NCBI GenBank assembly: GCA_963734535.1
Contig: CAVTHS010000011.1
Location: 128,001 to 192,000 of the forward strand
DNA length: 64,000 bases
Direction: 5' to 3'
DNA from: an uncultured Chloroflexia bacterium
Lineage (GTDB): Bacteria > Chloroflexota > Limnocylindria > Limnocylindrales > CSP1-4
Shown here: piece after piece, positions 1-64,000 of the stretch
How the letters are laid out: each line of letters starts with the position of its first letter
Numbering within the stretch: the first letter of the stretch is position 1
Position numbers and translations under genes: made by a program
The notes under the pieces: generated by a model
Database searches by the model: none
Seen by the model: only the letters and a program-made list of their open reading frames with translations
What the model was told of the DNA's origin: nothing

Positions 1-3000
1 GGGCCAGGCTCGTGGGTTGCGCCGTGACGGACACGCTGGCCGTCGCGCCCGACGGCGCATCGGCGCCATCCCCGGCAAAGCTGGCCGTGACCTGGTACGA
101 ACCCGGAGTGAGCGAGGCCAGGAGCGTCACGCTCGCCGTGCCGTTGGCGTCGGTGATCGCCGGCATCAGGGCGGACCCGATCCCGATCCGGACGAGCTTG
201 CCGGCGAGCGGGTTCCCGCCCGCGGAGAGGCTGGCCGTGACCGTGACGCTGCTGCCGTAGGCGACGCTCGTGGGCGGCCCGGAAGGGAACCCGGTCACCG
301 TGGCTGCAGGCGTCGTGGTCGTGCCCGTCGGAGCGCCCGGGATCGACCCGGGATGGTAGTAGGCACCGACGTTCGCGTCGAGCGTGACGCGGCCGTCGCC
401 GTTCGCCGCCTGCACCATGAAGGCCACGCTGCCCGGGTCGGCGCCGGTCGGCAGCTGGGCGGTGCCGGTCCAGAGCGACGGATCGACTGCGTCCTGGGTC
501 AGGTCGACGGAATGCCACGTGCCCTGCTGGCCGATCACCGGTGGGATCGTCCACGTCGCCCAGACGGCCTGGATCCCCGCGGTCGGGTCACCGATGGCGC
601 GTGCCTTGAACGTGAGCACGCCCGTCCCGGCGTCGAAGCTCGTATCGACCCCGGTGATCGTCGGTGGGGAGGCAAGCGCCGCCGCGCTGAGGTCGTTGCT
701 GTAGAAGAGCCGGAAGTCCATGTTCGAGAACTGGCGGCGCGTGCTCGTGAGGGGGTTGGTGTCCGAGACGTGCTGGACGGGCGTGACCTGCAGGCGCGTG
801 ACCCCCGCGCCGCCGATCGCGTCGAACGAGTTGACCGACCACGGCTCGACCGGGAAGAGCACGTCCGTGAAGAACGGCGCGTGGATGCCGCGCAGTTCCG
901 TGGCGGGAGCGGCCGTGAGCGGGGTCACGCCGCTCGTCTCCGTGTAGGTGCCCCCGCGAAAGCCGGCGCCGCGCAGGAGATAGCCGGCGCTCGGCGAGGT
1001 GACGTTGGCGCTCACGAGGGGAAGGATCGGCTGCATCGGGCGCAGCACGACGCTGCCGTCGGGTGGGGCCAGGTAGGTGGCGATCGGACCCGCCGTGAGG
1101 TCGGGGTTCGTGAGCTGGAGGCTGTTGGACGCAAGCGCCGCCGTGACGCTGGTGTCGGCCGTGGCGAGACCCAGCGCGCTGCCGGGAGTCCCGGTCGCGA
1201 CCGGAGCGATCGAGGCGATGGTGCTCGAATCGGGCGCCTGGTAGATCCGCCCCTGCGGCAGGTTGACGCCGAGCATGGGCAGCCCGAAGAGCGTCGACTC
1301 GAGGAGCGCCTTCTCGTCGAGCGCGGTCAGCGAGGGCGTGGTCGCCAGGTAGACGCGCTTGGAGCGAACCAGCGCATCGCCGACCGCGACCGGGGTCGGC
1401 TGACCCTGCGGGTCGGTGGTCACCAGGAGCTGCCGCGAGAACTCGGCGTAGATCCGCTCGCTGTAGGCGAGGAAGTCGGTGTCGCCGTACTGGTAGCCAG
1501 TCCCGGCGATGAGCGTCGCCTTCCTGCCCGCGAATGCCTGCGCCCAGTCCATCGGCTGGGTCACGTTGGGGATCGCGTCGCGGTTGACGATGTTGTAGCC
1601 GGAATGGCAGCCGGCGCTGAAGACGATCGCGTTCGTGAAGTCCGTGGCCGACGCACCGAGCTCGGTCGAGAGGACGTTCGTCGCGTAGTCGGCCGCCAGC
1701 GCGTCGTTGGCGCTGAAGTGCCCGGCCAGGAAGATGAGGTCGTGCCGCCCGGACTGCAGCAGGGCCCTGCGGAGGTCGGCGCCGGTCCACGAGTGGAGTC
1801 GGTCGGGGGTTCCGTTCACGGTCACCAGGCCGGGTGCCACGCCCTCGTTCGTGATCAGCGTCGCGTTCCCGGTGCCGCCGATGCCGGCTCGGAGGTTGGA
1901 CGCGACGGCGTCCGCGGCATCCTGGAGGAAGTCGTAGCCGGTCACGAGCGAGGTCGTCGGGGTCGCCACGACGCCGTTGGTCGAGCCCGTTGTAGGCATC
2001 GAGCATGCCGCCGATCTCGGCGGGCGTCTCGATGAGCCGGCCGACCGCGAGGTCCGGCACGGGGAACTGCGCGCCCAGCACCGAGACCTGGTCCTTGGTC
2101 CCGTAGGCGTCCTGGTTGAGGACGTAGCCGAGCCGCAGGCTCGCCTGCGACGCGCTGGCGTCGAGCACGGGCGGGGTATACAGCGTCTCGTTGCCCAGGA
2201 GCGCGGGATCCGGGTAGCGGAAGAAGGGGATCACCCCGTCGCTGCCGACGACCACCACGTACCGGACGGGATTGTCGGCGCGGTAGGCGTCGACGATCCG
2301 CTTGATGGCCGATGCGACAAGGTTCTTGGCGTACGGACAGCTGGCGTGCGCGTCGGCCTGGGAGTTGAGTGAGGCGACGGTCGCGTCGGCGCTCACGTCG
2401 ACGATCGCGCCGTTGACCTTCGCGCTGAACGTGGCCAGCTTGCCGGCGAGCGTGGCATCGATCGTCATCCGGTGGCTGTCCGTGAGGATGACCGTGCCGA
2501 CGCTGCCCGCCGGCGCGACGGGGCTGCTGGCCTGGTCAGAGACGCCGACGCAGGGGCTGCCCTCGCGCGTGACCGCCAGCGAGAACGCATGGGATGGATC
2601 GAACGCGCCGTTCTTGCCCTGGACGCGGACATACACGAAGCCCGTGTTGTTCCAGGTGTTGACGGAGACGCTCTCAGACGGCCAGCCCCGTCCCGGCCGA
2701 GACCGCGAGCAGGCTCGCGGTCTGGGCGCTCGTGAAGATCTTCGGGTCGTTCGGGAACGAGCCGCTCCATTGCGAGGGGCTCCACTGCGAGGGTGACCAC
2801 TGCGAGGGCGACCACTGCGACGGGCTCCACTGGGACGGACTCCACTGCGACGGCGACCACTGGGAGGGCGACCACTGCGACGGTGCCCACTGCGAGGCGC
2901 TCCACTGCGACGGCGCACCACTGCGACGGGCTCCACTGGGACGGGCTGAAGCCGGCCGTGTTCAGGGTCGGGTTCCAGTTGGTGGGATCCCACGCCGAGG

Positions 3001-4279
3001 GGTTGTACTGCGACGTGTTGAAGGCATCGCCGGGCGCGCTGGCGTCCTGCTTGGCGAGGTCCGTCAGCGCCAGCGATGGGCCGGTCGTGGAGGTCGCGCC
3101 GGCGGTCAACGCGTCGTAGGCGGCCCCGATGTCGCTGAAGACGATGAGGTCGTAGTCGGCGGGCAGCTGGGACAGCGTGATGTCGACGCGCCCGTTGGGC
3201 AGGATCGGCACCTTGAACCAGCGCGCCTCGCCCTGGTTCTGGAGGTAGCCGGACGCCGGTCGCCTGGCCGTTCGTGTCGAGCGAAAGCGGTGTCGCGGTC
3301 GGCCAGGAGGTGTTGTTCGGCTCGACGCGGACGCAGTTCGAGAACGCCGATGGAGAGCCGCCCGGGACGTTCGCCTGCGCGCGGACATAGGTGCCCTCGA
3401 CGAGCGTCGGGAAGTCCAGGGCGAACGCCGCGATCCCGTTCGAATTCGTGGTGATCAAGCTCGGGGTCGGGTTGAGCAGTGCCGGTTCCGGGTCGCCGCA
3501 GGTGGCGCTCGTGTAGAAGGTCAGCTGGTAGGCCGTCCCGGCCGGGACGCTGTCCTTCACAAGGCCGGCGATGCCGCCGTTCGGGACGGCGCCGAAGAGG
3601 ACCGGCGCTGGCGCCTGGGTCGCCGGTGTCACCGACACGTTGTCGAGGGCGATCCCGTATGGAGCTGCTGGCCGCGTCCGTCGACACGAACGCCAGACGC
3701 GAGGTCGTCCCGGTCGCCACGACCGTCACCTGGCCGTGCGTCCACCCCATGGTGGTCGACGAGGATCCAGAGGTGTGGTCGACATGAAGCGGCGTCGACG
3801 CTCCCCACTCGACATCCATTCCGGCTGGTCCATCGGCGCTGGGACGCTCGAAGTTGGCGGTATAGTCAAAGGAGACGAGGTACGCTTGTCCGGGGATCGT
3901 CGTGAAGACCTGGGAGATTGTCCCCGCGATCCTCTCGTTCGCGTCCGGACGCGCTGCCGTCGAGGTCGATCGACTGGGAACCCTCCGATGGCGACCAGTA
4001 CCCCTTGATGAGGTCGACCGAGCCGCTGTCGAGCGACCACCCCGTGATGCCGGGCGCCGGAGAAACGAAGGTGTCGAACGTCGAAGCGTTGACGACGGGC
4101 GGCAGCTCGAAGCCACCGTTCGTGACGAGGTTGCTCAGGGTCGGCGCGAGGCTCGTGAAGACCGAGCTACCGGTCGCGACGGAGACCGATGCGACGCCAG
4201 GGAGGCCGCTGACCGCGAGCGCAACCGCGGCTGCCAGGCCAGGCCAACGCGACGAACGCGTGCGCGAGTGCCCCCTCAC
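1..4279 (-). CDS. Large secreted multidomain protein: signal peptide, choice-of-anchor C/DUF642-like domain, SPSQW repeat, C25/gingipain-like (clan CD) cysteine peptidase domain, Ig-like C-terminal region; runs off window start; several frameshifts
   Basis: GTG at 4279 with purine-rich RBS-like sequence; hydrophobic N-terminus; NLVTNGGFE...GWSLDSGSVDLIKGYWSPSEGSQSIDLDG; YVVVVGSDGVIP and PDLAVGRL; LAGHFS (His codon 1718-1720) and SAGCHSG (Cys codon 1607-1609). Pieced together from ORFs 3866..4393, 3106..4116, 588..3638, 2465..3388 and an unlisted frame below about 1975. Confidence 0.75.
2767..2947 (-). repeat. 12 tandem 15-bp units encoding (S/A)(P/A)SQW pentapeptides
   Basis: 181 bp = 12x15 plus one inserted base; synonymous variation between units indicates selection at protein level. 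Confidence 0.95.
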
Positions 4280-4364
4280 CGGATCCCCCCTGATCTCGAG
4301 GCCGATGCCTCGTCCCACTCGGTCGCGGCGACCAGCGTCCCGGAACCACCCCCCGGAACTCGGC

Positions 4365-4393
4365 ACAGTACGCAGATTCGCAACGCGCGGCAA
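4365..4393 (-). promoter_or_regulatory. Putative sigma70-type promoter of the large secreted protein
   Basis: Minus strand TTGCCG-N17-TACTGT. Confidence 0.5.
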
Positions 4394-4436
4394 TACCCAA
4401 ATCGCAGTGGCCGCGGGCGCGTCTCAGCCGCACGTC

Positions 4437-7400
4437 TCAGAGGAAGGCGAGCGCCTCCTCGATCGCGGCCTCGAGCCCGAGCCGCCGCCCCGCGGCCCAC
4501 GGCTCGGCCGCGTCCGGGCCGAGCGCGTCGCGCGATGCACGCAGCTGGCCGTCGAGCTCCTGCTGGTCGGCCGGACCGCGCGGCGCCCCGATCTCGTCGC
4601 GGACAGCCGCGCCGGCCCCCGCCAGTCGCAGGGCAACCTCATGCTGCTCGAGCAGCGTCGCGAGCACCGCGACGTCCTCCAGCATGAACGCCAGCGCCCA
4701 CTTGTCTCCGTGCTCGCGGTAGGTCAGCAGCGCTCGCCGGAACAGGTTCCGCGTCGCCCTGTAGTCGCGTTGGGAGCGTGTCAGGAGGCCGAGGTTGTGC
4801 TCGCCGAGCGCGATCATCCACGGATCTCCCGTCTCGCGGCGCAGGCGCAGGCTCTCCTCCTGGCAGTCGCGCGCTTCGCTCACGTTCCCTTTCAACAGGA
4901 GCACGTTGCCCAGGTTCATCAGCGAGATCGCGATCGCGCCCTTGTCGCCGGCCTCGACCCGGAGGCCAAGGCCCTCCTCGTGGAGCGCCCACGATCGGTC
5001 GTAGTCCCCGTCGTATTCGGCCATGATCCCGAGGTTGGAGAGGAGCGCCCCCATGGCTGCCTTGTCCCCGAGCTCGCGACGGATCTCGAGGCTCGCCTCG
5101 AGGAGCGAGCGGGCCGTCACGAAGTCGCCGCGCGTCGCCGCCACCGTCCCCTGGACCTGGGTCACGCGGCCCAGGCCGACGCGGTCGCCGAGCAGCTCGA
5201 AGCGCTCGCGAGCCGCGGTCAGCCAGCTCGACGCCTCGTCGTATTCGCCGCGCTTCCGGGCAAGGTCGGCCAGCGCGACGTCAGTCCAGGCAGTCGCCGA
5301 CGGGTCCGCCGTGCCGTCCGCAAGCGCGAGCGCGTCCCGGTACGCGCGGCCGGCTCCGGGCCAGTCACCGGCCACCTCCAGCGCCTCGCCGAGGCGGCGC
5401 GTGACCTCCCAGCGGTCCACGCCTTCGAGGAGGGGCGCTGCGCGCTCGAAGTAGCTGATCGCGGCGGCATTCGCGTACGTCGCCTGGGCCGCCTTCCCGG
5501 CCCTCACCAGGTACTCGCGCTTCTTGGCCGGGTTGTCGCCGTGCCAGTAGTGGTGGGCCAGCAGGTCCAGGTTCCGGTCGATCGCCTCGGGCTCGCTCTC
5601 CTCCACGTGCCTGCCCACTCGTCCGTGGAGCGACGCCCGGATCTCGAACGGGAGGCTCTCATAGGCGACCTCCTGGGTGACGACGTGCTTGAACAGGTAC
5701 GAGTCGTCGGCCTCGACGTCGAGGTGGACCAGCTCGGCCTCGCGCAGGCGCACCAGGTGGTCGCGCACGTCCGCAAGATCACCGAGCTCGGGGTGGACGC
5801 TCGGCAGCCACGCGGCGCGGAACAGGCGCCCGATCACGCTCGCGACCTTGAGCGTCCGGCGCGGAGACTCCGCGAGCGCGTCGATGCGGCTCAGGATCAG
5901 GCTCTGGAGGCTGTCCGGCAGCTCGAGCGCGCCGAGCGCGACCGTGTCGCTCGGATCGATCCCCTGGGCCCGGATGTAGGTCAGCAGCTCCTCGACGTAG
6001 AACGGGTTGCCCTGCGAACGGGCCGTCACGAGCTCCACGAGCGAGTCGGCGGCATCGACGCTGCCCCCGGACTCCTGCTCGAGCTTGGCGCGGATGAGCA
6101 GCGCAGCGTCGGCGCGGTCGAGCTCCGAGAGGGCGATCTCGGAGAAGCCGGCGAGTCGCTCGATCCCGAGCGTGGCGCCGGGCAACGTGGCCGGGCGCAT
6201 GGCTACGACGAGGAGCACGTGGAGCGTGGGGCAGGCGCGGGCGAGCGCCACGAGCAGGTCCCGGGAGAGCGGGTCGAGCCAGTGGCAATCCTCGAGGACG
6301 AGCACGAGCGGGTGGCGAGCGGCTCGAGCCTGGAGGCAGGCCACGAGCAGGCTCTCGAGCGACGCCTTGCGGACCTTCGCGTCGAAGGGCCGCGTGAGAT
6401 CGTTATCGGGGATCTCGATGTCGAGGACCACGTCGAGGAGGGGCGCCCTCGCCACGAGGGATGGGTCGATCGAGGCCAGCTCCAGCTCCAGCTCGCGGAC
6501 ACGTTCGGTTGGCGGCTTCTCGAGGTGGACGTGCAGCAGCCGACGCCACACCTCCCGCCATGGGAAGTAGCTGGTGTTCGCCCCGTAGGCCTGACATTCC
6601 CCGGTGGCAACCATCACGCCGCCCCGGCGCGCATCACGGACCAGCTCCGCGACGAGGCGCGACTTGCCGAGCCCGGCCTCGGCGGTGATCGCGATGATGC
6701 GCCCGGTTCCCGCCGCCGCCTCGTCGAGCCGCGCACGGAGCGCCTCGACCTCCGAAGCGCGACCGAACATGGGGAGGCGGTACCGCGTGCGACGCGTCCT
6801 CCCCTCGCGAGCCCCCGTGAGCGAGAACGCCGTGACGGGCGCGGACTTGCCCTTCACGGACAGCGGTCCCAACGGCTCCCATGAGAACGCCTCGCCGGCC
6901 GCGTTCCGGACCGCCTCGGAGGCGTAGACGCGGCCGGCCGGCGCCGCCGACATCAGGCGGGCCGCCAGGTTGACGGCGTCGCCGAGGCACACGAACGTGC
7001 GCCGCATCGAATGGCCGTACGTGCCGCTCCGGAGCTGGCCGTGGGCGATCCCCACCTGGATCCCGGTCACAGCCGTGGCGCCCTCCAGGTCGAGGAGCGC
7101 AAGTGCCGCGGCGGCGGCCCGGGCGGCGTCGTCCTCGTGCGCGATCGGCGAGCCGAAGACGCCGTAGAGGTAGGCGCCCTTGTCCCCGAGCGTGAGCTGG
7201 AGGGCCGTGCCTCCGAACCCCCGCAGGATCCGCTGGGCGCCGCTCACGAACGCGTCGAGCTTCGCGATCGCCTCGTCATCGGCGTCATAGTCGATGCCCC
7301 CGAACCGCAGGAACAGCGGAAACGCCGCCCGCAGCTCGGCGAGGAGCTCGCCGTGACCCGCCCGCAGGCGCTCGTAGACCGCCGGAAGGATCCAGGGACG

Positions 7401-8132
7401 AACCTGCTCATCGTCGAGGCTCTCGACCATCGCGGATGCCGGGACTGCCTCGACCTCCACGCTGAGATGGCTCACGACCGCGATGGTGCGGCCCGTTGCC
7501 TCGTCCTGCCGTTCGGCGGCGATCTCGGCGCGGGCGCCGAGCGAGGCGCGCGCCGCCGGATCGAGCACGACCTCGCCCGGTTGGGCATGCTCCTCGGCCT
7601 GGGCAAGGTCGTCGATAAGCCGACCCGCGAGCACCTCGATGAGCTGGATCTCCGGATCGCCCACCAGGAAGCGTCGCGCCGGCCCGACGGCGACGGCCAC
7701 CTTCATCGCCAGGCGGATGCTGGCGCCGGACGGCGTCACGATCTCGCCGACTCGGTCGAGGGCGCGGTGCATGGCGAACCCGGCAGCAACAGCGCGGACG
7801 CCGTCGTCGCCGTCGATCCAGCACGTGATCGCATCCCCGCTGAAGTAGATGACATCACCGCCGAAGCGATCGAGCTCATCGATCACGGCGTGGAAGACGC
7901 GGTTGAGGTGCCCGGTCAGCTCCTCGGCCCCGCGTCGCCGCCCGTGCTCGCGCGCGAGCTGCTCGGTGAGCCGCGTGAAACCGGAGATGTCGGCGAAGAT
8001 CGCGGCGCCCCGAACACGGTCGGGAAGGTCTCGTGCCGCGACGAGCGCCCGGCGGCGGTCTCCGGGCAGGTATGCCTCCGGCCGCTCGTGGACGGCTGCG
8101 TGGGTGGCCTCGACGATCGGGACGATCGACAC
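4437..8132 (-). CDS. Adenylate/guanylate cyclase (two class III domains) + STAND/AAA ATPase + TPR repeats
   Basis: FADISGFT and FSGDA cyclase motifs, GDKG and GDAVNLAARLM in the second domain, Walker A AEAGLGKS, Walker B LVLEDCHW, C-terminal TPR-like helices. Confidence 0.9.
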   Translation of the reverse strand: MSIVPIVEATHAAVHERPEAYLPGDRRRALVAARDLPDRVRGAAIFADISGFTRLTEQLAREHGRRRGAEELTGHLNRVFHAVIDELDRFGGDVIYFSGDAITCWIDGDDGVRAVAAGFAMHRALDRVGEIVTPSGASIRLAMKVAVAVGPARRFLVGDPEIQLIEVLAGRLIDDLAQAEEHAQPGEVVLDPAARASLGARAEIAAERQDEATGRTIAVVSHLSVEVEAVPASAMVESLDDEQVRPWILPAVYERLRAGHGELLAELRAAFPLFLRFGGIDYDADDEAIAKLDAFVSGAQRILRGFGGTALQLTLGDKGAYLYGVFGSPIAHEDDAARAAAAALALLDLEGATAVTGIQVGIAHGQLRSGTYGHSMRRTFVCLGDAVNLAARLMSAAPAGRVYASEAVRNAAGEAFSWEPLGPLSVKGKSAPVTAFSLTGAREGRTRRTRYRLPMFGRASEVEALRARLDEAAAGTGRIIAITAEAGLGKSRLVAELVRDARRGGVMVATGECQAYGANTSYFPWREVWRRLLHVHLEKPPTERVRELELELASIDPSLVARAPLLDVVLDIEIPDNDLTRPFDAKVRKASLESLLVACLQARAARHPLVLVLEDCHWLDPLSRDLLVALARACPTLHVLLVVAMRPATLPGATLGIERLAGFSEIALSELDRADAALLIRAKLEQESGGSVDAADSLVELVTARSQGNPFYVEELLTYIRAQGIDPSDTVALGALELPDSLQSLILSRIDALAESPRRTLKVASVIGRLFRAAWLPSVHPELGDLADVRDHLVRLREAELVHLDVEADDSYLFKHVVTQEVAYESLPFEIRASLHGRVGRHVEESEPEAIDRNLDLLAHHYWHGDNPAKKREYLVRAGKAAQATYANAAAISYFERAAPLLEGVDRWEVTRRLGEALEVAGDWPGAGRAYRDALALADGTADPSATAWTDVALADLARKRGEYDEASSWLTAARERFELLGDRVGLGRVTQVQGTVAATRGDFVTARSLLEASLEIRRELGDKAAMGALLSNLGIMAEYDGDYDRSWALHEEGLGLRVEAGDKGAIAISLMNLGNVLLLKGNVSEARDCQEESLRLRRETGDPWMIALGEHNLGLLTRSQRDYRATRNLFRRALLTYREHGDKWALAFMLEDVAVLATLLEQHEVALRLAGAGAAVRDEIGAPRGPADQQELDGQLRASRDALGPDAAEPWAAGRRLGLEAAIEEALAFL

Positions 8133-8141
8133 GGGTGCGCC

Positions 8142-8849
8142 CTATGCCCGGCCGATCATCACGAGCTGGGTCGCGCCGCGTACCCCGACCGCGTGAAGCC
8201 GCGCGCGCAGGCCCTCGCCGCGTGCCTGGAGGTCCGGGTGTCCTTCGGCAAGCTCGATGTGCCGGTCGATCGCGGCCTCGAGGTCGGCGACAATCCCCGG
8301 GTCATGGGGATCCTCGTCCGGGTCGGCGAGATCGACCGCGCGCAGGTCCGCGAGGCCCAGGCGCCCGACGATGTCGACGATCTGCGCCCGCTCGTACGTC
8401 TCCCGGTGCATCTCGCCGCGGATCCGGTTCACGCTCGCCCACCAGTGGTGCAGGAGGACGTGCGTCGTCTGGGCCTCGGACTGGCCGTCCTGGTACATCT
8501 CGTTGACGACGAGGTGGCCTCCCCGACGAAGGACGCGCAGCATCTCCGTGAGCACGGGGTCCGGGTTCGCGAAATGGTGGAGCGAGTTGGAGATACAGGC
8601 GGTGTCGAAGGAGCGATCCGGGAAGCGGAGGTGGTGGGCGTCCATCTGCTCGAACCGGATGTCGGCCGTCTCGCCGAACGTGGTCCTGAAGGCCGCTCCG
8701 CGCTCCCCGTTCGCGTCGATCCCGACGATCTCCGCGTGATCCCGAAGGCCCTCGAGCAGGAAGCGGACGAAGCCGCCCGTCCCGGTCGCGACGTCGAGCA
8801 CGCGCCCGCCGGAGATCTCGCCGAGGACTCGCCTCGGGTCAATCGGCAT
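8142..8849 (-). CDS. Class I SAM-dependent methyltransferase
   Basis: VLDVATGTG motif I; FPDRSFD; LTEMLRVLRRGG. Confidence 0.9.
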   Translation of the reverse strand: MPIDPRRVLGEISGGRVLDVATGTGGFVRFLLEGLRDHAEIVGIDANGERGAAFRTTFGETADIRFEQMDAHHLRFPDRSFDTACISNSLHHFANPDPVLTEMLRVLRRGGHLVVNEMYQDGQSEAQTTHVLLHHWWASVNRIRGEMHRETYERAQIVDIVGRLGLADLRAVDLADPDEDPHDPGIVADLEAAIDRHIELAEGHPDLQARGEGLRARLHAVGVRGATQLVMIGRA

Positions 8850-8867
8850 GGAGGACCGCCCTGCGAC

Positions 8868-10062
8868 TCACGGCAGGAACTCGTCGAGCGGGGCCGCGCC
8901 GCAGGCCGCGCCGAGGCAGGGGAGCCCGAAGATGTCCTCGATCGTCCGGAGCAGCCCGTAGTGGTCGTGGAACGTCGAGGACGTGACGCCCGCCAGCCCC
9001 TGGCGGGCCACCATCGTGAAGATGCGGCCCCCGCCGTTCACGTTCGTGCCGCCCTCGTCGAACGAGACGACGAGCAGCGTGTGCGCCCACTCCGGTCCCG
9101 TCAGCACGCCGCGCACGAACGCCCGCAGGAACGCATCTCCCTGCGCCGCCGGGCAGTCGTGCATGTCGTTGCACAGGTTCGGGACCACGAAGGCGACGTT
9201 CACGCCTGGATCGAACCGCGCGAGCGGCTGGATGTTCGCGCACTGGCTGCTCCCGGACACGGAGGTGAAGCTCATCGCGGGGTTGTGCTTGCGCGCGTAG
9301 GTCCCCGCGACCCCCGGGCCGTCCACGCCCCCGGTGTACGCGGCGGCCCGGTTGCAGCCCGAGGCGGGGTAGTCCTGGGCGTACACCCGCCACGACCGGC
9401 CGGCGGCCGCCAGCTGGCTTGACAGGCTCGGGCCGGAGAGGTCGTGGATCGCGTCGTCCGTGATGCCGTGCGTCGAGCCGGACCAGAAGGCGAGGTAGTT
9501 CGGCAGCGACGGGTGGGTGACGGCGTAGAACGCATCCGCCCGCCCGTAGGTCTGCGAGAGGCCGTAGAGGTACGGCATCGTGGAGGCCGTCACGGCAGAG
9601 GCCTCCCGGTTCTCCATCCAGATGACGATCACGTGGGAGATCACCGACGCGGCAGGGCTCGTGGGCGCAGCGGTGGGCGTCGGCGCCGGCCGGGCCGACG
9701 GGGCGGGCGTGGGCGTCGGTCGGGCGGAAGGTGCCGGCGTCGCGGACGGCCTGGCGGCCGGCGTGGGCGATGGCCGGACGGACGGTGCCGACGACGACCC
9801 CGCGGCCGGCGTCACCGATGGCCGGGCGGATGGCGCGGACGACGGACCGCTCGAGGGGCGACTGGGTGCCGAGCTTCGCGACGGGTTGGAGGCGCTCGCC
9901 GACGGCGTGTCGGTGGCCATCGGCGGCCGCGCTCGCCGAGGCGGCCGGGCTCGCGGACGCGGCGACGCCCGTGGGGGCCGGGCTCACCGGCGCGGGCGTT
10001 GCCTGGCACGCGGCGAGCATGGCCGCCAGCCCGAACGTCGCGACCGCGCGACGGGGCGTCAT
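8868..10062 (-). CDS. Lipoprotein phosphoesterase (acid phosphatase/SapM-like, alkaline phosphatase superfamily) with Pro/Ser/Ala linker; one frameshift near 9920
   Basis: Lipobox LAAC; HVIVIWMENR, THPSLPNYLA, RKHNP, CNDMHD, SFDEG, HYGLLRTIED. Confidence 0.85.
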
Positions 10063-10090
10063 CCCCGGCACCCCATGCCGCGCGACCGGC

Positions 10091-10591
10091 CTATTCGCCC
10101 ATCACCACGAAGTGCACGCTCCGATCGCGCGCCCGGACCCCGTCGAAATCGACGAAGTAGATGCGACCGAACTCGCCCAGCTCGAGCTTCCCGTCGACGA
10201 CCGGGATGGTCTCCGAACGGCCGATCAGGCCGGACCGGATGTGCGCGTCGGTGTTCAGGCTCCAGGCGGCCTCCTCTCCCAGGTCATCCACCGCGTGATG
10301 GATGTGCCTGGGTCCCGGATGCAGGTACTGGCCCTCGTGGCGGCAGGTCGGCACGACCGCCTCCAGGCGGTCGAGCATGTCCTGGAGCAGGTGTTCGGTG
10401 CCGTCGAACAGGCGGTCGTGCGACTCCTCCTGGATCATCACGCTGCACGTCGTGTGCTTCGAGTAGACCGTCAGGGTACCCATGCGGACCCCCGACCGGG
10501 ATACCGCCGCCTCGGCCTCCGCGGTGACGTCGTGAAACATCGGCTTGCGCAGGGGGCTGTGCAGGTCGACGGTCGCGCTATGGACGGTCAT
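10091..10591 (-). CDS. yjbQ: YjbQ/UPF0047 family protein
   Basis: HTTCSVMIQE, NTDAHIRS, GKLELGEFGRIYFVDFDG; ATG overlaps the TIM stop. Confidence 0.85.
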   Translation of the reverse strand: MTVHSATVDLHSPLRKPMFHDVTAEAEAAVSRSGVRMGTLTVYSKHTTCSVMIQEESHDRLFDGTEHLLQDMLDRLEAVVPTCRHEGQYLHPGPRHIHHAVDDLGEEAAWSLNTDAHIRSGLIGRSETIPVVDGKLELGEFGRIYFVDFDGVRARDRSVHFVVMGE

Positions 10592-11337
10592 CGAATCGAT
10601 CCTCCGCTCAGGGCGGTTCCGGGTGCGTGCGCCCCGGTCCACGCCCGGCTGACGGCCGCGAGCATCGCCCCCATCATCGCGACCGGGTCGGCAGCCTTGA
10701 GGATGCCGCTCGACGACCCGGTTCCGCCCACCCCGAGGCCCATCATGTGGGTCACGTCGTCGGGCGTCCCGATCCCGGCGCCGCACATCACGATGATGTG
10801 GGGGTCGATGCGGCCCACCATCTCGACCGAGCGCTCGACGAAGCCGCGCATCTCAGCGGCCGCCGACCGACTGGTCGCGATGAGCTCGGGCGGCTCGGCC
10901 AGGACGATGTCCGGGCCCAGCTGGGCGATGGCCGCCGCTTCCTCCGGCGAGTCGGCGAAGACCATCGTGGCGAGGCCTACCTGATCAGCTCGCCGGATGG
11001 CCCGGTTGATGTCGCCGAGGGTCATCCGCCGTTCCGAATGGTTGAGCAGCGTGCCCACGGCCCCGGCCTCCCGGATCGCCTCGGGCAGGACGCTCCCGAC
11101 GCCGCGGCCGACGCTGACCGGGTCCATGTGCTGGGCGAAGACGAGCAGGTGGGTGGTCGCCTGCGCCACGGCCGGGATGTCGACGCACTGGGGATCGAAG
11201 ATGACCGTGACCCCGAGCTCCCTCCCGAGGCGATCCGCCGCGGTCGCCAGGCGGACCGCTTCGGCTCCGTACGCGTAGCCCTTCAGACCGATCTCGAAGA
11301 CGGGCGCTCGAAGGCGGGGCCGACCTGCCGTGCTCAC
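10588..11337 (-). CDS. Triosephosphate isomerase, short archaeal-type
   Basis: GLKGY (N-x-K variant), FAQHMD, GTLLNHSERR, AEPPELI, CGAGI. Confidence 0.85.
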   Translation of the reverse strand: MSTAGRPRLRAPVFEIGLKGYAYGAEAVRLATAADRLGRELGVTVIFDPQCVDIPAVAQATTHLLVFAQHMDPVSVGRGVGSVLPEAIREAGAVGTLLNHSERRMTLGDINRAIRRADQVGLATMVFADSPEEAAAIAQLGPDIVLAEPPELIATSRSAAAEMRGFVERSVEMVGRIDPHIIVMCGAGIGTPDDVTHMMGLGVGGTGSSSGILKAADPVAMMGAMLAAVSRAWTGAHAPGTALSGGSIR

Positions 11338-12722
11338 ACCACGACCGCCTCGACACCCAGCATCCGCGCCAGATGGAGGAGCTGGGCCGTCCAGCGCCCC
11401 CGGGCGGCGCCCATGTGATGGGTCGCGCCGGCGCGCAGCCAGCCGTCACACCAGTCGGCGATCGGGAGGGTGTCGTGCCTGAACAGCGTCTGCGGCGCCG
11501 AGATGGAGCGCGGCGGGAAGGGCAGGAGCTGGCCCTCGGAGATCACGAAGCGCCAGTGCCCGTCACCGACGATGACCAGGGCGAGGTTCGTGATGGGTCC
11601 GGATTCGTACGCGAACTCGAAGCCCGCCCCGAACCCGTGCACACCCGAGTAGTAGATCGAGTGCTTCACCTTGACCGCGCCGGGCGTGCCCATGCCGGGG
11701 TTTCCGTGACCATCGTGCGAGAACATCACGGCCTGGTTGTCGAAGTCGATGACGTAGTTCTCGAGGGTCGTGGCCTGGCCCGCGAGCTCCTGCAGGATCA
11801 GCTGCGCGACCGCGGTGTTGACATCCCCTTCGGGCGACGCCGGGATCCCGTTGGCGCACAGGCGGCCCGTCGCATACGAGGGGATGATGCCCACCCGCGG
11901 ATCGGTCAGCCAGACCTGGTCGAATGCCGTGAAGGCGTCGAATCCGTGCTCGCGGACCACCGACTCGAGGGCGAGGGCGAGACGGACGGACCGCTCGAAG
12001 AGGGCGGGCTCCATCTCGACGCTGGAGCGGGCCCGCTCGGCGGCCATCCCGGCCTCGACGTCCGCCTGCGCGATCTCGCCGAAGCGCACGGCGACCTTCT
12101 CCGGCTCGAGAGGCCAGACAACCGGGCCGATCGCCTGGCGAAGCGAGAGGCCGTCGAACATGAGATCGGTCATGCCTTCGAACGGGTGGCCGACCAGCGC
12201 GATCCGGGCGTCGCGCAGGCGCCGCCGGACCGCCGCCGCTGCGATGACCTCACCCACCCGCCGGCGCCCGTCCGGATCGTCGAAGCGAGACGTGACGATC
12301 GCGAACTCGCGCTTCGTTCGGACCAGGACGGCCGTGAGCTCCGGCATGCCTGCCATGCCGCTGTTGAGCATCACGACGTCGAACCCGTCGTCCTCCCCCA
12401 GGCGCGAGATCATCTGCGTGTTCCAGACCAGGACCGGGGCGGTCGTGTCGAGCAGGCAGCGGGCCGGCACGAGGCCCTTCGTGTAGGCGAGCTCGAGGGC
12501 GACGATGACGTCGACATCCTCGGCGTTGAAGAGGCGGGCGGCCGCCGCGGCCTGCGCCTCCTCCTCCACGAGGCCCGCGGGCACGACATCGCCGTACGCG
12601 GCCAGGGCGTCGGCGATCACCTGGGCGGCCGCCGTCGCGGCTGGTCGCATGTGAGCGGTCTTGTTGTAGTCGTCCTCGAGGAGCGCCATGACGAGGACGC
12701 CGATCTTCGGTTTGACTGCCAT
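11334..12722 (-). CDS. L-fucose/L-arabinose isomerase family protein
   Basis: PEGDVNTA, SHDGHGNP, GATHHM; sugar cluster context. Confidence 0.75.
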   Translation of the reverse strand: MAVKPKIGVLVMALLEDDYNKTAHMRPAATAAAQVIADALAAYGDVVPAGLVEEEAQAAAAARLFNAEDVDVIVALELAYTKGLVPARCLLDTTAPVLVWNTQMISRLGEDDGFDVVMLNSGMAGMPELTAVLVRTKREFAIVTSRFDDPDGRRRVGEVIAAAAVRRRLRDARIALVGHPFEGMTDLMFDGLSLRQAIGPVVWPLEPEKVAVRFGEIAQADVEAGMAAERARSSVEMEPALFERSVRLALALESVVREHGFDAFTAFDQVWLTDPRVGIIPSYATGRLCANGIPASPEGDVNTAVAQLILQELAGQATTLENYVIDFDNQAVMFSHDGHGNPGMGTPGAVKVKHSIYYSGVHGFGAGFEFAYESGPITNLALVIVGDGHWRFVISEGQLLPFPPRSISAPQTLFRHDTLPIADWCDGWLRAGATHHMGAARGRWTAQLLHLARMLGVEAVVV

Positions 12723-12767
12723 CGATTGCCTCCCGGGTATCGCCTGCGTTTGTCTGAAGGGATCGGG

Positions 12768-14297
12768 TCAGCCGGGCCGCCCGTCGGTCGAGAAGAGCGG
12801 GCGGAGCGTGTCGAACAGCCGGATGTAGCGGCCATAGGCGTCGTCGTAGGCGGCTCGCGTCGTCGGATCCGGCTCGTATCGGTCCCCGACGACGACCATT
12901 GCCGCGCACGCAGCCTCGAGATCGGGGAAGATGCCGGCCGCCACGCCCGCGATCATCGCATCTCCCCGGACCGCGGCCGAGTCACCCTCCAGCGTGACGA
13001 CGGGCAGCCCGCAGGCGTCCGCCTTGATCTGGTTCCAGAGGGCGCTGCGGGAGCCCCCGCCGTGCGAGCGGACCTCGGTGGCCGCGGCGCCGGCGCCCGC
13101 GAGCAGGTCCAGGTTCCGGCGCAGCATGAAGGCGACCGCTTCGAGCACCGCCCGCACGAAGTGCGGCCGGCCGTGGTGGAGGGTGAACCCGTAGAAGACG
13201 CCGCGGGCCTCCGGCTCGTACTCCGGGCTGAACGCGCCCATGAGGTGGGGGAGCATGGTCAGGCCCTCCGCACCGGGCGCGACGCCGGCCGCGAGCCCGG
13301 TCAGCAGGTCGTAGGCGCTCGATCCATCGCGAGCGGCGCGGGCGACCTCCTCGCCGCCGAACTGGTCGCGAAACCAGGTCAGCGCCAGCCCGCCCGTCGG
13401 ACAGACCGGGCAATACAGGTACCGGTCCGGGGCGGAATGCACGTAGACGGGGGTCTGTCCGGTCGGATCGCCGCCGTGGTGATCGACCGACGCCTGGAGC
13501 GTGAGCGCGCCGCCGGTGCTCTCCGAGATCATGCCGCTGCCGACGTTCCCGACGCCGACCGCACCGGCGCCCTGGTCCATCCCCGCGGCGACGACCTTGA
13601 CGCCGGCCGGCAGGCCGAGCGCCAGCGCCGCATCTGGCGCAAGGGAGCCGACGACCGTTCCCGGCCGGACGATCTCGGGCAGCTGCCCGGGCCCGACGCC
13701 CACTGCATCGAGCATCGCCTCCCACCAGCCGCCGGAACGAATGTCGAAGAGCAGCGACGTGGACTGCACGCCGCCCTCGGTCACGTATCGCCCGGACAGG
13801 CGGTGCAGGATGAAGTCCTCGACAAGCAGGAAGTGGCGGGCGCTGGCAAACAGGTCGGGCTCGTGCCGGCGCCACCAGAGGAGCTTGCAGGCGGTCCATG
13901 TCGGCGTGATCGCCGGGATGCCGGTCCGGTCGTAGACCGCCGCGCCATCGAATTGTCCGGCGAGCTCGTCGGACTCGGCCAGGGCCCGGTTGTCCAGCCA
14001 GACGATGGCCGGGCCCAGCGGCCGGCCGCGCCCATCGACGGCGACGACCGTCTCGCCCTGGCTGGAGACGGCGATTGCCGACACGCGGCCTGGCTCCACG
14101 CCCGCGGCGCCGAGCGCCTGCCGGATGGCGCTCGCCGTCGCACTCCAGTAGATCTCGGCGTCGAGCTCGGCCCGATCCGGTGCCGGATGGGCAATCCGAT
14201 ACTCGTGCCCCGCGACCGCGAGCACTCGCCCGGAGGCGTCGTAGACGCCGGCCTTGACCGCCGTCGTCCCGATGTCGAGGCCGACGAGAAGGGGCAT
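12768..14297 (-). CDS. FGGY-family carbohydrate kinase (xylulokinase-like)
   Basis: GLDIGTTAVK, WLDNRA, GMDQ, RAVLEAVAF, GGGSRSALWNQIKAD. Confidence 0.92.
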   Translation of the reverse strand: MPLLVGLDIGTTAVKAGVYDASGRVLAVAGHEYRIAHPAPDRAELDAEIYWSATASAIRQALGAAGVEPGRVSAIAVSSQGETVVAVDGRGRPLGPAIVWLDNRALAESDELAGQFDGAAVYDRTGIPAITPTWTACKLLWWRRHEPDLFASARHFLLVEDFILHRLSGRYVTEGGVQSTSLLFDIRSGGWWEAMLDAVGVGPGQLPEIVRPGTVVGSLAPDAALALGLPAGVKVVAAGMDQGAGAVGVGNVGSGMISESTGGALTLQASVDHHGGDPTGQTPVYVHSAPDRYLYCPVCPTGGLALTWFRDQFGGEEVARAARDGSSAYDLLTGLAAGVAPGAEGLTMLPHLMGAFSPEYEPEARGVFYGFTLHHGRPHFVRAVLEAVAFMLRRNLDLLAGAGAAATEVRSHGGGSRSALWNQIKADACGLPVVTLEGDSAAVRGDAMIAGVAAGIFPDLEAACAAMVVVGDRYEPDPTTRAAYDDAYGRYIRLFDTLRPLFSTDGRPG

Positions 14298-14322
14298 CAG
14301 CCGGGCCGAGGCAGTGGCGGCG

Positions 14323-15132
14323 TCAGTCGAGCCCGTGCTTCGCCGCGGCAACGGCCGGCTCCGCGCCGTTCTTGACGACCTCCTGGAGCGCCTCCAGGAA
14401 CCGCTCCGGGCTGCGCGCCCCGATGACGTTCCGCCCGAAGACGACGCCCCGGGCGCCATCCCTGATCGCAGTCGCGGCCAGCTCGAGCGCGTCGACCTCG
14501 CGCGGCAGCTTCTTCGATCCGAGCGCCAGGATCGGCACCGGCGTCGAACGGACGATCTCGGCGAAGCGCTCGCCCGTGTGGAAGGTCTTGACCAGGTCGG
14601 CGCCGAGCTCGGCGGCGATCCGGCAGCCGATCGAGATCTGCTCGTGACGCTCCTCGGGGGTCACATCCTCGTGGCCGGCCGGGTAGACCTCGCCGACGAT
14701 CGGTACGCCGACCTCGCGCTTCTCGGCCACGCAGCGGGCAACCTGGGCCACGTTCTCCGCGTCGACCGCCTCGGAGCCCGTCTTGATGGACATCCCGACC
14801 AGGACGATGTCGGCTCCCAGGGCAACGGCCTGCGCCGCCGAGATCATCGGCACGCTTCGGCTCTCGTGGTAACCCCACTGGGTTGCGTACTGGGTGCCCC
14901 AGTTGAGTCGGAGCATCAGCGCCGGTGCGCCGCGGTGCTCGAAGACGGACCGGACGTGCGGCACCATGCCCGGGCTCAGGAGGATCGCGTCGGCGCCGCG
15001 CAGCTGGTCCACGATCGGGGCAAGGTTCTCGAAGCCCGGCCGCGGCCCGTTGTAGAGGCCGTGGTCGATGGCGACCACGACGACGTTCTGCCCGCCGTCG
15101 AACAGCCGCTGGAGCCTGATCGACTCGCCCAT
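14323..15132 (-). CDS. Class I aldolase, DhnA/LsrF family
   Basis: VAIDHG, AAELGADLVKT (Schiff-base Lys), GVVFGRNV. Confidence 0.88.
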   Translation of the reverse strand: MGESIRLQRLFDGGQNVVVVAIDHGLYNGPRPGFENLAPIVDQLRGADAILLSPGMVPHVRSVFEHRGAPALMLRLNWGTQYATQWGYHESRSVPMISAAQAVALGADIVLVGMSIKTGSEAVDAENVAQVARCVAEKREVGVPIVGEVYPAGHEDVTPEERHEQISIGCRIAAELGADLVKTFHTGERFAEIVRSTPVPILALGSKKLPREVDALELAATAIRDGARGVVFGRNVIGARSPERFLEALQEVVKNGAEPAVAAAKHGLD

Positions 15133-15218
15133 CGACACGCTGGAACCTCCTTCGGACGGACGGCGGTGAGTGCCGACGCCGCACGCGAGGACGCACATGA
15201 TGCGGTCCTGCCAGCGGG

Positions 15219-15264
15219 AATCTATCACGGGACCGTCGTCCGTCAACCGAACATGTTCGGATTG
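15219..15264 (-). promoter_or_regulatory. Promoter of the catabolic operon with an adjacent palindromic operator candidate
   Basis: Minus strand TTGACG-N16-TAGATT; perfect palindrome CCGAACATGTTCGG at 15247-15260 abuts the -35. Confidence 0.55.
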
Positions 15265-15360
15265 GTGCGCGGATGGCGTCGGTTCAGTGCTCGGCGGGGG
15301 CGCGGGAAGCAGCCCGGCCCCCCGTGGTGTCCGCCCGGCCGAGTAACCGACGATGTCGGA

Positions 15361-15389
15361 TTGACGTTCGTTTCGCGTCGGGATATAAA
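15361..15389 (+). promoter_or_regulatory. sigma70-type promoter of the sugar ABC operon
   Basis: TTGACG-N17-TATAAA. Confidence 0.7.
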
Positions 15390-15509
15390 CGGACCCAGCG
15401 CGTCAGTGCTCGAATCGGCCGCCGTGTCCGCCGCGACACGGGGTACGAGCGCATTGGCCCGGATCGGTCGAGATTCATCGCACGACCAGGCCGACTCAGG
15501 AGGGAACCG

Positions 15510-16874
15510 ATGGTTCACCGAAAGCTCGCCGCGGTCCTGTTCGCGGCGGTCATCGTGGCCGTCAGCGCATGCAGCGGCGGCGCCACGACCGCCCCAGCTG
15601 CCAGTCCTGCGGCCTCGGCCGGAGCCTCCGCCGCGGCGTCGTCGGCCCCGTCAACGGCAGCCTCGCCGTCGCCCGCGGCCCCGGTGACGCTGACGCTCTG
15701 GCACAACTATGGGACCGAGGCGAACGCGAAGGTGACCGACGCCCTGGTCAAGGCCTACATGGCGGCCCACCAGAACGTGACGATCCAGGTCGTGAGCCAG
15801 CCGGCGGACAACTACTTCGCCCTGCTCAAGACCGCCTCGATCTCGAAGACCGGGCCAGACCTCCTGACGATGTGGACCGGGCTCTTCGCCCTCCAGAACC
15901 AGGGCTTCCTCGAGCCGCTGAACCAGTACATCCCCGTCGACACCCTGAACAAGTTCGACGGGATCAACTGGTGTTCCAAGGACCTGAACGTCGCCTCCGG
16001 CGCCATCTGCGTGCCGCTGGACCTCCAGTTCTACAACGGCTTCTACAACAAGGCGCTCTTCGCGAAGGCGGGGATCACCTCGTTCCCGACGGACTGGACC
16101 GAGCTGTACGCTGCGTGCGACAAGCTCAAGGCGATCAACGTCCTGCCCTTCACCTACGGGACCGGCCTCCAGGCCCTCAACGCGGGCTTCTACCCGTACT
16201 ACGACCTGAGCTACATGATGATGATGTTCCCGGTCGAGGACTGGAAGAAGCTCTACAGCGGCGAGATTCCCTGGACCGATCCGCGGATCGTGGACCAGCT
16301 CACGAAGTGGGCCGCCCTCAAGACGAAGGGCTGCACCAACGAGGACGTGCTGGCGAACAACGAGTCCGTCTCCCAGTTCGAGTCCGGGAAGGCCGCCATG
16401 ACGATGGAGGGCTCCTGGGGTTTCCCGGAGTTCCAGGCCAAGCTCGGCGCTGACGCCGGAGTGTTCGTGGCGCCGTTCAGCGACACACCGATCAAGGGCG
16501 TCGTGGAGTTCCCCGGAAACGGGTTCGGCGTGACCAGCTACTCGCAGCACAAGGCGGAGGCAGCGGCCTTCCTCGCCTGGATGGTGACCCCGGACGCCCA
16601 GAAGATCATCGCGGACGGCGGCCTCATCCCGACCGTCGCCGGGACGGCGCCGACGCAGCCACTGGCCCTCGGGATGCTCGACTACGGCGCCACCAAAGGC
16701 TTCGCCCGCTACCCGATGATCGACAACGTCATCCAGCCCGAGGTCACGGACGTCGCCACGAAGGTGCTCGACGCCGTCCTTGCCGGGACGATGTCGGCCC
16801 AGGATGCGGCGAAGAAGATCCAGGACGCCCTCATGCAGCTGCCCGCGGATCGCCGCGGCTCCACCTACCAGTAG
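15510..16874 (+). CDS. Sugar ABC transporter solute-binding lipoprotein
   Basis: SD AGGAGG; lipobox VSAC; VTLTLWH, GPDL, FYNKALF, FESGKAAM. Confidence 0.92.
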   Translation: MVHRKLAAVLFAAVIVAVSACSGGATTAPAASPAASAGASAAASSAPSTAASPSPAAPVTLTLWHNYGTEANAKVTDALVKAYMAAHQNVTIQVVSQPADNYFALLKTASISKTGPDLLTMWTGLFALQNQGFLEPLNQYIPVDTLNKFDGINWCSKDLNVASGAICVPLDLQFYNGFYNKALFAKAGITSFPTDWTELYAACDKLKAINVLPFTYGTGLQALNAGFYPYYDLSYMMMMFPVEDWKKLYSGEIPWTDPRIVDQLTKWAALKTKGCTNEDVLANNESVSQFESGKAAMTMEGSWGFPEFQAKLGADAGVFVAPFSDTPIKGVVEFPGNGFGVTSYSQHKAEAAAFLAWMVTPDAQKIIADGGLIPTVAGTAPTQPLALGMLDYGATKGFARYPMIDNVIQPEVTDVATKVLDAVLAGTMSAQDAAKKIQDALMQLPADRRGSTYQ

Positions 16875-16890
16875 CGGTCTCTTGAACGGC

Positions 16891-16926
16891 CGACGACCGG
16901 CGCCGCCCACTCGGCGTCGGTCGTCG
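16891..16926 (+). terminator. Intercistronic stem-loop after the solute-binding protein gene (mRNA stabiliser or attenuator)
   Basis: CGACGACCGGCGCCG-6 nt loop-CGGCGTCGGTCGTCG; no U-tract. Confidence 0.55.
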
Positions 16927-16943
16927 TCGGATCAGCCGGCCGC

Positions 16944-17870
16944 ATGAGCCAGGCAACGCCCCTCGTCCGACCCGGCGCGCCCGCGGCGGTCCGGCGTCGA
17001 CCGGGCCCCTCGCGCCTGCGGGCCTCTCAGCGACGGGCGGGGGTCATCTTCGTCCTGCCGGTCGTCATCCTCGAGCTCGTGCTCCTGGGCCTCCCGGTCG
17101 CCCAGGCCTTCTACTACAGCCTGACGAACTGGGACGGGATCAAGGCGACGTGGGTCGGCCTCGGCAACTACCAGCGGCTGTTCGGCGACCCGACGTTCTG
17201 GCAGATCGTGGGCAACAACCTGCTGCTGCTTGCCTCGATCCCCGTTGCCATCCTGATCCCGCTGCTCGTCGCGTACCTCCTCAACGAGCGCGTGACCGGC
17301 TGGCGGTTCTTCCGTTCCGTCTACTTCCTGCCCACGGCGATCTCGTGGGTGGTGATCGGGATGGTGGCCATCCGCGTCTTCGCCAACCAGGGCATCCTCA
17401 ACGGCCTGCTGGCGCCGCTCGGCCTCCGTGTCGACATGCTGAGCCACGAGTTCACGGCGATGCTGGCCGTGATCATCACCTTCATCTGGTCCGTCTTCGG
17501 CACGAACACGATCATCTTCGTCACCGGGATGGCCACGCTCGACCGCGACATCTACGACGCGGCGCGGGTCGACGGGGCCGGCGCCCTGGCGACCTTCTGG
17601 CGAATCACGATTCCGATGCTGATGCGGTTCATCCAGTTCGCCTTCATCCTGACCCTGATCACCGCCTTCACGGCGCTCTTCAGCCTGATCTTCGTGATGA
17701 CCGGGGGCGGGCCTGGCTACGCGACGACCACGCTCGAGTTCTACGTGTACCAGCAGGGGTTCACGGTCGGCGTCTTCGGCTACGCGGCGGCCATCGGGAT
17801 GGTCCTGTTCGCGGTCGTCTTCGCGATCAGCCTCGCCCAGATCCGCTTCTTCCGCAGCAGGCTGGACTGA
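16944..17870 (+). CDS. Sugar ABC transporter permease (MalF-type)
   Basis: WVGLGNY; EAA loop IYDAARVDGA; GGGPG. Confidence 0.93.
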   Translation: MSQATPLVRPGAPAAVRRRPGPSRLRASQRRAGVIFVLPVVILELVLLGLPVAQAFYYSLTNWDGIKATWVGLGNYQRLFGDPTFWQIVGNNLLLLASIPVAILIPLLVAYLLNERVTGWRFFRSVYFLPTAISWVVIGMVAIRVFANQGILNGLLAPLGLRVDMLSHEFTAMLAVIITFIWSVFGTNTIIFVTGMATLDRDIYDAARVDGAGALATFWRITIPMLMRFIQFAFILTLITAFTALFSLIFVMTGGGPGYATTTLEFYVYQQGFTVGVFGYAAAIGMVLFAVVFAISLAQIRFFRSRLD

Positions 17871-17881
17871 GGGCCCGCCAG

Positions 17882-18697
17882 ATGGACCGCCTCCGTCGCC
17901 GAACGGGCCGCATCGTGACCTTCGCGATCCTCTCGATCGTGGGCCTGGTCATGCTCTTCCCGTTCGGGGTGATGGTGCTCCTCGCCTTCCGGTCGTTCGA
18001 CCAGTACATCGCCGGGGCGGGCTTCTCGCTCGAGAGCTGGCAGATCCTTTTCGCGACGATCCCGGTCATCCAGCAGCTGATCAACTCGACGGTGGTCACG
18101 GTCGGGGCGGTCGCGGTCATCGTGATCGTGAGCACCACCGGGGGCTACGCGTTCGCCAAGCTCGGGTTCCGCGGCTCGTCGCTGGTCCTGCTCGCCGTGC
18201 TCGCCGGGATGATGGTGCCGCTCCAGTCGATCATCATCCCCGAGTTCGTGAACGTGAGCCAGGCCGGGCTGATCAACCAGTTCCTCGGGGCGATCGTGGT
18301 CTACGCGGCGCTGGGGGCGCCGTTCGCGACATACCTGATGACGACCTACTACCGGGGCGTCCCTGACGAGCTCATCGAGGCGTCCCTGATGGACGGGGCG
18401 TTGTTCTGGCAGATCTTCACCCGGGTCATGCTTCCGATGAGCATCCCGGCCATCGTCACGGTGGCCGTGCTCCAGGTCATCCAGGTGTGGGACGACCTGC
18501 TGGTCGGCCTCCTCTTCCTCCAGACGCCCAACGTCCGGACCATCACCGTGGGGCTGGCAACGCTCCAGACCTCGCGGATGGTGAATGTCCCGGCGCTGAT
18601 GGCGGGATCGCTCGTGAGCGCGCTGCCCGCGATCGTCGTCTATCTCATCTTCCAACGCCACCTGGTGCGTGGCCTCACGATGGGGATCGGCAAATGA
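17882..18697 (+). CDS. Sugar ABC transporter permease (MalG-type)
   Basis: GYAFAKLGF; PDELIEASLMDGA; FQRHLVRGLTMG. Confidence 0.92.
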   Translation: MDRLRRRTGRIVTFAILSIVGLVMLFPFGVMVLLAFRSFDQYIAGAGFSLESWQILFATIPVIQQLINSTVVTVGAVAVIVIVSTTGGYAFAKLGFRGSSLVLLAVLAGMMVPLQSIIIPEFVNVSQAGLINQFLGAIVVYAALGAPFATYLMTTYYRGVPDELIEASLMDGALFWQIFTRVMLPMSIPAIVTVAVLQVIQVWDDLLVGLLFLQTPNVRTITVGLATLQTSRMVNVPALMAGSLVSALPAIVVYLIFQRHLVRGLTMGIGK

Positions 18698-19548
18698 GCG
18701 AGCCTGGAACCGTGGCGTTGCGGACGGGATCGGGCGCGCGCGCCGAGCCCTCGGCCACCGATGGCCGGCAGCCCTTCGGGGCACGCGAGCGCCGGGCGGA
18801 GATCGCGCGCCTCGTCGCCGAGCTCGAGCGCGTCTCCGTGGCGGACCTGACGGGCCGGTTCCTCGTCACGGACGCCTCGATCCGTCGCGACCTGGTGATC
18901 CTCGAGGGCGAGGGCCGTCTCCGCCGCGTGCACGGCGGGGCGGTGGGCGGCGCTGCGACGCGCCAGTTCGGGACCTACGCGGGCAAGGCCCGGGAGCGCC
19001 GCGCGGAGAAGGCACGCATCGGGGCGGCCGCGGCCGCGATGATCTCGGCCGGAGACGTCGTCTTCCTCGATTCCGGGACGACCGTGGCTGCCGTCGCGGC
19101 TCGAATCCCCGGCCCGCTTCGCCGCGCGAACGCGATCACGGTGGTGACGCATTCGCTGCCCGTGGTCGAGGAGATCGGGGCCTGGGAATCGCCGCACCTC
19201 ATCTGCCTGGGCGGCCTCTACCTTCCCGACTACCGGGCGCTGGTCGGCCCCCAGACCGTCGCCGGCCTCCGCGAGCTGTCCGCCGACGTCGTCTTCCTGG
19301 GCTGCGAGGGGCTGACCATCGGGGACGGCCTCACCACTCCGCACGTGCTCGTGGCGGAGGTCGGGGCGATCATGGCCGCCCGCGCGCGGCGGGTCGTGGT
19401 TGTTGCCGACGCGTCCAAGCTCGGGCAGGCCGGGTTCACCCCGATCGTCCCGCTCGCAGCCGTCGACACGCTCGTTACCGACAGCTCGGCGAATCCCGAG
19501 CACCTGTCCCGCATCCGCGCCGCCGGAGTGCAGGTGATCCTCGCCTGA
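18694..19548 (+). CDS. DeoR/GlpR family transcriptional regulator
   Basis: SIRRDL...RRVHGGA HTH; FLDSGTT; VADASK. Confidence 0.93.
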   Translation: MSEPGTVALRTGSGARAEPSATDGRQPFGARERRAEIARLVAELERVSVADLTGRFLVTDASIRRDLVILEGEGRLRRVHGGAVGGAATRQFGTYAGKARERRAEKARIGAAAAAMISAGDVVFLDSGTTVAAVAARIPGPLRRANAITVVTHSLPVVEEIGAWESPHLICLGGLYLPDYRALVGPQTVAGLRELSADVVFLGCEGLTIGDGLTTPHVLVAEVGAIMAARARRVVVVADASKLGQAGFTPIVPLAAVDTLVTDSSANPEHLSRIRAAGVQVILA

Positions 19549-19692
19549 CCGCCCGCGTGGTCGAGGGCCGGAGCTTTCGGCGGGCGCCGCGCCCGGTGAA
19601 CCGCTCCAGGCCGATATCGCGTTCTCGTCTGCGCCGGGCTCGACTCCGTCGCCGCGGCGGAGAACGGGCGGGTTCGGCCGTTCGCTGAGGGG

Positions 19693-20886
19693 TCAGCCCG
19701 CCCAGGCCACGTGCCAGACCCGCCAGAGGGCGGTCGGGTCGGAGAGGGGATCGCCGTGGACGAGGCTGAAGTCCGCCGGCCCACCCTCGCGGATGACCCC
19801 GGCCTCCGGCTCGTCGAGCAGGTCGCCGCCGCGCCAGGTTGCGGCGCCGAGCGCCTCCCACGGCTCCAACCCGGCCGCCACCAGGCATTCCACCTCCCAC
19901 GCCAGGTGGTTCGCCCGGGTCGACCCGCCGCCGAAGTCCGTTCCGGTCGCGATGGCCACGCCCGCGGCGTGGGCAAGCCGAACGCTCTCCTCCGCCCGGG
20001 CCTGGCGCTCCAGGATCCGTGTTCGGCGCTCGGGAAGCGTGAAGCGCTCGATCGAGGTGGTGGTCGCGAAGCTGCGCCACGAGCGGAAGATCGCGAGCGT
20101 CGAGACGAGAACGGTGCCGCGCGCGGCCATCTCCGCGACGACGGCGGCATCGAGCTCCATCCCGTGCTCGATCGAGTCGACGCCGGCGGCGACGCCGACC
20201 CGCGCGCCCGCCAGGTCCCCGGAATGGGCCGTCACCTTGACGGCTCGCGCGTGCGCGGCAGCGATGACGGGCACCAGCTCGTCGGTGGACCAGGGGGCGA
20301 CGCCCGGCTCCGGCCCGTCCAGGTAGACCTTGAGCAGGTCGGCGCCGTCGTCGAGCTGGCCGATCGCGAGGCGTAGCAGCTCATCGGCGTCGCTGGCCTC
20401 CACGCTCCTGGGGCCGGGCATCGTGCCAGCGCGATCCAGCCACGACCCGGCCGCCCGGACGTGCGGGAAGCCCGCACGATCCCGCCACCGGTCGCGCACG
20501 CCCAGGCTGAGGGCGCGCAGGCGCCCGTCGACCGGATCCTCCACCCGCGGCGCCCCGACATCGCGCGCCCAGCGCACGCCCGCCGCGGTCATCAGGCGCC
20601 CGTTGCCCTCGGCGACGGCGAGGAGCCGCTCGGGCGGATCGTCGATGCGATCGATCCAGTGGGCGCCGCCAGGCAGGGTCACGTGGCTGTGGCAGTCGAC
20701 CATGCCTGGCACGAACGTCGAGCCGCTCGCGTCGACGAGGTCGGCTCCGCCCGGAACCTGGCCCTCGTCGTCGCGCGGACGGATCCATGCAATCACACCG
20801 TCCGCGACGAGGATGCTCGTGCCCGGCTGCAGACGATCCGAGCGCCCGTCGGCCAGGGCACCGTCCCGGTAGAGCGTCGTCTTCAT
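19693..20886 (-). CDS. Amidohydrolase family protein
   Basis: PGMVDCHSH, TAHS, SIEHG, GTDFG, ADFSLVHGDPL. Confidence 0.9.
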   Translation of the reverse strand: MKTTLYRDGALADGRSDRLQPGTSILVADGVIAWIRPRDDEGQVPGGADLVDASGSTFVPGMVDCHSHVTLPGGAHWIDRIDDPPERLLAVAEGNGRLMTAAGVRWARDVGAPRVEDPVDGRLRALSLGVRDRWRDRAGFPHVRAAGSWLDRAGTMPGPRSVEASDADELLRLAIGQLDDGADLLKVYLDGPEPGVAPWSTDELVPVIAAAHARAVKVTAHSGDLAGARVGVAAGVDSIEHGMELDAAVVAEMAARGTVLVSTLAIFRSWRSFATTTSIERFTLPERRTRILERQARAEESVRLAHAAGVAIATGTDFGGGSTRANHLAWEVECLVAAGLEPWEALGAATWRGGDLLDEPEAGVIREGGPADFSLVHGDPLSDPTALWRVWHVAWAG

Positions 20887-20914
20887 CGGTTGCTCCTGCT
20901 CAAGATGTGCCAGC

Positions 20915-22615
20915 CTATCCACCGGGCGCGAGGGCGCCCAGGCGCTCGGTGAGGCGCAGGTTCTCTCGGTAGTCGATGGGAACCTCCACCAGGCTCGGGC
21001 CGGGGTGGGCCAGGGCCCGCATCAGGGTCGGATAGAGGTCCTCGGCGGACGCGGGCCGGAACGCGGCAAGGCCGAACGATCGGGCGTAGGCCACGAAGTC
21101 GGGGTTCGTGAACGCCACCCCGAACGGGTGCCCGAACTCGGTGCGCTGCTTCCAGTCGATCAGCCCGTAGCCGTCATCGCGCCAGACGACCACCGTGACG
21201 TTCGCGCCGATCCGGCGGGCCGTCTCGAGCTCCTGTGAGTTCATGAGGAACCCGCCGTCGCCGCAGAGGGCGACGACGCGCCGATCCGGGTGGACGAGCT
21301 TCGCGGCGATGGCCCCCGGCACCGAGATTCCCATCGCGGCGAAGCCGTTGGAGATGATCACCGTGTTCGGTTCGTAGGCCTGGTACAGCCGCGCCACCCA
21401 GATCTTGTGCGCCCCGACGTCGCTGACAACGATGTCGGCCGGCTCGAGCGCGCGGCGAAGGTCGGCAATCGCCTTCTGTGGCCGGATCGGCCAGCCGTCG
21501 TCGTGCTCGTAGGCGCCCAGCTCCGCGAGCATCGCCGTGCGCAGGTCCTGGTGGACGAGCGTCTCGCGGGCCGCGTGGCGCTGGCCCGCGTCACGGCCGC
21601 CGATCCCGTAGGGGAGGACGGCCGCGAGCAATCGCCGCAACGTTCCGCCGATGTCGCCGATCAGCTCGACCTCGGGCTGGTAGGAGGCGTCGACCTCCGC
21701 CGGCTGCGTGTCGACGTGGACGATCCGCTTCTGCCGGTCCGGGTTCCAGCGAGACGGCGCGTACTCCACGAGGTCGTATCCGATCGACACGACGACGTCG
21801 GCTCGGTCGAAGCCCGACAGGACGTGATCGCGAGCCTGCATCCCGACGGCCATCAACGAGAGGTGGCTGCGATCGTCCACGGCGCCCTTGCCCATGAACG
21901 TCACCGCGACCGGGACGTGGAGCCCTTTCGCGAAGGCCCGCAGCTCCGCGGCGGCATGCCGCCGGATCACGCCGTTGCCGGCCAGCACGAGAGGCCGGCT
22001 CGACCCGGCGAGGAGCCGGGCCGCGTGGGCGATCGCCTCGTCGGTCGGCTCCGGGAAGTAGGCCTGCGACGGCTCGATGGGTCGGAGGGCGGCGTCGACC
22101 TCCATCGCCGCGATGTTCTCGGGCAGCTCGACGTGGGTCGGGCCCGGCTTCGCAAGCTGCGCCACGCGAAACGCCTTGCGCATGATCTCCGGGAGGGCGC
22201 CCGGCTGTCCGACGCGCTGGTTCCATTTCGTGACCGGCTCGAGCATCCGGACGATATCGACGAACTGGTGGGCTTCCTTGTGGATCTTGTCGGAACCGGC
22301 CTGCCCGGTCAGGGCGACCATGGGCGCCCTGTCGAGATGGGCGTCCGCGATCCCCGTGACCAGGTTGGTCGCGCCGGGACCCAGGGTTGACATCGCGACC
22401 GCCGCCCGGCCGGTCAGGCGCCCGTAGACGTCGGCCATGAACGCCGCACCCTGCTCGTGTCGGGTCGTGATGTGGCGGACGGCGTCCTGGCGGCTCAGCG
22501 CGTCCAGGACGTCCATCGTCTCCTCCCCGGGCACGGAGAAGACGTATTCGCACTCCTCCGCAGCGAGGCACTCGACCAGGAGGGAAGCTGCGGTTCGGGC
22601 GGGCGCGGGAGCCAT
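20915..22615 (-). CDS. ThDP-dependent acetolactate synthase large subunit-like enzyme
   Basis: VPGEE, RHEQGAAFMA, GPGATN, GDGGFLMNSQELET. Confidence 0.9.
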   Translation of the reverse strand: MAPAPARTAASLLVECLAAEECEYVFSVPGEETMDVLDALSRQDAVRHITTRHEQGAAFMADVYGRLTGRAAVAMSTLGPGATNLVTGIADAHLDRAPMVALTGQAGSDKIHKEAHQFVDIVRMLEPVTKWNQRVGQPGALPEIMRKAFRVAQLAKPGPTHVELPENIAAMEVDAALRPIEPSQAYFPEPTDEAIAHAARLLAGSSRPLVLAGNGVIRRHAAAELRAFAKGLHVPVAVTFMGKGAVDDRSHLSLMAVGMQARDHVLSGFDRADVVVSIGYDLVEYAPSRWNPDRQKRIVHVDTQPAEVDASYQPEVELIGDIGGTLRRLLAAVLPYGIGGRDAGQRHAARETLVHQDLRTAMLAELGAYEHDDGWPIRPQKAIADLRRALEPADIVVSDVGAHKIWVARLYQAYEPNTVIISNGFAAMGISVPGAIAAKLVHPDRRVVALCGDGGFLMNSQELETARRIGANVTVVVWRDDGYGLIDWKQRTEFGHPFGVAFTNPDFVAYARSFGLAAFRPASAEDLYPTLMRALAHPGPSLVEVPIDYRENLRLTERLGALAPGG

Positions 22616-22765
22616 GTCGGCGCGAGTCTACCGTCCCCGTCAGCGGGCCGGCCGGGACGCGCCAGGCGCGGCGTCCGCCTGGGACCCGGAGGACGCACGG
22701 GGCCGTGATCGCGAGGAGACCCCCGATCGCGGGGAGGCCCACGATCGCGCATGCTGGGCCGCGGT

Positions 22766-22792
22766 TGAACGTTTTGCCGGCGCCAGTCGTCT
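22766..22792 (+). promoter_or_regulatory. ECF-type (probably autoregulatory) promoter; start site would coincide with ATG 22800
   Basis: TGAAC-N17-CGTCT followed by 7 nt and ATG. Confidence 0.55.
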
Positions 22793-22799
22793 GGTGAGC

Positions 22800-23369
22800 A
22801 TGACCGGAATGGAGCGAGCTGCCGTGGTGAACATCGGGGGGCCGGACCGCGACCGTACGGGCGGCGTGCGATCGAGGACCTTTGCCGAGCTGCTTGATCG
22901 GCGCGTGATCGACGGCGCCTATCGCTATGCGACGCTGATGATGGGCAACCGCGCAGACGCGGAGGACGCGACGCACGACGCCGCCCTGACCGCGTGGCGT
23001 CACCTTGGCGAGCTGCGCGACCCGGCGAAGTTCGAGGCATGGTTCGGGCGGATCGTGGTCAATGCGTGCCGCGACCGCCTCCGCTCGCGTCGCCGGATGC
23101 CCCTGCGGGTTGCGCTGGACCCGGAGCTGTCCAGCCCCGACCCGAACAGCGGGTTCGCCCGGCGTGACGCCCTCGCAGACGCAATCCGGTCGCTGAGCGC
23201 AGATCATCGCGAGGCCGTCGTGCTGCGGTTCTTCGCGGACCTCACGGTTGACCAGATCGCTGCTCGGACCGGGGTCGGTGCCGGGACCGTCAAGTCTCGC
23301 CTCCACTACGCGCTGCGCGACCTTCGTGCGGCCGTCGACGCCGAAGACCAGGGGAGATCCAGGCCATGA
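22800..23369 (+). CDS. ECF RNA polymerase sigma factor
   Basis: DAEDATHD region 2; LRDPAKFEAWFGRIVVNACRD; GTVKSRLHYA region 4. Confidence 0.92.
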   Translation: MTGMERAAVVNIGGPDRDRTGGVRSRTFAELLDRRVIDGAYRYATLMMGNRADAEDATHDAALTAWRHLGELRDPAKFEAWFGRIVVNACRDRLRSRRRMPLRVALDPELSSPDPNSGFARRDALADAIRSLSADHREAVVLRFFADLTVDQIAARTGVGAGTVKSRLHYALRDLRAAVDAEDQGRSRP

Positions 23370-24748
23370 AGAGCGACGAGTCCTTCGAGCGCGACGTGCG
23401 TGCCTCACTCCTCTCGTCTGCCGACGAGCACGCGCCGGACGACCTCGTGGCGCGCATCGGGGAGATCCCTGCCCGGCAGCCGTCCCCATCGGCTGGCAGG
23501 GGTGGGCTGCACCTCGCCGCGCGCGCGGTCGTGAATCTTGCCGCCGCCGCGGTCGTCGTGGTCGCGGTCGCGGCGCTGATCGTGACGCGGAACGGGAGCC
23601 TGCCCCCGGGCGCGCAGCCGTCGGGATCGGCAAACCTGCCCACGGCAAGCGCCCCGACCGCGACGCCGGCCGCCTCGGCGTCCCCCTCGCTCGCGTCGCC
23701 CGCACCATCCGCGACGCCGACCGGTGCATCGGCCGCGCCGACCTCGATCCTCGGGCTCAGCCCCGTCTCGGTGACCTTCGTGTCGGCCACGGACGGCTGG
23801 GTGCTCGGGAAGGGCACGTGCCCGAGTGGATCCTGCGCGGCGATCATGCGGACCGCGGACGCCGGGCGCACCTGGACAGCGATCCCGGCACCCGATGCGC
23901 CGATCTTCCCCAGTCCCAGCCAGGTGACGCCGGGCATCAGCAGCATCCGCTTCGCCGACGCGCGCAACGGGTGGGCGTACGGGCCGGATCTCTGGACGAC
24001 TCACGACGGCGGGGCCACGTGGGCCCGCCTGACGATCGCGGGGCTCGCCGCCGATTCCTCGGTCGTCGCCCTCGAAGCGGGAAACGGGTCGGTTCACGCG
24101 GCCGTGCTCGACGGACAGGGCTTTCGCATCGCGACGGCCGCGGTCGGAACGGACGACTTCCGCCTGTCCGCGGTTCGCGTCCCCGTGGGAGCGGGGCCGG
24201 TCCCCGCGGTGCAGCTGGTCCTTTCCGGGGCTGCCGGCTGGCTGCTCGAGAACGACCGGACGGTCGTCGGCGGTGCCCGCCTCGTCAACGGCGCCTGGGT
24301 CGCCTGGCAGCCGCCATGCCTCGACGTGGTGGGCCCGGCGTACCTCGCGGCGTCCAGCTCGACCGAGCTGGCGGCAGCCTGCGACGTGGGGCTCTGGGGC
24401 AGCCCGACGGGCAGCCACCTGTTCGTGTCGCATGACGGTGGCGCCACGTTCGCCGAGGCGGCGACGGCCGTGCCGCTGACCATGACCGGCCAGGTCACCG
24501 CGGCGTCGGCGTCCGTGACCGTGGTCGGCGGCACCGACGCGTCCGGAACCGTCCTCGTCGCGACGTTCGATGCCGGGCGGACATGGTCCGTGGTCGCACG
24601 GCTCGGGATGGCCGGCCTCGGTGACCTGGGGTTCACCACGCCGACGCAGGGCGTGCTGATCGCCACCTTCGCCAACGCGCCGGCGACGTTCTGGATGACC
24701 CGCGATGGGGGCCGCACGTGGAGCGTCGTCGGGGCTGCCGGGGGCTGA
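23366..24748 (+). CDS. Putative anti-sigma factor: one TM helix, P/S/A linker, extracellular Asp-box (BNR) beta-propeller
   Basis: ATGA overlap with the sigma gene; five Asp-box motifs (TADAGRTW, THDGGATW, SHDGGATF, TFDAGRTW, TRDGGRTW). Confidence 0.7.
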   Translation: MKSDESFERDVRASLLSSADEHAPDDLVARIGEIPARQPSPSAGRGGLHLAARAVVNLAAAAVVVVAVAALIVTRNGSLPPGAQPSGSANLPTASAPTATPAASASPSLASPAPSATPTGASAAPTSILGLSPVSVTFVSATDGWVLGKGTCPSGSCAAIMRTADAGRTWTAIPAPDAPIFPSPSQVTPGISSIRFADARNGWAYGPDLWTTHDGGATWARLTIAGLAADSSVVALEAGNGSVHAAVLDGQGFRIATAAVGTDDFRLSAVRVPVGAGPVPAVQLVLSGAAGWLLENDRTVVGGARLVNGAWVAWQPPCLDVVGPAYLAASSSTELAAACDVGLWGSPTGSHLFVSHDGGATFAEAATAVPLTMTGQVTAASASVTVVGGTDASGTVLVATFDAGRTWSVVARLGMAGLGDLGFTTPTQGVLIATFANAPATFWMTRDGGRTWSVVGAAGG

Positions 24749-24859
24749 TCGCGGTGCTGGCGGTCCGGCCGACGCCCGCCGCTGGGCGGACGCCCGGGCT
24801 GCGGCAACGCCGGGAGCGTGACCGACGCCCGGGGGCTCCGGCCGTCGCCGGCCGTACCC

Positions 24860-26470
24860 TCAGGACACCATCACGAGGATCCGGTGGTGCCCGCGTGCCC
24901 CGTCGGGGGCGGGATCGGAGCGCTGGTCCGTCTGGACGTCCCCGCTTCCGTCCGTGGCGCGGACCTCCAGGTTGTGCGCGCCGGGCGTGGCGGTCCAGGC
25001 CAGCGTCCACTGGACCCAGGTTGCCGTCGAGATCGGCCGGCTGATCCGGGCCGCCTGCCAGGACCCGTCGTCGATCTTCACCTCGACCGCGGTGATCCCG
25101 CGGTCGGGCGCCCAGGCGACGCCCGCGATGGCAACCACGCCCGCCCGCACCGAGGCACCGTCGGCCGGCACGTCGATCCGTGACTGGGTCAGGATGGGCC
25201 CGTCCTTGGCCCAGCCGAGGGGCACCCAGTAGCCATCGACCGCCTCGCGGGTCGTGAGCTCGATCTCCGAGAGCCACTTGGTCGCCGAGACGTAGCCGTA
25301 GAGCCCGGGCACGATGAGGCGGGCCGGGAAGCCGTGGTTGGTCGGCAGCGGCTGGCGGTTCATGCCGACCGCGATCATCGGCTCCCGCCCGGGCGCCATC
25401 GCCCAGGCCGTCGGGAACCCCACCGTGAAGCCGTCGACCGAGCGCCCCACGATCTGGGTCGCGCCGGGAGCGACGCCTGCGCTCTCCAGCACGTCCTTGA
25501 GGCGCACCCCGGTCCACAGGGCGTTTCCCACCAGGTGGTCGCCGACCCGGTTGCTGACGCAGGCGATCGTGACGTACTGCTCGTAGAGGGGCATCGCGAG
25601 CAGCTCGTCGTAGGTGAACGTGAGGGGATGCGCGACCATGCCTTTCACGTCCAGCTTCCAGGTGGCGGGGTCCACGCGCGGGACGAGCAGCGTCGTGTCG
25701 ATCTTGTAGAAGTCGGCGTTCGGGATCACGAGCGGCGTGATGCCCGGGACCGCCAGCGCCTGGTCGGCCGCGAGCGGAGAAACCGCGAGGAACGGGGCCG
25801 GGATCTTCGAGGAGCTCACGACCGCGTCGGCATGCTGCACGTCGATGAGCGACCGGCCCACCCCGCCCGCGACGATGACGCCACCGAGCGTGCCTGCGCT
25901 CGCGATCAGGAATCGGCGACGGTTCCACTCGGGGCTCTCGAAGGCCGTGACCGGGTCGTCGGTGCCGCGCCGGGCGGCGGCGGCGCTCGCGAGCCCGAGC
26001 AGGCCCAGCAGCGTGACGATGCCCGCGCTCACCGCGACGGCGGCATTGCCCACGGCGAGCGCCTGTGACGCGAGGGGGTCGCGGAGCGCGGCCGCGCCCG
26101 CGAGAAGCCCGACCGCCCCGAACGTGACCACCCCCAGCCAGCGCCGTCGCGCCGCGAGGATGCCGGCGAGGGCGGCGAGCACCAGCGCGACGACGACCAC
26201 GGCGACGTTGAGGGCGACCTTGTCGTTGGTCCCGAACAGATTGACCACGAGGTCCTTGGCGCCGGGTGGCTGCAGGCTGATCACCAGCGACCCGATCGCC
26301 GCGACCAGGGAGGGCGCGCCCTGGACCAGGCCCGCGACAAGCTCGGACGCCGCGATCGCCACGCCCGCAGCGAGGGCCCCTGCGACGGCGCCGGGCCAGC
26401 GAAAGGAGAGGCGTCCCAGCCGGGCCGGATGGCGACCGGGCATCGGGCCCGGCGCGTTCGTGGCGTCCAT
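24860..26470 (-). CDS. Membrane-anchored molybdopterin-dependent oxidoreductase (sulfite oxidase family)
   Basis: N-terminal TM helices, RRRFL, TIACVSN, HGFPARLIVPGLYGYVSATKWL, YWVPLGW. Confidence 0.9.
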   Translation of the reverse strand: MDATNAPGPMPGRHPARLGRLSFRWPGAVAGALAAGVAIAASELVAGLVQGAPSLVAAIGSLVISLQPPGAKDLVVNLFGTNDKVALNVAVVVVALVLAALAGILAARRRWLGVVTFGAVGLLAGAAALRDPLASQALAVGNAAVAVSAGIVTLLGLLGLASAAAARRGTDDPVTAFESPEWNRRRFLIASAGTLGGVIVAGGVGRSLIDVQHADAVVSSSKIPAPFLAVSPLAADQALAVPGITPLVIPNADFYKIDTTLLVPRVDPATWKLDVKGMVAHPLTFTYDELLAMPLYEQYVTIACVSNRVGDHLVGNALWTGVRLKDVLESAGVAPGATQIVGRSVDGFTVGFPTAWAMAPGREPMIAVGMNRQPLPTNHGFPARLIVPGLYGYVSATKWLSEIELTTREAVDGYWVPLGWAKDGPILTQSRIDVPADGASVRAGVVAIAGVAWAPDRGITAVEVKIDDGSWQAARISRPISTATWVQWTLAWTATPGAHNLEVRATDGSGDVQTDQRSDPAPDGARGHHRILVMVS

Positions 26471-26475
26471 CGCGA

Positions 26476-26853
26476 TCAGCCGCGCTCCACCCACGTGGCC
26501 CGCCACTCGGGCGCGGGGAACGGCTTTGCCCAGTACACGGTCTCGCGGACGATCCGGCCGTCGCGACACTCGAAGATGAAGACGACCTGGTACGTCTCGG
26601 TGCCGTAGTCGAGCACCGCCTCCATGGTCACCAGGTCGCCGGAGGAGACGGTGCGGTAGGGGGTGATCGTCGGGAGCGATGGGAAGGCGCGGTAGATGCC
26701 CTGGCGGTTCGCCCTGCCCCGGATGATCTCGCCGGACTGCGGCCAGGAAAGGACGGAGTCGTCGACGAACACCTCGTTCATGACCTCGACGTCCTTCGCG
26801 TTGAGGCCCGCCACCAGGCGTTCGACGGCGCGCACGTTGGCGGTTTCGCTCAT
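26476..26853 (-). CDS. SnoaL/NTF2-like protein
   Basis: WPQSGEIIRGRAN...DGRIVRETVYWAKPFPAPEWRA. Confidence 0.85.
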   Translation of the reverse strand: MSETANVRAVERLVAGLNAKDVEVMNEVFVDDSVLSWPQSGEIIRGRANRQGIYRAFPSLPTITPYRTVSSGDLVTMEAVLDYGTETYQVVFIFECRDGRIVRETVYWAKPFPAPEWRATWVERG

Positions 26854-27108
26854 CCGGCAACCCCCCTTCGTGTTTGAGCGCCTGGACAACGCGGGTCCGG
26901 TCGCGGTCCCGCCGCGTCGTCCGCCGGCGCGCTCCGCTTCCGCGATCGTACGCCGGAGTCGCCCGATCGTCGTTCCTGGCCTCCGGTCGAGGACCCGCCC
27001 CGTGCTGTCGGCGCCCCGACGACCCTCGCCGGCATGGCCGGCCCGCGATACCCTGACGCTGGAACGGCCGGCCGATCCGGCCAGGTCCGGGTCGAAGGGG
27101 GGTTCGGC

Positions 27109-27810
27109 ATGCGGAGCATCGGTCCCACCCTTCCCGGCCGCGTGCTCGTCCTGGTCCCGGCATTCAACGAGGCTGGGCGGATCGGTGCCGTCGTGCGAGG
27201 GGCGCGCGTCCATGTGCCGGTCCTCGTGGTCGACGATGGGTCGACGGACGCCACCGCAGCCGAGGGCGAGGAAGCCGGCGCCAGCGTCCTTGTCCAGCGC
27301 CCGAACCAGGGCAAGGGTGCCGCGTTGCGGGCCGGATTCCGCTGGGCGCTCGAGCGCGGCTTCGAGGCCGTGGTGACGCTCGACGGCGACGGCCAGCACG
27401 ATCCCGCCTCGATCCCCGCCTTCCTGACGGCGCGGACCATCGCCGGCGACGTGCTGGTCATCGGCTGCCGCGACTTCCGGCGGATGCCCCTGTCGCGCAG
27501 GCTGGCCAACTCCGCCGGCGGCCGGGCGTTCTCGTGGGCGGTCGGCCGCGACATCCCCGACAACCAGTCCGGGTATCGGCTGATCGACCGGCGGCTCATG
27601 GTCGCCCTGCTGGCCAGCCGGGAGACGGGCTTCGCGTTCGAGGTCGAGATGATCACCACCTGCATCCGCGGCGGGTGGCCGATGGCATGGGTGCCGATCG
27701 GCACGATCTATGCGGGCGAGCACAGTCACATCCGGCCCCTCCGGCACCTCGTGAGCTTCATTCGTGTCGTACGGCAGGCACGACAAACTGTTCGGCTGCC
27801 ACTCCCGTAG
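27109..27810 (+). CDS. Glycosyltransferase family 2 (DPM1-like)
   Basis: VPAFNE, VVDDGSTD, NQGKG, LDGDGQH, DNQSGYR. Confidence 0.92.
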   Translation: MRSIGPTLPGRVLVLVPAFNEAGRIGAVVRGARVHVPVLVVDDGSTDATAAEGEEAGASVLVQRPNQGKGAALRAGFRWALERGFEAVVTLDGDGQHDPASIPAFLTARTIAGDVLVIGCRDFRRMPLSRRLANSAGGRAFSWAVGRDIPDNQSGYRLIDRRLMVALLASRETGFAFEVEMITTCIRGGWPMAWVPIGTIYAGEHSHIRPLRHLVSFIRVVRQARQTVRLPLP

Positions 27811-27989
27811 CCAGGGTGTCAGTCGGCGGTGGCGCCCGGGGTGGGCGGCAGTCGCTCTCCGGTCGGGTCGGGTGCCGTTGCGCAACGGAGATACGAGCAA
27901 CCCGGGCGGCATCCGGACCCGGAGGCCGGTCGCCGCGGCCAGCGCCGGCGGCCCGCGCGGCCCGGTCGAGCGGCCTACCCTAGGCGACG

Positions 27990-28649
27990 ATGCCCCGCCC
28001 CAGGACCGCCCGCGTTCCATCGGCAACCCCGGGCGCCGCGCCCGGAGCCCCGGCCCGCTGGCCGCGATCGGCCAAGGTCGCCTTCATCGGCTCGCACGGG
28101 ATCCGCAAGACGAGCGCCGTGCTTGCGTTCGCGGCGACCGTCCAACGCGCGGGCTGCTCGGCGGAGCTGGCCCGCGAAGTTGTTCGTGACAACCCGCTCG
28201 GGATCAACGAGGGCGCCACCGGGGAAGCGCAGCTGTGGGTGCTCGTCTCGCAGATCCGGCAGGAGCTCGAGCTGGCCCGCAAGGCCGACGTCCTCGTGAC
28301 TGATCGCGGCGTGATGGACAACTTCGGCTACTACCTTCGGGCCTGCGGCGGGGCCGACCGGTACGCGGTGGAGCCGCTCGTCCGCAGCTGGTCCGGGACG
28401 TACGACCTGGTGGTCCGGCTCCTGCCGGACATCGAGCTCCAGCCGGATGGGGTCCGGAGCACGAATGACGCGTTTCGCGACGAGGTCGAGGAGATCCTCG
28501 ATCGCGTCCTTCCGACGCTGGTGGAGACGGGCCGGCTGGTCACGCTCCGCGCGTCGGAGGTGACGAGCCGCTACGACTGGTGGGCGCTGCTGGAGCGGCT
28601 GGCCGCGTCCGTCGGTGCCCTGATTCGCCCGCCGACCATCTGGACGTAG
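27990..28649 (+). CDS. P-loop NTPase/kinase (AAA_28/NadR-like)
   Basis: FIGSHGIRKTS Walker A variant; TDRGVMDN; YDLVV; PDGVR. Confidence 0.7.
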   Translation: MPRPRTARVPSATPGAAPGAPARWPRSAKVAFIGSHGIRKTSAVLAFAATVQRAGCSAELAREVVRDNPLGINEGATGEAQLWVLVSQIRQELELARKADVLVTDRGVMDNFGYYLRACGGADRYAVEPLVRSWSGTYDLVVRLLPDIELQPDGVRSTNDAFRDEVEEILDRVLPTLVETGRLVTLRASEVTSRYDWWALLERLAASVGALIRPPTIWT

Positions 28650-28743
28650 CGCCGCCGCGATCCGCCAGGCGGCATCCCGGAGTGCCGGCCCGGCGGCATC
28701 GCGAACGACCGGCCCCACCCGTGGCGCCGCCGCCACCCGCCGC

Positions 28744-29988
28744 TCAGAACATCGTGCTGCACCAGGGTGCCCGCGCGGCCGCGAACAGCGCGTCGGCGCG
28801 GAGGAGCGCCCCGGCGGTGCTCTCGACGACGCGCCCCACCCGCGCGAGCTCCGAGAACCGGAAGGTGCCGAGATACGTCGCGCCGAGGTCGGCCGCGTCG
28901 AGCGTGACGTCCGGCTCGGCGGTCGTGGATTCCACGCGTCCACTCCCATCGTCGCCGACGTCGAGACGCCAGCGACCGGCATTCCACGGGCAGAAGCCGT
29001 CCCGGACCTCGAGCACGAGCGAGCCCGCGCGCCCGTAGGTGCGCGCCGCCAGCGCGGCCGGGACGTCCACGACCCGGAGCCAGATCGCGTCGCCGACCGT
29101 GAAGCCCAGGCGGCGCGGATCCGCGAGCAGCAGCTGGAGCGGGTGCGGGACGGGACCGCGGACGGCGCGAACCAGCCGGACCAGGTCCACCTCGAAGAGC
29201 CACCTCCAGAGGTCGCGGGTCGCCCGCGGCGTCGTCGCCAGCACCTCCAACGCGACGAGCCGGCCATTCGGGCCCCGGTCGTCCCAGTCGGGCTTGACGC
29301 GGTAGAGGGCGGTCCCTTCCACCTGCCCGTCCGCTTCGTACACGGCGAGGAACTTCATGCCGTTCACGCCACGCATGTGATCGGTGTCACGGAGCGTGAT
29401 CCAGCGCCACCACGTCTCGCTGCGGCCCACCATCCCCGGCGTCTCGACCCGCACCCGGTCAAAGAGCGCGGGGAAGAGGCCCAGCGCCGTCTCGAGGTCG
29501 ACGAGGCGGACGGTTCCCTCGATGGGAGCCTGCCGCGCGAAGCCGGCGGCTCCCCGCTCGATCTCGAAGGTCCCGCTGAGCGTGGCCAGGCCGTACCCGA
29601 ATCGCTGGTAGATGGCGCCCTCGGAGGCCCACAGGATCGCGAGGGACTCGCCCCGGGAGTGGATGTCGTCGAGCTGGTGGCGCATCATCGAGCGCAGGAT
29701 GCCGCGCCGGCGGTGGGAGGGGCTGACCCCGACGAGCGTCACGCCCGCGGCGGCCGCCTCGCCGCCCGGCACGCTCATGCGGAACGTCAGGGCCCCGGCC
29801 GACGCGACCGGCTGCGTGCCGTCGAACGCCGCGATGATCCGGTCCGGCTCCCAGGTTCGGCGTTCCTCGTCGCCCGGGTCCGGCATGTCCGCGAAGGCGA
29901 GGTTGAGCGGGGCGACGAACGCCTCGACCGTCTCGAGGGTCGCCGTCCGGATGGGATACCGGTCCGCCGTCCCCGGCGTGTCCATCAT
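28744..29988 (-). CDS. Eis-family GNAT acetyltransferase with SCP2-like C-terminus
   Basis: VGVSPSHRRRGILR; LWASEGAIYQRFGYG; WLRVVDVPAALAARTY. Confidence 0.92.
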   Translation of the reverse strand: MMDTPGTADRYPIRTATLETVEAFVAPLNLAFADMPDPGDEERRTWEPDRIIAAFDGTQPVASAGALTFRMSVPGGEAAAAGVTLVGVSPSHRRRGILRSMMRHQLDDIHSRGESLAILWASEGAIYQRFGYGLATLSGTFEIERGAAGFARQAPIEGTVRLVDLETALGLFPALFDRVRVETPGMVGRSETWWRWITLRDTDHMRGVNGMKFLAVYEADGQVEGTALYRVKPDWDDRGPNGRLVALEVLATTPRATRDLWRWLFEVDLVRLVRAVRGPVPHPLQLLLADPRRLGFTVGDAIWLRVVDVPAALAARTYGRAGSLVLEVRDGFCPWNAGRWRLDVGDDGSGRVESTTAEPDVTLDAADLGATYLGTFRFSELARVGRVVESTAGALLRADALFAAARAPWCSTMF

Positions 29989-30992
29989 GCGTCGAACCTC
30001 CCGTGCACGAGCGTTGCCACCATCGCCGACACTGCCTCGATCTGGCCCGGCGAGACTCGACAGCATCCGCCGACGATCGTCGCTCCCGCCTTGATCCAGC
30101 GGCGCGCGACGGGCCCATCGACCCCGGGGCCGGCAGCTCCGACCCACGTCTTCGAGTCCGGGTCCCAGCCCTCCCCGCTGTTCGGGTAGACGATCAGCGG
30201 CTTCGCCGTCGCGCCCCGGGCGCGGGCGAGCAGCTCGTCAACGAACTCCGGCCCCGTGCAGTTCACCCCGACCGCGAGCACGCGCGACGACTGCTCGGCC
30301 AGCGCGAACGCCTCCTCCACGGGCGCGCCGCTCCGGAGCCGGGCGCCGTCGGCGCACGAGAAGCTCAGCCAGCCTCGCGCGCCCGGCGTTGTCTCGAGCA
30401 GCTCGACGAGCGCGATCCCCTCCTCGAGCTCCGGGATCGTCTCGCAGGCGAGCAGGTCGGCCTCCGTGTCGGTCAGGATCTCGAGCCGCTCGCGATGGAA
30501 GTCGCGGAGCTGGGCAACGCTGCGCCCGTAGCGGCCGGTGTATTCGCCGCCATTCGCCTGGAACGCGCCGTACGGCCCGATCGACGCCGCCACCAGGAGT
30601 GGGCTGACGTCGCGGTGGGGCCGCTCGGCCTGCCAGGCCGCCCGCGCCTCGGACGCCAGCGCCACGCTCCGGCGCAGGAGGCCGATCGCGCCCGCGTGGT
30701 CGATCCCGCGAGCGGCGAAGCCCTCGAACGTGGCCTGGTAGCTGGCGGTCGTCGCGACCGCGGCGCCCGCCCTGTAGAAGGCGAGATGGGCGCGCACGAT
30801 CTCGCCCGGGTTCTCCAGCAGCAGCCGGGCCGACCAGAGCGGGTCGGCCAGGCTGTTCCCCTGGGCCTCGAGCTGGGTCGCGAGTCCGCCGTCGAGGACC
30901 ACGATGCCGCGCAGCGCGAGGATCGGCGCGAACGGGTCGTCGGCGAGCGCGCCCGGGTCCGACGGCCCCTCGTTGGCGTGGACGCCGTGCAT
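29985..30992 (-). CDS. mmuM: Homocysteine S-methyltransferase
   Basis: LDGGLATQLE, LWSARLL, SIGPYGA, GVNC, YPNSGE, GGCC. Confidence 0.93.
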   Translation of the reverse strand: MHGVHANEGPSDPGALADDPFAPILALRGIVVLDGGLATQLEAQGNSLADPLWSARLLLENPGEIVRAHLAFYRAGAAVATTASYQATFEGFAARGIDHAGAIGLLRRSVALASEARAAWQAERPHRDVSPLLVAASIGPYGAFQANGGEYTGRYGRSVAQLRDFHRERLEILTDTEADLLACETIPELEEGIALVELLETTPGARGWLSFSCADGARLRSGAPVEEAFALAEQSSRVLAVGVNCTGPEFVDELLARARGATAKPLIVYPNSGEGWDPDSKTWVGAAGPGVDGPVARRWIKAGATIVGGCCRVSPGQIEAVSAMVATLVHGRFDA

Positions 30993-31454
30993 TCAGCCGG
31001 CGCCGCCGATGTCCAGCTGGTAGGCCTCCCAGACGAGGTCCGCGCCGTGCTGCCGATGGCGGATCAGGCGGCCCATGAGCCGCTGGAGGTCGTCGCGCAG
31101 GGCGTTCAGATCGGTCGCCTCCGGGAACGGCGTATCGAAGCGTGCGATCGCGTCGCCGATCGCGCCCGTCAGCGGTGGGTGCTCCTCGCGGAGCCGGCGA
31201 GCCTTGCCCTGCACGTGGGGCGCGATCTCCTCCATCTCGTCGTACAGGCCGCCGGTGGCTTCGGTCTCGGCAACGTGCTCGGCGAACGCTTCGCGCAGGC
31301 CCAGGAGGCGTGCCGTCACGCCCAGGCGCCAGCGTTCGGGATCGTGAACGGAGGACGCGACCGCGTCCTCGAGGACCACGAGCGCGTCCCGCAGCTCGCG
31401 CCGCCGTCGCGCCGCCGCTTCAAGAGCCTGGGTTGCCTGGTTCTCCTGGTTCAC
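30993..31454 (-). CDS. Hemerythrin-like helical protein
   Basis: FAEHVAETE, LREEH, RHRQHGADLVWEAY. Confidence 0.6.
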   Translation of the reverse strand: MNQENQATQALEAAARRRRELRDALVVLEDAVASSVHDPERWRLGVTARLLGLREAFAEHVAETEATGGLYDEMEEIAPHVQGKARRLREEHPPLTGAIGDAIARFDTPFPEATDLNALRDDLQRLMGRLIRHRQHGADLVWEAYQLDIGGAG

Positions 31455-31502
31455 GGGATCGCCTCCGGGTGGCGGGCTGTCGCCCGCCCATGGTAGGCCC
31501 GG

Positions 31503-32054
31503 TCAGGGTTCCCGGCGAGGTCGGACTGCGATCGGCCCGATCACCTCGCGCCAGGCCCGCGTGAGGGCCCGGAACTCGGCGGCGGGAATCCGCTCGACCG
31601 CGACCACGGCGGCCGCGGTCTCGGCGGCGCACTCGGCTGCCAGGCGCCGCAGCGCGGCGTCGGGAAGCTCGACGAGCGCCGCCAGGGCGGCGTCCCGCGC
31701 CCCGGTCGCGGCCGCGAGGGCGACCACGTCGCGCTCGTTGGCGAATGCCCGGTCGCGGGCTCGTCGCGCCGCGGCCGGGGCCTTGCTGGCCCGCGGGTCG
31801 TAGTCCAGGGCGACACGCCGGGCCGCCTCCAGCCGTGCCGCCTCGTCGGGGTCCAGCGACCCGGCCCGAGCCACGATCCCGACGACGATCTCTGCGCGGG
31901 GCCCATAGGCGCCGGTCGCGCAGATCTCGACGACCCGCCGGCGCCGGCGCCGCCCATCGAGGAGGTGGAACGCGGCAAGGATCCCGAACCCGCCGAGGAG
32001 CACAACCCAGACGAGCAGCTCGGAGGCGAGGTCGCGAACCTGGGCTGCGGTCAT
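31503..32054 (-). CDS. Hypothetical protein with N-terminal TM helix
   Basis: ATG 6 nt after CACAAT; one hydrophobic helix; Ala-rich helical domain. Confidence 0.6.
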   Translation of the reverse strand: MTAAQVRDLASELLVWVVLLGGFGILAAFHLLDGRRRRRRVVEICATGAYGPRAEIVVGIVARAGSLDPDEAARLEAARRVALDYDPRASKAPAAARRARDRAFANERDVVALAAATGARDAALAALVELPDAALRRLAAECAAETAAAVVAVERIPAAEFRALTRAWREVIGPIAVRPRREP

Positions 32055-32148
32055 GCGTGGATTGTGGGGGACGCGGTCCAGCGTGGCCCGGCGGTCAGGC
32101 TGGAGCCAGCGGCCGGTCTTCGTCGGACCGCCGCCCAGGTTCGGGGCG

Positions 32149-33084
32149 TCAGCGCCGCCCCGCCGCGTCGAAACGCTCGGACTCGCTCGTGAGCCGGTCC
32201 AGCTCGTCCGGCGCCAGGGCCAGGTCCGCCGCCGCGGCGTTCTGCTCCAGCTGCTCCAGCGTCCGGGCTCCGGGGATCGCGGCCGTGTTCGGATGCGCGA
32301 TGACCCACGCGAGGGCCACCTGCGCCGGGGTGGCGCCATGGGCCACCGCGATCTCGCGGACGGCCGCCAGAAGCGGCTGAGCGCGGCGAAGCGCGGCGTC
32401 GCGAAACAGCGGGTTCATGCGCCGCGTGCCACTGCGGCGCTGCGCCGGATCGTCGGCGGCCAGGAACGCCTGCCCGAGCGGGCTGTAGGCGATGACCAGC
32501 CTGTCGCGCTCGGCGGCGTACGGGACCAGGTCCCAGTGGGGCGACGGGGTCGCCAGGCTGAAGCGCACCTGGTTCGAGATCACCGGCCGCCGAAGCGCCG
32601 ACTCGAGGGCCCGCCAGCGCCCGAGACCGTGGTTGCTCACGCCGACGCGGCGCGCGAGCCCCGCATCGAGGACGCGCCGCAGGCCGGCGGCCTGGGTGCG
32701 GACCGGAACGATCGGGTTCGGCCAGTGGAGCTGGTAGAGGTCGAGCGCGGCAACCTCCAGGCGATCGCGGCTGGAGGCCGCCCGCGACACCATGATCGAG
32801 GGCAGTGGCAGGATCGGCAGCAGCTTCGTGGCAACGAACGCTCGGGCCGCGAGATCCGGGCCGGCCGCGGCGAGGCCGCGCGCGACGATCCGTTCCGACT
32901 CGCCGAAGCCGTAGACCTCCGCGGTGTCGATCAGCGTGACGCCGAGCTCCAGCGCGCGCCGGACCATGGCCGGGGCCTCGTGCGCCGCGTATTCCGCCCC
33001 GTAGCCCCATTCGCGCGACCCGAACTGCCACGTGCCCAGGCCGATGACGGAGACCCGAACGCCGCCGACCTCGAGATACCTCAT
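32149..33084 (-). CDS. Aldo/keto reductase
   Basis: GLGTWQFG, IDTAEVYG, DLYQLHWP, AYSPLG, IPGA. Confidence 0.93.
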   Translation of the reverse strand: MRYLEVGGVRVSVIGLGTWQFGSREWGYGAEYAAHEAPAMVRRALELGVTLIDTAEVYGFGESERIVARGLAAAGPDLAARAFVATKLLPILPLPSIMVSRAASSRDRLEVAALDLYQLHWPNPIVPVRTQAAGLRRVLDAGLARRVGVSNHGLGRWRALESALRRPVISNQVRFSLATPSPHWDLVPYAAERDRLVIAYSPLGQAFLAADDPAQRRSGTRRMNPLFRDAALRRAQPLLAAVREIAVAHGATPAQVALAWVIAHPNTAAIPGARTLEQLEQNAAAADLALAPDELDRLTSESERFDAAGRR

Positions 33085-33142
33085 GTCCTCACCTGCTCCC
33101 GGCGGCTCGGATCGGTGCGCGCGCCCGGGTTGGCCGGGGCCG

Positions 33143-34168
33143 TCAGTACGAGTGTTCGTCAAGGTGCACGGGACCCCGGAACGTCCGGTAGATCCAGGCC
33201 GTGTAGGCGAGCACGAACGGGAAGCCGACCACCGTGATCACCAGCATCACGGTCAGGGTCAGGTCGGATGAAGCGGTCGTCGACACGGCCAGCGAGACGC
33301 CCTGGTCGCGCGCCGGCACCAGGTTCGGCCAGAGGCCGATCCCGAGCGTGGCGATCATGGCGGCAATGGCGGCCGACGACGCGGCGAACGCGGCGACGAC
33401 CCGGCCACGCCGGACCAGGACCGGGAATGCAAGGAGTGCCGCGACCAGGGCAATCGGCGCAAGCCAGGCCGGGATGAACCCGAACCCATCCCAGAGCGCC
33501 GGCGCCTCGGATCGGGACCAGGCTGTCACGACGACCCACAGGACGAGCGTCGCGGCCATGCCGACGTTCGCCGTCCGTCGCGCGCGGTCGCGAACGTCGC
33601 CCTCCGTCTTGGTGAGCAGCCAGGCGGAACCCTGCATCAGGAACATCGCCGCGGACAGAAGGCCCACGGAGAGCGCGAACGGCGACAGCAGCCCCGTGAA
33701 CGTGCCCGCGTAGTCGCCCTGGCCGTCGAGCGGCACGCCGCGCATGACGTTGCCGATCGCGACCCCGAACAGGACCGCCGGCAGGAGCGAGCCGACGCAG
33801 AATGCGACGTCCCAGGTCGTCCGCCATGCCCGTCCCCGTTCCTTCGAGCGGAACTCGAGCGAGACCGCCCGCAGGATCAGGGCCGCCAGCACCAGCATCA
33901 GGGCCAGGTAGAAGCCCGAGAAGACCGTCGCGTAGACCTTCGGGAACGCCGCGAACAGGGCGCCACCGGCCGTGATGAGCCAGACCTCGTTCCCGTCCCA
34001 GACCGGCCCGATGCTGTTCATGAGGATCCGGCGCTCGTCGTCCGTGCGTGCCGTCGTCAGGTGCTGCATGCCGACGCCCAGGTCGAACCCGTCGAGGATC
34101 GCGTAGCCAACCAGGAGCACCCCGATGAGGAGGAACCAGGCGGCCTGGAGGAATCCGTTCTCGGCCAT
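33143..34168 (-). CDS. cydB: Cytochrome bd oxidase subunit II
   Basis: LDGFDLGVG, PVWDGNEVWL, YRTFRG. Confidence 0.96.
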   Translation of the reverse strand: MAENGFLQAAWFLLIGVLLVGYAILDGFDLGVGMQHLTTARTDDERRILMNSIGPVWDGNEVWLITAGGALFAAFPKVYATVFSGFYLALMLVLAALILRAVSLEFRSKERGRAWRTTWDVAFCVGSLLPAVLFGVAIGNVMRGVPLDGQGDYAGTFTGLLSPFALSVGLLSAAMFLMQGSAWLLTKTEGDVRDRARRTANVGMAATLVLWVVVTAWSRSEAPALWDGFGFIPAWLAPIALVAALLAFPVLVRRGRVVAAFAASSAAIAAMIATLGIGLWPNLVPARDQGVSLAVSTTASSDLTLTVMLVITVVGFPFVLAYTAWIYRTFRGPVHLDEHSY

Positions 34169-34180
34169 CGTCGTGCCTCC

Positions 34181-35590
34181 CTACGCCACGTCCTGGCCCG
34201 CCCGGAGGGCGATCTCGTGTCTCGGCAGCTCGTCGAGCGCGGCGTCATCGCCCCCATCGCCGGGCGCCGGCGCCGGACCGTGACCCAGCTCGCGACGCAT
34301 GAGGTAGAGCCACAGCGCCCCGAGGAGGACGTACAGCCCCACCAGCAGGCCCAGCGAGATGGCGACCTGCTCGGCGGGCACGACCCTGCTCACGCCATCG
34401 GCCGTTCGCATCACGCCGTAGACGATCCATGGCTGGCGACCGATCTCCGCCGTCGCCCAGCCCAGCTGGATCGCGATCAGCGGGAGCGGCGTCGCCAGCA
34501 CCGCCGCCCGGAGCCAGAAGGGTCGCCGGAAGAGGCTCCGTTGCCACAGGTAATAGGCGCCGAAGGCCATCACGAGCAGCATCAACGTGCCGAGCAGGAC
34601 CATGTTGTGGTACGAGAGGAAGCTCAGCGCGATCGGCGGCCAGTCCTGCGCCGGGAACTGGTCGAGCCCCGCGACCGGCGCGTTCCAGTCGCCGTACGTC
34701 ATGAACGAGAGAAGGCGCGCCACCTGGAGCTCCGGTCCCTGCGGGATGTCGGCCGGGTTCTGCGTCGGCGGCAGCGCGAAGATCGTCATCGGGACGCCGG
34801 CCGACGTCGAGTAGATGGCCATGATCCCGGCGAACTTCGCGGGCTGCGTCCTGGCCACCTGCTTGGCGCTCATGTCGCCGGTGGCGAACATGGCGGCCGA
34901 CCCGACGAAGGCGGTGACGAGCGCGATCGGCACCACGGCCCGCGCCACCGAGAGGTGCCTCCGCTTGAGGACGTACCAGGCCGAGACGCCCAGGGCGAGG
35001 AAGGCGCCGGCCGTGAGGGCCGAGGCCACGGTGTGCAGGTACCGCGGAACGATCGACGGATTGAGGGCAGCCGCGAAGAAGTCCGTCAGCCGGGCGCGCC
35101 CATCGACGATCTGGTAGCCGGCCGGCGTCTGCATCCAGCTGTTCGCGATCAGGATCCAGACCGCCGAGAGGAGCGTTCCGACGACGACCATGAGCGCCGC
35201 GAACCAGCGGACGCGGGAGCTGATCCGACCCTGGCCGAAGAGGAGCAGGCCCAGGAACGAGGACTCGAGGAAGAAGGCCAGGATCCCCTCGGCCGCCAGC
35301 GGGGCGCCGAAGATGTCGCCCACGAACGCGGAGTACTGCGCCCAGTTGGTCCCGAACTGGAACTCCATGACGAGGCCGGAGGCGACCCCGACGACGAAGG
35401 TCAGGGCGAAGATCCGGGTCCAGAACGCGGCGGCCCGATCGTACGTCTCGGCCTTCCCGTGGCGATTCCGGACCCGCAGCGTCTCGAGCACGAGAACGAT
35501 CGCCCCGATCCCGATCGAGATGCTGGGGAAGAAGAAGTGGAACCCGATCGTGATCGCGAACTGGATCCGGGCAAGCTGCTCGACGTCCAC
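34181..35590 (-). CDS. cydA: Cytochrome bd oxidase subunit I
   Basis: ARIQFA...FHFFFP, EFQFGTNW, ANSWMQTP, QPAK, EIGRQPW. Confidence 0.96.
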   Translation of the reverse strand: MDVEQLARIQFAITIGFHFFFPSISIGIGAIVLVLETLRVRNRHGKAETYDRAAAFWTRIFALTFVVGVASGLVMEFQFGTNWAQYSAFVGDIFGAPLAAEGILAFFLESSFLGLLLFGQGRISSRVRWFAALMVVVGTLLSAVWILIANSWMQTPAGYQIVDGRARLTDFFAAALNPSIVPRYLHTVASALTAGAFLALGVSAWYVLKRRHLSVARAVVPIALVTAFVGSAAMFATGDMSAKQVARTQPAKFAGIMAIYSTSAGVPMTIFALPPTQNPADIPQGPELQVARLLSFMTYGDWNAPVAGLDQFPAQDWPPIALSFLSYHNMVLLGTLMLLVMAFGAYYLWQRSLFRRPFWLRAAVLATPLPLIAIQLGWATAEIGRQPWIVYGVMRTADGVSRVVPAEQVAISLGLLVGLYVLLGALWLYLMRRELGHGPAPAPGDGGDDAALDELPRHEIALRAGQDVA

Positions 35591-35719
35591 GCGCTGACCT
35601 CCACCAATGCGGCCGTCGCACTGTGGCCCGAGCGCCCCAAGCCCCGGTAGCGCCGCGCGGCCCGGACGGTCAGGCCGAAGGGCACGCGGCGAGGGCCATC
35701 GTGCCCGGTCGCCGCCGCG

Positions 35720-37132
35720 TCAGTCGGCGTCGGTCCGCACGTAGCGCCGGCCGATCAGGGCGAACGCGGGAAGCCGTCCAAGCCAGGCGGAGAGCGGCTG
35801 CGTTGGCCGCCCCTCCCTGCCGGCGATCGCGAGGCGGGCGTTCGCCTCGTCGCCGCTGGGTCGCGCGTCCACGATCGCCAGGTCGATCGCGACCCGGCCG
35901 GGGATGCCTTCGCCGAGAGTGGCGATGGCCTCCGCCGGGGGCGGTCCGACCTCGTACTCCGCACGCACCTCGGCCTCGGCGCGCCAGCGGGGCCGGCGGA
36001 GCAGGATCCGCGACCAGGTCGCGGCGACGTCCGGCGTCACGTGCCCGTCGCCGGGCCTGGGCGCCTGCCCGACCTCCAGCCCGCGGGCCCAGCGGGCGGC
36101 CCGGTGGAGGAGCGCGTACTCGTCGAGGTCCGCGAAGCCGGCCAGGTCGTCCGCGGGCGAGGCGTCCCCGAAGAGCGCGGCGATCGACGTCGCGAAGACG
36201 CCCGCCAGGTCGAGGTCGATTCCCCGCACCGTCCGGTGGAAGTAGACCTGCTGGTACATGAACAGGCGTGCCGTCAGGAACATCTCCAGGGCGCTGATGC
36301 CGGACTCGTAGAGGGTCAGCCCGCGTTCGGAGATGAAGGCGTAGCGCCGCAGCCGCTCGGCGTCCACCGGTCCGGCCGAGACGCCCGTCAGGTAGGCGTC
36401 GCGCCGGACGTAGTCCAGGTTGTCGACCGTGAACACGCCGGAGAGCAGGGGCTGGAGCCAGCGGACCCAGAGCGGCATGGCCGCGTCGTCCAGGGGCGGC
36501 TTCGAGATGAGGAACGCCACCCAGGCCGGGTCGATCTCCTCGCCGGGCTCGATCGCGTCGCGCCCGGGCACCCCGCCCGGCGCCCGTCGGAGGCCGCGGA
36601 TCAGGGGTGCCAGCTCCCTGGTCACGATGAGCTGCGAGAGGTCCTCGTGGGAGAGCGCCTTCGGGCCGCTGCGCCGCTCGTCGTGTGGCGCCGGGAAGCG
36701 CGCCAGCACGTGCTCGTCGTAGAAGTGGGCGAACGGGCCGTGACCAACGTCGTGGAGCAGGCCCGCCACGCGGAGCGTCTCGACCACCAGCCCCTCCGAC
36801 GGGACGGGCCCTGCGGCCGCCGCGGTCGCCAGCGCGTCGGCGAGCGACGGGTAGAGCTGGCGTGCCCACAGGCCCGCCTCGTGCATCACGCCAAGGCCGT
36901 GCGTGAACCGCGAATGCTCCGCGGTGGGAAAGACCCAGCGCGCGCTCTGGAGCTGGCTGATCCTGCGCAGGCGCTGCAGCCAGACGGTGTCGAGGAGATC
37001 CTCCTCCGCCGTCTCCTCGTCCGGGAGCCCGGCCGCCATGGCGGCCCCCGACGAGAGACGCTTCGTCAGCTCGATGTAGCCGTGGATCGGGTCGCTGATC
37101 AGGTTGACGGCGGCGAAGCGGGCCGGTCGCAT
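35720..37132 (-). CDS. HD-domain phosphohydrolase (SAMHD1/EF1143/YwfO-like dNTP triphosphohydrolase)
   Basis: DPIHGYI, QRLRRISQL, HSRFTHGLG, LLHDVGHGPFAH, DNLDYVRRD, MYQQVYFH. Confidence 0.88.
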   Translation of the reverse strand: MRPARFAAVNLISDPIHGYIELTKRLSSGAAMAAGLPDEETAEEDLLDTVWLQRLRRISQLQSARWVFPTAEHSRFTHGLGVMHEAGLWARQLYPSLADALATAAAAGPVPSEGLVVETLRVAGLLHDVGHGPFAHFYDEHVLARFPAPHDERRSGPKALSHEDLSQLIVTRELAPLIRGLRRAPGGVPGRDAIEPGEEIDPAWVAFLISKPPLDDAAMPLWVRWLQPLLSGVFTVDNLDYVRRDAYLTGVSAGPVDAERLRRYAFISERGLTLYESGISALEMFLTARLFMYQQVYFHRTVRGIDLDLAGVFATSIAALFGDASPADDLAGFADLDEYALLHRAARWARGLEVGQAPRPGDGHVTPDVAATWSRILLRRPRWRAEAEVRAEYEVGPPPAEAIATLGEGIPGRVAIDLAIVDARPSGDEANARLAIAGREGRPTQPLSAWLGRLPAFALIGRRYVRTDAD

Positions 37133-37155
37133 GGCTCGATTGTGGCCCTTCGCGA

Positions 37156-38163
37156 TCACCCGCGTGGGTAGCGCTCGGCGGCTCCATGGACGATCCCGCC
37201 GATCTCGCGGCGGAGCGCTTCGGGCTGGATGACCTCGACGTCGGCGCCCCAGCCGAGGATCCAGGGCCGGATCTCCAGCGTGCCGGATACCCGCGCGCGC
37301 CAGGTCAGGGAGCCGTCGGCGCTCCTCGCAAGCGTCTGGGTCGGGTGCCAGGTCGTCTCGGCCACGCGCGACGCGACAGATGGTGCGAAGCGCAGGACGA
37401 CCTCCACCACGGCCTGGTCGGCCACGATCCCCCACGCTCGGTCGAGTGCCGCCTCGATCTCGCCATCGGGCGGCGGCTCGAACTCGACGGGAGTCATGGC
37501 CAGGCTGCGGATCCGCTCGAGCTTGAAGGTGCGAATCCCGCCTTTCGTCTCGTCGTAGCCGATCAGGTAGAGCGCGTGCGTGTCGGCCGAGGGCTCGATG
37601 AGATACGGCCGGACGCGGGCCGCGCGCGGCCGGCGGGTGGGGTCGTAGGTGCTTGGGTCGTAGGTCAGCTCCACGACCCGCCGCTCCGCCCATGCCTGCG
37701 TCAGCAGCCGCAGGTTGCGGCTCCCCACGGGGTCCAGCGGCCGGGCGGCCATCACGTCGAGGGTTCGCTGCACGTGGCGGGCAAGGACCGGCGGCAGGGC
37801 CTCCCCGAGCTTCTGGAACGCTGCCGCCAGGTCGGGGTCGTATGAATCTGCGTAGCGCGCCATCAGGCGGGCCGCCAGGAAGACGGCCATCGCCTCAGCG
37901 CGGGTCAGCCGGAACGCGGGCAGGAAGGCCCGATCCTCGATTCCCCACCGGCCGCCCTCCGCCCAGAGCGGGATATCCAGCTCGTCCTGGAGGGCCCGAA
38001 GGTCGCGGTAGGCATTCCTCCTGGACATCCCGACGAAGGCGGCGATCTGGTCGGGCGTCGCGCCCTCCGAGTGTGCCTCGAGATAGGTCGTCACGCGGTA
38101 GAAGCGGGCCAGTCGGTCACGCTTGCGCCCGGCCGCGTCGGTGCCCGAATCCCAGCGATCCAT
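37156..38163 (-). CDS. HTH-WYL-WCX transcriptional regulator
   Basis: N-terminal HTH (RRNAYRDLRAL); LYLIGYD...RTFKLERI; WILGWGADVEVIQPEALR. Confidence 0.92.
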   Translation of the reverse strand: MDRWDSGTDAAGRKRDRLARFYRVTTYLEAHSEGATPDQIAAFVGMSRRNAYRDLRALQDELDIPLWAEGGRWGIEDRAFLPAFRLTRAEAMAVFLAARLMARYADSYDPDLAAAFQKLGEALPPVLARHVQRTLDVMAARPLDPVGSRNLRLLTQAWAERRVVELTYDPSTYDPTRRPRAARVRPYLIEPSADTHALYLIGYDETKGGIRTFKLERIRSLAMTPVEFEPPPDGEIEAALDRAWGIVADQAVVEVVLRFAPSVASRVAETTWHPTQTLARSADGSLTWRARVSGTLEIRPWILGWGADVEVIQPEALRREIGGIVHGAAERYPRG

Positions 38164-38179
38164 GGGGTCGTCCTTCCCG

Positions 38180-39364
38180 TCAGCGCGCAGGCGCCACGAT
38201 CGTGATCGAGCTGCCGCGCTCCGTGGCGATCATGCTCGCGTCGAGACGGCCGCGGATGGCGCCGGCCTGCAGCGTGAATCCCTCGCCCTCGATCCAGGCG
38301 TCCGCCCGGCCCAGCTGGCCGTCCGTGAAGATCCAGTACTCGAGCTCGCCCCGCCACCGGTGCAGATCGGCGTCTCCCGCGAGCCAGCGGACCTGGGGGA
38401 AGGCCCGCCGGAAGGTATCGCCGTCGATCGCCAGGCGGCAGTGCCGCGCTCGTGCGCCCTCCACGTATGCGATCCCGATCTCCTCCGCTGCGGCGCGGGC
38501 CTCCGTGTCGAGGGCCTCGCGAAGGACGGCCAGATCGATCGATTCGTCCTCGACGGCCGATCCGGGCACGCTGCCCCAGGAGCCGCCGGGCTCGCGCAGC
38601 CATCCCTGCGTCGCCACGAGCGCGGCCCCACCGAGCCCGAGCGCCCGGACGGTCGCGACCTCGGACGTCCACGAGAAGTCGAGGCCCGCCCGCGCGCCGC
38701 GGACCCGGGCCCCACCTATCGGGCGCAGGTCGATGGAGCCGCTCAGCGTCAGCGAGAGCCGGGCGCTGCTCCCGGCGGTGATGAGCGCGTCACAGGTCGG
38801 CGGAAGCAGGCTCGGATCGGTGGGTCCGAACTGGGACGACCCCGCGGGCTTCCCGGCGAGGGCCAGGTTGTTCCCGACCGCGACGGACGCCAGCAGGCTC
38901 GCGGTGAAGAGGGCGGTCCCGAGCCCGGCGCCCAGTGATGCCGCCAGCCTGGGCCGACGCGGCGCGCCCGGCCCGAAGACCCGCCTGGCGACGCCAAGGG
39001 CCGCGAAGAGCGAGGTCCCGAGGATCGCCAGGACCCACGGGTAGCCGGCCTCCAGCGATGGAACGAGCGTCTGGAGGCCGGCATCCGCGATCTGGCGCCA
39101 GAGGCTGGCCAGCGAGGGCAGGAGGACCAGGCCCGTTCCCACCGCGAGGCCCCCGATCAGGCGGAACGACTGCGCCCCGTGAGCGGCGGGTGGCCACACC
39201 ACCGCCGCCGACGCGATCCCGACCGGCACGAGCAGGGCGACGCCCACGAGGAGGTCGGCGGGTCCGCCGGGCCGGTAGGCCGCCAGGACGAGGAGGCTCG
39301 TGGCGGCCCACAGGGCGGTGAGGCTCGCCGCGAGCAGCCGCATCTCGAAGACCCGGGCGCGCAC
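38180..39364 (-). CDS. Multi-pass membrane protein with extracytoplasmic LppX/LolA-like domain (inferred)
   Basis: About 5 TM helices followed by a beta-rich domain (IAYVEGARARHC, YWIFTDGQL); TAGACT-N7-GTG start. Confidence 0.55.
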   Translation of the reverse strand: MRARVFEMRLLAASLTALWAATSLLVLAAYRPGGPADLLVGVALLVPVGIASAAVVWPPAAHGAQSFRLIGGLAVGTGLVLLPSLASLWRQIADAGLQTLVPSLEAGYPWVLAILGTSLFAALGVARRVFGPGAPRRPRLAASLGAGLGTALFTASLLASVAVGNNLALAGKPAGSSQFGPTDPSLLPPTCDALITAGSSARLSLTLSGSIDLRPIGGARVRGARAGLDFSWTSEVATVRALGLGGAALVATQGWLREPGGSWGSVPGSAVEDESIDLAVLREALDTEARAAAEEIGIAYVEGARARHCRLAIDGDTFRRAFPQVRWLAGDADLHRWRGELEYWIFTDGQLGRADAWIEGEGFTLQAGAIRGRLDASMIATERGSSITIVAPAR

Positions 39365-39499
39365 GTCCCCGAGTCTAGCCGAGCATTCACCCGGCGACGC
39401 TCCCGGTAGGACGGCGGGCGCTCCGGAGGGGGCGCTCCGGAGGGGTCGGCCGCTCGGGTACACTCTCGCCGGTCCCGACACGGAGGAGATGTGCGTACC

Positions 39500-40505
39500 A
39501 TGCGAACCTCATTCCGCCCCGCAGTGGCTCTCGCGCTCGTGGGCGCGCTGGTCGCCGCCTGTTCCGGCGCGGCGACGCCAACGCCCGCCCCATCCGCCGC
39601 CCCGTCGGTGGCGCCCTCGGTCGCCGCGTCGGCGGCCGCCTCCCCGAGCGAGGCGGTCGCGCCGAGCCCGAGCCCGAGCCCGTCGCCTGACCCATGTGCG
39701 CCGGCCAATCTGAAGCTCGTCACAGCCGGCACGCTGACGATCGGCACCGACAACCCCGCCTACCCGCCGTACTATGCCGTTCCCGCGACCGGGAACGCGC
39801 CCAAGCCGTGGCAGCTCGGCGATCCCACGAACGGCCAGGGCTTCGAGAGCGCCTTCGCCTACGCGCTGGCGGCCAAGCTCGGCTTCGCGAAGGACAAGGT
39901 CACCTGGATCGTGGTGCCCTTCGACTCTTCGTACGCCCCCGGCGCCAAGAAGTTCGACCTCGACATCAACCAGGTCTCCTACACGCCCGAGCGCGCCACC
40001 GCTGTCGACCTGTCGGACGGCTACTACTTCCTGTCGCAGTCGGTCGTCGCCCTCAAGACCAACCCGATCGTGAAGGTGACCTCGATCGCGGCCCTCACGG
40101 CATACAAGTTCGGGGCGCAGCAGGGCACCACGAGCTACGACACGATCCAGAACGTGATCAAGCCGACCGCCAAGACGTCCGTCTACTCGTCGAACGACGA
40201 CGCGATCTCGGCGCTCAAGGCCAAGCAGATCGACGCCATCGTGGTGGACCTGCCGACCGCCTTCTACGTCACGGCCGCCCAGATCACGGACGCCAAGGGC
40301 AACGCCCTGGCGAACATCGTGGGCCAGTTCCCGGTCCAGGCCGGGGCGGCCGCCGAGCACTTCAGCGCCGTGCTCGCGAAGGGCAGCCCGCTCACCGCGC
40401 TGCGTCAACGGGGCGATCGCGGCAATGAAGGCCGATGGGTCGCTGGACCAGGTCACGAAGGAGTGGCTCTCGGACAAGGCGTCGGCACCGATCTTCGCCC
40501 CGTAG
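39500..40505 (+). CDS. Polar amino-acid ABC transporter substrate-binding lipoprotein (frameshift near 40400)
   Basis: Lipobox VAAC; TIGTDNPAYPPY; FDLDINQVSYTPER; MKADGSLDQVTKEWL in the shifted frame. Confidence 0.88.
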
Positions 40506-40526
40506 CGGTCGTCGTTCCCGACCTCG

Positions 40527-41408
40527 ATGTCGCATCTCGGCGGCCCACTCGATACCAGCGGCATGCTCGCCGTCGGTCCACCGGGTGGGCCGCTCCGCGC
40601 CCGGGGCCGCCCGCGAACGGCGCTCCGCTCCACGCTGGTCGCGCTCGTCAGCACCGTCGTGGTCTTCGGGATCCTGGTCTGGATCACCGTCAACGCGCCC
40701 GGCTGGGCCGAGGTCCAGGTCTCGTTCTTCAACGCGACCGTGTTCACGAACGCCTTCCCGGACATCGTGGCGGCCTTCTGGCTCAACATCCAGCTGTTCG
40801 CGATCGCCGAGGTGCTGATCCTCGTCCTCGCGCTGGTGCTGGCCGTCTTTCGCAGCCTTCCGGGACCGGTCTTCTTCCCGCTCCGGTTCCTGGCCACGAT
40901 CTACGCCGACATCTTCCGGGCGGTGCCGGGCGTCCTGGTCATCTACATCCTCGGTTTCGGGATCCCCGGCCTCGGGCTGCCGGGCATCCCCACCGACCCC
41001 TTCCCGTACGCCGTGATCGCTCTGACGCTGATCTACTCGGCCTACGTGTCGGAGGTCTACCGGGCGGGGATCGAGTCGGTCCACCCCAGCCAGGAGGCCG
41101 CCGCGCGGTCGCTCGGGCTCACGCGGCTCCAGGCGCTCCGCTACGTGATCCTCCCGCAGGCGGTCCGGCGCGTGATCCCGCCGCTCCTCAACGACTTCAT
41201 CGGCCTCCAGAAGGACACCGTGCTCGTCTCGTACATCGGGGTCGTGGAGATCTTCCGCCAGTCCCAGATCACGCAGCAGGCGAGGTTCAACTACACGCCG
41301 TACATGGCGACGGCGCTCGTCTTCATCGCGGTCACGATCCCGCTGGCGCGCCTGACCGACATCCTCGTGTCGCGCGACCGGCGGCGGGCCGCGGCGAGCG
41401 CCCGTTGA
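40527..41408 (+). CDS. Amino-acid ABC transporter permease
   Basis: AYVSEVYRAGIESV...QEAAARSLG; ILPQAVRRVIPPLLN. Confidence 0.93.
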   Translation: MSHLGGPLDTSGMLAVGPPGGPLRARGRPRTALRSTLVALVSTVVVFGILVWITVNAPGWAEVQVSFFNATVFTNAFPDIVAAFWLNIQLFAIAEVLILVLALVLAVFRSLPGPVFFPLRFLATIYADIFRAVPGVLVIYILGFGIPGLGLPGIPTDPFPYAVIALTLIYSAYVSEVYRAGIESVHPSQEAAARSLGLTRLQALRYVILPQAVRRVIPPLLNDFIGLQKDTVLVSYIGVVEIFRQSQITQQARFNYTPYMATALVFIAVTIPLARLTDILVSRDRRRAAASAR

Positions 41409-42193
41409 CCGGCGGGGCAGGGAGTCCGGGCACGGGGCCGGCAGCCGGGACGCCGGCACTGGTCGTGGAAGGCGTCCACAAGTCGTTCGGGCACCTGGAG
41501 GTCCTCGCGGGGATCGACATGACGGTTGCCCAGCACGAGGTTGTCTGCCTGATCGGCGCCTCGGGGAGCGGGAAGTCCACCCTCCTGCGCTGTGTCAACC
41601 TGCTCGAGCCGATCGACGCGGGGCGGATCGTGGTGGCCGGCGAGGACATCTGCGCGCCCGGCGTGGATGTCAACCGGGTCCGGCGCCGGATCGGGATCGT
41701 CTTCCAGGCCTTCAACCTGTTCCCCCACATGAGCGTCCTCGACAACGTCACCCTCGCGCCGCGCAAGGTCCTGCACCTCGCGCCGGCCGAGGCCGCGGCC
41801 CGGGCGCTCGCGCTCCTGGAGCGCTTCGGGCTCGCCGACAAGCAGCGCGAGTTCCCCGACCGGCTCTCGGGCGGCCAGCAGCAGCGCGTCGCGATCGTGC
41901 GGGCGCTCGCCATGGAGCCCGGGCTCCTGCTCCTCGACGAGGTGACCAGCGCCCTCGACCCCGAGCTCGTGGCGGAGGTCCTGGCCGTGATCCGGGAGCT
42001 GGCGCGGGGCGGGATGACGATGCTCATCGCGACGCACGAGATGGGATTCGCGCGCGACATCGCCAACCGGGTCTGCTTCCTCGACGCGGGCCGGATCCTC
42101 GAGGACGGGCCGCCCGAGCAGATGTTCCGGGCGCCGCGCGCCGAGCGGACGCAGCGCTTCCTCCAGCGGGTCATGGAGGCGGGTCGGCTGTAG
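41405..42193 (+). CDS. Amino-acid ABC transporter ATP-binding protein (GlnQ-type)
   Basis: GASGSGKST, LSGGQQQR, LLLDEVTSALDPE; TTG start overlapping the permease stop is inferred. Confidence 0.92.
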   Translation: MTGGAGSPGTGPAAGTPALVVEGVHKSFGHLEVLAGIDMTVAQHEVVCLIGASGSGKSTLLRCVNLLEPIDAGRIVVAGEDICAPGVDVNRVRRRIGIVFQAFNLFPHMSVLDNVTLAPRKVLHLAPAEAAARALALLERFGLADKQREFPDRLSGGQQQRVAIVRALAMEPGLLLLDEVTSALDPELVAEVLAVIRELARGGMTMLIATHEMGFARDIANRVCFLDAGRILEDGPPEQMFRAPRAERTQRFLQRVMEAGRL

Positions 42194-42260
42194 GGCAGCC
42201 CCGGCCGGCGCGACCCACCTCGCGATCCCGGCCGGCCCCGGGGCTCGCCGGACCGGGCGA

Positions 42261-43385
42261 TCAGGGAGCTGCGACGCCCAGGAGCTCGGAAAGCGAGACG
42301 ACCCGCAGGCCGTTGGCGGCCAGCCCGTCCAGGATCGATGGCAGCGCTTCGAGCGTGTGCGTGCCCCCCAGCGCCAGGCGGACGATGGACCCACCGGCCG
42401 CGCGTGAGACCACCCTGGCCGTGATGTCGGCGGCGATCGGGCCACCGGCGGCGGGCGTGGTCCCATCGCCCGGGTCGACGTCCGCGCCGATCACCCACCT
42501 CCAGCCGGTCGAGCCGATGACGCCGAGGCCAGCCGCGTCCAGGGCGCCCGGGACCCGAAGCCAGGGCGCGGTCGAGTGGCCGAGGAGCGGGACCAGGCGC
42601 GCATCGGCGGCCCGAACGGCCGTGTCCCAGGAGGCGCCCGGACCGGGGGGCGACGGCAGGAGGCCGGGCGTGATGCCGGCCGGCGCCGCCGCGAGGCGCC
42701 CAAGGACTGCCTGCCCCGTCGCGTCGGCCGGATCCGCCGCTGCCGGAGCCACGAAGACGGTGGCGGCCACGCCCCTCGCGACGAGCCACTGGAGCAGGGC
42801 ATCCGGGCCGGTCGCAGTCGTCGCGCCCGCGCCCGGTCCACCGAAATACTCGAATGTCAGCGCCACGGTATCGCTGCCGCGGGGCGCGTGGGCCACGAGG
42901 ATCGCGCTCCCATCGGCCGGGAGCACCGGGAACGGCTCCAGGCTGCCCACGGGCACGGACGGGATTGCGGCAGGTGGCGGGTTCTCCGGGTCGACAACCT
43001 GGCCCGGCACGTAGTCGAGCCGCCAGCCGGTCTCGATCCGGTTCGGCGCGTAGGCGCGGGACTCGGGGTCGAGCGTCGGGTAGCGGGCCCGGTTCCAGTA
43101 CGCGAGGCTTTCGACGGTCGTGCCGAAGCGGTCGGCGAGCGCGGCAAGCGTGTCGCCGGCCCGCACGACGTATGCGGTGAGCGTCGGCGCCGGGGCCGGC
43201 GTGGGCCGGTACGGCCGGTTCGCACCTGGTGCCGGCGATCCGGACGGCGCCGCCGAGGCGGCGGCCGACCCGGGCGGGGCGATCGGGGTCGAGGCGACAG
43301 GTGCCGCGCAGCCCGTCAGCACGATCGCGACGGCGACGAGCACCGCTGTCGACCGTGCGGCGGCGCGCGGTCGGCGACCCGGCAT
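42261..43385 (-). CDS. Lipoprotein with LysM and polysaccharide-deacetylase-like domains
   Basis: Lipobox LTGC; YVVRAGDTLAALADRFG; VALTFE...ATVFV...GSIVRL...LRVVSLSELL (catalytic motifs degenerate). Confidence 0.8.
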   Translation of the reverse strand: MPGRRPRAAARSTAVLVAVAIVLTGCAAPVASTPIAPPGSAAASAAPSGSPAPGANRPYRPTPAPAPTLTAYVVRAGDTLAALADRFGTTVESLAYWNRARYPTLDPESRAYAPNRIETGWRLDYVPGQVVDPENPPPAAIPSVPVGSLEPFPVLPADGSAILVAHAPRGSDTVALTFEYFGGPGAGATTATGPDALLQWLVARGVAATVFVAPAAADPADATGQAVLGRLAAAPAGITPGLLPSPPGPGASWDTAVRAADARLVPLLGHSTAPWLRVPGALDAAGLGVIGSTGWRWVIGADVDPGDGTTPAAGGPIAADITARVVSRAAGGSIVRLALGGTHTLEALPSILDGLAANGLRVVSLSELLGVAAP

Positions 43386-43416
43386 CACCCGATGGTACGC
43401 CCGCCCCGGGGGTCCC

Positions 43417-46380
43417 TCAGCCCGGGCCCGGTGCACCGGATCCATCGGCGTCGGCTCCGACAACGTGAAGTCCGCCGCCAGCGCCAGGCCCTCTGCGGCC
43501 GTGGCGATCAGGTCGCGCCCACGTCGCTTGGCCACGAAGCACGCCCGGTCGGCCGCCAGCAGGATCTCGGCATGCGTCGTCCCGTCGGACGGATAGGTCG
43601 CGACGCCGATCGAGGCGCTCACCAGCGGGGCCGCCATCGAGCCCCGCAAGCCGGCGGGGAAGCTCCCGGAGCACCTGGCGGATCCGGCGCGCGACGGCCA
43701 TTGCGGCCGTCGGCTCGGGGGCCGCCACGATCACGGCGAACTCGTCACCGCCATACCGGAAGACGCGGTCCGAGTCGCGGCCGGCGTCCGAGATCGCCCG
43801 GGCGATCTGCCGCAGGAGCTCGGTGCCGGCCTCGTGGCCCATCGTCTCGTTGATCTCCTTGAAGTGGTCCAGGTCGAGCATGAGGAGCCCGAATCGCTCG
43901 TCCGGCATCGCCGGCTCGCTGGAGCCAGGTCCGGAACGTGCCGGCGTTGAGCAGCCCGGTCACCTGGTCGGTCTGGGCTTCGATCTCCTTGACGCGGAAG
44001 GCAGCCGCGTTGCGGAGGGCGATGGAGACCTGGCCGGCGAAGAGCTGGACGAGCTCGAAGTCATCCTCGTCGAACCGCTCCTCCGACCCGAGTCGCTCCA
44101 TCGAGACGACTCCCAACGCGCCGTCCGGGCCGCGCAGCGGGACGCAGATGAGGCTGCCCTCGAGCGGCCCGGTCGTGGGAAACTGGCGCACCCTGGGGTC
44201 GAGAAGCTCGTCGCGGACGAGCTGGGGCTCGCCGTGGGCAACGACCCAGGTCGCAAGCCCTTCCTCGCCCGGCTCCCACGGCTCGAGGTAGGCGGCCGCG
44301 TGCACGCCCCGCGCCAGGACCGGCCGGAGCACCCCGGACTCCGGGGTCGAGCAGCTCGATCGAGATCGTGTCGAGCCGGACGACCGCGCTGAGGCGGTCG
44401 ACGACCTGCTCGAGGATCTGCCGCGTCTCGAGCGTTCCGAGGATCGATTCGGTGGTCGCCAGGAGCGCTCGCTGGCTGGCCAGCCGTCGCTCCAGTCGCG
44501 TGGACTGCGCCCGCAGGTGCTCGCTCGTCTCGGCGTTCGCGATCGCCTGCGCGGCGAGGCTGGCGTAGATGACGAGGAGGCGCAGGTCGTCGTCGGAGAA
44601 CTGGTGGAGGCCCAGCTTGGAGAGGACGATCACGCCGAGGACCTCGTCCTCGTAGACCATCGGCGCCAGCAGCATCGACTCCTCGAGGTCGTCTTGCGTG
44701 CCCGCGATCGTCTGGGCCCGATCGTCGTTGGCGGCGTCCCCCAGGTTCTGCGGCAGGTTGTTGCGAGCGACCCAGCCCGTGATCCCCTCGCCGATCCGGA
44801 TGCGGAGCAGGTCCGGCGTCTCGTCCTTGAACTCGCCGACGAGCCCGCGCATCGCCACGGGAACGAGCCAGCCGTCCGTCGCGCAGCCGGTAGACACGGA
44901 CGTTGTGGAAGGCGATGAGCGCCTCGAGCTCGTTCGAGATGGCGTCGCCGATCTCCTTCTCGGTGGTGAGGCGCGAGAGCTGCGCGCCGAGCTGCTGGAT
45001 CGACTGCAGCTGCGCCGTCCAGGTGGCCATGCGCGCGAACTGCTGGGCGTTCTTCACCGCGGTGGTTGCGTGCGCCGCGAAGCCGGCGAGCGCCTCGAGC
45101 TCCTCCGGATCCCAGCGGTGCGGTCGGTCGTGGCAGATGGTGACGAGTCCCAGTGCGCCGTCGGTGCCCAGGAGCGGCGCGGCGCAGAGCGTCTCGAAAC
45201 CCTCCTGGACCACCGCTGCGCGGACCGGCTGCGCCCGCGGGTCGTCCCGGTACCGTTCCGAGAAGAGCGGCCGCTGCTCGGCAAGCAGCCTCCGTGCGGG
45301 GAGCGCCGGAAGCGGAAGGTCACGCGTGGCGGCGAGGTAGCCGGCCGAGAGGCCGCGGCTGGCCTCGGCGGTCATCCGGCCGTCGGCGCCAAGGAGCGAG
45401 GCGGCCGCGCGCTCGGCCCCGAACAGGATGCGGGCGTGGTCGACGACGCCCGCGAGGATCTCGCCGATGTCGAGCGTCCCGCCGAGGTCGATCGCGATGC
45501 GGCGAAGCGCCTCGACGCGGTGGAGCCGGAGCGCCGCGTCGCCGCGCAGCCGTTCCGCATGGATCGCGATGCCGAGCGAGCGGGCAACCGCGGACACGAA
45601 CGCCGTTCGTTCCGGGGGGACCGCCGCGCCTTCGTCGGCCACGAGCAGGACGCCCCACGCATGGTCGTCCGCGTCGCGGATCGGCGCCGCCACGCGGGAT
45701 CGCAGGAGGCTCGCTGATCCTCCGAGCCAGTCCGGGCCGGCGTGACCCGTCTCGGCGACCGGGCTCTCGCCCCGCAGGGCGCGGGCGGGCAGGCCGTGTG
45801 CGTCCGAGAGCGACCCGAGCCGGTCCACGCCCGCCCCACGCGCAGTCCGCGTCACGAGCCGCCCGTCGCGGTGCTCGAGGATCGCGACGAGCCCGTGCCC
45901 CGCGCGGTCGTGCAGGTCGTCCACCGCGGCCCGCATCGCGACATCCGCGTCCGCGTCCGCGACGACGAGGTCGGCGAGCCGGGCGAGGATCGCGACGTCG
46001 GGGCGGGTGCGCGCCGCGGTCCGGTAGCCGGCGTGCGAGGAGGCGATCCGAACGGCGGCCGCCGGGTCGGCGGATGCGCGCTCCGACGGCCGCGTCCGCT
46101 GTTCGACCGTGTCGGCGCCGATCGACGGGGCCACGGGCGCGGCGGAGCTCCGGCCGAGACCGCGGCGCCCGCGGACGGGCTCGCGCTTCGTCTCCGCCTC
46201 GGCGAGGAAGCGCTGGAGGTCACCGAGCCGGTAGCGCCGGTCGCCGCGCTCGTTGATCCGCAGGAACGAGAGCCGCCCCTGGTCGCTCCACGCCCGGATC
46301 GTGTTCGGGTGCACGCCCAGGAGGCGTGCCGCCTTGGTGACCGAGAGCGTGGCGTCCACGGGACGCTTGATCGATGTCAT
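43417..46380 (-). CDS. BldC/excisionase-like HTH + 4 GAF + GGDEF diguanylate cyclase (several frameshifts)
   Basis: LSVTKAARLLGVHPNTIRAWSDQGRL...GDRRY; four GAF repeats; TDQVTGLLN, DLDHFKEIN, RDSD (RxxD) before RYGGDEF, SASIGVA, ADRACFVAK. Confidence 0.82.
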
Positions 46381-46584
46381 GACGTGTGGTCGCGACCTTC
46401 TCGATGGAGGATTCGTGAAGTTGGACGGGAGTCTGTCCGACCTGCCAAATCTTGCCAATAGGACAAACGTCACGGGCCGGCCGTCGGATTGCCGCGTCAC
46501 CGCGACCGGGTCGCCCGATGGATCCTGCCCGGGCCCGGTGGAGCCGGCCGGGGGCGCCGGCGGATCGTGTCGGCGCCCCGCAGC

Positions 46585-46840
46585 TCAGGGTCGCGAGGTC
46601 AGCCGGACGTAGAGCAGCGTCGCGCCAACCGCGATGAGCCCGATCAGCGACGACCCCGGCGAGCGCGAACAGCGGATCGCCCACGAGCCCGGGCGCGGTC
46701 GAGCTGGTGCGCACGTCGCCGGTCGCGGGGCTCGCCGTCGGGTCCGCGGCGAGCACGGGGGCCGCCGCGACGAGGAGCGACGCGAGAAGCCATCCCGCTG
46801 CGCCGAGGCAGCGGCCAGGCGCGGCCAGGATGCGGCTCAT
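46585..46840 (-). CDS. Small membrane protein (signal peptide + C-terminal TM; one frameshift)
   Basis: MSRILAAP...APVLAADP...GDPLFALAGVV..IGLIAVGATLLYVRLTSRP*; ATGA overlap with the upstream gene. Confidence 0.6.
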
Positions 46841-47556
46841 CCGGCCGTCCCGGCCACCAGCGCCCATCCGATCCCGACCACGAGGAGGGCCAGGCCGCCC
46901 GCGAGGCTGACGGCAGCCGCGACGGGTCGGGCCCGCGCCCCGTCCGCCAGGACGCGCATCGCCTCCTCCTGCTCGAGCGTGCAGACGACGAGCGGCCGGC
47001 CCGTCCCGCGCGTCATCCGGCATCTTCCCTCGGCGTCCGCGAGCGGCACGCCCAGGACCACCGCGTGCTCGACGGACGAGAGCTGCTCGATCCGCAGGCG
47101 GATGCTCGTGTCCGGTGCAAGCCTCGAGGTGAGCGGACCCGTGACCTCGGCGGCAGTCCCGACCGACTCCCGGACCAGGGTCACGAGGCCCTCGTCGATC
47201 GCCTCGGCGTCCACGCCGATCTCGTCGGCACCCTCGCGAAGCTGGAAGGCGACCGATTTCCGCTGCTCGTCGAGCACCCGCCAGCCGCCCCGGAGGCGGG
47301 CCTCGACCCGCCTGCGACGAAAGACGAGCGGGCGGTCGTGCTCGTCCGGGAAGACCTCGTCGGCGTCCAGCCGCCCGTCGACCCGCACGTAACGCCGTGC
47401 CCCGGTCGAGGCCAGGCCCCGGGCCGCCGCGATGGTCACGGTCGGCGTCACGGCAAGGAGGCGCCCGACCCGGACCCGCGGCCCGTACGAGCGGAGGAGG
47501 AGGGAGCCGATCGCGAGCGCGACGATCCCGGCGGCGATCACGAGGAGGGGTGTCAC
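46837..47556 (-). CDS. Two-TM membrane protein resembling the GIDE domain
   Basis: TM helix, TPTVTI, YVRVDG, PLVFRRRRVE, VAFQL, AVVLG, PLVVC, TM helix; TACCAT-N8-GTG start. Confidence 0.55.
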   Translation of the reverse strand: MTPLLVIAAGIVALAIGSLLLRSYGPRVRVGRLLAVTPTVTIAAARGLASTGARRYVRVDGRLDADEVFPDEHDRPLVFRRRRVEARLRGGWRVLDEQRKSVAFQLREGADEIGVDAEAIDEGLVTLVRESVGTAAEVTGPLTSRLAPDTSIRLRIEQLSSVEHAVVLGVPLADAEGRCRMTRGTGRPLVVCTLEQEEAMRVLADGARARPVAAAVSLAGGLALLVVGIGWALVAGTAG

Positions 47557-47892
47557 GGGCGGGGATGGTAGCAGCCCGCGGACGGGTCGCTGTCGCCCCA
47601 CGGCCACCGTCGCGCCACGGCCGTCGCGCCGGACGTCGCCGCGCCGGGCGCGAAGCGACCCGGAGGAACCTCCGCATCGCGTGGGCCTCGGCCGTGAAGC
47701 CTCCGCCGTTAGCGAGCTCATGACCCCTCCGGGTCGACATCAACGCTACCCGTCCCGATCCGAGCGGACAACGGCCGCCGTCCACGAATCGTGCCCGGCG
47801 GACGCCGATTGTCCACACTCCGTCCACAGTGGGAGCGCAACCGGGGCGCGGGCTGCGCGAGCCGGGGTCCGGCGGATCGACGCCCCGGCCCG

Positions 47893-49038
47893 TCAGGGCA
47901 GCGCGCGTCCCGTTGCCGGGTCGAGCGCCGAGACCAGGCCGGCGTAGCTCGTCAGGACCAGGCGCCCGCCGACCAGCTCGGCGTCGGCGACGACGTCGGA
48001 GTGGCCGACGCGCCAGCGCACCTCGCCGTCCTCCTCGAGCGCAAAGGTCTCGATCTCGGCCTGGACGAGGACGTGCGACAGGCGGGACGAGCCGATGACG
48101 GCCTGGACCGGCGATCCGGACCGATGCGACCAGCGAAGCTCGCCCGTCCGGGCGACCAGCCCGTAGGTGATGAACCCGTACTTCACGACGAGCAGGCCCG
48201 CCGAGTCCCACGCGGCGCCGGCGGGAGCGTCGAAGATCGCGGAGGCGAGGCGCGCGGCCCATGCTCCGGCCGGGCTCTCGACACGGATCTCGGCGCGGCA
48301 GAGCCGCTCGAAGCCGACCCCCGCGCGGTCGCCGTACTCGAAGAGCTCGCCCCCGGCCTCGGTGAGGGCGAAGACGGCGTCGCCGCCCCCGGTGCCCGCC
48401 CAGCGGTAGCGGACCCGGAGGCCGCCGGGGTACCCGACGCTCGCCTGGCGCGGCTCCGCCGTCACGACTCGGTGCGTTGCCGGCCCCGGTGCCGGGGTCT
48501 CCGCCGAGGGACCCTCGGCGATCTCCGCGACGATCGCGTTGGTGAGCGCCCGGAGCCCGGCCGGCGAGATGGGGAACACGGAGCGATCGTGACCTGCCGC
48601 AGCCCAGACCTCGGCGTAGCGGCCGAGATCCGGGTCCATGACGACTCGCACCGGCCGCGGGTGGCCGAGGGGCGGGATCCCACCGATCGAGAAGCCCGTC
48701 AGCTCGCGGGCCTCCCGCGCCGTCGCCCGCCGGACGCCGGCCTCGCCGGTGACTGCCGCCAGGAGCGCAAGGCTCACCCGGTTGGTCCCCGCGACCAGGC
48801 AGATGATCGGTTCCGGGAGACCCTCGTCGCGGGGCGCCACGAACACGAGGGACTTCACGATCTGCGCCTGCCCGACGCCGAGCGCCCGGGCAGCGTCCTC
48901 GGCCGTGTGCGTCGTATCGGCGAGCTCGTGGACCTCGAGCCGCACGCCGCGCCGGGCGGCCGCATCGATCACGCGACGAACGGCGGGGTCGCTCGCGGCA
49001 TCCTGGGCGGGCGCTCGTGGATCGGCGGGATCGGGCAC
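47893..49038 (-). CDS. YbaK/ProX aminoacyl-tRNA deacylase followed in-frame by a PQQ-like beta-propeller domain (probably two genes)
   Basis: THTAEDAA, IVKSLVF, TGFSIGGIPPLGH; TGELRW, GEVRW, LDPATG; internal GTGA start/stop overlap at 48462-48465. Confidence 0.75.
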   Translation of the reverse strand: MPDPADPRAPAQDAASDPAVRRVIDAAARRGVRLEVHELADTTHTAEDAARALGVGQAQIVKSLVFVAPRDEGLPEPIICLVAGTNRVSLALLAAVTGEAGVRRATAREARELTGFSIGGIPPLGHPRPVRVVMDPDLGRYAEVWAAAGHDRSVFPISPAGLRALTNAIVAEIAEGPSAETPAPGPATHRVVTAEPRQASVGYPGGLRVRYRWAGTGGGDAVFALTEAGGELFEYGDRAGVGFERLCRAEIRVESPAGAWAARLASAIFDAPAGAAWDSAGLLVVKYGFITYGLVARTGELRWSHRSGSPVQAVIGSSRLSHVLVQAEIETFALEEDGEVRWRVGHSDVVADAELVGGRLVLTSYAGLVSALDPATGRALP

Positions 49039-49128
49039 GGCCGCGAGTCTAGCATCGGCCGCGGGCGCGTCCGTCCGTCGCATCCGTCAATCGCCGCCAT
49101 CGGTCGCCGACCCGCTACGATCGTGGCC

Positions 49129-49765
49129 GTGCGCGCCGTCCTCTTCGACTGGGATGGAACCCTCGTCGACACGCTCCCGTTCATGTACGCCGCGACCCAG
49201 CTCGTCATGGCGGAGTACGGGTCGCCCATCACCTGGGACGACTACCGGCGCCATTTCACGCCCGACTGGCGGCTTCTCTACCGCCGGTTCCTGCTGCCGG
49301 AGGACGCCATCGAATCGGTCGGCGACCGCTGGTGGGCGCTCTACCGCGGTCATGACGAGGCGGTCCTGCTCCCCGGGGCCGCCGATGCGCTCCGTCGCCT
49401 GGCCGGCGCCGGGCTCGCGCTCGGGATCGTCACCGCCGGCCGTCGCGACAGCGTGGAGCCCCAGCTCGAGCGCCACGGCCTGGCCGCGCTCCTGCCGGCT
49501 CGCGTCTACGGTGACGACCCGTTCGAGCCGAAGCCGGGTCCGGCCGGCCTCCACCACGCGCTCGAGACGCTCGGCATGGCCGGACACGCGGCGGAGGCTG
49601 TCTACGTGGGCGATGCGCTCGACGACATGCGGATGGCGGTCGCCGCCGGGGCGCGCGGCGTCGGGATCCGGACGGACCTCGCGACCGAGATCGAGCTTCG
49701 CGACGCGGGCGCCGGCGAGGTGTGGGGCTCTGTCGGCTGCCTGGGTCGACGGCCTGCTCGGCTGA
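49129..49765 (+). CDS. HAD family hydrolase (frameshift near the C-terminus)
   Basis: LFDWDGTLVDT, IVT, KP, VYVGDALDD. Confidence 0.88.
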
Positions 49766-49799
49766 TCGAACCCGCCCGAGCGCGAGGACGGATCCCGCG

Positions 49800-51128
49800 T
49801 CACCGGGCGAGCGACCGCCGCAGCTTCGTCAGGGCCACGTAGACGACGAGGCTCGCGCCGAGCGACGGGAGGGTGCCGCCGAGCCACGGCGCGGTGTTGA
49901 TCACGAGCAGGTAGCTGCCGATGCCCGCTGCCCAGGCGATGAGGGCCACCGGGTTGATCCCCATCGGCCATGCGGCCCCGGGGCTCGTCGGGTAGAGCTC
50001 CGCCGTCGGGTAGACGCGTCTGCGCAGGAGGAAGTAGTCGGCGAAGAGGACCCCGAACAGCGGCGTGAACAGCGAGCCGACGAGGAACAGGAAGTTCTGG
50101 TACTGGGTGAGGTCCACGGCCAGGGCGATCCCGAGGACGATCGCCCCGACGCCAACCACGAGCCAGCGCGTCGACCAGCCGGGTCGGACGTTTCGCACGG
50201 AGATCGCCGCCGAGTAGATGTCCGCGAATGCGTTGTCCGCCTCGTCGCCGAGGAGGAGCGCAAGGCCGGCAGCCCCGAACGCGATCGACAGGATCGAGCC
50301 GATGAGGTCGTCGCCGGGCAGGACCAGGATGAGCAGCACGCCGAGCGCGTAGAAGCCGATGTTCGCGACGGCGAAGCCGGCAACCGTGCCCCAGAACGCG
50401 GAACGCGTGTCGCGCGCGAACCGGTTGTAGTCGGCGACGAGCGGCAGCCAGCTGATCGGCATGACCACGACGAGGTCGATGGCCTGCGCGAACGTCAGGC
50501 TCCCGTCGCCGGGTCGGGCGACCGCGGCGCCGAGGTCGAAGTGGGTGACGACGTAGATCGTCATCCAGGCCGCGGTCGCGAGGACGATCCAGATGCCGGC
50601 CTTCTCCAGCCACTGGCGAACGACGACGAGCGGCCCGCCCAGGCCCATGAGGATCACCACCGCGCTCCACGCGACGGCCCAGGCCGGGTAGGAACCCGGG
50701 CCGACGATCGGCGCCGCGAGTCGGGCCGAGGCCTGGGCCATGATGATGACCTCGAACGCGCCGAACCCGACGAGCTGGATGACGTTGACGAGGCTGGGCA
50801 GGTAGCTTCCGCGGATCCCGAAGCTCGGCCGGAGACCGACCATCGAGGGGACCGCGAGGTCGGACCCGACGACGCCCGCGAGCCCGAGCAGGAGCACGCC
50901 GGCGAGTGTCCCCAGCGCGATCGCCGCCATCGCCGGCCAGAAGCCGAGCCCGGGCACCAGGAGCGTCCCGGCCAGCAGCACGAGGAGCCCGACGCCGAAG
51001 TCGGCCCACAGGACGAAGTAGTCGAGGAAGCCCAGCACGCGATGGCGCGCGGGGACCGGCTCGATCCCGAGCTGGGCGGCGGCCAGGTCGTCCCGCGGGG
51101 CGTCGGGCAGCCGGGCCGGGGCAGTCAT
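49800..51128 (-). CDS. cytX: NCS1/purine-cytosine permease, CytX-like (HMP/thiamine precursor uptake)
   Basis: About 12 TM helices; MPISWLPLVADYNRF; last gene of the TPP-riboswitch operon. Confidence 0.8.
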   Translation of the reverse strand: MTAPARLPDAPRDDLAAAQLGIEPVPARHRVLGFLDYFVLWADFGVGLLVLLAGTLLVPGLGFWPAMAAIALGTLAGVLLLGLAGVVGSDLAVPSMVGLRPSFGIRGSYLPSLVNVIQLVGFGAFEVIIMAQASARLAAPIVGPGSYPAWAVAWSAVVILMGLGGPLVVVRQWLEKAGIWIVLATAAWMTIYVVTHFDLGAAVARPGDGSLTFAQAIDLVVVMPISWLPLVADYNRFARDTRSAFWGTVAGFAVANIGFYALGVLLILVLPGDDLIGSILSIAFGAAGLALLLGDEADNAFADIYSAAISVRNVRPGWSTRWLVVGVGAIVLGIALAVDLTQYQNFLFLVGSLFTPLFGVLFADYFLLRRRVYPTAELYPTSPGAAWPMGINPVALIAWAAGIGSYLLVINTAPWLGGTLPSLGASLVVYVALTKLRRSLAR

Positions 51129-52107
51129 CAGAACGCCACGTATCCCCGTTCGGCCGGCTCGATCGGCTGGCCGTCCTCCACGAGCCGGGCGTCGCCGGCA
51201 GGCACGCGATCGGTCACCTCGCCGAGGACCGTCGGCCCCCGTCGACGTCGAGGGCGTCGCGAGCTCGGCGCCGGAGCCGCGGGTCGACGGTGAACAGCAG
51301 CTCGTAGTCCTCGCCGCCGCTGATCGCCAGCTCGCGGCTGCGGCGATCACCGAGCAGCTGGACTGCAGCAGGCGCGAGCGGCACCCGGTCGACGTCGATC
51401 TCGATGCCGACCCCGCTGGCGCGGGCAAGGTGAAGGGCCTCGCTGGCGAGGCCGTCGCTGATGTCGATCGCGCACCGGACCCCACGGGACGCGAGCACCT
51501 GCCCGGCCGCGAGCCGCGCGTGCGGCCGATGGTGCGCGACGAGGAGCGGCCCTGCGGCGGGATCCGTCGGGCCGGCGCCTTCCGAGAGCAGCGCAAGCGC
51601 TGCCGCCGACGCGCCGAGGACGCCCGTGACGCCGACGAGATCGCCCGCCCGCGCGGCGTCGCGGCGAAGGAGCCGGTACGGATCCGCCTCGCCGAAGAGG
51701 GCGACGTTGATCACGAGCGGACCGGGCGAGCGGACCGTGTCGCCGCCGACGATCCACGTGCCCGTCAGCGCGGCGAGGGATTGCAGCCCTCGGGCGACCT
51801 CGAGACCAGCTCCCGCCGGGCCGGGTCGATGGCGATCGAGACCAGCGCGCGGCCGGGCGTCGCGCCCATCGCGGCGAGGTCGGAGAGGTTGGCCGCAAGG
51901 GCCTTCCAGCCGAGATCCACGCGGGCTCGGTCCAGTCCAGCCGGAAGTGGATGCCCTCGACGAGCATGTCGGTCGTCGCCACGGCGATGGTGCCGTGGCC
52001 GCCGGCCACGTGGCCGCGTCGTCGCCGATCCCGAGGCCCTCGGGCGGCGTCCCGAACAGCGCGGCGAGCTCGGCGATGAGCGCGAACTCGCCCCGACCTT
52101 CGGTCAC
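51128..52107 (-). CDS. thiL: Thiamine-monophosphate kinase (frameshifts)
   Basis: GEFALI, GIGDDAA, TTDMLVEGIHF, NLSDLAAMG, VGGDT, DISDGL, GGEDYELLFT. Confidence 0.9.
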
Positions 52108-52806
52108 CTCGGCGCCCCGGCTGCGTCGGGCCGCGCCCGCCGGGCGATCGCGACGACCTCGAGCAGGTGCCGCGCCGCGGATGCAGGATCAGCAGCGCCG
52201 GCGATCGCGCCGATCACCGCCACGCACGTCGGCGCCGGCCCGGACGGCCGCGGCGGCATTCTCCGGGGTGATCCCGCCGATCGCGACGATGGGCACGGCT
52301 CCACAGCCGCACGAGCCGCCGGCGAGGAGCTCGAGCCCCGTGTGCTGCGCATCCGCCTTCGAGTCGGTCGGGAAGACCGCGCCAACCCCGAGGTAGTCGG
52401 CGTCGCGCACGTCGGGCATCTCGAGCTGCGCGGGATCGGTGATCGAGAGTCCGATCAGGGCGTCAGGCCCGAGGATCGCGCGGGCGACTGCGACCGGCAC
52501 GTCATCCTGGCCGAGGTGGACCCCGTCCGCGTCGGCCGCCAGGGCAAGGTCGAGCCGATCGTTGACGAGGAGGAGCGCTCCGTGCTCGCGCGTGGCGCTG
52601 CGGAGCGCCAGCGCGATCTCCAGGCCGCGTCGCGCGGTCCCCAGCTTCTCGCGGACCTGCACGACCCCGATCCCGGCCGCGATGGCCGCCGCCGCGATCT
52701 CCACCGACGTGCGCCCGCCGCTGAGCGCCTCCTCGGTCACGAGGTAGACGCCGGCGGCGCGGAGCCGTTCCCGGCGCTGCACGCGACGATCGCCGAGCCC
52801 GGTCAC
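52104..52806 (-). CDS. thiE: Thiamine-phosphate synthase (frameshift near 52225)
   Basis: VQVREK, VNDRLDLA, DGVHLGQDD, PTDSK, AIGGI. Confidence 0.92.
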
Positions 52807-53627
52807 GCCGGCATCATCGGTGTGATCATTGCCCGAGTCCGGGCGCGGATCACGTCGCCGTCAAGGCCGTAGACCGCGTCCATGAGGTGCTGGCGAAACG
52901 TGCCGGGACCGGCGCTTCGCTCCGCCGCGATCTCACCGGCGATCCCGAACGCGATCATCGCGGCCGTGGCGGCCAGGAACGCGTCGGGCTGGACGGCCCG
53001 GAAGGCGCCCACGAGGGCGGTCGCCATGCAGCCCGACCCCGTGATCGCCCCCATCAGCGGGTGGCCGTTTTCCACCCTGGCGGCGCGCGTCGCGTCGGCG
53101 ACGTGATCGATCGCGCCGCTGGCAACCGCGGCGCTGCCCGTCCGCCGGGCGACGATCCGGGCGGCCACATCCGGCGCGTCCGCGGAGATGGAGTCGACGC
53201 CCTGGATCTCCGCGGCAAGCCCGGCGATGGCCGACAGCTCGGCGGCATTGCCGCGAACCACGTCGACGTGGACCGCGGCGAGGATCGCCTCCACGGCATC
53301 GGTCCGCAGCGTGGTCGCGCCGACCCCCACCGGGTCCAGCACCACCGGCACGCCGCGCTCGTTCGCCTCGCTGCCGGCGGCGAGCATCGCCTCGATCCAG
53401 GCCGGCTCCAGCGTCCCGATATTGAGCACGAGGGCACCCGCGTGGCGGACCATCTCGCGGACCTCGCCGATCGCGTGGGCCATGACCGGCGAGGCACCGA
53501 TGTGGAGGGTGACATTGGCCGTGTCGTTCATGACCACGTAGTTGGTGATCTGGTGGATCAGCGGGTGGCGGTCCCGGATCTCGGCAAGGGCATCGGCCGT
53601 GACGGCCCCGAGGTCGAGCTCACGCAT
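52803..53627 (-). CDS. thiM: Hydroxyethylthiazole kinase
   Basis: HQITNYVVMNDTAN, LNIGTL, LDPVG, RGNAAE, TGSGC. Confidence 0.95.
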   Translation of the reverse strand: MRELDLGAVTADALAEIRDRHPLIHQITNYVVMNDTANVTLHIGASPVMAHAIGEVREMVRHAGALVLNIGTLEPAWIEAMLAAGSEANERGVPVVLDPVGVGATTLRTDAVEAILAAVHVDVVRGNAAELSAIAGLAAEIQGVDSISADAPDVAARIVARRTGSAAVASGAIDHVADATRAARVENGHPLMGAITGSGCMATALVGAFRAVQPDAFLAATAAMIAFGIAGEIAAERSAGPGTFRQHLMDAVYGLDGDVIRARTRAMITPMMPA

Positions 53628-54453
53628 CGCGGTATCTCCACAGGTGATTCACGGGGCCGCGGCCCGCCCCGAGCGGCTCGGCGTGCTCGATCGCGCCCTG
53701 CAGGAAGACCTTTGCGGCCCGGGCCGCGTCGAGCGGCGTCGCTCCGCGGGCAAGGCCGGCCGCGATCGCCGCCGAGAACGTGCAGCCGGTCCCGTGCGTG
53801 TGGGGCGTGTCGATGCGCGGACTCGAGAGCACCTCGAACGTGGTCCCGTCGAACGCGATGTCCTCGGAGCGTTCGCCGCCGAGGTGGCCGCCCTTGACGA
53901 TGACCAGGCGCGATCCGAGCGCGTGGATCCGGCGGGCGGCCTCGCGCGCCGTCCGCGCGTCCACGACGTCGAGGCCGGCGAGCACGGAGGCCTCCGGGGC
54001 GTTCGGCGTGACCACTGCGGCGATCGGAAGGAGCATGTCACGCAGCGCCGCGATCGCGTCCTCGCGCAGGAGCCGGTCGCCGCCCTTCGCGATCATCACC
54101 GGATCGACGACGAGCCGCGTTATGCCGTGGGCGCCAAGGCAGCCGGCCACCGCCTCGACGATCGCCGCGCTGAAGAGCATCCCGGTCTTGACCGCGTCTG
54201 CGCCGATGTCGGAGAGCACGGCGTCGATCTGGGCCGCCACGACGTCCGCCGGGACCTCGTGGATCATCCGAACGCCTGTCGTGTTCTGGGCGGTGATCGC
54301 GGTGACCGCCGAGGCGCCATACACCCCGAGCGCTGCGAACGTCTTGAGATCGGCCTGGATCCCGGCTCCCCCGCCCGAATCGGACCCGGCGATCGTGAGC
54401 GCGCGCGGCCGCGGACGGCCGATCACACTGATCGCCTCATTGGTGGACGCCAC
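53620..54453 (-). CDS. thiD: HMP/HMP-P kinase
   Basis: [40 protein letters not shown]. Confidence 0.96.
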
Positions 54454-54523
54454 GGGATCCTGCGCCTCCTGACAATCGAGATGCCGTCCGTCGAGGAACG
54501 GGACGGCATCGAGTCAGGTGAGG

Positions 54524-54612
54524 CCTGCTTCCTTCGCTGGTACGAGCCAGATCAGGTTCGGCGGGTCTGTGGCTGGTGCCACACTCTCAGCGCTGTGCGC
54601 TCCCCGGAGGCG
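54524..54612 (-). ncRNA. TPP riboswitch aptamer
   Basis: Minus strand GGGGAGC...GCTGAGAG...ACCC...GAACCTGATCTGGCTCGTACCAGCGAAGGAA upstream of thiD; -10 TATACT at 54631-54636. Confidence 0.95.
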
Positions 54613-54743
54613 ATCTTCAGTTCGGTCGGCAGTATACGGGATGGCCGGATCGCGGCGGCGGGTGGCCCAGGGCGTGCAGAACGGCGCGAGGGCGTTCGCG
54701 ACGCGTCGGGGCTATCCTCCGGTGAGTGTCATCCTCCTCTGCG

Positions 54744-54883
54744 TCTCACGGTCTGGCTCGTATGCTCCCTGCCCACCCAGTGGGTGTGGCTTCCATGCGT
54801 TTTGCCGGCCGTGAGACTCGGTGGACCGGCCGGCGTGACTTGATAGGAGCGTGGCTTCGCCCCGACTCAGGTGTGTCCGCCGA
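54744..54883 (+). ncRNA. Bridge-RNA-like element with target-binding and donor-binding loops
   Basis: Stem 54744-54757/54804-54816 encloses guides TATGCTCC and CATGCGTT around hairpin CACCC/GGGTG; stem 54818-54826/54875-54883 encloses guides ATAGGAGCG and ACTCA. Confidence 0.8.
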
Positions 54884-54922
54884 CCGGCCCGGTGTCACCT
54901 CGGATGAGGAGGAGACGCAGAC

Positions 54923-55969
54923 ATGGTCGTCCTGGGCGCGGATCTGCACAAGCGGAGTCACACCGTCGTCGTGATCGATGCAACGGGTCGCCAGCTGGCC
55001 GAGAAGACGATCGCCGCGACGGACGCGGGCCACCTCGAGCTCCGCCGCTGGGCGGCGCGATGGCCCGAGCGGCGTGGGCCTCGAGGACTGCCGCCACCTG
55101 TCGCGCCGGCTCGATGCCGAACTCGTCCGGGCCGGTGAGTCGGTCGTCCGGGTCTCGCCCAAGCTGATGGCCGGCGCCCGCCGCTCCGGACGAGAGCCCG
55201 GCAAGAGCGATCCGATCGACGCCCTCGCGGTCGCCCGCGCCGTCCTGCGCGAGCCCAACCTGCCCGTCGCCTCGCTCGACGGCCCCGACCGCGAGGTGCG
55301 TCTCCTCGTCGACCATCGCGAGGATCTCGTCGGCGAGCGGACCCGCCACGAGCAGCGCCTGCGCTGGTTCCTCGTCGAGCTGGCCGTCGCCGAGCCCGCG
55401 CCCCGCTCACTCGGTCGGGCGGTCGTCCAGGCCGCGCTCACGGCGGCGCTCGCCGGTCGCACCGAGCCGGTGGCCCGCTTCGCCCGTGATCTGCTCGCCC
55501 GGATCGTCGAGCTGAGCGCCGCCATCCGCACCCTCGAGCACGAGATCGAGAGCCTGGTCCGAGTCGCGGCGCCGAGACTCCTGGCCTTGCCCGGCTGCGG
55601 CGCCCTGACAGCGGCCAAGATCATCGGCGAGACGGCCGGGATCAGCCGCTTCCGGTCCAAGGAGGCCTTCGCCCGGCACAACGGCACCGCGCCCAGTCCC
55701 GGTCTGGTCGGGCAACGTCGTCCGCCACCGCCTCAACCGGCGGCGGCAACCGCCAGCTCAACGTCGCCCTCCACCGGATCGCCATCACCCAGATCCGGCT
55801 CGCCGGTCCGGGCAAGGCGTATCTCGAACATCGACACGCCTCGGGTGACACCCGGACCGAAGCCATCCGCGCCCTTCGCCGACGGCTCAGCGACGAGGTC
55901 TTCCGCCGCCTGCGAGCCGATGAGGCTCTCCGGGCGACCGAGCGGGCCCCGCTCGCGACAGCCGCTTGA
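54923..55969 (+). CDS. IS110 transposase/recombinase (frameshifts near 55075, 55695 and 55740)
   Basis: GADLHK, LED, KSDPIDA (DEDD); LPGCG; TAP..VWSG (catalytic Ser); GNRQLNVALH; ALRRRLSD. Confidence 0.92.
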
Positions 55970-55983
55970 CATAGGAGCAACGC

Positions 55984-56472
55984 ATGTCGCAGATGCCAGC
56001 CGCCGGCGATCCGGCTCCCGCGATCGCCCTCCCCGACGAATCGGGCACGCTCCATCGCCTCGCCGACCGAGCCGGCGCCTGGACGGTTGTCTACTTCTAC
56101 CCGGAGGACGACACGCCGGGCTGCACGACCGAGGCCTGCGAGTTCCGCGACAGCTTCGCGAGCCTGCGCGCCGACGGCGCCGAGGTCTGGGGGATCAGCC
56201 CCGACGATGCCGGCAGCCACGCGAAGTTCCGGGCCAAGTTCGAGCTTCCGTTCACGCTCCTCTCCGACGAGGGCGCGGCGGTGACCAGCGCGTACGGCGC
56301 GTGGGCCGAGCGGACGAAGGACGGCCGGACGACGATGCGGACCATCAGGTCGACGTTCCTCGTCGGCCCCGACGGACGGATCGCGCACGCCTGGCCGGCC
56401 GTCAAGCCGGAGGGCCACGCCGCCGACGTCCGCGCGGTCCTGGCGGCCGCGAAGGCACGGGCGGGACGCTGA
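55984..56472 (+). CDS. bcp: Peroxiredoxin, BCP/PrxQ type
   Basis: YFYPEDDTPGCTTEACEFRD; GISPD; RSTFLV. Confidence 0.93.
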   Translation: MSQMPAAGDPAPAIALPDESGTLHRLADRAGAWTVVYFYPEDDTPGCTTEACEFRDSFASLRADGAEVWGISPDDAGSHAKFRAKFELPFTLLSDEGAAVTSAYGAWAERTKDGRTTMRTIRSTFLVGPDGRIAHAWPAVKPEGHAADVRAVLAAAKARAGR

Positions 56473-56555
56473 TCCCCGGTGAAGAAGACTCCAGCGTGCC
56501 CGCGGGCGACGACGTGCCGTCGCCGCGTCCCGTCCGCGGCCGCCTGCGCCGGGCG

Positions 56556-57348
56556 ATGACGCCCGAGCAGCCGGCCGAAGGGGCCGTCGTCGCGCCGCAC
56601 GTCTGGCGAGCCGCCCGGTTCATGGTGATCGTGGCGCACCCGGACGATGCGGACTTCGGCCCGGCCGCGACGGCGTCCCGCTGGATCGACGCCGGCTCCG
56701 TGGGCCGGCTCGTCTGCTGCACGAGCGGCGACCAGGGCGGCGAGGATACCGAGATCGACCCGCTCGAGCTCGCGGCCACGCGCGAGGCGGAGCAGCGCCT
56801 GGCGGCTGCCGTCGTCGGCTATGACGAGGTTCGCTTCCTCCACCAGCCCGACGGGGCCCTCGCCAACAAGCTGCCGCTTCGCGAGCTGCTGGTGCGCGAG
56901 ATCCGCGACTTCCGGCCGGACGCGGTGTTCACGCACGATCCGGAGGTCCTGTTCTACCAGGGGAGCGGTGTCAACCACACGGACCACCGAGCGGCCGGGA
57001 TCGCGGCCGTCGACGCGGTCTACCCGGCCGCCCGCAACCCGATGGCGTTCCCGAGCCTGGCCCGGGCCGGGTTCGCGCCCCACAAGGTCCGCCGGCTCTA
57101 CCTGTTCTGGCCGGGCGCGCGCCACGGCGTGGGTCGACGTCGGCGCGGCGATCGAGCGCAAGATCGACGCGCTGCGCTGCCACGCAAGCCAGCTCAGCGT
57201 CGACGCCGCGTTCGACCAGCGGATGCGAGACTGGGCTGCCGAGGAGGGCGGCGCGATCGGCGTCGCGTCGGCGGAGGCGTTCCGCCTGGTCGTCATCGAC
57301 GACGACGAGGAGCCCGCCGAGCCCATTGGACCGGAGCCCGCCGAGTAA
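56556..57348 (+). CDS. PIG-L/LmbE family deacetylase (frameshift near 57120)
   Basis: AHPDD, TSGDQG, REAEQ, NHTDH, KIDALRCHASQ, AEAF. Confidence 0.88.
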
Positions 57349-57399
57349 CCCGCCGACCCGGCCGAAGAGCCCGACGACCGGGCACTGCGTCGCCGCGCT

Positions 57400-58846
57400 T
57401 CAGGGCACCTCGAGGAGAAGCGGTCGCACGCGACCCCACGCGTTCCAGAGCTCGGCGAGCGGCTCTGCCCGACGCCCCAGCAGATCCACCATCTCGCCCA
57501 TCGTCAGCCCACCGGCGGACTCCGCGAGGTGGCGTCCCGCTTCGACGCGCACGTCGCGGAACAGCTCCGGCATCTGCGCCTCGCTCGGCCAGCGACGGAT
57601 CCGCATCGGGTCCTCGCCCGCGTAGCCGAGCGCGAGCGAGAGGTCGCGCTGGCTGGGCGTCCGTCCGTCGGCGATGCCGCCCATGCCGTCGAAGCGATAG
57701 CCGAGCGCGGCCATGGCCGAGGCGATCTCGCGGCACTGGGTCTGCGTGTAGGGTCCCCAGAAGACGTGGTCGGTCGGGAACGTCAGCGCCGACGCGTCGA
57801 TCGCTCGCGCCACGACCGCGTCGACGAGATCGGAGAGGAGGAGCTGCCATCGGCGCTGCTCGTCCGGGTCGCTGCCCCCGAGGCGTTCCACGATCGAACG
57901 CATGGTCGCGCGGTCGCCCCGGAGGAGTCGCAGGATCGCGATGTCCTCTCCGGGGGCCGCGGGCAGGCCCGCCATCCCGGCGTCCTCCGAGGCCAGCCGG
58001 CGCGGGGCCGCAGGAGTGACCGGCGCGGGTGGGGCAGACCCGAGGCGCTCCGCCTCCTCGCACTTGCGAGCGCCGTGAGCGCGGCCCGGCTTTCGTCGGC
58101 CGCGTGCTCGCTTCCGATCCGGGCGACGTCCGCGTCGAGGCCCGCCTTCTCGACGGCGCGGAGCAGTTCCGCCTCCACGCTGGCTTCGCGCGACATCACG
58201 AGCGCCGCCTCGCGGGTCCGTGCGTTGATCCGGTTGATCTCGCGGAGCCAGGCAGCGGCGGCCGCCTCGACGGCCGCCCGGTCCTGTGCTGCGAGCCGGC
58301 TCCGGCGGAACTGCGCCTGGGCCTCGTCCTTCGCGGCGCGAATCGTCCGCGGATCGACCGTCGACGCCGCGCGCTCGCGGCGTCCCGCGTGCTCGTCGTA
58401 GGCGCGTCGCGCCTCGCGCAGTCGCGCGAGCGCTGCCTCGGCGACGGCGCCATCCGGTCCGCGTGCGCGTTCGCCTCGTCGACGGCCGCGCGCTGCGCCG
58501 CGCACGGGTCCACTGCCTCGGCCTGGGCCGCGCCGGGCCCACGCCCGAGGGCCGCCGCACGCATCGGATCCCGGGCCGCCCGCGCCTCCACCCCCGACCG
58601 CCCCGAACGGACGTTCTCGCTCGCGGCCCGTGAGGCCACGACATCGTCCTGCCCTCGCGCCATCTCGAAGGCCAGGAGCGGCGTTGCCAGCGTCGCGGCG
58701 CGACCCCCGGAGGGGCCCGTGGAGATCGTCAGGCGAACCTCGCGCCTGGCCGCCGGGCGTGCCCGGATGATCTCGATGAGGGCGCCACCGGCGAGCACGC
58801 CGAGTGCGAGGCCACCGGCCAGGAAGACGAACTCGCTGGGACTCAC
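57400..58846 (-). CDS. Hypothetical protein: N-terminal TM, coiled coil, globular C-terminal domain (frameshifts)
   Basis: SD AGGA and GTG start; pieces in ORFs 58196..59221, 57783..58928 and 57400..58644. Confidence 0.6.
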
Positions 58847-58912
58847 GGGACGTTCCTCGGACTGATCCTTGTGGTCGGCGTGACGATCGACGAGGGACGC
58901 GTCTGCGGGTCG

Positions 58913-58941
58913 AGGGTAGCTGCGCCACGTCGGCGCGTCAA
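58913..58941 (-). promoter_or_regulatory. sigma70-type promoter for the 57400-58846 gene
   Basis: TTGACG-N17-TACCCT. Confidence 0.6.
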
Positions 58942-59283
58942 TCCGAGCAGGCGCCCGTGCCGAGCCGGCCGAGGCGCCTGCCAGCCTGGAGGAGGCGAAC
59001 ACCGCAGACCGGGCGCGCCGGCGAGGCGCGGCACGACGCGCAACGGCGCGTCGCGGCCGACGGGAGGGGGCGAAGCACCCGCAGGACCGGGCACGCCCGG
59101 CGCAGTCGCATGGCCGTCGGAGCGTGGGCCGCCGCACTGCCACGTGGTCCGTGCGTGCGCTCGGGCCCGTCGTCGTGTAGATTCCGGCCCGTCGATCCCC
59201 CCGGCGTCGGCCGGCGCGCACGCCGCGCCGCTTCCGCGCACTCGAGCTCCGGCAGCCGCAGGTACGAACGAGGCGACCGCATC

Positions 59284-61118
59284 GTGGCCATCGACCCCAA
59301 CCAGGAGTTCCTCGTCCAGCCGGTGGACGCGTCGTGGCTCCAGTGCAACATCGAGTGCCAGGAAGCCTGCCCGGTCGGGACGAACTGCCGCGGCTACCTC
59401 AACCTGGCCGCAGAGGGCCGGTTCGAGGAGGGCTACCTCCTCTCGCGCGAGCCGAACCCGGTTGCGGCCATGTGCGCCTACGTCTGCTCGGCACCCTGCG
59501 AGCGCGCATGCCGACGCGGGGACATCGATCGGCCGCTGGCGATCCGGGCGATGAAGCGCTTCCTCGTCGAGTGGCACGAGGCGTCGGGCATCCCGGACGT
59601 CATCCCGCCGATCACGCCGCGCGACGAGCGCGTCGCCGTGGTCGGCGCCGGGCCGGCGGGCATCGCGGTCGCCCGCGAGCTCGCGGTGAAGGGCTACCGG
59701 GTGACCGTCTTCGACAGCCTGCCCTTCGCCGGCGGCACGATGCTGATCGGCGTCCCAGCCTTCCGCCTGCCGCGCGAAGCGATCGAGATGGACGTCCGGC
59801 TCGTGGAGCGCCTCGGGGTCACCTTCCGCTACAACACGAAGATCGGGCCGGACATCAGCTTCGAGACGCTGCAGCGCGACTTCGACGGGGTCGCGATGTG
59901 CGCCGGCGCGATGGACCCCGTGGGCTGGACGTCCCTGGCGCCGAGCTGGCCGGCCTTCAGTACGGCGTCGACTTCATGCGCAAGGCCAACCTCGGCGAGC
60001 CGCTCGAGGTGGGCCGCAACGTCGTCGTCGTCGGCGGCGGCTACACGGCCATGGACTGCTCCCGGACGAGCCTCCGGCACGGCGCCGAGAACGTGACGAT
60101 CGCCTACCGCCGGACGCGCTCCGAGCTGGTCGTCGACGAGGAGGAGCTGGGCGAGACGGAGCGCGAAGGCGTCCGGATGGAGTTCCTGGTCAGCCCGATC
60201 GAGCTGGTGGGCGAGGACGGGAAGCTCACGGGCGTGCGGTTCATCCGCAACAAGCTCGGCGAGCCCGACGCCTCCGGTCGGCGGTCGCCGGTTCCGATCC
60301 CGGGCTCCGAGTTCGTGGTGCCCGCGGACACGGTCATCCCGGCGGTCTCGCAGGCGGCCGACCTCACCTTCCTGCCCGTGGAGGCGACGTTCGAGGTCGC
60401 CCGCGGTCGCCTCAAGGTGGACCCGGCGACCTACGCGACGAACGTCCGCGGCGTCTTCGCCGCGGGTGACTTCGTGACCGGTCCGGCAACCCTCATCGAG
60501 GCCGCCGGCCACGGCAAGAAGTGCGCCTACGCCATCGACCGCTACCTGGCCGGGCACGTCGACGTCTCGGTGGCCGCCAACGTCAAGATCACGTCGTCGT
60601 GGCGCCACGACATGCCCGAGTACTACGACGTCCTCCCGCGTCAGCACATCCCCATGCTGCCCGTCGAGGCGCGGATGGCGTCGCGCGAGCCGGAGGTCAA
60701 CTTCACGACCGGGGTCGAGCTCGGCTACAGCGCCACGCACGCCGTCGCGGATTCCACCCGCTGCCTGATGTGCAACTACAACATCTGGTTCGATCCCTTC
60801 CGGTGCGTCCTGTGCGGAGCCTGCGCGGACGTCTGCCCGGAGGGCGTGATCCACATGATCGACGTGAACCAGATGAAGTCGGAGGGGTTCCTGCCGGAGC
60901 TCGAGGAGGCGTACGGCTGGGACGAGGGCGCCGCCATGATCCTCGACGAGGAGCGCTGTATCCGCTGCGCGTTGTGTGTCAAGCGTTGCCCGTTCGACGC
61001 CATTACGATGGAGCGGTTCGAGCTCCAGGAGATATCGACCGACGGTCGGCTCTACAAGGAGTCGTACCGGGACGCGCAGCTTGCCGGCACGGCCGGCGTC
61101 GCAGGAGGGGCCAGGTGA
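59284..61118 (+). CDS. GltD/SudA(NfnB)-like FAD/NAD(P)H oxidoreductase with extra C-terminal 2x[4Fe-4S] ferredoxin (frameshift near 59925)
   Basis: CQEACP, CAYVCSAPCERAC, VGAGPAG, VGGGYTAMD, YRRTR, FAAGD, CVLCGACADVCP, CIRCALCVKRCP. Confidence 0.88.
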
Positions 61119-61842
61119 GTTTCCTGGAGCGGGTGGATCAGTCGATCCGGCGGAGCCCCGTCTTCCGGTCCATCTTCCGCAACCCGTACCCCAACGACGA
61201 GCGGTCGCGGGCGTACGCGGTGATGAACAACGTATTCCTGCACCTGCACCCGGTCCGCGTCCGCCAGCACGCGGTCAAGTTCGCCTACACGTTCTGCCTG
61301 GGCGGGCTGTCGTTCTTCCTGTTCCTCGTGCTGACCGTCACCGGCGTCTACCTGATGTTCTTCTACGCCCCGTCGGCGACGCAGGCGTACTCGGACATCC
61401 TGCGGATCCAGTCCGAGGTGCCGTTCGGGCTCCTGACGCGGAACGTCCACCGGTGGGCCGCCCACCTGATGGTCTTCTTCGTCTTCCTGCACATGATGCG
61501 GGTCTTCTACCACGGGGCCTACAAGCCGCCACGCGAGTTCAACTGGGTCGTCGGGGTCGTCCTGCTGTTCCTGACCATCTTGCTGAGCTTCACCGGCTAC
61601 CTGCTGCCGTGGGACCAGATCGCCTACTGGGCCATCACGATCGGCGGGAACATGGCCGGCTACGCGCCGCTCTTCAACACGCCGTCGAAGGTCCTGCTGC
61701 TCGCCGGACTGGAGGTCAGCGGCAACACGCTGCTCCGGTTCTACGTGCTCCACATCATGGTCTTCCCGCTCGTCGCGGCGGTGTTCCTGGCGGTCCACTT
61801 CTGGCGGATCCGCAAGGACGGCGGGATAGCGGACCGCTATGA
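61115..61842 (+). CDS. Cytochrome b6-type N-terminal subunit of a Rieske/cytb complex
   Basis: FCLGG, HRWAAH...LH, TGYLLPWDQ, RFYVLH...VH; C-terminal GGISGPL* restored by a 1-base fix. Confidence 0.9.
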
Positions 61843-61969
61843 CGGGCCATCGCGTCGTTGTCGCCTCGCGCCGTACTCGCGCTCCGCACCTCAGGTGTGG
61901 CGCGCTCGCGTGCTCGGCTCCGCCGAGCGCTGACCTCGTCCTGGCGGCCCCGAGGGACGAGGAGTCGCG

Positions 61970-62566
61970 ATGACGGACCAGAAGGCGCCGCCCGAGCGCC
62001 GCGTCGTCCTGCCGGTGGATCCGACCCGGCGGACGGAGATCGACAAGCAGCGCGTGCCGATGTCGGCACGCCCATACCGCCTGCTCGCGCTCGTCAAGCA
62101 GGACGCCGTGGTCCGGGTCCAGAAGGAACCCGACGACACGGTCATGACCTGGCCGCACCTGCTGTCGATCGAGTTCCTGGCGGCAGTCTTCATGAGCATC
62201 TTCGTCCTGTTCATGGGCCTCTTCGTGAACGCACCGCTCGAGGAGCTGGCCAACCCGAACGTCACGCCGGAGGTCGCCAAGGCCCCGTGGTACTTCCTGG
62301 GACTCCAGGAGCTGCTGGCCTACTTCCACCCGACCGTCGCGGGCGCCCTCTCGCCCCTCTTCGTGCTGGTCGGCGCGGCGCTCATCCCGTTCGTCGATCG
62401 CGAGAACATCCGGGCCAATCGACCGTCGGATCGCAAGACGGCGGTCGTCCTCTTCACGCTGTTCTGCGCGCTCGGGCTCGTGCTGACGTTCCTGGGCATC
62501 TTCTTCCGCGGTCCCGGGTACGCGTTCACGTTGCCCTGGATCAGCGGATTCCACTTCAGCCTGTGA
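61970..62566 (+). CDS. Cytochrome b subunit IV-like protein
   Basis: WPHLL, APLEELANP, KAPWYFLGLQELL (PEWY variant), PFVDR. Confidence 0.88.
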   Translation: MTDQKAPPERRVVLPVDPTRRTEIDKQRVPMSARPYRLLALVKQDAVVRVQKEPDDTVMTWPHLLSIEFLAAVFMSIFVLFMGLFVNAPLEELANPNVTPEVAKAPWYFLGLQELLAYFHPTVAGALSPLFVLVGAALIPFVDRENIRANRPSDRKTAVVLFTLFCALGLVLTFLGIFFRGPGYAFTLPWISGFHFSL

Positions 62567-62573
62567 GCGTCCC

Positions 62574-63246
62574 ATGAGCAACTACCACGTCGAGCCCGCC
62601 AGCAAGCCCCAGGCCCTCACGAGCGAGGCGCTCAAGTCGATGCGCACGGAGGCCCCGAAGGGCCTCTCGCGACGGCAGCTCCTCCGGACGTCGCTCGGCG
62701 CGAGCGTCGGCCTCTGGCTCCTGGAGGTGTCGCGCCGGCACGCATCGGGTTCCTGTGGCCGAACCTGTCGGGCGGCTTCGGCGGGCAAGGTCGAGATCGG
62801 CACGCTCCAGGACATCAAGAACACGAACTCGTCCCTGCCGATCGGGGACGGCTTCCCGGCCTACTACCAGGAGGCCCGGGCCTTCATCATGCTCGTGGAC
62901 CCCACCCGCCAGGAGTTCGTCCCCGGCGAGGATCGCTCCGGCGACGGCACGGCGCTCAACGTCCGCGCGCTCTACCAGCGCTGCCCGCACCTGGGCTGCA
63001 AGCCGAACTTGTGCCTGAAGAGCTTCTGGCTCGAATGCCCGTGCCACGGCTCGCGCTACGATCGCCTGGGGACGAAGGTCAAGGAGCTGGGGCCGGCGCC
63101 GCGCTCGATGGACCGGTTCGCCGTGATCGTCCAGGCCGACGGGAAGCTCGTCCTCGACACCAGCAAGATCACGCTCGGGCCGCTGCCGGTGGCGCTCGGC
63201 CAGCCCGGGCCTCATCCCGTCGAAGAGCTCGACCGGCTGCATCTGA
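62574..63246 (+). CDS. Rieske [2Fe-2S] protein with Tat signal (small frameshifts)
   Basis: LSRRQLLR; CPHLGC; CPCHGSRYD; GPAPRSMDRF. Confidence 0.9.
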
Positions 63247-63277
63247 GCCGACCGATGACCACGACCCGAGAACCCCG

Positions 63278-64000
63278 ATGACCGACCAGCCCGGCGCAGC
63301 GCCCGGAGGAGCGCCTGCCCGTCCCGCGCGAGCCGTCCGAGGTCGCCCGGGAGGGCGTGCGGCGACGGGTCGTTCGGCGACCGATCGCCGCCGACCGAGC
63401 GGTTCACCGCGCACCCGACCGCGCATCGCGTCGGGCTCTCGCCGGAGCGCGCCGCGAAGATCGTCACCCAGAGCGCCAGCGCCCGCTGGGTCGCCTTCCT
63501 CGCCGTCTCGATCGTCGCGCTCTTCGTGATCGTCTACTACTTCTACGACCTGGGCGTGCCCGGCGTGGCGAACACCAGCCGCCTCGAGAAGGAGGTCGCG
63601 GTCCAGCAGGTCACCGACGTGACGGCCGGCTACAAGCTCTTCGAGGCGAACTGCGCGCGCTGCCACGGCGCCCAGGGGCAGGGCGGGATCGGGCCGGTCC
63701 TCAACGACCAGGCGAAGCTCCTCACCCACCTGACGCCGAAGTACCTGACGACGGTCCTGACGGTCGGCGGCCGGTACGTCTGCGGCGACGCCGCCTCGCT
63801 GATGCCGGCCTGGCTCGAGCCCAACGGCCCGCTCAACTACCGCGACGTCGAGGAGCTCGTCGCGTTCATCCGGGCGCCGTCGACGACTCGAGTTCCAGGG
63901 AGTCGACCCGGCGACCGGCCTGATCACCACGCTGAACGGCTGGCGCGACCCGGCCTTCGCGCCCGCCCCGGGCTCCACGCCGGTCCCGAACTGCTGGAAG
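63278..64000 (+). CDS. Membrane-anchored c-type cytochrome, truncated at window end
   Basis: TM helix WVAFLAVSIVALFVIVYYF; NCARCHG; GGIGPVLN; MPAW axial Met. Confidence 0.82.

Follow-up and report, generated by a model that had tools for sequence, protein, structure and literature searches.

An insertion sequence in front of a bcp-type peroxiredoxin gene carries, at its left end, a predicted two-loop bridge RNA that reads the junctions of its own insertion. The window, i.e. the whole 64,000-nucleotide stretch of DNA that we analysed, holds this element as a decayed member of the IS110 group. It is an element of a known kind with variant features. Its ends differ from those assigned previously, its target and donor share no core base, the handshake segments of its family fit the products of recombination, its target is probably of the leaderless type, and its abutted ends would form a promoter. 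We hold this reading as a whole with good confidence.

Ends of the element and state of the recombinase gene

The element and its flanks comprise the following features (positions of the window).

54713–54720, + strand: left target TATCCTCC, 7/8 match to the left target guide; begins with the hexamer TATCCT, the −10-like box of the putative bcp promoter
54721–54722, + strand: target-derived GG separating the left target from the crossover; the alignment of the empty-allele contigs extends to 54722, and related empty alleles have GA or GG
54723–55981, + strand: IS110-family insertion sequence, 1259 bp; empty-allele joint 54722→55982 in runs X1 and X2
54723–54727, + strand: right donor pentamer TGAGT, reverse complement of 54865–54869
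54923–55969, + strand: recombinase pseudogene; PF01548 and PF02371 matches on pieces, three frame-breaking indels
55971–55981, + strand: left donor ATAGGAGC and terminal AAC; contains AGGAG (55973–55977), 6 nt before the bcp ATG
55982–55986, + strand: right target GCATG, including the bcp start codon at 55984
55984–56472, + strand: bcp-type peroxiredoxin gene, 162 amino acids; AhpC-TSA match of 123.9 bits over residues 8–135

In two of the four public read runs compared, empty-allele contigs join 54722 to 55982, with zero bases fitting both sides. Therefore, the element spans 54723–55981. The 1259 bases skipped by the contigs start with TG and finish with AC. The empty site rebuilt from the contigs is TATCCTCCGG/GCATG (the slash marks the crossover), and the junctions at the bcp insertion are GG/TGAGT and AAC/GCATG, with no ambiguous base. 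With these ends, the circle junction would read ATAGGAGCAAC/TGAGT, i.e. ...ATAGGAGCAAC/TGAGTGTCA. The joint skips exactly 1259 bases, showing that the bcp insertion has no target site duplication, and direct reading of the ends TGAGTGTCA... and ...ATAGGAGCAAC, made with no repeat-search program, finds no inverted repeat. At a second locus, L077, alignment with the uninterrupted target (present in two of the five genomes searched) places the start of the element at the right donor pentamer and its end 3 nt past ATAGGAGC; the L077 junctions are CG/ versus ATC/. The sites of L039 and L038 in relatives 70–84% identical retain a visible box and start codon, and the ends are not fixable there. Core registers CG and CT modelled on IS621 were rejected, as the empty sites would then be 2 nt too short or 3 nt too long compared with those observed.

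The target of the bcp copy is thus 8 + 2 + 5 = 15 nt long, of which 13 nt are read by the target loop. In five related empty alleles, the distance from TAT to ATG is likewise 15 nt. In the clade, the commonest target layout is 8+2+5 nt and the donor site is 8+3+5 nt, with left arms of 8 nt. The spacer between left target and crossover varies, being 2 nt in 33, 3 nt in 14, 1 nt in 5, and 4 nt in 3 of 55 elements. The element's own genome contains one full copy only, together with a 65-nt remnant (83% identity) and three weak matches, and a pattern search of this genome (89.94% complete) finds no perfect site for the guides of the bcp copy.

An earlier note had placed the element at 54721–55978, with the empty site TATCCTCC/AACGCATG, the circle junction ATAGGAGC/GGTGAGT, and a shared C ending both left arms. 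These boundaries yield longer guide matches, 8/8 for CATGCGTT and 9/9 for ATAGGAGCG, and C does terminate both left arms. However, the contigs joining 54722 to 55982 contradict them: the proposed left end misses the observed one by 2 nt and the right end by 3 nt, which makes the proposed empty site and circle junction wrong as well. In addition, the proposed target of about 16 nt is 1 nt longer than that in 5/5 related empty alleles, the uninterrupted L077 target puts the 3 nt after ATAGGAGC within the element, copies in genome G011 that have one and the same bridge RNA differ in the two bases preceding TGAGT (CC, CC, and CG), and the spacer of the putative junction promoter would be 16 nt, not 17. 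We consider these boundaries highly improbable. CATGCGTT at 54794–54801 is indeed the reverse complement of 55979–55986, but AAC (55979–55981) belongs to the element because the joint is 54722→55982, so three of the eight bases are not target. Similarly, ATAGGAGCG at 54843–54851 repeats ATAGGAGC at 55971–55978; the identity of 54843–54850 with 55971–55978 stands, but the ninth base is coincidental because 54721 is target-derived. With the corrected ends, no base is common to both junctions, and the proposed single shared core base C is lost.

The pieces of the recombinase gene match PF01548 with 27.7 bits (piece 1, just below the cut-off of 29) and 46.3 bits (piece 2), and PF02371 with 34.7 bits. 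The intact orthologue L037 matches NF033542, 'IS110 family RNA-guided transposase', with 177.4 bits (cut-off 140) over residues 4–334. An intact orthologue also matches the transposase chain of ISCro4, the best solved-structure match (E 1.4e-8; PDB 9t56, described in part in 10.1101/2025.05.14.653916), and, remotely, that of IS621 (E 3.4e-4). The ISCro4 alignment spans the G-x-D, D-x-x-D, and S-G motifs. S263 is invariant across four intact orthologues, and the alignment suggests that it is the catalytic serine. With its predicted DEDD RuvC-like and C-terminal Tnp domains, 54723–55981 is assigned to the IS110 group of the IS110 family. Relative to the intact copy L036, frame-breaking indels lie near 55076 (−2), 55691 (+1), and 55741 (+1); at 55072/55075 and 55739, other copies seen in the reads carry the bases missing or in excess, and 9 of the 12 copies compared are intact. 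Because three frameshifts break its recombinase gene, the bcp copy is an inactive, decayed relic, not the working programmable recombinase that had been proposed.

A two-loop bridge RNA and its guides

The left end of the element encodes a predicted bridge RNA with two internal loops at 54743–54890.

54743–54817, + strand: target-binding loop; outer stem 54743–54757 with 54804–54817, inner stem-loop 54771–54790; 7/14 outer-stem pairs changed on both sides
54761–54768, + strand: left target guide TATGCTCC, 7/8 match to TATCCTCC (54713–54720)
54794–54798, + strand: right target guide CATGC, pairing with GCATG at 55982–55986
54799–54802, + strand: handshake segment GTTT of the target loop, pairing with the element's own last bases
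54823–54890, + strand: donor-binding loop; outer stem 54823–54839 with 54875–54890, inner stem-loop 54853–54861; 4/16 outer-stem pairs changed on both sides
54843–54850, + strand: left donor guide ATAGGAGC, identical to 55971–55978
54865–54873, + strand: right donor guide ACTCA (54865–54869) and handshake segment (54870–54873)

Over 14 sequences, the 41 pairs of the bridge RNA are 91.5% paired, and 15 pairs show changes on both sides, compared with 6.4 ± 1.6 in shuffles and 3–5 in slid controls. The RNAalifold fold of the donor loop, in which the conserved guide is paired with itself, was discarded, and a hand-drawn structure was tested in its place. A covariance model of the RNA gives 88 matches across 94 sources; many mycobacterial loci carry the bridge RNA of this clade. 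The loop strands are 13/13/13/13 nt long in 65 of the 88 matches. The other 23, in which a loop strand is not 13 nt or the match is incomplete, were excluded from the junction analysis, and the left and right junctions are missing in 10 and 9 of the 65 retained rows, respectively. In a scan of 54300–56200 against Rfam 15 (E up to 1), the TPP riboswitch is the sole family matched, and no bridge RNA model is hit. RNA read runs contain no more than a fraction of 0.08 of the words sampled.

All four guide segments sit in 13-nt internal-loop strands closed by stems. The earlier note had located these segments and their order correctly, and its central proposal, an IS110-family element with a bridge RNA whose target and donor loops are read against its own junctions, is supported by the domain matches and the compensatory changes. 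The covariation of guides with flanks that it suggested testing is borne out over about 55 relatives, and the matches are beyond chance: the fit of guides to their own flanks is far closer than to those of other elements. In particular, the left target guide agrees with its flank at 7.40 of 8 positions (n = 55) and with the flanks of other elements at 4.23 (n = 2892), and the right target guide at 4.20 of 5 (n = 56) and 1.73, respectively, although permutation figures for these comparisons overstate independence because related elements are kin. Positions 4–11 of the target loop covary with left-junction positions −10 to −3, giving clean diagonals in the covariation matrices. In one copy, L041, the right target guide misfits its flank.

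On the donor side, the left donor guide variants ACAGGAGC, AGAGGAGC, ATAGGAGT, and ATAGGAGA of relatives recur in the right end. The right donor pentamer variants TCAGT, TCAAT, and TTTAT accompany complementary guides, but this match is not an independent test because the left junctions were located with that guide. By these sequence matches, the target loop of the bcp copy reads its own flanks, and the donor loop reads the element's ends, ATAGGAGC and TGAGT.

Handshake pairing, target site, and junction promoter

Aligned junctions place the crossover directly 5′ of the two pentamers, where target and element are without a common base. IS621 has a CT core at positions 8–9 in donor and target (according to parts of PMC11208160 and PMC11208158), whereas the corresponding junction dinucleotides of the clade are identical in only 2 of 51 relatives. 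The departure from the CT core of IS621 that the earlier note had suggested is therefore upheld, and at the bcp insertion no base at all is common.

Positions 9–12 of the right target strand show complementarity to the bases that follow ATAGGAG in 92, 96, 98, and 67% of 51 elements, and none to the bases of the target itself in these 51. Across the family, the 3′ part of this guide strand is thus complementary to the element's last 3–4 bases. For positions 10 and 11 of the right donor strand, pairing with the target-derived bases −2 and −3 is seen in 71% and 53%, respectively, of the 51, compared with 41% and 34% after shuffling; the 3′ part of this strand is thus complementary, across the family, to the target bases preceding the crossover. 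The element's last base is paired by position 9 of the right target strand in 92% and by position 9 of the right donor strand in 82%. In the bcp copy itself, the right donor handshake segment misfits its own left junction (CACC versus CCGG). Because they pair with the partner DNA, the handshake parts of both right strands fit the products and not the substrates. Such pairing would be consistent with a role during strand exchange, like that of the IS621 handshake guides, extended over what is the core region in IS621.

The hexamer TATCCT is retained in 5/5 related empty alleles, 6 nt upstream of the ATG. Within the clade, 30 of 51 elements combine a TANNNT left target with a start codon in the right target, and, of these 30, 19 have a rebuilt spacing of 6 nt between box and start and 8 have one of 7 nt. 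The downstream ORFs have Pfam domains, beginning 5–54 residues in, in 10/10 tested. The downstream frame is open in 25 of the 30, yet frame +2 is open in 21 of them, so this is a weak test in G+C-rich DNA. In the element's own genome, there are 128 instances of TANNNT-N6-ATG versus 47 in the control (2.7-fold), and 56 versus 54 of the N10 arrangement. At the L039 site, the spacing in the empty alleles of relatives ranges from 6 to 8 nt; a leaderless start fits this site less well because the spacings are mostly 8 nt. From the geometry of these sites, the target probably combines the −10 box and the start codon of genes of the leaderless type. No paper linking IS110 to leaderless genes was found by title or abstract; supplementary tables of bridge RNA papers may already list the clade, its guides, and its cores.

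The element lies between the −10-like box TATCCT and the bcp ATG, an apparent leaderless gene start. In this position, transcription from the host promoter would continue into the bridge RNA and recombinase gene, and the right end of the element would supply a Shine-Dalgarno sequence, AGGAG, 6 nt before the host ATG.

Two further motifs lie near the ends.

54730–54735, + strand: CATCCT, −10-like half of the putative circle-junction promoter, separated by 17 nt from TTGACA when the two ends are joined
55966–55971, + strand: TTGACA, −35 box in the right end, overlapping the recombinase stop codon TGA at 55967–55969

Abutted ends would give TTGACA, a 17-nt spacer, and CATCCT, i.e. a candidate junction promoter. 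NANNNT is found at element positions 8–13 in 54 of 55 relatives, compared with at most 3 of 55 in shifted registers, and 54 of 56 right ends contain TTGACA.

Competing readings and related systems

For the clade as a whole, in Chloroflexota and Actinomycetota, we tentatively propose, with a little less than even confidence, that there is no shared core, that RNA pairing alone sets the crossover, that the product-only handshake of 3–4 nt is the driver, and that many members are programmed to a leaderless −10 box and start codon, capturing the host promoter and donating a Shine-Dalgarno sequence. An unlikely alternative is IS621-like chemistry, in which a 2-nt core is cut in staggered fashion on both strands, donor and target cores need not match, and repair or replication resolves the mismatch. 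The layout of the loops shows homology to that of IS621, with a 13-nt 5′ strand (3-nt linker, 9-nt guide, 1-nt linker) and a 5-nt right arm (parts of PMC11208158), and the pairing of position 9 of both right strands with the element's last base (92% and 82%) also speaks for this alternative. However, replication of a mismatched core should yield two product types, whereas all that is seen is the one that the top strand would give: in 92–98% of the 51 elements the right target strand fits the bases following ATAGGAGC, and the donor core dinucleotide is found at the left junction in 2 of the 51. A single product type and absent microhomology are what would be predicted if the top strand only were cut and transferred, through a single-stranded circle and by copy-and-paste, which makes core homology unnecessary and gives top-strand products only. 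A 2026 preprint reports, in the part that concerns us here, that IS621 excises mostly one strand (10.64898/2026.08.31.748434). The IS621 of the preprint does possess a core, however, strandedness is not visible in sequence, and neither a circular joint nor a single-stranded form is seen in the four read runs compared. We regard top-strand-only transfer as possible, if on the whole somewhat doubtful.

The leaderless reading of the target competes with simple drift of the clade among similar G+C-rich sites near gene starts, the TANNNT box and start codon then not being leaderless promoters. The leaderless starts are deduced from sequence geometry, relatives mostly have a spacing of 8 nt at the L039 site, and 21 of the 51 elements target other sequences, one of them a conserved stretch that we take to be part of an IS3-family transposase gene. 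Against drift, the rebuilt spacing peaks sharply at 6–7 nt (27 of 30 elements), the TANNNT-ATG arrangement is enriched 2.7-fold at N6 and not at N10 in the element's own genome, the hexamer is conserved in empty alleles amid variable intergenic DNA, and its middle three bases vary together with the guide. Drift is accordingly a rather improbable account of the target.

The mycobacterial IS110-family elements IS900, IS901, and IS902 insert in one orientation between the ribosome binding site and the start codon, at a consensus containing CATG. This consensus resembles the NCATG right target described here. The left target of the IS900 type is the Shine-Dalgarno sequence, whereas here it is a −10-like TANNNT box and the Shine-Dalgarno sequence would be brought by the element.

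IS621 of Escherichia coli, as described in parts of PMC11208160 and PMC11208158, resembles our element in its DEDD RuvC-like and Tnp domains, in a left-end RNA with target and donor loops, in a 5′ loop strand that reads the bottom strand of the left arm and a 3′ strand that reads the top strand of the 5-nt right arm, in handshake bases that fit the partner DNA, in a promoter, predicted for our element, that is split across the right and left ends, and in being without terminal inverted repeats or target duplication. The seekRNA-guided IS1111/IS110 elements, e.g. ISEc11 and ISEc21 (parts of PMC11187229), likewise have an RNA from the non-coding region with short matches to both target strands, and the target is specific to each element or close group, as here. 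They also have a circular form with abutted ends and a junction promoter, features that are predicted for our element. The elements, hosts, and targets differ, and the corresponding passages of that report do not mention a target made of a −10 box and start codon.

The main difference lies in the core. IS621 and IS622 require a core dinucleotide common to donor and target (parts of PMC11208160, PMC11208158, and 10.1101/2025.05.14.653916), and ISCro4/IS622 as used in the last of these need matching donor and target cores, whereas the clade shows no such match. Bridge recombinases are under development as programmable tools for genome rearrangement, and the core requirement limits the sites that can be addressed. 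If our reading is true, a natural core-free clade with product-favouring guides would point to a way around this limit and would bear on the open question of one-strand versus two-strand transfer. Landing between a promoter box and a start codon with a ribosome binding site of its own would be a low-cost insertion strategy, and the element would serve as a marker of leaderless genes in poorly studied phyla.

Ends of the element and its empty site

The four guide segments that the earlier note had reported are present where it had placed them, and 54700-55990 reads as it had stated. Direct reading gives the following features.

54713-54720: left flank, TATCCTCC, followed by GGTGAGT
54761-54768: guide segment TATGCTCC
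54794-54801: guide segment CATGCGTT
54843-54851: guide segment ATAGGAGCG
54865-54869: guide segment ACTCA
55971-55978: far end, ATAGGAGC, followed by AACGCATG

Between the guide segments and the right end lies a broken recombinase gene, the pieces of which match the IS110 Pfam domains PF01548 (27.7 and 46.3 bits) and PF02371 (34.7 bits). The ORF starting with the ATG at 55984 (bcp) encodes an AhpC-TSA family peroxiredoxin, with the Pfam match beginning at residue 8. On the other side, a TPP riboswitch (54511-54616, - strand; 65.2 bits, gathering score 54.3) is located upstream of a putative thiD-like ORF (53620-54453) and a putative thiM-like ORF (52803-53627), both named from their translations. 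The insertion is about 100 nt past the riboswitch, within the divergent spacer.

To locate the ends, we compare filled and uninterrupted sites. In a sub-group of the elements, the filled site of one genome reads TTTCTTCGCG/TCAGTGCC...ATAGGAGCATC/GCGGAGCTCG, and the uninterrupted site, TTTCTTCGCGGCGGAGCTCGA, is found in two of the five genomes searched. Therefore, the sub-group element begins at the right-donor pentamer (TGAGT in the window), stops 3 nt past ATAGGAGC, and shares no base with its target. When this geometry is applied to the window, the rebuilt site is 15 nt, which is the length of the five empty alleles of the thiD-bcp spacer. All five read TAT(C/T)CTC(C/G), three variable bases, and CATG; four are in relatives and one is on a second contig of the window's own assembly (G000:C12:16676-17719, 93-95% identity). 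Together with the 7.1% contamination of this assembly, the second contig suggests that two strains are binned together.

Contigs with the empty allele of the window's locus are also present in two public sequencing runs from two studies. Their alignment runs up to 54722 and picks up again at 55982; the 1259 bases left out start with TG and end with AC, and no base at the joint fits both sides. In one of these contigs (912 nt), the 423 bases aligned on the left side contain 14 mismatches and one gap. Another contig of one run (X1) carries a related left end from 54723 after a different flank, ...GTCGTAGACTCTCA. The sub-group site, the length, and the empty-allele contigs agree, and the element is therefore 54723-55981 and not 54721-55978, as first proposed. 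The empty site is TATCCTCCGG/GCATG, one nucleotide shorter than the earlier reconstruction, and the one base thought to be shared by element and target does not exist. The circle junction needs correction in detail: if the revised ends are simply abutted, it would read ATAGGAGCAAC/TGAGTGTCA.

The sub-group site TTTCTTCGCG/GCGGAGCTCGA is conserved (loci L077, L090, L111, L119, L130, L071, and others; L156 and L157). We take it to lie within an IS3-family transposase gene, so that these elements would target another element.

Bridge RNA, guides, and copies in relatives

In the structure drawn by hand for 14 sequences, two internal loops are closed by stems and each encloses a hairpin; 91.5% of the cells are paired. 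Both sides change in 15 of 41 pairs, compared with 6.4 ± 1.6 in shuffles and 3-5 when partners are slid. Scanning genome contigs with the recombinase alignment matches 600 stretches, 528 of which encode a relative. The record titles of the best 80 recombinase-relative stretches, which were kept, name Chloroflexota (several Limnocylindria) and many Actinomycetota, including Mycobacterium and Streptomyces. The covariance model built on the 14 sequences gives 88 matches in 94 sources, and 65 of these have four loop strands of exactly 13 nt each. PMC11208158 gives the same length for the 5' strand of the target loop in IS621. At locus L056 (726-876), the donor loop is intact and the target loop is replaced by unrelated sequence (strands 'TTT' and empty). 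Some mycobacterial loci (e.g., L106, L114, and L092) have an additional hairpin (about 28 nt) separating the left end from the target loop, and their left end is 40-44 nt from the model start, compared with 12-13 nt elsewhere.

The guides were analyzed on the 65 elements with 13-nt strands (left junction, 55; right junction, 56; both, 51). With the left junction numbered from the right-donor pentamer, its positions -10 to -3 covary with positions 4-11 of the target-loop 5' strand; the nine bases after ATAGGAG covary, in antiparallel orientation, with positions 4-12 of the 3' strand (z 5-10). In relatives the guides covary with the flanks, a check that the earlier note had proposed: agreement with the element's own flank is 7.40 of 8 positions for the 8-nt left target guide (4.23 for elements with other guides) and 4.20 of 5 for the 5-nt right target guide (1.73). 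All of the guide figures overstate independence because the elements are kin. In addition, the donor guide variants ACAGGAGC, AGAGGAGC, ATAGGAGT, and ATAGGAGA reappear in the right end. The left-end variants TGAGT, TCAGT, TCAAT, and TTTAT accompany complementary guides, a match that is not independent because left ends were located with that guide. Reading this region as an IS110 bridge RNA is correct, and the matches are real and well above chance.

The spacer between left target and crossover varies from 1 to 4 nt among elements, with one extra base in 5 of 12 close copies. In L041, a frameshifted copy in genome G018, the right target guide is mismatched to its own flank, and the right junction ATC CCATG fits the guide of copies L042 and L043. 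This misfit reflects either decay after insertion or guiding in trans by the bridge RNA of another copy.

A search of 61 genomes (the window's own and 60 relatives) gives at least 11 near full-length copies with 74-80% identity, in five genomes; scoring was limited to no more than 4-5 candidates for each genome, so these counts are lower bounds. The window's genome has one full copy and a 65-nt remnant. Compared with the intact copy L036, the recombinase gene of the window lacks 2 nt near 55076, has one extra nucleotide near 55691 and another near 55741, and contains two further in-frame indels; the corresponding bases are present in related copies on contigs of public runs. The 345-349-aa frame is intact in 9 of 12 copies compared and broken in the window's copy, L041, and L042. 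The window copy is dead. Its bridge RNA region scores 164 bits on the covariance model, with one mismatch between left target guide and flank and a mismatch of the right donor handshake segment to the left junction. A perfect site for its guides is found nowhere else in its assembly.

Core positions and crosswise fit of the right guide strands

According to PMC11208158 and PMC11208160, donor and target of IS621 share a CT dinucleotide (positions 8-9), which borders the insertion on both sides. In contrast, the family here has no shared core dinucleotide: the two bases before the right-donor pentamer (left junction) equal those before the right-target pentamer (right junction) in just 2 elements out of 51. 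Positions 9-12 of the right target guide strand can pair with the last four bases of the element in 92, 96, 98, and 67% (n=51), compared with 49, 10, 10, and 41% for the target's own bases. Likewise, at positions 10-11 of the right donor guide strand, complementarity to the target-derived bases -2 and -3 is found in 71 and 53% (41 and 34% when shuffled), compared with 4 and 37% for the element's own bases. Therefore, both right guide strands fit the recombination products, which is the published handshake idea, here reaching over the core positions. The last base of the element, usually C, is the only one that fits position 9 of both strands. In 23 of 51 elements the target also carries this base at that place; in the window it does not (G vs C).

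Two mechanisms are candidates. The crosswise fit may reflect a two-strand exchange that tolerates mismatches. Alternatively, the top strand alone may be transferred. The junctions show solely the product type expected from the top strand, and such a transfer is suggested for IS621 in a 2026 preprint (10.64898/2026.08.31.748434).

Probable target choice and predicted consequences of insertion

In 34 of 55 elements, TANNNT and two further bases make up the left target, and in 30 of 51 this is combined with ATG or GTG in or just after the right-target pentamer. Rebuilding these 30 sites with the revised ends places the hexamer 6 nt from the start codon at 19 of them and 7 nt away at 8. A distance of 6-7 nt is usual between the -10 box and the transcription start of bacterial promoters. 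All 10 downstream ORFs tested contain Pfam domains beginning 5-54 residues in, indicating that these are true gene starts. The hexamer is conserved in the empty alleles; at the site of L039, the spacing is 8 nt in most relatives. In the whole genome of the window, TANNNT-N6-ATG occurs 128 times, compared with 47 in the reversed control (2.7-fold), and the N10 spacing 56 times compared with 54, which suggests that leaderless-type starts are common in this organism. Many of the N6 matches read TAC(C/G)ATCCGGCCATG. The target is thus probably the -10 box and start codon of leaderless-type genes.

The 65-nt remnant (G000:C2:217752-217816; locus L002, ~1490-1575; 83% identity) stems from the left end of a related element and stops at the inner hairpin of the target loop. 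It is located between a -10-like TAGGCT and the ATG (L002, 1572) of a 156-aa ORF, and resembles a deletion derivative at a site of this kind.

In the filled site, the host TATCCT is 4 nt before the element, so host transcription would begin in the first bases of the element and would then extend over the bridge RNA and the recombinase gene. The stop codon of this gene (55967-55969) is inside TTGACA, and AGGAG (55973-55977) precedes the bcp ATG by 6 nt, so that translation of bcp as a downstream cistron would be possible. Both effects would follow from the geometry of the site. Of the 56 right ends, 54 contain TTGACA. Of the 55 left ends, 54 have a NANNNT hexamer at positions 8-13 of the element, compared with no more than 3 when the register is shifted. 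Across the putative circle junction, the spacer would be 17 nt with the revised ends, compared with 16 nt with the former ones.

The element is of a known kind, an IS110 bridge RNA element, of a clade that may already be listed elsewhere. The family appears to depart from this kind in that it lacks a shared core, has a crosswise handshake, and targets promoter box and start codon, departures that make an intact orthologue worth a bench test.

Follow-up and report, generated by a model that had tools for sequence, protein, structure and literature searches.

An IS110-family insertion sequence of 1259 bp (54723-55981, plus strand) lies between a -10-like hexamer and the start codon of bcp in the window, the whole 64,000-nucleotide stretch of DNA that was analysed, and dozens of its relatives are placed in the same way ahead of other genes. 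The group thus appears to seek leaderless promoters. The main reading, to which a probability of about 0.85 can be assigned, is that these elements form a clade guided by bridge RNAs whose guides would be fitted to the two features that mark the start of a leaderless gene. Homing to leaderless transcription starts had been put forward in an original prediction made from the letters of the window, and that idea has passed a test of site enrichment, with guides that covary with their targets.

The boundaries of the element are given by empty sites. No public sequencing run contained more than 24% of the sampled sequence words, and six RNA runs contained 5-6%; the records called X1 to X4 here are contigs. 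In metagenome contigs from two of these runs (X4 and X3), position 54722 abuts 55982, exactly 1259 nucleotides of the form TG..AC are skipped, and zero letters are common to both sides of the joint (the X4 contig that spans it is 912 nucleotides long, with 136 nucleotides on its shorter side). The element is therefore 54723-55981, with ends TGAGTGTCA... and ...CTTGACATAGGAGCAAC, inserted flush and without target duplication, and the empty site of bcp reads TATCCT-CCGGGC-ATG, which is a spacer of six nucleotides (N6). The original prediction had rebuilt a seven-nucleotide spacer from cc and aacgc. The empty-site joint corrects the boundaries, and together with the conserved right end ...GCAAC it gives N6, so the N7 rebuild fails; AAC at 55979-55981 belongs to the element itself and not to the host. 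Among related elements with several copies inside single genomes, the common sequence likewise runs from TGAGTG to GGAGCAAC, and the 2 nucleotides left of TGAGTG and the 1-2 nucleotides right of the right end vary. Of 67 inverted pairs the 25 longest were inspected, and none of them is a terminal inverted repeat that joins both termini.

What remains of the host target can be read on both flanks. The left half is the -10-like hexamer TATCCT (54713-54718, plus strand), found 6 nucleotides before ATG in the empty alleles, and it is followed by CCGG (54719-54722), the first four spacer nucleotides, which the X4/X3 joint places left of the insertion point. The last two spacer nucleotides, GC, and bcp itself (an AhpC/TSA peroxiredoxin of 162 amino acids with its ATG at 55984) make up 55982-56472 on the plus strand. 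In two other empty alleles the sequence is TATCCT-CCGACC-ATG (contig C12, from the same bin) and TATCCT-CCGGCC-ATG (genome G002), and no purine-rich motif precedes ATG in the empty alleles. According to the accessible text of PMC3160421, leaderless genes are marked by a TANNNT hexamer whose first T lies about 12 nucleotides ahead of the start, and the empty bcp alleles (TATCCT-N6-ATG) show both this spacing and the lack of a Shine-Dalgarno motif by which leaderless genes are recognized. Among eight bcp loci other than the window, five have TAnnnT-N6-start, two have TAnnnT-N10, and one has GAGGAG-N6 (20 loci were compared in all, with 11 minus-strand loci left out of this tally).

The approximately 200-nucleotide non-coding left end folds into two internal loops and, with support from covariation, encodes a bridge RNA with one target-binding and one donor-binding loop. 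The target-binding loop (54743-54817, plus strand as are all parts of the RNA; outer stem 54743-54757/54804-54817, inner hairpin 54771-54778/54782-54790) carries the left target guide UAUGCUCC at 54761-54768, which has the same sense as its target TATCCTCC, matches it at 7/8 positions and so copies the -10 hexamer plus 2 nucleotides. It also carries, at 54794-54801, the right target guide CAUGC (54794-54798) and a 3-nucleotide handshake guide, GUU, which complement GC plus ATG at 55982-55986 and then the last three nucleotides of the element, AAC. The donor-binding loop (54823-54890; outer stem 54823-54835/54878-54890) holds a left donor guide AUAGGAGC (54843-54850) that equals the right end at 55972-55979, where the DNA reads ATAGGAGC, and a right donor guide ACUCA (54865-54869) that is the complement of the left-end TGAGT (54723-54727). 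TATCCT at 54713-54718, TATGCT at 54761-54766 and CAT at 54794-54796 were found exactly where they had been placed before, and the earlier reading of the guides as a -10 hexamer and an anti-start codon holds. Both covary with their targets.

Over three helices with 35 pairs, 92.1% of the alignment cells are paired and 11 pairs change on both sides. Helix 1, the outer stem of the target loop, is 98.1% paired with 6/14 pairs changing on both sides, and helix 3, the outer stem of the donor loop, is 86.6% paired with three such pairs. The covariation score of 0.223 compares with 0.125 in shuffles (0/500 reach 0.223) and with 0.03-0.07 when partners are slid. RNAalifold also proposed a pairing of element nucleotides 1-5 with the right donor guide, which was set aside in favor of the donor-loop outer stem; it is taken to be a by-product of the fact that this guide complements the element's own end. 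A search of Rfam (E at most 1) matched no family to the bridge RNA, and the sole match was a TPP riboswitch (RF00059, 65.2 bits) at 54511-54616 on the minus strand, which belongs to a divergent thiamine operon and lies outside the element.

Guides and targets vary together across lineages. The left guide differs from its target 8-mer by no mismatch at 21 of 49 sites, by one at 24, by two at three and by three at one. The right guide with its handshake shows 0-1 mismatch at 44/52 sites, and GTG starts are paired with CAC guides (loci L035 and L039). In 58/64 elements the handshake triplet, a concept described in the available text of PMC11208158, is exactly complementary to the final three nucleotides of the right end, and it covaries with them (GTT/AAC 36, GAA/TTC 11, GAT/ATC 7, GTC/GAC 1, and also ATT/AAT and CTT/AAG). 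A donor-loop handshake that would pair with the end of the left target was also looked for, and no consistent complementarity was seen.

The clade, which occurs mainly in Limnocylindria-type Chloroflexota MAGs, was surveyed at 72 distinct insertion sites, although copies within a genome and those in related genomes are not mutually independent; one locus (L049 in genome G111, 42% identity) is excluded from every count. At 60/72 sites a start codon, ATG in 48 cases and GTG in 12, lies 1-3 nucleotides past the right end, and the other 12 sites are palindromes. TAnnnT stands 4-6 nucleotides ahead of the left end at 49 of the 52 start-codon sites that have a left flank; the three others have CACCAT, TAGACC and one palindrome-type site. 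When the 49 sites are rebuilt, the spacer from hexamer to start is N5 once, N6 29 times, N7 17 times and N8 twice. Random genome positions have TAnnnT 4-6 nucleotides to the left and a start codon 1-3 nucleotides to the right in 0.024% of cases, so chance is not a plausible explanation of the pattern. Enrichment of homologous insertions between a -10 hexamer and ATG, the check that had been proposed for the homing idea, is thus found.

The rebuilt geometry is also that of the host's own genes. Before open frames of at least 100 codons, TAnnnT-Nk-start occurs genome-wide 177 times at k=6 and 122 times at k=7, compared with roughly 20-40 times elsewhere. This peak holds for TAC, TAG and TAT hexamers; the control motifs TGnnnT and TAnnnS give no such peak, and for SAnnnT any excess is slight and lies at k=6. 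The N6 and N7 spacers of the insertion sites match this peak, in agreement with the earlier remark that the bcp site resembles other apparently leaderless genes here. In sister-genome orthologues of two other target genes, TAnnnT is present at N6-N8 in 6/7 and at N3/N6 in one. For one target gene in genome G007, the empty orthologues have N7-N8 whereas the two flanks of the filled site sum to N6, which reflects either bases lost on insertion or a spacer that differs between species. An E. coli-type promoter scan of 54450-56550 gave no match, but such a scan needs a -35 element and a TATAAT-like box and therefore has no bearing on promoters that consist of TAnnnT only.

It could be argued that the guides match arbitrary sequence and that their likeness to promoters and starts is incidental, reflecting, for example, stop/start junctions in operons (TAG...ATG). 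Hexamers that begin with TAG indeed make up 25/49, and 11 of these 25 close a reading frame that is open for 80 codons or more, so some sites may be gene junctions at which TAG is also a stop. Moreover, sister lineages of the clade target palindromes, which shows that the guides can take any sequence. On the other side, the remaining 24/49 hexamers begin with TAC or TAT, neither of which is a stop codon, and the N6 (29) and N7 (17) spacers copy the genome-wide distribution, including that of TAC and TAT hexamers. The targets comprise 15 different hexamers and the guides 19 different 8-mers, 17 of them TAnnnT, and across this set of guides T, A and T are retained at positions 1, 2 and 6 as the middle three drift. 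Also, bcp has a divergent neighbor upstream and no co-oriented gene there. Incidental likeness is accordingly a very improbable account of these sites, and guides set to leaderless gene starts are the preferred one.

Under guidance of this kind, the 8-nucleotide left target guide would read TAnnnT plus 2 nucleotides, the right target guide would pair with the last 1-2 spacer nucleotides and ATG or GTG, and recombination would join the element flush, 4-5 nucleotides past the hexamer and 1-2 nucleotides ahead of the start codon, with no duplication. The host -10 hexamer would then stand 4-5 nucleotides ahead of the left end, so transcription should begin at element nucleotides 2-4; it could yield both the bridge RNA and a transposase mRNA and could read through into the displaced gene. 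This geometry suggests that the host promoter is captured, as the original prediction had proposed. No terminator-like site was found in 54450-56550. The displaced gene would be translated from an operon-like junction provided by the right end, in which the transposase stop is followed by AGGAG, 5-6 nucleotides and the start, and bcp would presumably be translated in this manner after the insertion.

The right-end terminus (55966-55981, plus strand) contains TTGACA (55966-55971, which holds the transposase stop TGA), AGGAG (55973-55977) and AAC (55979-55981), and its TTGACA/AGGAG region is kept in all listed copies. AGGAG was confirmed to lie 6 nucleotides ahead of the bcp ATG at 55984, and 5-6 nucleotides separate it from the start codon wherever the clade has landed at one. 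The original prediction took this motif for a Shine-Dalgarno sequence donated to bcp so that the insertion is tolerated. Both the use of AGGAG as a Shine-Dalgarno sequence and a tolerance owed to it are plausible from this placement, but the right end CTTGACATAGGAGC is equally kept at the 12/72 palindrome-targeting sites and in Actinomycetota relatives that have other targets (eight Actinomycetota-type sites), and the motif is matched by the left donor guide. AGGAG therefore predates the habit of landing at start codons or is independent of it, and its conservation needs no Shine-Dalgarno role. Thus, donation of a Shine-Dalgarno sequence to bcp may be a by-product, and within the right end AGGAG is probably the older trait, one that became useful here and did not evolve for this purpose.

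A stricter alternative is that AGGAG serves the element alone, through donor recognition, the transposase stop and the -35 of a junction promoter, with no Shine-Dalgarno role, and that displaced genes are silenced or expressed in another way. The persistence of CTTGACATAGGAGC in lineages with other targets speaks for this possibility, as does the donor guide, which is identical to the right end in 27 aligned elements save four with single changes. Several observations weigh on the other side and leave it a possible but less probable explanation. The displaced frame is open for at least 98 codons at 58/60 start-codon sites, and 10/10 sampled displaced genes have Pfam matches, several of which align from the start of the profile. 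Next to a decayed transposase, bcp is intact, with a dN/dS of 0.10 relative to the empty allele on C12. The constant 5-6 nucleotide distance to the start is accompanied by CCUCC in the 3' end of the 16S rRNA. Donor recognition and a Shine-Dalgarno role for AGGAG are in any case mutually compatible.

The transposase gene (54923-55969, plus strand), preceded by its own GAGGAGGAG at 54906-54914, is a pseudogene with the DEDD_Tnp_IS110 and Transposase_20 domains (PF01548 with E values of 5.9e-12 and 2.6e-6 on two pieces; PF02371 with 2.3e-8). It has three frameshifts, namely a 2-nucleotide deletion near 55072 and an extra G at each of 55691 and 55739, which the original prediction had not mentioned. 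Intact orthologues have 346 amino acids. Related copies in X1 and X2 have the 2 nucleotides that are absent near 55072, and copies in X1, X3 and X4 are without the extra G at 55739. The best explanation, held with high confidence, is that this copy is now inactive. Assembly errors in a copy that is still active might produce a similar picture, given that the source genome is a MAG of 14 contigs and that two of the three indels are single Gs in G/C runs. This is unlikely, since one indel is a 2-nucleotide deletion, a related copy (L040) is broken too, and the element is single-copy in its genome despite other guide-matching sites there. In genome G000, 64 places differ from the left guide at one position at most and are followed 4-5 nucleotides on by a start codon, many of them not TAnnnT; judged by such matches, other candidate landing sites exist in it.

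Among known members of the family, IS900 of Mycobacterium avium subsp. paratuberculosis offers a close precedent for the choice of site. IS900 recognizes a ribosome-binding site and ATG, and its hed frame, on the strand opposite to the transposase, is aligned with the host signals. Like the elements described here, it belongs to the IS110 family and targets translation-initiation signals just upstream of a start codon in one orientation, according to the accessible text of PMC8141618. In the clade described here, however, the left half-site is a -10 hexamer (TAnnnT at 49/52 sites) rather than the Shine-Dalgarno sequence of the target gene, the transposase is co-directional with that gene, and the element brings its own ribosome-binding motif. 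ISEc21 and other seekRNA elements form a circle whose abutted ends create a promoter, as far as the available part of PMC11187229 describes them. If the ends of the present element were abutted, left-end nucleotides 8-13, which read cAnnnT and keep the A and the T in 27/27 elements, would lie 17 nucleotides past TTGACA; no circle junction was seen in the public-run contigs examined. The absence of a target duplication agrees with the same description of ISEc21, whose target is instead a conserved region inside IS3-family transposase genes and not a promoter.

IS621 and related IS110-group elements share more of the machinery. From the portions of PMC11208160 and PMC11208158 at hand, these elements have a DEDD plus Tnp recombinase, a left-end noncoding RNA with target-binding and donor-binding loops, left guides of top-strand sense and complementary right guides, a handshake guide adjoining the right target guide, and a -35-like TTGACA in the right end, all of which apply to the element described here. 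The same portions assign REP or other repeats to them as targets, whereas the target here is a functional class of site, a -10 hexamer plus a start codon. The left guide here also ends 2-3 nucleotides before the crossover, the handshake guide has 3 nucleotides, and no common core dinucleotide of the IS621 type was found on both flanks of the element, the joint having no common letters; in these respects it differs from IS621 as described there. Cores of CG, TG, GG and CC were tried by eye and none suits both junctions. The canonical IS621 model with a duplicated 2-nucleotide core predicts spacers of N4-N5, which correspond to genome background (30 at k=4 and 20 at k=5), and it is contradicted by the empty alleles. 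Finally, integrated IS621 loci express their RNA only weakly according to the accessible text of PMC13626964, in contrast to the integrated copy here, which is placed where a host promoter should transcribe it.

A broader proposal, which we favor by a small margin over its negation when all its parts are taken jointly, is that the clade is a parasite of leaderless promoters in which selection holds the guides to the -10 consensus and the start codon. The T, A and T of the guide would be fixed and its middle three positions free; after each landing an active host promoter would stand directly ahead of the bridge RNA and the transposase; the right end would make the displaced gene the last cistron of a small operon; drift of the guide within TAnnnT would shift the clade between subsets of promoters; and the same machinery would have switched to REP-like palindromes at least twice.

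A literature search, with subscription journals and supplementary files outside its scope, returned no paper that ties IS110 elements or bridge RNAs to -10 boxes or leaderless genes. Such sites may be listed, without comment, in the supplementary target tables of PMC11208160. If the main reading is true, no bridge-RNA element described before would have a class of regulatory site, and not a repeat, as its natural target. For engineering efforts, it would offer a naturally occurring layout: the left guide copes with an unpaired gap of 2-3 nucleotides before the crossover, and the insertion carries its own candidate translation signal for the downstream gene. In an uncultured Chloroflexota lineage without transcript maps, the sites might also mark leaderless promoters from sequence only, and the guides might serve as a case of natural guide evolution under functional constraint. 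The arrangement points to a way in which IS110 copies, once integrated, could have their guide RNA transcribed and, if the clade is indeed a parasite of leaderless promoters, it would answer how integrated copies express enough of this RNA to move again.

The insertion sequence upstream of bcp occupies window positions 54723-55981, where it inserted flush and without target duplication into an empty site that reads TATCCT-CCGGGC-ATG. These limits are given by contigs from two public sequencing runs (X4 and X3), the decisive result, in which 54722 is joined to 55982 with exactly 1259 nt ('TG..AC') skipped and zero letters common to the two sides of the joint. The original prediction had correctly read, across 54713-55989, a forward-strand order of TATCCT at 54713-54718, the insertion, AGGAG at 55973-55977 in the right end, and the bcp ATG at 55984. 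Its rebuilt target, TATCCT-ccaacgc-ATG, was wrong, as the last three bases of the element (AAC) had been taken for host sequence. The source genome (G000), a metagenome bin, holds two versions of the region, one with the element and the other, on contig C12, without it. C12 is collinear with 170812-206492 of the window's contig C11 (window about 42812-64000 and beyond) at 84-94% identity, and two such versions in one bin mean that two related lineages have been binned together. The uninterrupted bcp start on C12 reads TATCCT-CCGACC-ATG, and that of another genome (G002) reads TATCCT-CCGGCC-ATG. Where a relative occurs more than once in a genome, its copies share 98.6-100% identity over the span from TGAGTG to GGAGCAAC (or GGAGCATC, GGAGCTTC) and have unrelated flanks, except that one of three copies in genome G215 is only 83.7% identical to the other two. 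A check of the 25 longest out of 67 inverted pairs showed no terminal inverted repeat. A loose end in X3 at window 54723 represents another copy of the element, whose left flank ends TAGACT-CTCA, again TAnnnT plus 4 nt.

The displaced gene encodes an AhpC/TSA peroxiredoxin of 162 aa, as identified by domain search, and has no co-oriented upstream gene because the neighboring TPP riboswitch (RF00059, 65.2 bits, 54511-54616, reverse strand) and thiamine operon are divergent. The riboswitch lies ahead of thiD/thiM, 107 nt from the insertion. The inserted DNA codes for an IS110-type transposase (Pfam PF01548 and PF02371) that is readable only with three frame changes. Compared with four relatives of 86-90% DNA identity, it carries a 2-nt deletion near 55072, an extra G at both 55691 and 55739, and an in-frame 9-nt insertion. 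The element is present as a single copy in the source genome, and this copy is a fossil.

A homologue search across 201 same-family genomes gave matches in 36. All copies from the matching genomes were retrieved, 80 loci were added from the named genome collection, and duplicates were dropped by right flank, leaving 72 insertion sites for the clade. The relatives are named mainly 'Candidatus Limnocylindrales/Limnocylindria bacterium', 'uncultured Chloroflexia bacterium' or 'Chloroflexota bacterium', with a few copies in bins labelled Acidimicrobiia, Solirubrobacterales, Gaiellales or Binatia. A start codon lies 1-3 nt past the right end at 60 of the 72 sites (ATG 48, GTG 12), opening a frame of at least 98 codons at 58 of them, and TAnnnT stands 4-6 nt ahead of the left end at 49 of the 52 start-codon sites with a left flank, counts in which same-genome copies share one guide and related genomes are not independent. 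For this reason, the number of distinct guides staying within TAnnnT is the stronger argument: target hexamers number 15 and guide 8-mers 19, and 17 of the 19 guides have T, A and T as their first, second and sixth bases. Left guides differ from their target 8-mers at no position in 21 cases, one in 24, two in three and three in one, and CAC replaces CAT in the guides of elements at GTG starts. The 49 rebuilt spacers between hexamer and start codon measure 5 nt (one site), 6 nt (29), 7 nt (17) or 8 nt (two). TAnnnT and a start codon coincide at this spacing at 0.024% of random positions in the source genome. This enrichment test had been proposed with the prediction that the element homes to leaderless starts, and its outcome strongly supports homing to -10/start sites that are, judging from their sequence, of the leaderless type.

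Elsewhere in the source genome (locus L002, about 1501-1571; G000:C2:217752-217816), a related left end survives as a 65-nt relic. It is 83% identical to window 54726-54790, is preceded by TAGGCT-N7 and, at the expected position of the right target guide, runs straight into the ATG of a tsaE-like gene. A 24-codon GTG frame crosses the relic and ends in an ATGA overlap with the tsaE-like gene.

In the source genome, TAnnnT-Nk-ATG/GTG arrangements that open at least 100 codons peak at k=6 (177) and k=7 (122), versus about 20-40 at other k, and the peak appears separately for each hexamer type (TAC 95, TAG 48, TAT 33). No such peak was found in this genome for TGnnnT or TAnnnS, and SAnnnT gives at most a slight excess at k=6. 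The peak matches the leaderless-gene signature of TANNNT about 12 nt ahead of the start that is described in PMC3160421, suggesting that TAnnnT-N6-ATG is a leaderless start in this organism. The rebuilt spacers follow the same distribution. Furthermore, sister-genome orthologues of two other target genes have TAnnnT at N6-N8 in six of seven cases and at N3/N6 in one. Some insertion sites appear to be gene junctions as well, since at 11 of 25 TAG-type hexamers a long open frame also terminates; 24 of the 49 target hexamers cannot be stop codons.

A two-loop RNA structure was tested on 27 left ends aligned from TGAGTG to the transposase ATG. Overall, 92.1% of cells are paired and 11 pairs have changed on both sides, with a covariation score of 0.223 versus 0.125 in shuffles (reached by 0 of 500) and 0.03-0.07 with slid partners. 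In the first forward-strand loop (stem 54743-54757 with 54804-54817), an inner hairpin separates UAUGCUCC (54761-54768) from CAUGC-GUU (54794-54801). The second, on the same strand (stem 54823-54835 with 54878-54890), holds AUAGGAGC (54843-54850), which is identical to the right end of the element, and ACUCA (54865-54869), which would pair with the opening five bases of the left end. The arrangement is that of the IS621 bridge RNA, whose left guides are top-strand sense and whose right guides are complementary to the top strand (PMC11208160). In 58 of 64 elements, the triplet that follows the right target guide is perfectly complementary to the final 3 nt of the element, and the two covary (GTT/AAC, GAA/TTC, GAT/ATC, GTC/GAC, ATT/AAT, CTT/AAG), which fits the 'handshake guides' described in PMC11208158. 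The left guide stops 2-3 nt short of the crossover, with the same gap in target and donor. A 10-nt inverted repeat, TCTGCGTCTC / GAGACGCAGA (window 54737-54746 and 54911-54920), could pair the 5' part of the host-promoter transcript with the transposase ribosome-binding region. This may be a candidate translational switch because the pairing would compete with the target-loop stem.

The remaining 12 of the 72 sites belong to two lineages with palindrome-matching guides, comprising five copies in genome G108 (L033, L064-L067) and seven G215-type sites (L041, L071, L072, L036, L042, L140, L159). Their targets are palindromic, REP-like sequences and not promoters, of the types GGTCGCC|CGGCGACC and ACACGATGACC|GACGTCGTGT. 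Targets of other kinds are seen at eight more unique sites, which come from Actinomycetota records with 51-60% protein identity. These relatives (L144-L166, e.g. L147, L148, L150, L154) retain the right end CTTGACATAGGAGC, and one group of them abuts AAGGAG-N5-GTG, which places it ahead of a ribosome-binding site.

After insertion, the host hexamer remains 4-5 nt from the left end, and a transcription start 6-8 nt past the hexamer would fall on element nucleotides 2-4. Such a transcript would include the transposase mRNA as well as the bridge RNA, and it could continue into bcp because no terminator-like site is found between 54450 and 56550. The right end brings the transposase stop (TGA inside TTGACA in the window; TAG of TAGGAG in locus L087) and AGGAG plus 5-6 nt ahead of the displaced start, from which we infer an operon-like junction. 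The 16S rRNA 3' end reads CCUCCUU. The AGGAG might be no adaptation for a Shine-Dalgarno role, given that it is the donor-guide match and that lineages without start-codon targets retain the same right end. Displaced frames are open in 58 of 60 cases, all 10 displaced genes sampled have a Pfam match (several aligned from the profile start), and bcp shows a dN/dS of 0.10 versus the empty allele, beside a decayed transposase; these data would fit displaced genes that remain in use. The element may plausibly capture the host promoter and donate a Shine-Dalgarno site.

Abutment of element ends in a circle is reported for the family in PMC11187229. If the ends abut, TTGACA would lie 17 nt ahead of left-end nucleotides 8-13, whose sequence is cAnnnT (A and T unchanged in all 27 aligned left ends), giving a candidate junction promoter. 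Contigs of the public runs compared with the window showed no circle junction. Left-end nucleotides 9-15, ATCCTCC (window 54731-54738), repeat the host hexamer region (54713-54720). The candidate junction -10 of this copy, CATCCT, resembles the target hexamer, a likeness absent from other lineages.

IS900 is the closest biological precedent. It uses a ribosome-binding site and has its aligned frame on the opposite strand, whereas the window element has a -10 box as its left half-site and a transposase co-directional with the gene. IS900 is said to target translation-initiation signals (Doran 1997; PMC8141618). Apart from the core dinucleotide that IS621 has on both sides, which is absent here, the window element shows the features tested for bridge-RNA IS110 elements. 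It inserts without duplication, as is also reported for ISEc21 of the same family (PMC11187229). A search of the accessible literature for papers linking IS110 or bridge RNA to leaderless genes, Shine-Dalgarno sequences, start codons or translation initiation yielded nothing relevant, and the target tables of PMC11208160 could hold such sites. These findings bear on research into both IS110 elements and the expression of leaderless genes.
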